Shown here: positions 1 through 26,868 of the stretch, in pieces
How positions within the stretch are numbered: the first letter of the stretch is position 1
How the letters are laid out: every line of letters begins with the position of its first letter
From: Rhizaria sp. SCN 62-66
Lineage: Eukaryota
Direction of reading: 5' to 3'
Length of the DNA: 26,868 nucleotides
Assembly (NCBI GenBank): GCA_001724265.1
Contig: MEDY01000085.1
Coordinates: 62,001-88,868 of the forward strand
Translations under genes and position numbers: made by a program
Notes under the pieces: generated by a model
Databases searched by the model: none
Told to the model about the DNA's origin: nothing
The model's input: the letters and a program-made list of their open reading frames with translations, nothing else

Positions 1-3000
1 GAAGCGTCTTGAGCAGCGCCGCGAGCAGACTCGCTCCCGGCTGCCAGCCATTTGGCGTCAGTGCCTTGACGCGCTCGTCGCTCGTGAGGTTCACAGTCAT
101 GTCAAGCAGGTGCTGCGTTGCGCCACGGCGCACGAGCCGCTGGCCCGAGGGCAGGACGGACGCCGCGTCGACGGGGCGGTGCTCAGCGGTGCTGTAGGGA
201 GTCGGAGGCCTCTTACTCGCAATGGTGCGCAGTATCTCCCGTGTGTACATGTCCTCCGCGAGTGCCGTGCTCGTTGCCATCATCAAGATTTCCAGCAGAT
301 CTTCTTGCCCCGAACCTGCGCGCATGTCAGCAGCAGACGCCGCTGGCATGACCCTGTTCACGGCGCTGTCAAAGATCTTCGCACGCACCACACTTGACTC
401 CAGAACGTCACACAGAAAGCCGGTGGCAATCTCGAGCGTCACCGCGATTGCGCTGAGCCATGACTCAGTGGGTGCGTGCGTCGCGGCAGCAGCGACTGTC
501 ATCATAGCATCCTGAATTTGCGCAGCTTCTCTAGCGACAATATCACTGGTGTCACCGTCGTTGTATCTGTCCATGTTACTCAGATTGACCTCGCCGTGAG
601 GCGGGGAGTTGCCGTGAGCCTGCATGTTCACACACTGCATAATCACGCTCTCGAGCTGCAACAGCTGGTGCACGAGACGGGCGACGATTCTTACGACGCC
701 ACAATGCAACATGTTTGCGGCGGTGGTTGAGCGCAGTGGCACGAGAGAGCGGAGTACGATGAGAATGCGGGCCAGGGCTACCCAGTGCGCGTCTACGTCT
801 TGTGCTCGTTGGCGTCCGTCAGAGTCGATCTCGGAGAGACGGCAATCATAGTTGATGCTGTTACCATGACCCTTCATCAACTCCTGTTTGGCGCACTTGC
901 GCGCATCGTTTCGGATGGCCATAATCGACTTAATGGCGCTGGGCCCCGGCAGCAGTGTCACAGTGTATATCAACGCGTGCATCAGCGTGCGAATCCCTTT
1001 CCGCCCGGCAAAGTTGTACTGTTTATACAAGCTCGCTGACGTGATGCAACGCATGACCGTTGATAGTGGTGTTAGTGTCGCAGCCTCTTTGCGCCACGCC
1101 CATGTCTGCAGCAAGCGTAGCGGGCCCGATGCAATACGTGGTGCACTAAAAAGCGAGGATGTGTACTTCACATTGTCGGCCTCTGTAGCGGTGAGGAGTT
1201 CGAGCACGTCTTTGCTTAAATCAGCACTTGTGTCGTCATTTTTATTTTCTCCACCCAGTCCAAGGTGGAAGAAAACGAGGTTCCGTAGTGATGCACCAGG
1301 AAGCTGGGCATAGACACCCAAAAAACAGCGTGCAGCCAACAGGTCATCTGATACGCGCTGATCGACTTCAGACGCCACGCGAGGGAATAAGGACCTCAAA
1401 CTGACGAGCTCATCCACGGGCACCTACTCCAGCGCAGCACGCGCAGCAACGGCACTGTCGCTGTTGCCACCCACGCTCGCGCCGCGACGGCCCTTGCGTG
1501 CGCCGCCCAAACTGGAGTGGTGCGGGATAATGTCGGCAATCGGGTCTGCACCGGACGTTTGTGAGCGCGAAGCGTTAGACAGGGTCAAATCAACGAATGC
1601 TAGAGCCTGCAATGACAACTGCGCCATTGACATCTCCGAATCGTGGTGCATCTCTTGAAAGATGATATCGAGGTCCTGATCATCAAAGTCCTCACTGTCG
1701 CCAAACCTAGCGGCCCAGGCGTGCTGTAGCGCAGCGTCGCTGGCGCCGAAGAGCTTGTCAAAGCCGTCGTCGTCGTCGTACCTGTCGCCAAAGGTGCCGT
1801 TCTTGCCGACAAGGCGTTCCTACTTGGATTTGAACGTTACTTTTTCCGTCCGAGCACGGGTGTCGCCAAGGGTAGCAGTGTCCTCACCGTCGTTAAAGTC
1901 GATGTCATTGATGTCACGCGTGTTGCTGCCATGAACGCAATTGGTTGAGCTGTTAGACTTGTTGTTATTATCAGTACCATAGATGCGCCGCGCTCGACGG
2001 ACGGTGTCCAGATTGCACCGGACAATATCATCTTCTTCAGCACTGCTGCTGTTGTGACTACCAGCGCTGCTGTCGGCTGCAGCATTTGATCCTCGCCCTG
2101 CTGTGTTCTTGCATGTGATCTTGCTCAGGCGCTCGGCTTTGTGCATCTTTGTGTTTTTGCTTAGCTCCGCAGCTGTGTCCGCAAGCCTGGCCATCGTGCT
2201 GGTAGATCGGGCTAAATTGCCCTGCAGTAGCGTCTCCTTGAGCTGGACGAGCTCTGGTGGCGGAGGAATCTTGCTCTGTGTGCACAGCGTCTCGCCCGCC
2301 ATGTAATCTCTTAGCGCGCCCACGGGTTGCATCAGCGCCTGCAGCGACTCTGCGCGGCACATGTACGCCTTGACTGGGAGCGGCAAGCCGTTCCTCTGTG
2401 TCGTGCTTGCGTTGGCAGCGAGGAGGGGCAGCTTGCTGTCCTCCAAGAACTTAAAGATGGCGATCGCAGTCGACGCGTCCTTGATAGCGGCATCGTACCG
2501 ATGCAGCTTGTTGTAGCACGCGGCGCGGCTGATGTAGTACGCCTTGTTATCTTTGCACAGTTTGATTGCATCGGAGTAGTGCTGCGCTGCTAAGACATAC
2601 TGCTCCTTCTTGTATGCCTCATTGCCGAAATCGTTTAGCTTGTCAGCATCCTGCTGCCTCGCAGCACGGAGGTTGTCCAAGTTGGTCATATCAGCCGCAA
2701 TTGCAACAAAATCGGGTCTATTAATCTGCGCGCTTAATGCAAGCTTGCTGATCTTATCTCCATCATTGGGAGCGCCTTTTTGAGGATCTAAAAATGACAC
2801 ATTAGCAGTACAGAGAAGTGCAAGAAGGAAAACAGAAACAGGAGCAATGTGAGGTTCCATATTTGACAAACATATTGATTGTCCCTCTATGAAATGCGTA
2901 ATGAAAAATCTCATGAAAAATCAGAAACGATATTATCTGCCCAAACCCGTGAAGCACATTCGACGTACCCAGCTCCCAATCCCAGAAGTCCCAAACCTCA

Positions 3001-3551
3001 AAGCTCGCGGTTATGGGCAGCTCCAACTCACCTTTTTCAACCGTTCCGAGACAAACCGCGATTTTCGCCTTGCAAAGCGCCTGCCACCTTTTGTGTTGCA
3101 CGCTGCGCCGCCAGATGACGCCGATGCGCGTCGCCTTGTCCGCGCACACCTGCAGCAGCAGCTCGCGGCGCGGCGCGGCCGGTACGGTGGGCTTCGAGCA
3201 GCGTTGGCACGTCAGATCGTACGACTGGTAGTACTCCCACTTGCAGAACTCGCAGTACTGCTGGCAGGCCGCAGGCATGCCCAGGCCAGCGCGGCCCGCT
3301 GCAGGAAGAGTAGTGTCCGCCTTGTCAGGAGCGACGCAGTCGGCAGCACCCGGACTCCCAGTGTTCGCCTGTGAAATAAAGCTCTCTGTAGACGCATCAA
3401 ATTGTGGAGATGCTTTTTCAGAAAAGAAACCGGGCATCTTTGTTGCGTAGTCGGCTTCTGGGTCGATTGTCCCATTGCAGATGCCCCGAATGAGATTGCT
3501 GATGTCTGAAGCGCGAGCGAGCGCGCCAGGATCAGCCGCAGGGGTCGACAT
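1..3551 (-). CDS. TTC12: TTC12-like TPR protein (dynein-arm assembly factor family); 3' end lies outside the window; two in-frame TAG codons, so possibly recoded or a pseudogene
   Basis: ATG at 3551. Exon 1 is 3551-2969, intron 2968-2788, exon 2 runs from 2787 to the edge. N-terminal SDISNLIRGI resembles TTC12 (DEISNLIQEM, recalled). Then CEFC-x12-CQRC, a TPR block (ADKLNDFGNEAYKKEQYVLAAQHYSDAIKLCKDNKAYYISRAACYNKLHRYDAAIKDA) and a long helical, ARM-like region. Manual translation of exon 2 shows only TAG at 1822-1820 and 1426-1424. The TPR call is firm; the TTC12 orthology is inference. Confidence 0.62.
2788..2968 (-). other. Spliceosomal intron (181 nt, phase 1) in the TTC12-like gene
   Basis: G|GTACGT donor and TTTTTAG|AT acceptor, AT-rich, with ACTGCTAAT near the 3' end. 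Joins ORFs 2802..3608 and 1820..2914 in frame (WEL-D-PQK). Confidence 0.8.
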
Positions 3552-5146
3552 GATCGTCAAATGAAACGAAACTGCGTCGTTTTTATAAATAAAAATTAGA
3601 TAAAGCACGCAGTGATAAATAGAAATTAGTCAAATCGAATCGAAAAGACGCATAAACTAAGCTCAAAGATGCCTCTCTCAAGACACTTTTGGGAGGACGA
3701 CTCATCACATGGGCTTAAGTCAAATTCCTGAAGGTATATGCATGTTTTAGAGCTTAGCTTTTTTGATAAGTTACGTGTTAAGCTTTAGAGTTCTGTCAAG
3801 ATTCAGTATTTTGATTTGCGATCTACCTCTTCCAATCTCAGCATTGCTCATCACGGTGCCCGGCGGACATCGGGCGCTCACGGTCACTGTCACTCTCTCA
3901 CGACTGCAAGCCGAGATAAACAGAAATGGGGATAAAATCACGGCAACACGTTGATTGAGCGCCAAAGATGAAGACAAATGACACTCTTTTCACTGCGTTT
4001 CATCAGTGCATCTGCGCTATTTTTGTATCTCCTCTATTTTCATGCAAAATCAGCATCATTCCGCACCCGTGGCGTCACAGTCATCAACGTGATACAGTTG
4101 CTACAATAACCGTGAGCGTGGTCTGAAGCCCTGTAACAACGGTGTTCTAGCACGCGATTGCGCGTTTTTCTTATCAAACCTGCAACAATGGACAGCCGCG
4201 TCAACGGCCACTGCAATGGCGCACGGCTTTAATGTTGTCACGCTCCCTTTGAACGCGCGTGAGAAAGTAGCGGATGCCTGCTTATTGAATAGTGGTCATA
4301 GCAGTGATTAAAAGTGCAGTCCCAGTATTGGCTGTAAGGAGGAGCACATCGGTGTTCCTGTTCACACGCTCTGTGGCACTAGCAACATTCTTGTCGAACT
4401 TCTTCCTCTTGTCAGTACCCATGAAATGAAGCGTCAAAACGCTGCCGTTCCATAAAGCAAGCAAGCTTCGAACATATAACGTGCGATAATATGTGACATG
4501 ACTGTTCAAAATTTTCTCTTTCGCTTTCAAGATATGTATGCACCAGAAGTACCAGAGCGCGAAGCAGAACTCTTGACTCTTATGATGGCTCGATATCCCC
4601 AGCGACATCTGTAAACATCATTCCGATATGAACAAGTGAACATACTTCAACTGCTCACAAGTCCATTTTTTGAAACTCAAAACCGCATGTGCTTGTTGTG
4701 TTGTAATATGTTTGAACTTGTTTTCATCGTTTTTAAATCGGCGACCAGACATCTCTGGCGACAGCGGCGCCTTGTGGCTGTGGCGGAGATGAGGGGTCTC
4801 GGCGAGATCAAGCAATCAAGATAACATATAAGCGCTCGTATTCATCAGATTTAACCTCGAAATCTTGATAATTCCATCGGTTTTAAAAACAATACTACTG
4901 TGGTTCTTTGTAGAAACCTTGTTTTAATGTGTTTTCCGCGCTGCGGATTTCTTGTTGTGGAGAGCGAAATCGTGTGTGGTCGCCCCACTTTCTTTGCCAA
5001 TCCTAGCACGAACTCAAACGTGCTTTCACTTGGTGTGCTCACTCCACCAATTTAAAACATATTTTACTGTGTTTTGTTGTATCTATTCTCTAGAACACAC
5101 ACGCCTCCTCGGTACTCGCCTTATTTTCAAGGCTCCTTCGTTGACC

Positions 5147-8100
5147 ATGACGTCCTTCGCGGAGGCCATGGCAGCGCCTCCCACAGCGACCCTCTTCCCA
5201 CAACCCCTGCGCTCGGCGCCGCTAAACATGCTTCCGCTGCCCCCGATGCTCTCTCGGCGCGACGCCGCTGTGGTGGCGTCTCTGTCGTCCACTGCGCTGT
5301 CCGCCACCGCGGCCTCGCGCGACGCCGCGTCGGCCGTGCTCTTCAACCACCTGGACCTGCTGCGCGCGGCCAACGAGGACCTGTCGCTGCTGCTGAAGAA
5401 GAGCCACGGCGCGTTCTGGTCGCTCTGCTGCTTCGACCGCTCGATCGCCGCCTTTCTCGCCTCGTTCGCCGCGCACTACCACACCTACGTCGCGGCCGAG
5501 CAGGAGCTGCAGCAAGAGCTCCTCCTGCGCCAACAACAGCAGTCTCCGGAGTCCGCCGCGTCTGCCGGCGGCGGCGGCGGCCTGACCCCGCTTCTGCGGC
5601 AGCTGTGCCGGCGCACGCTCATGGTGCTGCTGCGTCTTTCTTACCCATCTGACCGCGAGGCCTACTCGGCGCTCGCCGTCACAACCATCACGCACGCCAC
5701 CGAGCCCTCGCCGCTGTCGCGCGCCGCGCACCTGGCCGCGCTCGCCAAGCACGCGCTGCTGCCGCCGTCCTTGCTGCCCGGGTTGCTGCTGTGCTGCTAC
5801 CCCGCGGACCCCCTGCTGCTCGCGCCCGTCGCCGCCGCCGCGCTGCGCGCGCACCCACGCGCCGCCGTCGCGCTTAAGGCATCGCTTCTCGCGGCAGTCA
5901 CCGCGGCCGCGTCTGTCACCGCGGTCGGGACCGGCGCTGCTGTGGGCGCGGAGGCCGCGGCGCTGACGGCGGCCACGGCGGCGGCCGAGGTCATCGCAGC
6001 GCTCTGCGAAGCCGCGCCGGGCCCCGCCGCCGCGTTGTTCCTGCCGTGCGCCGCCGCCGCCGCCGCTGCGAGGGCGGCGGGTAAGGTGGCCGCGGCGGAC
6101 AGCGTAGGTGCAGTACTGGCTCATTTTTGCGACCGCACGCTGCCGCGCCTCGTGCCCCGCGTCTGCGCCGCCAACACCAGCAGCAACACGAACACAGGGT
6201 CTCCATCCAATGCGTCCGTAGCGGTGCCGGCGACGGCCGCGGCGGCGCGCGCGCACCCGCGGGGCGTGCCCGCCGTGCGCGCGAGCGTGCGCGCGCTGTC
6301 CGCGCTGCTGACTCAGCAAGTCGCCGCGCTCAATCCCGCGCTCACTGCCGCGCCCGCGGTCTCGGCCGCCGCGACGGTGCAGCAAGGCGCGAAGCCGCTG
6401 TCCGCAGTGCCGGAGGGCGAGAATGACGCAGACGCCGGCGCCGATGCGGATACCGAGGCGGACCTTGCGCTGGCGGCCGTCGCTGCCACCGCATCTGCTG
6501 CTGCCGTTGCCGCCGCAGTGAGTGCGAGCGCAGGTGCGAGTGCTGGTCGTGGACCGGTGGAGGAAGAAGATGACAACGCCGGCACCGGGGCCGACTTGGA
6601 GGCCGAAATCGCGAAGGCAGAAGCCGACGTCGCGACGGCCATCGCAACACTGCGCAGTAATCGCGGCCACAGTCCTGCCGCTGCCGCCACGGCCGCCGCG
6701 GCCGAGGCGTGGCCGCGTTTATGCCACCTTCTGCTCACGGTCACCGCCGCGGTCGACAACAGCTCCGTCAGTGCAGCCAGCAAGAGCTCACCGGTGAGCG
6801 TTGGCAACGTGTTGACGCCCGCGGTGCTGCCGCTCCCGCTCTCCGGCCGCGGTCTCACAGCACTACCCCCCGTCGGCGCCGCGAACGACTCTACCTCAGC
6901 GTCTGCATCTGCGTCCGCATCTGAGCCCAGCGAGGGCAGTGTGGGCGCGCTGCTGTTCTTCGTCGACAAGCGCGCCCGCGTGCTCTTCAGTCTCGACGCG
7001 CTGCTTACCCTCAGCGAGTCCGCCGCCGAGGCCGCTGACTCTACGACTGCGACGGCGGCGGCGGCGTTCGCGCGCTCTGTCTGCGGTGCGGACGCCGTGG
7101 CGGCGCTTTTTTCCCGCGCCAGCGACGCGCTGGACCTTGCGCTGGACCGTCACGACGCCGCCGTAGTCGCCCTCGTCGCGCGCCGTCAGCTCGACCGCGC
7201 CAACAGCAAGAACAACGGCAAGAAGAGCAAGGGCAGCCAAGCCGGCTCCGGTGCGGAGTCTAAGGACCCGGCCGACATGGCGGCGCGCGTGGCGTCGGTG
7301 CAGGCGCTGATGCCCGACTACGGCGATGCGTTCGCCGCGGCCGCGCTACGCTGCTTCGGCTTCGACCCCGAGCGCACCGTCAACGCCGTCTTCGAGGGCG
7401 CGCTTCCGCCCGCGCTCGCCGCAGTCGCTGATACCAAGAACTGGATTCCTCCCGTCGCCGCCGCAGCAGCAGCAGCAGCAGTGTCTAGCGGGCGCTCGTC
7501 GTCGTCGTCAGTCAAGAGGGGCGACAGCGCTGTCAGCGCGACTGCGAGCGCGGGCGAGCTCGCGGGCGCGAGCGCCAAGTCCCTCGCCGACGCGTCCCCG
7601 ACTGACCCCGCTTTCATCAAGGCCTTCACGGCATACCTGGACCGCACGGGCCGTGTGCCGAAGGCCGCCCCACGCGCGCCCGCCGCGGCGCCGCTGCTGG
7701 CGACGGCTGAGGCGCAGGCCGCGCACAAGGCGGCGTCGCTGCGCGCGCTGGCGGCGCTGGAGCGCGACGAACTGGCCCGCGAGGCGCTGTCGCGCGCGTC
7801 CACCGGCACGCGGCTCGAGGACTCGGCGCTGGCGCTCTCGCAGACGGCGCGCGTGCTGTCGGGCGCGCGCCAGACCTTCATCGGCGAGGCCGCCGTGACG
7901 GGCGAGGCCGCCAAGGACCTGGCGCGGCTGCAGCGAGCGCTCGACCAGACCAAGCGCGAGCGCGAAGACGCCCTCAAACAGAGCAAGAGCGGCGGCGGTG
8001 GTGGTATGCTTGACGATGGTGATGACGACGGCGTCGCCGCCGCCGCCGCCGCGCGGGTCCGCCGGTCCGAAGAGCGACAGTACGAGGACGAGTACGACGA

Positions 8101-8713
8101 CGGGCTCGACGGCTACTACTCGTTCAAGCTCGACTCGACGGGGCTGCTCGAGGAGCTCGACACGGGCGCCACGATTGCGCCCGCGGGCGGGGACGGCCTC
8201 GACGCCGGGGACGCACAGCAGCATCAACAGCGGGGCAGGGGGGCTGTGGGCGGTGGCAGGGGCGGCGGCAGGGTCGCCGCGCAAGCACAGGCGCAAGGCC
8301 AGAGCTCTAGCCAGCCTCAACAGCAGCAGCAGCAGCAGCGGACGAGTAGCTTGAACCCGAATGCAGCACCTGTGCGCCGCGGCGGCGGCGGGCGCGTTGG
8401 CGGTGGCGGCGGCGGCGGCGGCGGTCTGAACCCCAGGGGCGGTGACCGCGGTGATCGTGAACATCATCAAGGCCAGCCTCAGCAGCCTCAGCAGCAGCAG
8501 CAGCAGCAGCAGCACCGGAGTGAGAACAACAGGGGCCGCGGCCACGGCGGCGACAAGAGCGGCGGCGGCGGTGGCAACCGCGGCAAAGGCGGCAACGACG
8601 GCACGACGAAGGGCAACGGCCAGGGCGCCCGCAACCGCACGAACGCGGACGGCGAATACGTGGGCAAGAAGGAGCGCAGCTCGGGCTGGCACACGAGCGG
8701 CGGCGCGAGGTAA
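5147..8713 (+). CDS. ASCC2: Activating signal cointegrator 1 complex subunit 2 (CUE-domain ubiquitin-binding protein), about 1188 aa, no intron needed
   Basis: First in-frame ATG at 5147, where GC rises; TAA stop. Motifs: EDLSLLLKKSHGAFWSLCCFDRSIAAFLASF, LCRRTLMVLLRLS, CUE domain VASVQALMPDYGDAFAAAALRCFGFDPERTVNAVFEGALPPAL, YEDEYDD, and an RGG-rich tail. These follow the ASCC2/Cue3 order. Confidence 0.88.
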   Translation: MTSFAEAMAAPPTATLFPQPLRSAPLNMLPLPPMLSRRDAAVVASLSSTALSATAASRDAASAVLFNHLDLLRAANEDLSLLLKKSHGAFWSLCCFDRSIAAFLASFAAHYHTYVAAEQELQQELLLRQQQQSPESAASAGGGGGLTPLLRQLCRRTLMVLLRLSYPSDREAYSALAVTTITHATEPSPLSRAAHLAALAKHALLPPSLLPGLLLCCYPADPLLLAPVAAAALRAHPRAAVALKASLLAAVTAAASVTAVGTGAAVGAEAAALTAATAAAEVIAALCEAAPGPAAALFLPCAAAAAAARAAGKVAAADSVGAVLAHFCDRTLPRLVPRVCAANTSSNTNTGSPSNASVAVPATAAAARAHPRGVPAVRASVRALSALLTQQVAALNPALTAAPAVSAAATVQQGAKPLSAVPEGENDADAGADADTEADLALAAVAATASAAAVAAAVSASAGASAGRGPVEEEDDNAGTGADLEAEIAKAEADVATAIATLRSNRGHSPAAAATAAAAEAWPRLCHLLLTVTAAVDNSSVSAASKSSPVSVGNVLTPAVLPLPLSGRGLTALPPVGAANDSTSASASASASEPSEGSVGALLFFVDKRARVLFSLDALLTLSESAAEAADSTTATAAAAFARSVCGADAVAALFSRASDALDLALDRHDAAVVALVARRQLDRANSKNNGKKSKGSQAGSGAESKDPADMAARVASVQALMPDYGDAFAAAALRCFGFDPERTVNAVFEGALPPALAAVADTKNWIPPVAAAAAAAAVSSGRSSSSSVKRGDSAVSATASAGELAGASAKSLADASPTDPAFIKAFTAYLDRTGRVPKAAPRAPAAAPLLATAEAQAAHKAASLRALAALERDELAREALSRASTGTRLEDSALALSQTARVLSGARQTFIGEAAVTGEAAKDLARLQRALDQTKREREDALKQSKSGGGGGMLDDGDDDGVAAAAAARVRRSEERQYEDEYDDGLDGYYSFKLDSTGLLEELDTGATIAPAGGDGLDAGDAQQHQQRGRGAVGGGRGGGRVAAQAQAQGQSSSQPQQQQQQQRTSSLNPNAAPVRRGGGGRVGGGGGGGGGLNPRGGDRGDREHHQGQPQQPQQQQQQQQHRSENNRGRGHGGDKSGGGGGNRGKGGNDGTTKGNGQGARNRTNADGEYVGKKERSSGWHTSGGAR

Positions 8714-9072
8714 ATGAGCCACTGCAGAGTCCTATTTTGCTCAGACAGTCAGTGTCACCTCACAATGGTCGAAAGTCCAAGTCATGCATCCTTCATAACC
8801 TCTTCATAGTCTTCCTGTCATATATTATATAAATACGAAAAATATGGTTTCATAGATGTTACATTTAATCTGAATACAGTGTAACATATTTGTGATTCAT
8901 TATGAATGTAAAATGTATCATCTCCATTGTACTCTCGAATGATAAATCAAGCTGTGCTTCACAACTCCCTCAGGCCCTCAATCACAAATAACTCACACAA
9001 CAACAAAAAAAGACAAAAACAAACCAATGGGATAAACGTTGTTAATAATGAAAGCTGCCCCTCCGCCAACTT

Positions 9073-9152
9073 ACTCACTCGCTCACTCAGTGAATCACTC
9101 GCTCACTCAGTCAGTCAGTCAGCCAGCCAGTGAATCACTCACTCATTCACTC
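9073..9152. repeat. Degenerate tetranucleotide tract (ACTC/AGTC/AGCC units) with two AGTGAATCACTC copies, overlapping the WDR54-like stop codon
   Basis: actcactcgctcactcagtgaatcactcgctcactcagtcagtcagtcagccagccagtgaatcactcactcattcactc read directly. Confidence 0.8.
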
Positions 9153-11081
9153 CGCGATGACGATAAGGTGGTTAGTATCGTAGGCCACGGCGACCACCAG
9201 CGCCCCTGCCTCGCCATCACTCGCGCTGTCGTCGCGGCACTCGGAGGCGTTCTCGAGCCGCACGGCGCCCGCGAGCAGGGCTTCCTCGCCGACCTTGGCC
9301 CACGCCAGCTGAGGCAGCACCGCCGCGGATGTAGACGCAGCGGCGCCGTCGGAGTGCGAGAGCGGTTGGGGCAGGGGGAAGAGCCAGCGGGACACGCAGC
9401 CGTCCTCAGCCGCCAGCGTAACGCCCACCGACACGCCAGCAGCACCAGCACCAGCGCCAGCGCCAGTGCTGGGGAGGGCGATGTCGGCAGCGACGCTGTT
9501 GATGCGGCGCACGCCCGCGGCGGCCTCGGCCACGACATGAGCGGTCAGTCCATGAGCAGTGCTATTTCCGCCGCCGCTGCTGTTGTTGTTACTGCCAGCG
9601 GTGCCCAAGACGGTGTTGAAGGGCAGCGGGATGGAGAAGGCGCGCACGTGCCCAGTGGAGTAGCCCGCCACCAGGTACGCCGCCGCGCCCAGCCGCGCAC
9701 CACTGCCATCACTGTTAGAGCTGTTGCTGACGGAGACGTTCGCGGCGGCACAAGTAAACCCCTCGCGCGGGGCGAAGTCCTGCGGCGCGAAGGCGAGCGC
9801 GGTGACCGTGAGCCCGGTCTCTGCGCCGGTCACGAACGGCAGACCGGCGTCCGAGTCGCCCTCGAGCGCGGCCCCCCCGGCCTCGGCGGCGGGCGGCGGC
9901 GCTGAGAGAGCGAGCACGGCGGGCGCCTCGAACAGGTGCAGCGGCGTCGTGGCGGCCACGGCAGCCGTGGTGGAGAGCGCGAACACGCCCACGGAGCCGT
10001 CGTCGGCGCCGACCGCGAGCAGGCCCGAGCCTGCGGGCGCGCCGGCGCCGGCGGGCGCGGTCGCGGCGGCGGCGGCAGCGGCGACGGCGGCGGCCGTGGT
10101 GACGGTGACGGTCGCGAGCGCGGTGGCCGCAGCGCCGCGCGTGGCGAGGAAAAACGTCACGGCGCCCGTGCCGCCGCCCGCAGCCAGCGCGGCCGCCGCG
10201 CCCGCGCTCGACGCAGCCGCAGCGCCGCCGCTGTTGTGGCTGTTGCCCGCGCTAGACTGCAGCGCAACGAGCGCGCCCGACTTGAGCGGGACGAGCGCAA
10301 CATGGCCCGTCGAGAGCCCGACCGCGAGCAGCAGCGCGTCGCCCGACGGGGAGGACACCGGCGCGAGCGACGTGGGGTAGACGCTGGGCCCCACGGTCGC
10401 GCCGTCGGCGGCTTGGCCGGGGGTCGCGCTGAGGGGGGCGGAGAAGTGCTCGGTGAGGGGCGAGAGGTCGATGCGATGCGAGAACAGGGTCGTTTTGCCG
10501 CGCTCGTCGTACACCTGCGTTGTGCGGAGATGTATAGCAAGATAGACAGAGATAGCAAAGATAGCAAAGGAAGAGTGACGTGACGTGAGTGAGATACAGT
10601 TGAGCGATGATTGAGCGAGTGGAAATAAAATTAGCAACACAATTGGAAGCACAAATGCGAGTATATGCGGGGGGCTGCTATTCCATACCTCAACAGCGCC
10701 GCTCTCGTAGGCGACTGCGACGGCGGGCTGGCCCTTAAACTGCAGCGCCGCGAGATGCGCGACGGCATCGCCAGTGACGGCCTGCGTCGCGAAGCGTGCG
10801 CTCTCGAGCCCGTCGTACAGCGCGGGCCGCGCCGCGGGCGACTGCAGACCCGCGCCCGCGCCCACAAGCGGCTGCGTCGCCGCATGTGCGGAGGAGACTT
10901 CGGCGCGCGGCACGAAGACGACGGTGTCGCGGTGGGCGTAAACGAGCGAGGCGGGGGTGCGAACGAGGTTGCTCGACAGCAGGGAGGGCGTATGACGCAG
11001 CTTAAGATGCAGCACAGTCGGGGAGTGCATCAGGGAAGGGGGTACCGTGGATGGCATGGCGGGGGCGGCTGCGGAGAACAT
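9147..11081 (-). CDS. WDR54: WD-repeat protein, WDR54-like, 2 exons (11081-10689, 10514-9147), about 586 aa
   Basis: ATG at 11081, TGA at 9149-9147. Blocks colinear with recalled WDR54: LKLRHTPSLLSSNL, VEVYDERGKTTLFSH, LAVGLSTGHV, LAVGADDGSVGVF, LVAGYSTGHVRAF, LAAEDGCVSRW, EALLAGA, VAVAYD. Confidence 0.72.
   Translation of the reverse strand: MFSAAAPAMPSTVPPSLMHSPTVLHLKLRHTPSLLSSNLVRTPASLVYAHRDTVVFVPRAEVSSAHAATQPLVGAGAGLQSPAARPALYDGLESARFATQAVTGDAVAHLAALQFKGQPAVAVAYESGAVEVWNSSPPHILAFVLPIVLLILFPLAQSSLNCISLTSRHSSFAIFAISVYLAIHLRTTQVYDERGKTTLFSHRIDLSPLTEHFSAPLSATPGQAADGATVGPSVYPTSLAPVSSPSGDALLLAVGLSTGHVALVPLKSGALVALQSSAGNSHNSGGAAAASSAGAAAALAAGGGTGAVTFFLATRGAAATALATVTVTTAAAVAAAAAAATAPAGAGAPAGSGLLAVGADDGSVGVFALSTTAAVAATTPLHLFEAPAVLALSAPPPAAEAGGAALEGDSDAGLPFVTGAETGLTVTALAFAPQDFAPREGFTCAAANVSVSNSSNSDGSGARLGAAAYLVAGYSTGHVRAFSIPLPFNTVLGTAGSNNNSSGGGNSTAHGLTAHVVAEAAAGVRRINSVAADIALPSTGAGAGAGAAGVSVGVTLAAEDGCVSRWLFPLPQPLSHSDGAAASTSAAVLPQLAWAKVGEEALLAGAVRLENASECRDDSASDGEAGALVVAVAYDTNHLIVIAE
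10515..10688 (-). other. Spliceosomal intron (174 nt, phase 0, stop-free) in the WDR54-like gene
   Basis: GAG|GTATGG donor and ACGCAG|GTG acceptor. AT-rich island inside GC-rich coding sequence; removal restores AVE-VYDERG. Confidence 0.82.
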
Positions 11082-11605
11082 CTACGACTGCTGTGAAGTG
11101 GAGAAGCAAGGAGCTTGCGACTGAACTGCTGCGATGGAGACAGAGACCAGAGATTGGCAGAACTGTAGTGGAAGAGAAACGGTTTTTGGTAGAAAATGGA
11201 AAAGCAAATTGGATAATAAAGTAAGCATTCAATCGTGTTAACATAGCTGCATAAAGCGAAGGTGTGTTCAGTGCTCATCTTATGACGCGATTCATTGCAG
11301 CCACGAGTTGAGCAGGTTGGCTCCCTGAGCCCCGACCAACGACTCTTTGAATTTCAAACATGTAGCCTGTCATGCCCTCTCCGCCCAGGTATCTGTGGCT
11401 GTGCATATATATTATTTTCTCACATTCACACATTGTCCTTTAATTATACGCGCTTCTGTCGCGACCTATGCTCCCACATGCCCCACAGGTCTTTCGTTCG
11501 CGAGCCAGTTTCCAACAAGCTCCCCTTCCGCCCAGCTAGCCCTCCCTTCCCGTCCCCCGCCTCCCTTCCGTTCCCTTCCCGCCGCGCCGCGCCCCCGCCC
11601 TCGCG

Positions 11606-14541
11606 ATGGAGAAGTTGGTCCCCGTGCTGAACCAGCTGCAGAGCGTGCTGGGCATCCTGGGTGCCCACTCGATCTCGCTGCCTCAGCTCGTCGTCGTCGG
11701 CTCACAGTCCTCAGGCAAGAGCTCTGTACTGGAGAACATCGTTGGCCGCGACTTCCTGCCGCGCGGCACCAACATTGTCACGCGCCGCCCGCTTATTCTT
11801 CAGCTTCTCAACACGGCCGCGGGGCTGCCCGACGGCACCTCGACCTCGACCCAGCCCGCGCCCAACGCTGGCAGCGGTGGCAGCGGCAACAGCTCTAAGT
11901 CGGAGTGGGGCGAGTTCGAGCACGTACAGGGCCGCTTCTACGACTTCGCGGCGATCAAGGCTGAGATTGAGCGCGAGACGGAGCGGCTGACGGGCAAGGG
12001 CACCGCTATCAGCTCGGTCCCCATCTTCCTCCGCGTCTTCTCACCCTCGGTACCCAACCTCACGCTGGTCGATCTACCGGGCATCACTAAGGTCGCGACG
12101 GGCGACCAGCCCGCGGACATTGAGCGGCAGATCCGAGAGATGGTCCTCGCGTTTATTTCGAACCCGAACTCGATCATTGTCGCCGTGTCGCCGGCCACGG
12201 AGGACATCGCCAACTCCGAGGCGCTCAAGATCGCGCGCGAGGTGGACCCCAAGTGCGCGCGCACCGTCGGCGTGCTCACCAAGCTCGACCTCATGGACCC
12301 CGGCACCGACGCCAAGCGCGTGCTGATGAACCAGGCTATCCCGCTGCAGCTGGGCTACGTCGGCGTTGTCAACCGTGGGCAGAGGGACATCACCGACGGC
12401 AAGCCGATCCACGCCGCGCTCGCGGACGAGCGGGCCTACTTCGAGCGCTCAGTCTACAGGTACGCGCGGATAGCAACAAATAAGATATATAAATGCGATA
12501 TGATCTACATGTCTTCTCTTTTAATGCTGTTTTCTCATGTATAGTCGATTGCAAAATATTGTCATCATTTACTGCCAAGCACAAATCATCGCATTGACTC
12601 ACTGTAATCATCCACCTGCCATGCTCCTTCTCTTTCTCTCTGCCGTGCATAATGACAGCTCGATGGCTGCGCGCATGGGCACGCAGTACCTGACGAAGCG
12701 GCTGACCGCACTGCTGCTGTCGCACCTGCAGACGTACCTGCCCGTCATCCGCCAGCAAATCCTCGGCACCATCCAGGTACGTCTCTAGTTTCTTGTTAAT
12801 TTATGCTGAAATTAATTGATATGTCGTGTTCACCAACTAATAACTGTATTAATTATTGTTCACTCATCATAATACGACTTCTCCTTGCACCGCACACGTG
12901 CTTGTTCGACTGTAATCGCACACTCGCACAGGAGACCGAGCGCGAGCTAGAAGGCTACGGCGACCCCCTGTCTCTTGAGGGCCTCTTCCAGGCCACAGGC
13001 GGCGGCATCGCTGAGAACGATGCCCTTGCCAACGGGCTCCCGCGCACGCCCGAGGAGCAGCAGCAGCTGCGCGCGCGCCTTATGGGGCCGCTCATGCTCG
13101 ACCTCCTCTCAAAGTACGTACTGCATCTATGTGAACACTGCAGTCATTCTGCAATGAACTGTTGTCATAATAAGTTTATTTTTAACACATTATAGATTAT
13201 TTTGCTTTAAATTGTGATATTACGTATAATTTCTAATTATTGTGATCTGTATGTTCTATCCTCGCATTCTATGTTCGTAACCTCTCTTTCTCAGGTTCGC
13301 CGCGCACTACATCGAGGCTTTGGACGGCCGCTCGAACGACATCTACGCCGCCGGCACCGACGCGCCGCAGCTCATTGGCGGCGCGCGCATTGCCTTCGTG
13401 TTTAACGATATCTTCGGCGCGCACCTGGACGGCATCCAGCCGTTCGACTACCTGGGCGACGCAGACATCAGGATGGCGATCCGCAACGCGACGGGCCCGC
13501 GGCCGACGCTGTTCCTGCCCGAGATGGCATTCGATCTCCTCGTCAAGAAGCAGGTACGGCGTATGCACCCTGCAATGCGATGATTACTCGCTTCAATAAC
13601 TGCTCTCATTGTGTTACTAGTCTGTTCGATCGCGTCCTTGTTTATTGTTCCGCAAAACGTCATTTGCACACACAACCTCACTCATACTCTTTCTCTTTCT
13701 GCTCTTTCTCTTTCTTGTTTTCGACTGTTTTCTTTTCGTGGCTGATTGACTGTAATGCCCGCAGATCGAGCGCCTACGGTCCCCAGCGATCGAGTGCGTC
13801 GACATGGTCTTCGAGGAGCTCCAGCGTGTGGCCTCCCAGTGCGAGTCCTCGGCCATGCCTCAGCTCGCGCGCTTCCCGCATCTGCGCGACGCGTTGCTGC
13901 AGTGCGTCAAGCGCCTGCTTGCCTCGCGCGTCGCGCCCACCAAGGCCACGGTCAACTCGCTCGTCAACATCGAGCTGGCGTACATCAACACCAACCACCC
14001 GGACTTCATCGGCGGGTCCCGCGCGCTCAACCAGCTCGCGCAGCAGCGCAAGGCGCGCGCCGCCGCCGGTGGGGCCAGCGCGGGCGGCAGCGGCGGCGGC
14101 AGCGGCGGAACGGCGGGCTCGCCCAACGCCGGTGCGGCGGGGCTGCTGGGTCCGGACGGCAAGGACGCAGGCAAGGACAAGGACGGTGGCAGCGGCGGCG
14201 GCGCGCTGGGCAGCGGCAGCGAGTTCACGCTGAAGCCCCCGAGCGACCGCGAGTCGATCGAGACCGACGTGATCAAGCTGCTCATCTCGTCCTACTTCGA
14301 CATCGTCAAGAAGACGGTCAAGGACACGGTGCCCAAGTCGATCATGCTGTTCCTGGTGAACAAGACGAAGCAGGAGATTCAGTCTGAGCTGGTGCGGCAC
14401 CTGTACAAGGAGGATCAGTTCCCGCTGTTGCTGCAGGAGGCCGACGATGTGGCCGAGAAGCGCCAGAGCTGCGTCAAACTCATCCGCCTCATGCGCAAGG
14501 CGCTCGAGGTTGTCTCGCAGATCAACGACGCACAGCTCTAA
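11606..14541 (+). CDS. DRP1: Dynamin-related GTPase of the Drp1/Dnm1(/Vps1) class; exons 11606-12459, 12659-12776, 12932-13113, 13295-13553, 13765-14541; about 729 aa
   Basis: G1 [31 protein letters not shown]2 IVTRRP, G3 DLPG, G4 TKLD. Middle domain [25 protein letters not shown] and [15 protein letters not shown]. Gly-rich variable insert with no PH or PRD domain. [25 protein letters not shown]. Exon phases add up to 730 codons ending in TAA. Drp1 versus Vps1 needs phylogeny. Confidence 0.92.
12460..12658 (+). other. Dynamin-related gene intron 1 (199 nt, phase 2)
   Basis: AG|GTACGC ... GACAG|C; AT-rich; frame restored. Confidence 0.85.
12777..12931 (+). other. Dynamin-related gene intron 2 (155 nt, phase 0)
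   Basis: CAG|GTACGT ... GCACAG|GAG; AT-rich; frame restored. Confidence 0.87.
13114..13294 (+). other. Dynamin-related gene intron 3 (181 nt, phase 2)
   Basis: AA|GTACGT ... TTTCTCAG|G; very AT-rich; frame restored (LSK-FAAHY). Confidence 0.88.
13554..13764 (+). other. Dynamin-related gene intron 4 (211 nt, phase 0)
   Basis: CAG|GTACGG ... CCGCAG|ATC; long pyrimidine tract; restores KKQ-IERL. Confidence 0.9.
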
Positions 14542-15937
14542 GTCTGTCCACTATCCGCGCGCAGCTGCCAGTCAGTTTTGCGCAGCTCTAAGCTCAGAAA
14601 CCCACAAATGTGCGCTGCGCTGACTTGGCGTTCTTTAATATTGAAGAAGATTCTTGTTCTGTGTTTCCGTGTATGATGACTTGATAATAGCTGTAAAGTG
14701 TTCTGTTTTTCGCAGTATATCCGTGCACGCTTGACTGGGAGAGCGCAAGCGCGGAACGAGCTTGTTGGCTACTGTGCCTGTCACGATCACTTGACGATAC
14801 AAGTGGGTTACACAGTGTGCAGCAAGAAGTTAAAACAACAACAAAAAGTAGAAATAAAATCAAAATTCAAACCAAATCAATTCATACTAGTAGTAGTTTA
14901 ATCGCATCATAAAATATCGGCAAAATATTAGCGTTTGGCACATTGCGCACAGTGATCATGCATGACACAAGTATCTTTATATTGCCCGAGAGCAGATGGT
15001 TGGGGTTTGAGGCTGGAAGGTGTTAAAGAACACCGGTGTATCGGGCGTTGCCCGCAGTCACAGGAACCGCTCCTGCGTGGCGCCACTCGCCACAGGCCAA
15101 CCCTCGCGCCCGCGCACTCGTGAGAGCTCGTGGGCTTGGGGAAGGAACTGCGACACACGGCGCCAATGCGGACAGCGCTGAGGGACAGCTACTGATGTTT
15201 ATGCGGCAAACTACAGAGGGGTAGTGGCGAAACCACTGTGCGGAGCGGCTAAGACCGCTGGTTGTGGCGAGGGCCACATGGGGCAGACAGAATGCAAGTG
15301 CGCCGCAGCCGGGGACGGAGCAAAGGAACGGGGCCGTGGCGGCAGAGCGGGGGAGCTCTGGGGCACGCGGCGGGGCTGCGGCGGCCAGCGCGCGCGGGGA
15401 CGCGGGCGGCGGCGCAAGGGCAAGGGAGCGGACGGGGAAGCAACTACTGCGGGGGCACTGCGGAGACGAAGGGACTACACGCGACGCGCGGCGACGGCGG
15501 TCAGAACCGGAGATGAGGGGAACAGAGAGGGAAACGTGCGGGGACGAGGGCGTGGGGGCGCGGCGACTGAAAGAACTGCCGCCGCGGACACCACAGCTGT
15601 GACACAACGCTGCTGCAACTGCAACGGGGAGGGGAAAGGTAGGGACAGGAACGGAATACCGGGGGAGGGAAGTCTCGAGTGACAACGGAAAGCGCGGTGA
15701 CGCGCACCAGCAGCCCGAACAAACAACACAAGAACACACGCGCAATGCAGACAGGCTGCACTGCACTGGGCTGCACCGAAGCAAGACGCATCAACTCGCA
15801 GGCGTAACCAAGAGTCAGCAAAGCCAGGTCCCGTGCGCTGCCACACAGTAAGCACTAAACGACACAAGAGTGAACCCACAAGAGTCATCCGCAGCCAGTG
15901 CACAAGCGCGCCACTACGTGAGCAGAGAGCGCGTCGC

Positions 15938-17155
15938 TTACCGGAGGGGGTTCTCGAGGACCTTCTTGGACATCTCGTGCTCGGCGCGGCGGCGCTGGAG
16001 CTTGGCCTCGGACGACTCCCAGAGGCGCCAGAAGTTGAGGCGCTCGCCGCCGGCAACGCAGACGGTGGTGCCGTCGGGCGAGCCGGCGAGGTGGAGAGCG
16101 CGCGAGGAGTCCTCGGCGCCGAGCTCAGCGACCTGAACGAACGAGGGCGCGCGCCAGACGGAGAGCTTGCCGGAGTTGTGCGCAGTGACGAGCTCCTTCT
16201 CGGTCGCGGCCCAGACCATCGAGGTGATCTGCGAGTCGGTCTTGACCTCGACGAGGGGAGCACCGCCGAGCTCGGTGTTGTAGGTGCGGAGGGTGCGGTC
16301 GGCCGCGCCGCCGCCGCAGGCGAGGACGTTGTCCTGCCAGGGGCACCACGCGAGCGCCTTGACGGCCGCGGAGGACTCGGCAAAGACGAAGCGCGCGGCA
16401 CCGGTGGAGGTAGCGTCCCAGACGCGGCAGGTGTTGTCGTTGGCGCCCGAGGCGAGGCGGGTGCCCTCGAGGTTCCACTTGAGGTTGCAGACGACGCCCT
16501 CGTGGCCGGAGAGGGTGGCGAAGTGGTGCTCGCGAGCGCGCACGTCGTGGTGGAAGATGTTGCCATCGTAAGCACCGGCGGAGAGGACGTTGTCGTTCCA
16601 CGCAAGGCTGGTGATGGTGGCATCGCGGCCACGGAAAGTGCGAACGCGAGTAGAGGAAGCAACGTTCCAGAGCTCGATCGTGTTGCCGACGGCGAGGGCG
16701 ACGTGGGAGCCGTCCTGCATCCAGTTCACGGCCGTGATCGGAGACTCGCGGTCCGCGCAGAGCTGGGAAGCGCTGCTGGAAGCGTGGTCCCAGATCCAAG
16801 CATCGGAGCCGAAAGCAACGGCGATCTGGTTCTGAGCGGACCAATCGAGCGTGTTGGTGTAGAAGTCATCGAGCAGGCCGGGAGCATCCAGAGTGCGCTC
16901 GCACGCAGCCGGGTAGGAGCGCGCGGAAACCTTCTGGGTGCCGCAGACGTTGGCAGACTCGTAAGCCATCTTGCACTTGTACTTGAAATCCTGAATGGGG
17001 ACCTGAGGCTTCTGCTTAGACGCCACAACGCGAACGTTGAAGTCGGCGTCCGCGACAGCAGACTCGAAACCATAATTGTTGCTGGAAACCGCAGCGAAAT
17101 TCTCACTGAAAATTTGAGCGGAACCAGAAACATTCTGAGAAACATTGGCATACAT
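15938..17155 (-). CDS. CDC20: CDC20/Fizzy-family APC/C activator (7 WD40 repeats), about 405 aa, apparently intronless
   Basis: First in-frame ATG at 17155 (AAAAATG), TAA stop. ERTLDAPGLLDDFYTNTLDWS, GNIFHHDVR, LASGANDN, AVKALAWCPWQDNVLACGGG, SQITSMVW..KELVTAH, SPDGTTV. HHDVR and WCPWQ are Cdc20-type rather than Cdh1-type. Confidence 0.9.
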   Translation of the reverse strand: MYANVSQNVSGSAQIFSENFAAVSSNNYGFESAVADADFNVRVVASKQKPQVPIQDFKYKCKMAYESANVCGTQKVSARSYPAACERTLDAPGLLDDFYTNTLDWSAQNQIAVAFGSDAWIWDHASSSASQLCADRESPITAVNWMQDGSHVALAVGNTIELWNVASSTRVRTFRGRDATITSLAWNDNVLSAGAYDGNIFHHDVRAREHHFATLSGHEGVVCNLKWNLEGTRLASGANDNTCRVWDATSTGAARFVFAESSAAVKALAWCPWQDNVLACGGGAADRTLRTYNTELGGAPLVEVKTDSQITSMVWAATEKELVTAHNSGKLSVWRAPSFVQVAELGAEDSSRALHLAGSPDGTTVCVAGGERLNFWRLWESSEAKLQRRRAEHEMSKKVLENPLR

Positions 17156-17240
17156 TTTTGGAGTTCTGAAGTACGTGCTAACACGTTCTTGATTGGGCAA
17201 ATCAAAACTACCCCAACCTGCGTTTCATCAGCCCTGCCTC

Positions 17241-17306
17241 CCAACCGCCAACGGCTAGAACCGAAACGCACTCCGTCGGAAATCAAGCCGCGACTTCCCA
17301 ACGGCT
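17241..17306. promoter_or_regulatory. Two identical CCAACGGCT (MSA/Myb-like) elements upstream of CDC20, plus a CCAACCG variant
   Basis: CCAACGGCT at 17248-17256 and 17298-17306; CCAACCG at 17241-17247; a CCAAT on the minus strand near 17192-17196. Matches the AACGG core of the plant MSA element. Confidence 0.5.
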
Positions 17307-17972
17307 CGATTTGACCACAGTCCCTCCTCGCCGAGGCTCACAGTCGGCAGAGTGAGCCGAGCGAGCAAGCTTGGACAGGAGAGTGTGCAGGCCAGCGAGG
17401 GAACCTGAGAAGTGGTGAAGTAGACGCGGTGTGTTCGTCAAATAGGTTTTTTAATGGGTTTTGGGGGTATTTGCTTCATCAAGAAATGTATTATTGTTAG
17501 ATTATGCCTTCTCGGGTTTGTTTATCACGTGCCTCAGGTGTTGCTCCGGTGGCACAAGATCTTCCCCGCCTTCCTCTGCACCCGGCGTACCACGGATGCT
17601 CCCGGGCCTGGCCATTCGTCGTTCGAGCTATACATTAACCTACGCATGCGCGTGCTCTATATCATTCTGCATTTGACTCTATTAGCCATCGCGCTCACAT
17701 CTCGCCCGTCACTGTTCGCGCGCCCTCTTCGCTTCCGCGACCACTGCAGCACGTCACCCTTTCACACATTTCCATTTCCCGACGCGTCCACAACTACTCT
17801 CATCTGCGCCCGTCGCTCACCGCCCTGTTAGGCATCACTCCGCTGCGTTTTCTGCCCGCGAGGTCGTCTTCCTGGCGTTCCCAAGTGCCTCGTCCCGGCT
17901 CCTGCGATCACTCCTGCTCGCGCTTTTGCCCAACGCTCCTGCCTAGCGACTGACCGCTAAGAGTTCGCGCTG

Positions 17973-18057
17973 ATGTCGTACTCGGTGCCCCCCGGACATC
18001 TCCCCGCGGTGCCCCCACCTCCCCCGCCGCCGCCCGCCAGCTCCGGCACCGGCACGG

Positions 18058-18112
<55 letters not shown>

Positions 18113-18562
18113 CTCTTACCCGATCCCCACAATCGCGCCCCCTGCGCCTCCTGTAGCCCCCCCTGCCCCACTTACGCCCGCCGCGCCGCCGCAGCACCAG
18201 CTGCTGGGCCCCGCGCTGTCGCACTCACTGTCACACTCGGTCTCCCCCACCGCCTCCTCCGTCGCCGCCTCCGCGGCCGCCACAGCTGTGCCCTCCGCCG
18301 CTGATGTCGGCGCTGGCTCTGCTGCCGCTGCGCCTGCGCGGCCGCAGCGGCCCAGTTCGGCGTCGCAGCGGCCGTCGGTCGTGGCGTCAATGGTGCCGCC
18401 GCCGCCCCCGCCGCCGCCCCCGCCGGTGCCCGCCCACGGTCACCCCCACGGCGGAACACACGGCGCTCACGGTCTCGCGTTCCCTGAACAGCAGCCCCAC
18501 CAGCCCGGCAGCACGAGAAACAGCTTCAGCCTGGGCATTCAGCCCCACGCTCTCAGCACCCA

Positions 18563-18597
<35 letters not shown>

Positions 18598-18811
18598 GCG
18601 GTGGGGGTGTGGCGACGGCAGCGCTCCACCAGTACCAGCCCACCTTGACGCCCACGTCGTCGTTCCTCGGGGCGCAAGGCGGCTTGAACGCGAGCTACGG
18701 CGGCGGTGGCGGTCTTGCGTCCTACGCGTCCTTCAACGCCACTGGCCTCTCCCCTCTCGCCGCCCCAGGCCCCGCGCCCGCGCCCAACGCGTCGGTCTCC
18801 GGCCACACTCT

Positions 18812-18847
<36 letters not shown>

Positions 18848-19134
18848 CATGTGCGGGCCCGTACCCGCGGCCTCGACCTCGGCCTCGGCCATGCCCGCGC
18901 TGTCCCTGCCGGACCCCGAGGCGCGGCTGCTGTGGGAAGACTACGACACGCCCGACTTCTGGCAGCAGGCTGAGCGGCTGCGTCACCGCGCGACTGTCTT
19001 CGCCAACCGCCTGCGGCGCGACATGACGGCGCTGGGCCCCACGGTCGAGAGCACTTCGGCCGCCGCGTTCGACCACTTCGCGCACACGGTCGGCGTGGTG
19101 CTCGCGCGCCCGCTCCTGGAGCAGCAGCTCGCGC

Positions 19135-19173
<39 letters not shown>

Positions 19174-22100
19174 TGGGCGGGCTCAGGCCGCCGTCAGCTG
19201 GCCAGTCACAGGGACAAGGGCCCACCGCAGCCGGGACGCCCGTCTTAAGACCCCGCACGACCGGCAGTGTGAGCGCGCTCAGCGGCGGCACCACCGCCGG
19301 CCACGGCGTCGCTCTGGCAGCCCTATCTACTACCGCGTGCCCGCTCACTGGCAATGATGTGGGGCTCGCGTCCTCGTCTTCATCGTCGTCCTCGAGTGCG
19401 CCCCCGCCGCCGCCGCCGCGCCCGTCGCCCGCACTCTTCTCCCCCAGCGAGCTCACGCACGTCTTCTCCACGGTGGCGCACTTGCGCTCCGACCTGCGCA
19501 CCGAGCTTGAGCTGGCGGCCTCGCTCGAGGGCGACCTGGTCCGCCAGGCGCAGGAGCTGCACGAGCAGTTCGCCAAAACCGAGGCCCTGCGCACGCGTCA
19601 CGTGGAGAAGACTAAGGCGTTCCTCGCGCTTAAGACCAACGGCGACCCGCGCAAGGCGTACGAGAAGGCCGTCAAGGTCTCGGCGCTGAGCAAGGAGTTT
19701 ACCCTCGCGCGCTTCGACCTCTTCGCCGAGCTTACGCAGGTGCACGAGGCCGCGGCGTCAGCGCTGCTGTCACCGCTGACGCACCGCTTGGGCTCGCTGA
19801 CGCGCTTCTTCCGTTCCGGCTACGCGCTGCTGGCGCCGCTTGAGGCGCGGACCCAGGCGCTGGCGGCCGTCTCGGCGCAGGCGGCCGCGGCGGCGCGCGC
19901 GCGGGCGGCGCAGCTGGCGTCGATGCGCGAGGCCGTCGTGCTGGCTGCCGACGAGGCTCGCTACGCCACGCTCGCGGCCATGGATCCCACTGGCTCAATG
20001 GCCGCCGCGGCGGGGATGCTGCCCGCGATGCCGCCCACGCTCACTCTCGCCGCGCTGCAGCAGCAGGCGCACGCCGCCCTCGCCGCCACGGCCGTGGCGC
20101 CCGCCGCCGCACCCGCCTCTGCGGCCGCGGTAGGCGCAGCCTCGGCCTCTGCTGCAGCCTCCGCGGCGGCGGGTGCAATGTCGCCCGGCTCGGCGCCCGC
20201 CGCGGACGGCGCGACGCCCCCCGCTGCCGCTTCTGCTGCCGCCTCCGCCGCCGCAGGCGCGGCAGCCGCCGCGGCTTACGAGCTGCCCGAGCCTCTGGCG
20301 CGCGCAGCGGCCGTGCTGAGCGGCGCCGACGCCTTCGCAGTGGTCGCACCCGGCAGCATCCTCCACGCGCTGGCGCCCGCCGCCGCCGCGCTGCCCGCCG
20401 CGCCCGCCGGCTCCCCGCCCGCGCCCCTGACCGCCGCTGCGGCGGCCGCAACGCTCGCCGCTCCGGGTTCTGCGGCGGCGGGTGCTGCCGCGGGAGCGGG
20501 CGGAGCGCTCGTGTCATCTGCGTCGTCGATGCTAGTGACTTCGTCGTCGACGCTGTGCGCGTCCGAGTCATCGCTGCTGACGGCGTCGGCGTCGTCGGCG
20601 TCCTTCGCCGTCTCTGCTTCCGGCTCGGCCGCCGCGGCGGGTGCGCGCTACCGCGATCTCGAGGCGCGCCGCGCGAATAGGCCCACGGCGGTGGAGAAGC
20701 GGGGGTACCTGTACCTGCCGGCGGCGGCGGGGGGCGCGCGCGTGTGGTGCGAGCTGCTCGAGGGCATGCTGCTGATCCAGGACCCCAAGGGCCACGCGCC
20801 GACGGTGCTGCCGATGATCCTATCGACGGTCAAGCACACGCCTAAGGAGGCCAAGCTGCGGTACGGCTTCAGCATCATCACACCCACTGCGACGGTGACG
20901 CTGCAGGCCGACTCGGCTGCCGTCGCGGACGACTGGGTCGACGTCACGCAGAACGCCATCTCCAATGGACTCAAGAAAAACAACGCCAAGGGCGACGGCG
21001 GCGGTGGCGGCGGCGGCGGCAGCGCGGGCGCGGGCGACGGCGGGAGCTACTACGGCGCGCTCGGCGCCGGCGGCAAGGGCAGCAGCTACAACGGCGGCGG
21101 CGGTGGCGGCAACGGCGGCACGGGCGCGGGCGGTGTTGGCGGTGTGCGCGACGTGTTCGGGCTGCCATCTGCTCAGCAGCACGCGTCGGTGCTGAGCGAG
21201 CTGCAGGCCGTCGCGGGCAACGACGCGTGCGCTGACTGCGGCGCCCCGCACCCCGACTGGCTGTCGCTCAACTTGGGCGTCCTCATCTGCCTCGAGTGCT
21301 CGGGCGTGCACCGCTCGCTGGGGGTACACATCTCCAAGGTGCGCTCCGCGACCATGGACAGCATCGAGTGGTTCAACCTGCAGTACCTCCGCGCGCTGGG
21401 CAACGCCACGGCCAACGCCGCCTTCGAGGCCGCGCTGGCGCCCGGCGAGAAGCCCGGCCCCGAGGCCTCGCGCGCAGACAAGGAGGCCTTCATCCGCGCT
21501 AAGTACCACGCCAAGCGCTTTATGCGCGCCCCGCCCAGTGCGCTGCTCGACGCCAACGCCCCCCTGGCCTCTTCCACCGCCAACGGCGGCGGCGGAGAGG
21601 GCGGCGTGCAGATGCAGGCGAACGAGCTCTCGTCGGCGGCGCGGCAGGCGCGCGCAGCGGCGGCGGCGCAACTGTTTGAGGCGATCCACCAGAACGACCT
21701 GGGCGCGCTCTATTGCGCGCTGCATGCGGGCGCAGACCCGCTGTGGGTGTCACCGGAGTCGGACGGCCGGTCCGCGCTGCACGAGGCCGTCATGTACGCG
21801 CTCATCCCCCTCTGTGTCTGCATCCTCTACCACTGCAACACCGGCAGCAACAACAACAACAACAACAACAGCAACAGCAGCAGTGGTGGCGGCGCGGGCG
21901 GCAGCGGCAGCGGCGGCAACTGCGGCTTCGCGGCCCAGGAGCTGCGCGGGTGGACGATTCTCCACTACGCGGCCTACGCCAACTCGCGCCCACTGGTGGA
22001 CCTGTGTCTGGCGTTCGGCGGCGCCGCGCTGGCACTGGTGCGCGACTGTGAACAGCTCACGCCGCTGGCCGTGGCGACCAAGTACAAGCCCGCCGAGTCG

Positions 22101-22253
22101 GAGCAGCAGGGCGACTTCGCGGCCGTCGTCGAGGCCCTCAAGAGCGCCGAGCAGCGCGCGCGCGACAGGGCCACCAAGGCCGAAGCGGCGGCGGTCGCGG
22201 CCGCGGCGGCCACCAAGGCGTCTTTCTCGTCCGCCTCCGGAGGGCACCACTGA
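17973..22253 (+). CDS. ArfGAP with BAR-like coiled coil, PH, ArfGAP and ankyrin repeats (ACAP/centaurin-beta/AGD type), 1426 aa
   Basis: PH domain VEKRGYLYL...FSIITPTATVTLQADSAAVADDWV. ArfGAP zinc finger CADC-x16-CLEC followed by SGVHRSLGVHISKVRS and KEAFIRAKY. Ankyrin motifs DGRSALHEAV, GWTILHYAA, LTPLAVA. N-terminal BAR-like DTPDF...KEFTLARFDL. ATG to TGA in one ORF. Confidence 0.9.
18057..18116 (+). repeat. Perfect (GGCTCT)10 coding hexamer repeat encoding (GS)10
   Basis: Counted directly. Confidence 0.95.
18567..18596 (+). repeat. (AGC)10 coding repeat, poly-Ser
   Basis: Counted directly. Confidence 0.9.
18813..18842 (+). repeat. (AGC)10 coding repeat, poly-Ser
   Basis: Counted directly. 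Confidence 0.9.
19137..19172 (+). repeat. (CAG)12 coding repeat, poly-Gln
   Basis: Counted directly. Confidence 0.92.
21849..21869 (+). repeat. (AAC)7 coding repeat, poly-Asn, between ankyrin repeats
   Basis: Counted directly. Confidence 0.9.
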
Positions 22254-22737
22254 GGAAGTCGCGCCCGGTCGTGAAATAAGTGACTCCAGTGACAGTCAAC
22301 ACACGCGCCGCTCACGGTCCCTTGGCTCACAGTCACTCTGCGACTGCATGCGCACACTCACATATTGCTAAGTTGATCAAGTGATTTACATATACACGTA
22401 TATGATTTGGATTAATAATACATAAACTTTACAGGTTTTCGAATTTGCTCTCTATGTGCTTGCATGTGTATTTTTGTCGTTGATCGTGCCAACTATAACG
22501 TATTGTTGCGTAAATGCATCGTGGCGCTAGCAGTCGTCCAGGTGTTTGAAGAGAAGAGGCATTTTCACGCATCAGACCCAACAAACAAACCGTAAACAAG
22601 CTGCCAAACCTTGTGTGGCCCGCAAAAAGTCGAGATTTCTTCCATATCGGCTCTCATAGTGTGCATTATGTGTCCACGTGGAAACGTACGAATAGTGTGT
22701 TCGCATGAATACGTCCGTGCGTAGCTGTCCTGCCCAT

Positions 22738-23984
22738 TCAAAGCTTCTTGAAGAAGGACGCGATGGACTTAGTCCCAACGGCGCTCTGTGCAAGCTTGGC
22801 GCGCGCGCGGTCGCCCGCCGTCTGCTTCTCCGCGCCCGCGGCGCCCGCGCTCTTGCGCTTCGCCGCCGCGGGGTCCCGCATGATCTCCCGATCCGCTGTG
22901 AGCACGCCGCTCTCGTTCACCGCCGCGCCAGCGCCGCCCGAGGGCGCGGAGATGTCCGCCGCGGCAAACGGCGCGCCGTCGTGCTTGGTGAAGGCCGCCA
23001 GCAACGTCTCGGTCATGGCGGGGGTGAGATACTCGCTTGCGAAGCCTAGAGCGGCCGCAAGCACGCCGGACGCGGCCTCAGACGCGGCACGGCGGCCAGT
23101 GTACGCATCAGTGCTCGTCAGGGCACTGCTGCTGTTACTGTCGCTGGCTTTGGTGCTAGTGGCGGGCGCGAAGGCGGGGAGCGCGGCCATCGCGGCGGCG
23201 GTCTTGGCGACCTTGCGGGTCAGCAGTGCCAGCACCAGCTCGTCGCTCAGCCGCACGGCCGACTCTGCGGTCAACGGCAGCTGCGGCGGCAACGCGGCGC
23301 CGGCGTCCGCGCTGCCGGCGGCGCTTGGCTCGCCGGAGACGGTGCAGACGAGGCGCAGGCGCGCGACGGCGGCGGGCGCGGCGAGGAAGTGGTCAAGCAG
23401 CAGCGGCGTGCATGCGTGGCCCGTCGCGGCGGGCAGGAACACCTGCGCCAGCAGCGCAAAGCGGCCGGGCTCCTCGGCGGTCGGCGCGGCGCGGCCGCGC
23501 GCAGCGGCGAGCCAGGGTAGCGCGAGCAGAAGCGGGTCCACGGGCGTGGCGAGATAGAGCGCCCCGTGGCTCGATACCGAGTTCTCGATGAACCAGCTCG
23601 TGGGGTGAGTCTCCGCGTCCGCGGGCGCAAGCGTGTTGATCTCCAGAAACGCGCCGGGCAGCACCAGCAACTTCACAGTCTTGCCGTAGTGCTTCGGGTG
23701 CGGCCAAGAGATAATCTGGCCGCGCGAGATGGTGCGCGTCGCAGTGTCTTCAGCGTCTACTGATACAGCGGCGCTGGAGGCCTCGCCACGCAGCTGCGCG
23801 CTCACACCGGCGTCTGGAAGAGGGGATGGAAGGCGTCAAGTAAAGGAAATAATAAAGGACAGGATCAAGGCTATGTACGACATGAAGCTAAGATTTCATG
23901 CGACACGGCAGGGATCAAAGCAAGTGCAAACGAGAAGGGAGAAATCGGGGACGTACGCTTGATAAAGAAGACCGTCTGGGGCAT
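22738..23984 (-). CDS. RNASEH2B: Ribonuclease H2 subunit B; exons 23984-23957 and 23813-22738; about 367 aa
   Basis: ISWPHPK...FLEI...SWFIENSVSSHGALYLATPVDPLLLALPWL is the RNase H2B/Ydr279 signature. C-terminal PIP box GTKSIASFF. A 28-nt first exon (MPQTVFFIK) supplies the ATG; TGA stop. Confidence 0.9.
23814..23956 (-). other. Spliceosomal intron (143 nt, phase 1) in RNASEH2B
   Basis: C|GTACGT donor and CTTCCAG|AC acceptor; pyrimidine-rich; in-frame join. Confidence 0.82.
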
Positions 23985-24428
23985 ACTGATCGTGTATAGC
24001 GTTGCAATTACAATAAAAGACTAAACGTACAAATTTACTGCAGTGCAGAAAATAACACTTGTTGAGGAACTATTGTCACTGAGATTTTGACTGCAGAAAA
24101 TATCGCGATTTGGGCGCGGAGCGATGACCAGTCACATTTTTCGGTCCAATCCCAAAGTGACGGGCAGCCTCGTTTGTAACGGACGATTTCGTTGTTTTGG
24201 AGTGATTCAGGGCTGTGGTAGCTTTTGATATAATGTAATTAAGATATATTGTTGTCGTGAAGTTTTGATACTTGGAAACTAAGTGGCATTTCGTACCGCG
24301 GTGTTGTCACTCTGTTTTGTCTCACTTTTCCTTGCGCTGCTTGCTCAAACCTTATTGTTGCCTCAGCGTCCCAAAACACATCAGATTGCACCGCACCGAG
24401 TGGGTACGCGTTTTTTTCCTTCACACAA

Positions 24429-26868
24429 ATGTCGCAACTGGCGCCGGTAGAGTACTACCCCGTCTTTGCGATCATCGACAAGTCGCTCTTGCCGCAGGAG
24501 CTGTCCACCGACATCCTCGCCAACCTGCTCAACAGTGATGATGGCGCTGAGTTCGTCGTCGTGAGCCGCGAGCAAGTCGATGACGTCTCGGGCAAGGACA
24601 AGAAACGCCGCTCCGCCGCGGGCGACACTGCGCGCGGCAAGGGCGCCACGGGCGCGCTGGGCGCCGCAGCCGCGGCGAAGCCCGACGGCGCGAAGAAGCG
24701 TCTCGGTCCCATGGGCAGCAAGGCTGCGGCCGCCGCCGCCGCAGCCGCAGCCGAAGAGGAGAACGAGGAGGAGGCGCTCATCACCGTTAACGACGACATG
24801 CTGGAGCGCATTAAGGAGATTATCCCGCGCGTGCTGGAAGAGAAGGCGACGGAGCTGACTGAGCGCCGCCGCCTGCAGCTCGAGGCTGCCCTCGCAGGCC
24901 CCTCCGGCTCCAACAAGGGCGGCCGCGACAACAGCGCCAACAGCAAGCGCCGCGCCTCCACCGTCGCGGGCCTCTCGGGTGCCGGTGCCGGCGGCAACGC
25001 CTCCGCGCAGCCCGGCGGCGCCGCGGGCGCGCAGGCCCTCGGGAGCGTGCGCTCGTCGTTTTCGCTGTCTGGCCTGCCCGCGCCGCCCGCGTCGTCGGCG
25101 TCCGCGGCCAAGCCCGTCCGGCCCCCGTCCTCGGGCCCGCAGCGGCCGCCCTCAACGGGCAACACGCGCCGCGCCTCAACCGTTGACGGCTCGGCCCCCG
25201 CGTTGCCCTCTTCCGCGGCCGCGGCCGCCGATAGTACCGAGGCGGGGGCGCCGGCGCGGTGTCCTATCTTCGTCGTACTTGAGGACGTGGTTCGTAAAGC
25301 GGGCGATGCGCAGCGCCTGGCGGGTGTGGGGATCGAGCTCGATGCCATCCTTATTCTCCGCGTCGAAAACACCGCGGGTGTGCCCGTGTACTTCGCCTCC
25401 CAGGCTGACGCACGCGAGTACGGACAGGGCTACCTCTCCTCGCGCCCGCGCTCCAACATTGGCAACGGGCCCTCCGCCGCCGCGCTCACAGCCGCGGCCG
25501 CTGCGCCCGGCACCGCTGGCTCCGCTGCCGCTGTCGGCGCAATGCCGGGCTCCGCGAGCGCAACGCCCGTGCTGGGCGGCCGCTCCGTGTCGCCCTCCCC
25601 CGCGCTCGGCGCTGCTGCTGCTGCGGCCGGCGGTTCCGCCTCGGGCCTCGGCCCCAACTCGCCCTCCTCTTCCGCTGCCGCTGCCGCAGGTGCCGGCGCG
25701 TCGCGCGACGGCGCCGGGAGCGCGCTTGGCGGCCGCCGCTCCGCCGCGCGCACGCCGTTGTCGGGCGCGCGGGGCCTCTCGCGCGGCGCCGGCGCCGGCG
25801 CGGGCGCGGGCGCTGCGGGCGCGGGGCGCGCGGGGCCGGGTTCCGCGGGCGACGACGACGGGCTCGGTCTCGGACTGGGCTTCTACCCCGGCTCCGGCGC
25901 CGCGGGCGCGGGCGGCGCGGGCTCGGGCTCGGGCTCGCGCGCGGTGGCGGCGCCGTCGGCAACGCCCGGCGTGGCCGTGGTGTCCATGTCCACAGGCGCC
26001 GCCGCGGCCGCGCTGTTCCACATCCAGGATGCCGCACTGGCCGCCGAGGACTTCGCCACCTTCCCGGACCTGCCTGGCGAGTTGGCCGTGCTGCTGTCGG
26101 TCGACACGCGCTTCACCAACCTCGCGTGCCTTTTCGTGCCAGTCAAGCAGCCGCTCGCCGAGCCCGCGCCTCTGCCGCCCGCACGCGGGCGCGCCGCCGC
26201 TGCCGCAGCAGCCGCAGCCAATACCGCGGCCGCGGCCGCCGTCGCTGGCGCCACAGGCGGCGCCGGCGCGTCCGCCGCATCTGGCCGCCTTGGCGCCCCC
26301 GCTGGCGCCGCCTCTGCCGCCGCGGGCGCGTCGCTGTCGTCGCCGCCCGGCCGCGGCCCCCGGTCCGCGCTGGGCGCCGCCGGAGCCGAGGAAACGCTGC
26401 CTCTGACTGGTGCGGCCTCGCGCCGACGCGCCGACGCCGCGGCTGCCGCTGCCGCCGCCGCGGCCGCCGCCGCCGCGACGGCCGTGGACCCCCTCGCGCC
26501 GCAGTCGCTGGACGCGGCCACGGTGGCACGCCACGCGGCGACCGAGGTGCGGCTGTCGCTGCGCGGACTTGCCGCCGCCAAGGCGCAGTTCCAGGCCTGG
26601 GCCGCCAACGTACCCGTGACCGAGTTCCCCATTGCACCCGTCTCCGCGGCCTCTGCCGCCACAACGGCCGGCGACGCGCAGGACGGCGCGGCGGCGGCGG
26701 CGGACCGGCGGCTGTACGCGCACCTGCTGGACCGCGTGCCGGGCGCGCTATGCTCGGTCCCTGTGCTCGTAACGGCCATGTTCCACCACGTCGCCGCCGC
26801 GCACCTTGTCGAGACGGCCGCCGCCGCGGGCGCACTGCCGCCCACCTTCGGGCTGCCGGGCGGCGCCG
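24429..26868 (+). CDS. SPAG17: SPAG17/PF6-like axonemal central-pair protein, 5' part; continues beyond the window
   Basis: ATG at 24429 (MSQLAPVEYYPVFAIID...). The frame is open to the window edge and so is absent from the ORF track. DRRLYAHLLDRVPGALCSVPVLVTAMFHHV resembles the recalled SPAG17 block D.RYY..LL..IP.E.ISVPLILHCMLEQV and is preceded by PIFVVLED...GIELDAIL and AQFQAW. Coding status is firm; the identity rests mainly on one motif. Confidence 0.6.
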   Translation, partial: MSQLAPVEYYPVFAIIDKSLLPQELSTDILANLLNSDDGAEFVVVSREQVDDVSGKDKKRRSAAGDTARGKGATGALGAAAAAKPDGAKKRLGPMGSKAAAAAAAAAAEEENEEEALITVNDDMLERIKEIIPRVLEEKATELTERRRLQLEAALAGPSGSNKGGRDNSANSKRRASTVAGLSGAGAGGNASAQPGGAAGAQALGSVRSSFSLSGLPAPPASSASAAKPVRPPSSGPQRPPSTGNTRRASTVDGSAPALPSSAAAAADSTEAGAPARCPIFVVLEDVVRKAGDAQRLAGVGIELDAILILRVENTAGVPVYFASQADAREYGQGYLSSRPRSNIGNGPSAAALTAAAAAPGTAGSAAAVGAMPGSASATPVLGGRSVSPSPALGAAAAAAGGSASGLGPNSPSSSAAAAAGAGASRDGAGSALGGRRSAARTPLSGARGLSRGAGAGAGAGAAGAGRAGPGSAGDDDGLGLGLGFYPGSGAAGAGGAGSGSGSRAVAAPSATPGVAVVSMSTGAAAAALFHIQDAALAAEDFATFPDLPGELAVLLSVDTRFTNLACLFVPVKQPLAEPAPLPPARGRAAAAAAAAANTAAAAAVAGATGGAGASAASGRLGAPAGAASAAAGASLSSPPGRGPRSALGAAGAEETLPLTGAASRRRADAAAAAAAAAAAAAATAVDPLAPQSLDAATVARHAATEVRLSLRGLAAAKAQFQAWAANVPVTEFPIAPVSAASAATTAGDAQDGAAAAADRRLYAHLLDRVPGALCSVPVLVTAMFHHVAAAHLVETAAAAGALPPTFGLPGGA

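Follow-up and report, generated by a model that had tools for sequence, protein, structure and literature searches.

Reassignment of UAG alone is rare. In the cases covered by the sources cited here, the codon has passed to leucine, glutamine, or serine, and it has become glutamate only where UAA was also reassigned, to either glutamate or lysine (PMC5304391, PMC9161772, PMC11687900, PMC10553269). In Iotanema spirale, Hartmannula sinica, Trochilia petrani, and Protocruzia tuzeti, UAG is read as glutamine, and UAA and UGA remain stops (PMC5304391, PMC9161772, PMC11687900). UAG is read as leucine in the rhizarian exLh (Sainouroidea) and in the TARA phyllopharyngean ciliates. Glutamate is the meaning of UAG in Oligohymenophorea sp. 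PL0344, in which tRNA(CUA) is nearest to tRNA-Glu (69–93%; PMC10553269), and in the peritrich ciliates and Blastocrithidia, in which UAA also encodes glutamate (PMC11687900, PMC5304391); in Blastocrithidia, UGA furthermore encodes tryptophan.

The code proposed here for Rhizaria sp. SCN 62-66, in which UAG probably encodes glutamate and both UAA and UGA are stops, appears not to have been described for a nuclear genome. A literature search covering mostly titles and the openings of abstracts, with few subscription journals and preprint supplements, returned no nuclear genome with UAG as glutamate and UAA and UGA as stops and, in the same scope, no cercozoan reassignment beyond exLh. This code resembles that of Iotanema and its counterparts in being restricted to UAG, but the CUA tRNA is Glu-derived, and UAG, used in 78–91% of genes in phyllopharyngeans (PMC11687900), is very rare. 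It shares this restriction with exLh, a member of Rhizaria, the group to which the organism probably belongs. PL0344 reads UAA as lysine, keeps UGA as a stop, and has ten CUA genes, whereas here UAA is the commonest stop and a single CUA gene was found. The codons, the suppressor tRNA, and a changed eRF1 all occur in one genome.

The window, the whole stretch of DNA analyzed, comprises 26,868 nucleotides of contig MEDY01000085.1. At its edge lies a minus-strand TPR gene. Exon 1 (2969..3551) starts with an ATG at 3551, contains a CxxC..CxxC motif, and carries a WDFW motif directly before the donor. It is followed by a putative phase-1 GT-AG intron (2788..2968), whose donor (2968) and acceptor (2789-2788) preserve the frame, and by exon 2 (1..2787), which encodes TPRs, a low-complexity linker, and a long conserved region before it extends beyond the window. 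The splice sites were predicted from the sequence, not derived from RNA, and an alternative exon 1 donor of equal phase lies at 3031. The best TPR_1 repeat (2456..2536, minus strand) matches Pfam PF00515 above the cut-off (E 7e-07). The exon 1 motifs are common to three paralogs and to a relative from another record, P0250, whose single chain combines them with the TPRs and the C-terminal region.

The initial annotation had described exon 2 as a single frame of about 929 codons with only two stops, TAG at 1822-1820 and TAG at 1426-1424, and a recount gave exactly this: the minus-strand codons from 2788 to 2 number 929 and include two TAGs and no TAA or TGA, and the remaining five frames of the same stretch contain 18–50 stops apiece. 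The first TAG (1820..1822, FKSK-X-ERLV) falls in the poorly aligned linker and the second (1424..1426, AALE-X-VPVD) where the conserved region begins. In the three segments that they delimit, GC3 is steady at 0.65, 0.69, and 0.66, so the coding character is undiminished after either TAG. The frame was also said to stay open past the second TAG, and outside the window it indeed continues, with no frameshift, through a third TAG at C85:60744 to a TAA at C85:59770, giving 1672 codons from position 2788 to the terminal stop. With UAG as a sense codon, this would be an intact TPR gene, TTC12-like and ~1,870 codons long. The TTC12-like label is a fair one, based on the TPRs and on the language-model features of P0250, which resemble those of TTC12-like clusters (ranks 2–3 and 5–7, score 0.91); Pfam confirmed the TPR part of the earlier label, and the ARM-like region expected after it had no Pfam match in the window gene. 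TTC12 likewise has N-terminal TPRs and a long region after them, but at ~700 residues it is far shorter than the ~1,870 residues here, where the family has expanded to five paralogs with 39–46% identity among them. The other four are located on C113 and C223, and their second exons contain no TAG in two cases, three in one, and one in another. When the C-terminal region was used as a profile against 1.84 billion proteins, only six matched, five of them this genome's own genes.

Under the standard code, these TAGs would be nonsense codons in a pseudogene, sites that are spliced or edited out, assembly errors, or sites of gene-specific programmed readthrough, and we regard this as very improbable. 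An assembly error is unlikely, because runs X3 (study P2) and X4 (study P3) yielded contigs that span the three TAGs and agree at every letter of them, and X5 has the same letters at the first; the comparison covered four of the 17 listed runs, with X1, the possible source, left out. The earlier suggestion of a young pseudogene is also unlikely, given 1672 codons with three TAGs and with no TAA, TGA, or frameshift. Some points speak for the standard code. The poly-A RNA run X11, the single RNA run compared, gave only short pieces, none across a TAG. There is also a TAG-free paralog, on C113, which is one part of what the initial annotation had named as contrary evidence, an intact paralog beside a silent copy.

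Evidence beyond this gene makes it almost certain that UAG is a rare sense codon throughout the genome and that UAA and UGA still act as stops, and the proposal made for the window gene is supported by the gene-end counts, the internal TAG of eRF1, and a CUA tRNA. The genome was sampled in 614 kb with 177 coding segments and 165,614 codons (~1.8% of the genome); the genome-wide counts represent <3% of an assembly of 34.9 Mb in 714 contigs. In 121 segments, the first stop fell no more than 12 codons from where the coding signal ended; it was TAA in 63, TGA in 55, and TAG in 3. TAG constitutes 20% of the stop triplets in the 3' flanks, and its deficit at gene ends is significant (P 7e-9); a count with donor filtering applied gave 50 TAA, 41 TGA, and 1 TAG. 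When TAG was accepted as the first downstream stop at any distance, ten segments qualified, of which seven had a TAG following a GT donor and three one that was off-frame or an acceptor; none of the ten was a credible terminator. Each of the six genes that end in the window does so at TAA or TGA, and TAA is the commonest stop in the genome-wide sample. On the plus strand, these six stops comprise the TAA of a long ORF with no Pfam match (8711..8713), the TAA of dynamin (14539..14541), and the TGA of a BAR-PH-ArfGAP-ankyrin gene (22251..22253); on the minus strand, they comprise the TGA of an ORF with no Pfam match (9147..9149), the TAA of CDC20 (15938..15940), and the TGA of a Ydr279_N (RNase H2B-type) gene (22738..22740), the named genes being identified by Pfam.

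Internal TAGs are scarce in GC3-rich genes, as had been predicted, with unfiltered counts falling from 25 in the lowest GC3 bin through 8 and 6 to 1 in the highest. The whole assembly would be expected to hold ~1,500 of them in frame. Filtering left 25 TAG sites in 154,817 codons, and these 25 of 42 internal TAGs were used in the context test; the 17 dropped were 13 judged to lie at intronic, segment-edge, or exon-junction positions and four in a doubtful ORF on C2. Two or three of those 13, in exon 1 of paralogs, later looked coding.

Family by family, in-frame TAGs divided into sense codons and splice sites. Of 142 kinase matches, nine were interrupted by TAG only, five of them within continuous coding sequence and four at intron acceptors; TAA or TGA occurred in five of the 142, and both of the two that were checked read through introns. 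Further in-frame TAGs were found in another kinase, a Ras-like domain, two UCH domains, and a ubiquitin-derived domain. The proportion of intron acceptors (4 of 9 kinase cases, and 7 of 10 in the first part of a survey of domain edges) favors the standard code, whereas the in-domain TAGs are flanked on both sides by unbroken domain sequence, genes with three to five TAGs remain intact, TAG is missing at gene ends, and one TAG lies inside the sole eRF1 found. The TAGs of the DEAD, kinesin, myosin, and dynein families were rejected as sense codons, being intron acceptors or intronic, and a scan of the ABC, AAA, and SNF2 families gave no usable in-frame TAG. The CaMK and USP5 sites were set aside as residue evidence because they were uninformative in solved homologs.

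The presence of a cognate tRNA also argues against the standard code. The initial annotation had proposed a search for a tRNA with a CUA anticodon, and this search found one, of the Glu type. The pattern gave eight matches (control 20), one of which was the tRNA, on the minus strand of C84 (L064:1489-1561; Rfam RF00005, 58 bits). The gene encodes no CCA and is followed by a T-run, and its contig also contains kinase and kinesin genes. Among 31 distinct tRNA sequences, taken from the fetched loci and not from the full genome set, the best match was the genome's tRNA-Glu(CUC), with 47 of 73 positions identical (64%), and identity was 53% to tRNA-Glu(UUC), 44% and 39% to tRNA-Gln, and 43% to Leu tRNAs. 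The Glu tRNAs and tRNA(CUA) share the first five acceptor pairs, including U1-A72, C2-G71, and C3-G70, as well as A46, and tRNA(CUA) has a short variable loop. GluRS recognizes U11-A24, U13-G22, A46, and a short variable loop as identity elements, and A36-A37-A38 invites i6A modification, which aids suppressors. To judge from these similarities, tRNA(CUA) derives from tRNA-Glu. The 'Pyl' label given by ARAGORN follows the anticodon, and the ordinary tRNA model fits the Glu-like gene at 71 of 71 positions. No exact match to the 5' part of tRNA(CUA) was present in viral contigs. The genome pattern searches found no Gln-derived CUA tRNA, although an intron-bearing or unassembled gene could escape them; a broadened pattern that allowed for introns was a weak search, giving three non-tRNA matches and missing even the known CUA gene.

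The family search identified one eRF1 and one pelota-like gene. The in-frame TAG of eRF1 lies in the middle of domain 1, at human position 107, and recurs in a separate metagenome contig, L174, which is identical at 1626 of 1626 bases. Compared with 117 homologs (top matches that are not independent of one another, with many from animals and green algae and with three multi-domain matches excluded), T32S, G57S, and L124M are each unique, and T32 and G57 are otherwise present in 117 of 117. T58K and M34V are shared only with the closest relative, P0005 (84% identity), in which T32 and G57 are kept. NIKS, E55, S70, L69, and YxCxxxF are intact. The proposed inspection of the eRF1 motifs therefore revealed T32S and G57S, and the recognition motifs are altered at these two positions; T32S, of unproven effect, retains the hydroxyl. 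Residue T32 makes contact with the G of UAG, and the Iotanema eRF1 has Gly there (PMC5304391, PMC9161772), so the same position is changed in both, T32G there and T32S here. Fig. S2 of PMC5304391, read by eye and with columns that may be off, shows Ser at position 57 for Tetrahymena, Holosticha, and Oxytricha and Ala for exLh; the exLh eRF1 thus also seems to depart from G57. Because P0005 keeps T32 and G57, the steps of the code change are directly testable.

We consider it fairly probable that UAG is read mainly as glutamate; this preference and the strength given to its rivals are matters of judgement. Glutamate is preferred because the tRNA body is of the Glu type, the TAG of eRF1 occupies a Glu column, and TAGs occur within acidic runs. 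The two window sites, at both of which glutamine had earlier been said to read naturally, do not tell which residue is read, the paralogs having R, N, or D opposite the first and Q, G, K, and S opposite the second. Summed over eight in-domain sites, the Pfam scores relative to X were +12.5 bits for E, +8.6 for Q, +7.2 for K, −5.1 for Y, and −7.9 for L. Unlike in exLh and the TARA ciliates, leucine thus scores worst, L69 of eRF1 is intact, and the tRNA body is not Leu-like; with leucine also below X at six of the eight sites, it was rejected.

The reading of UAG as glutamine, as in Iotanema, is a more serious rival, which we nevertheless judge unlikely. It supposes either that GlnRS acts on the Glu-bodied tRNA(CUA) or that the assembly lacks a Gln-type CUA tRNA. 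GlnRS charges amber suppressors in E. coli. The support for glutamine is real and comes mainly from sequence contexts. The neighbor residues of the 25 filtered TAGs were CAG-like (log-likelihood −80.8) and not GAG-like (−106.4), the best context mixture was 90–100% CAG-like, and a 70:30 mixture costs 0.3–1.5 bits and a 50:50 mixture 1.6–3.5 bits. The base following TAG, C in 17 of 33 cases, also follows CAG and not GAG statistics; selection for a leaky stop context was rejected, since the C bias after TAG relative to CAG was not significant (P 0.22). Furthermore, Q stands at the TAG position in NEK1 (one kinase site) and TNNI3K, the genome's own ubiquitin has CAG where the ubiquitin-derived domain has TAG, and Q stands opposite two TAGs in the C113 paralog.

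Against glutamine, the only CUA tRNA found is Glu-type, and the site with the strongest conservation lies in a Glu column: position 107 of eRF1 is E in 106, D in 10, V in 1, and Q in none of the 117 homologs. This column is relaxed close by, which counts against glutamate: the V belongs to P0005, and one of 18 metagenome loci read has Q at this position. None of ten in-domain TAGs falls at a conserved Gln column and one, in eRF1, at a clear Glu column, whereas 8 of the 24 Gln residues of the organism's own eRF1 and GluRS lie at columns with ≥85% Q and none at columns with ≥85% E. Across these ten sites, two of which were added later and are neutral, E exceeds Q by 3.7 Pfam bits. A kinase hinge site contributes 2.4 of these 3.7 bits; it was downgraded from decisive evidence for glutamate, because its nearest solved homologs have S (four of five alignments) or Q (one of five). 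TAG between acidic codons had 22 genome-wide matches, of which three are firmly in a coding frame and one more is probable, and the centers of 187 local acidic runs were E in 45 cases and Q in one. A rough model predicted 0.2–0.4 such cases under pure glutamine and ~3 if 30% of the TAGs had a Glu origin (a ratio of ~20 at k=3), although context-blind placement also fits this count (1.7 expected). We propose that the Gln-like contexts arose because most TAGs come from CAG-to-TAG changes at sites where Gln-to-Glu replacement is tolerated. If glutamine is the true reading, a Glu-bodied tRNA charged with glutamine would be notable in itself.

Alternatively, UAG may be decoded in more than one way, the cognate tRNA inserting glutamate and near-cognate tRNA-Gln(CUG) inserting glutamine, with some termination by eRF1 possible. 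TAG would then persist only at sites that accommodate both residues together with some loss, and the UAG in eRF1 would be a feedback sensor. Such decoding is rather improbable. It would fit the near-equality of E and Q (≤0.8 bit) at nine of the ten in-domain sites, the ratio of one CUA gene to five copies of tRNA-Gln(CUG), and the rarity of TAG, which is nearly missing from high-GC3 genes and yet occurs in eRF1. This rarity, however, is equally explained by a young reassignment served by one tRNA gene, and genes with several TAGs remain intact. A further point in its favor concerns the codon after the TAG of eRF1, which is the lone AAA among the 32 Lys codons of this gene; in high-GC3 genes, 74 of 2197 Lys codons are AAA. 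The pairing of UAG and AAA is a single observation, noticed post hoc, in a gene that is strongly codon-biased yet bears a TAG, but it has the appearance expected of a feedback site.

A related scenario, improbable as a whole, is a young code change, not yet finished, in a flagellated cercozoan, in which the Glu-derived tRNA(CUA), near-cognate tRNA-Gln, and a half-blinded eRF1 compete, and UAG-AAA in eRF1 serves as a negative-feedback switch that truncates eRF1 when UAG termination is too strong, thereby stabilizing the code. Autoregulation of release factors is known for bacterial prfB (PMC13245932) and plant eRF1-1 (PMC5397192), and a stop codon within a factor's mRNA could sense how much of the factor is present. 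The present case would differ from these in involving an internal in-frame UAG in a eukaryotic eRF1, and, if the feedback is real, it would be a eukaryotic counterpart of prfB autoregulation.

With UAG read mainly as glutamate, the following mechanism can be envisaged. The altered eRF1 would bind UAG poorly, and tRNA(CUA), transcribed and charged by GluRS, would outcompete termination; its CUA anticodon would not read UAA, which would be kept as a stop. With one tRNA gene serving UAG, TAG would stay rare. New TAGs may arise from GAG, a change that would be synonymous, or more often by CAG-to-TAG transitions at sites tolerant of Gln-to-Glu replacement. The very low use of UAG suggests an early stage of reassignment and bears on the choice between codon-capture and ambiguous-intermediate models.

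The organism is likely to belong in or near the Cercozoa, to judge from one gene: in a GluRS tree of 40 rows, with one GluRS match left out of the alignment, a long-branched clade of environmental proteins joined Paulinella (SH-aLRT 96, no bootstrap). Polyubiquitin junctions gave no information on membership in Rhizaria, the six loci fetched all being monomeric copies. The presence of 12 or more loci for dynein heavy chains suggests that the organism is a flagellate. Standard gene calling already cuts its proteins at TAG, the database entries P0247 and P0248 terminating precisely at in-frame TAGs. The four best-matching runs were bioreactor, wastewater, or unlabelled metagenomes.

Besides the TTC12-like TPR gene of the window, the Rhizaria sp. 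SCN 62-66 genome (G000) carries a tandem array of three TTC12-like paralogs at G000:C223:28165-10164, one member of which apparently has no N-terminal TPR region, and one further paralog at G000:C113:21372-27007. Exon 1 contains TAGs in two of these paralogs. Four public protein entries (P0246-P0249) were found to be pieces of this gene family, and P0247 and P0248 terminate precisely at in-frame TAGs.

In-frame TAGs also occurred elsewhere in the genome. The 2700-codon frame adjoining the window gene (G000:C85:57392-49290, minus strand; L039/L040) contains five, three of which are adjoined by Gln runs. A weakly coding plus-strand ORF at G000:C2:19074-19791, perhaps a retroelement or a pseudogene, contains four, which were excluded from the TAG counts. 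In the eRF1 gene on contig C63 (minus strand, L059:1596-1591), the in-frame TAG is directly followed by AAA, the only AAA among the 32 Lys codons of the gene; TAG-AAA is a possible autoregulatory site. Among the metagenomic eRF1 relatives, L187 and L188 contain in-frame TAA, and L192, L193, and L195 show an early change of frame, which suggests that these five loci represent further variant-code or frameshifting ciliates.

On the plus strand at L126:1501-2085 (G000:C681), a domain derived from ubiquitin carries an in-frame TAG and is joined to a Peptidase_S74 chaperone domain (E = 2e-9); the fusion may be part of a mobile element. L124, L125, L127, and L128 encode divergent, monomeric ubiquitins with a short extension past the double Gly, and no polyubiquitin was found in the six loci inspected out of 23 matches.

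Three long Ala-rich ORFs of the window, two on the plus strand (5174-8713 and 24402-26867) and one on the minus strand (9147-11081), had no matches in a Pfam search. A divergent 18S rRNA gene of 4445 bases (L062; G000:C706:4459-8903) contains approximately four large insertions that, judged by eye, resemble group I introns, of which the long first one may contain an endonuclease gene.
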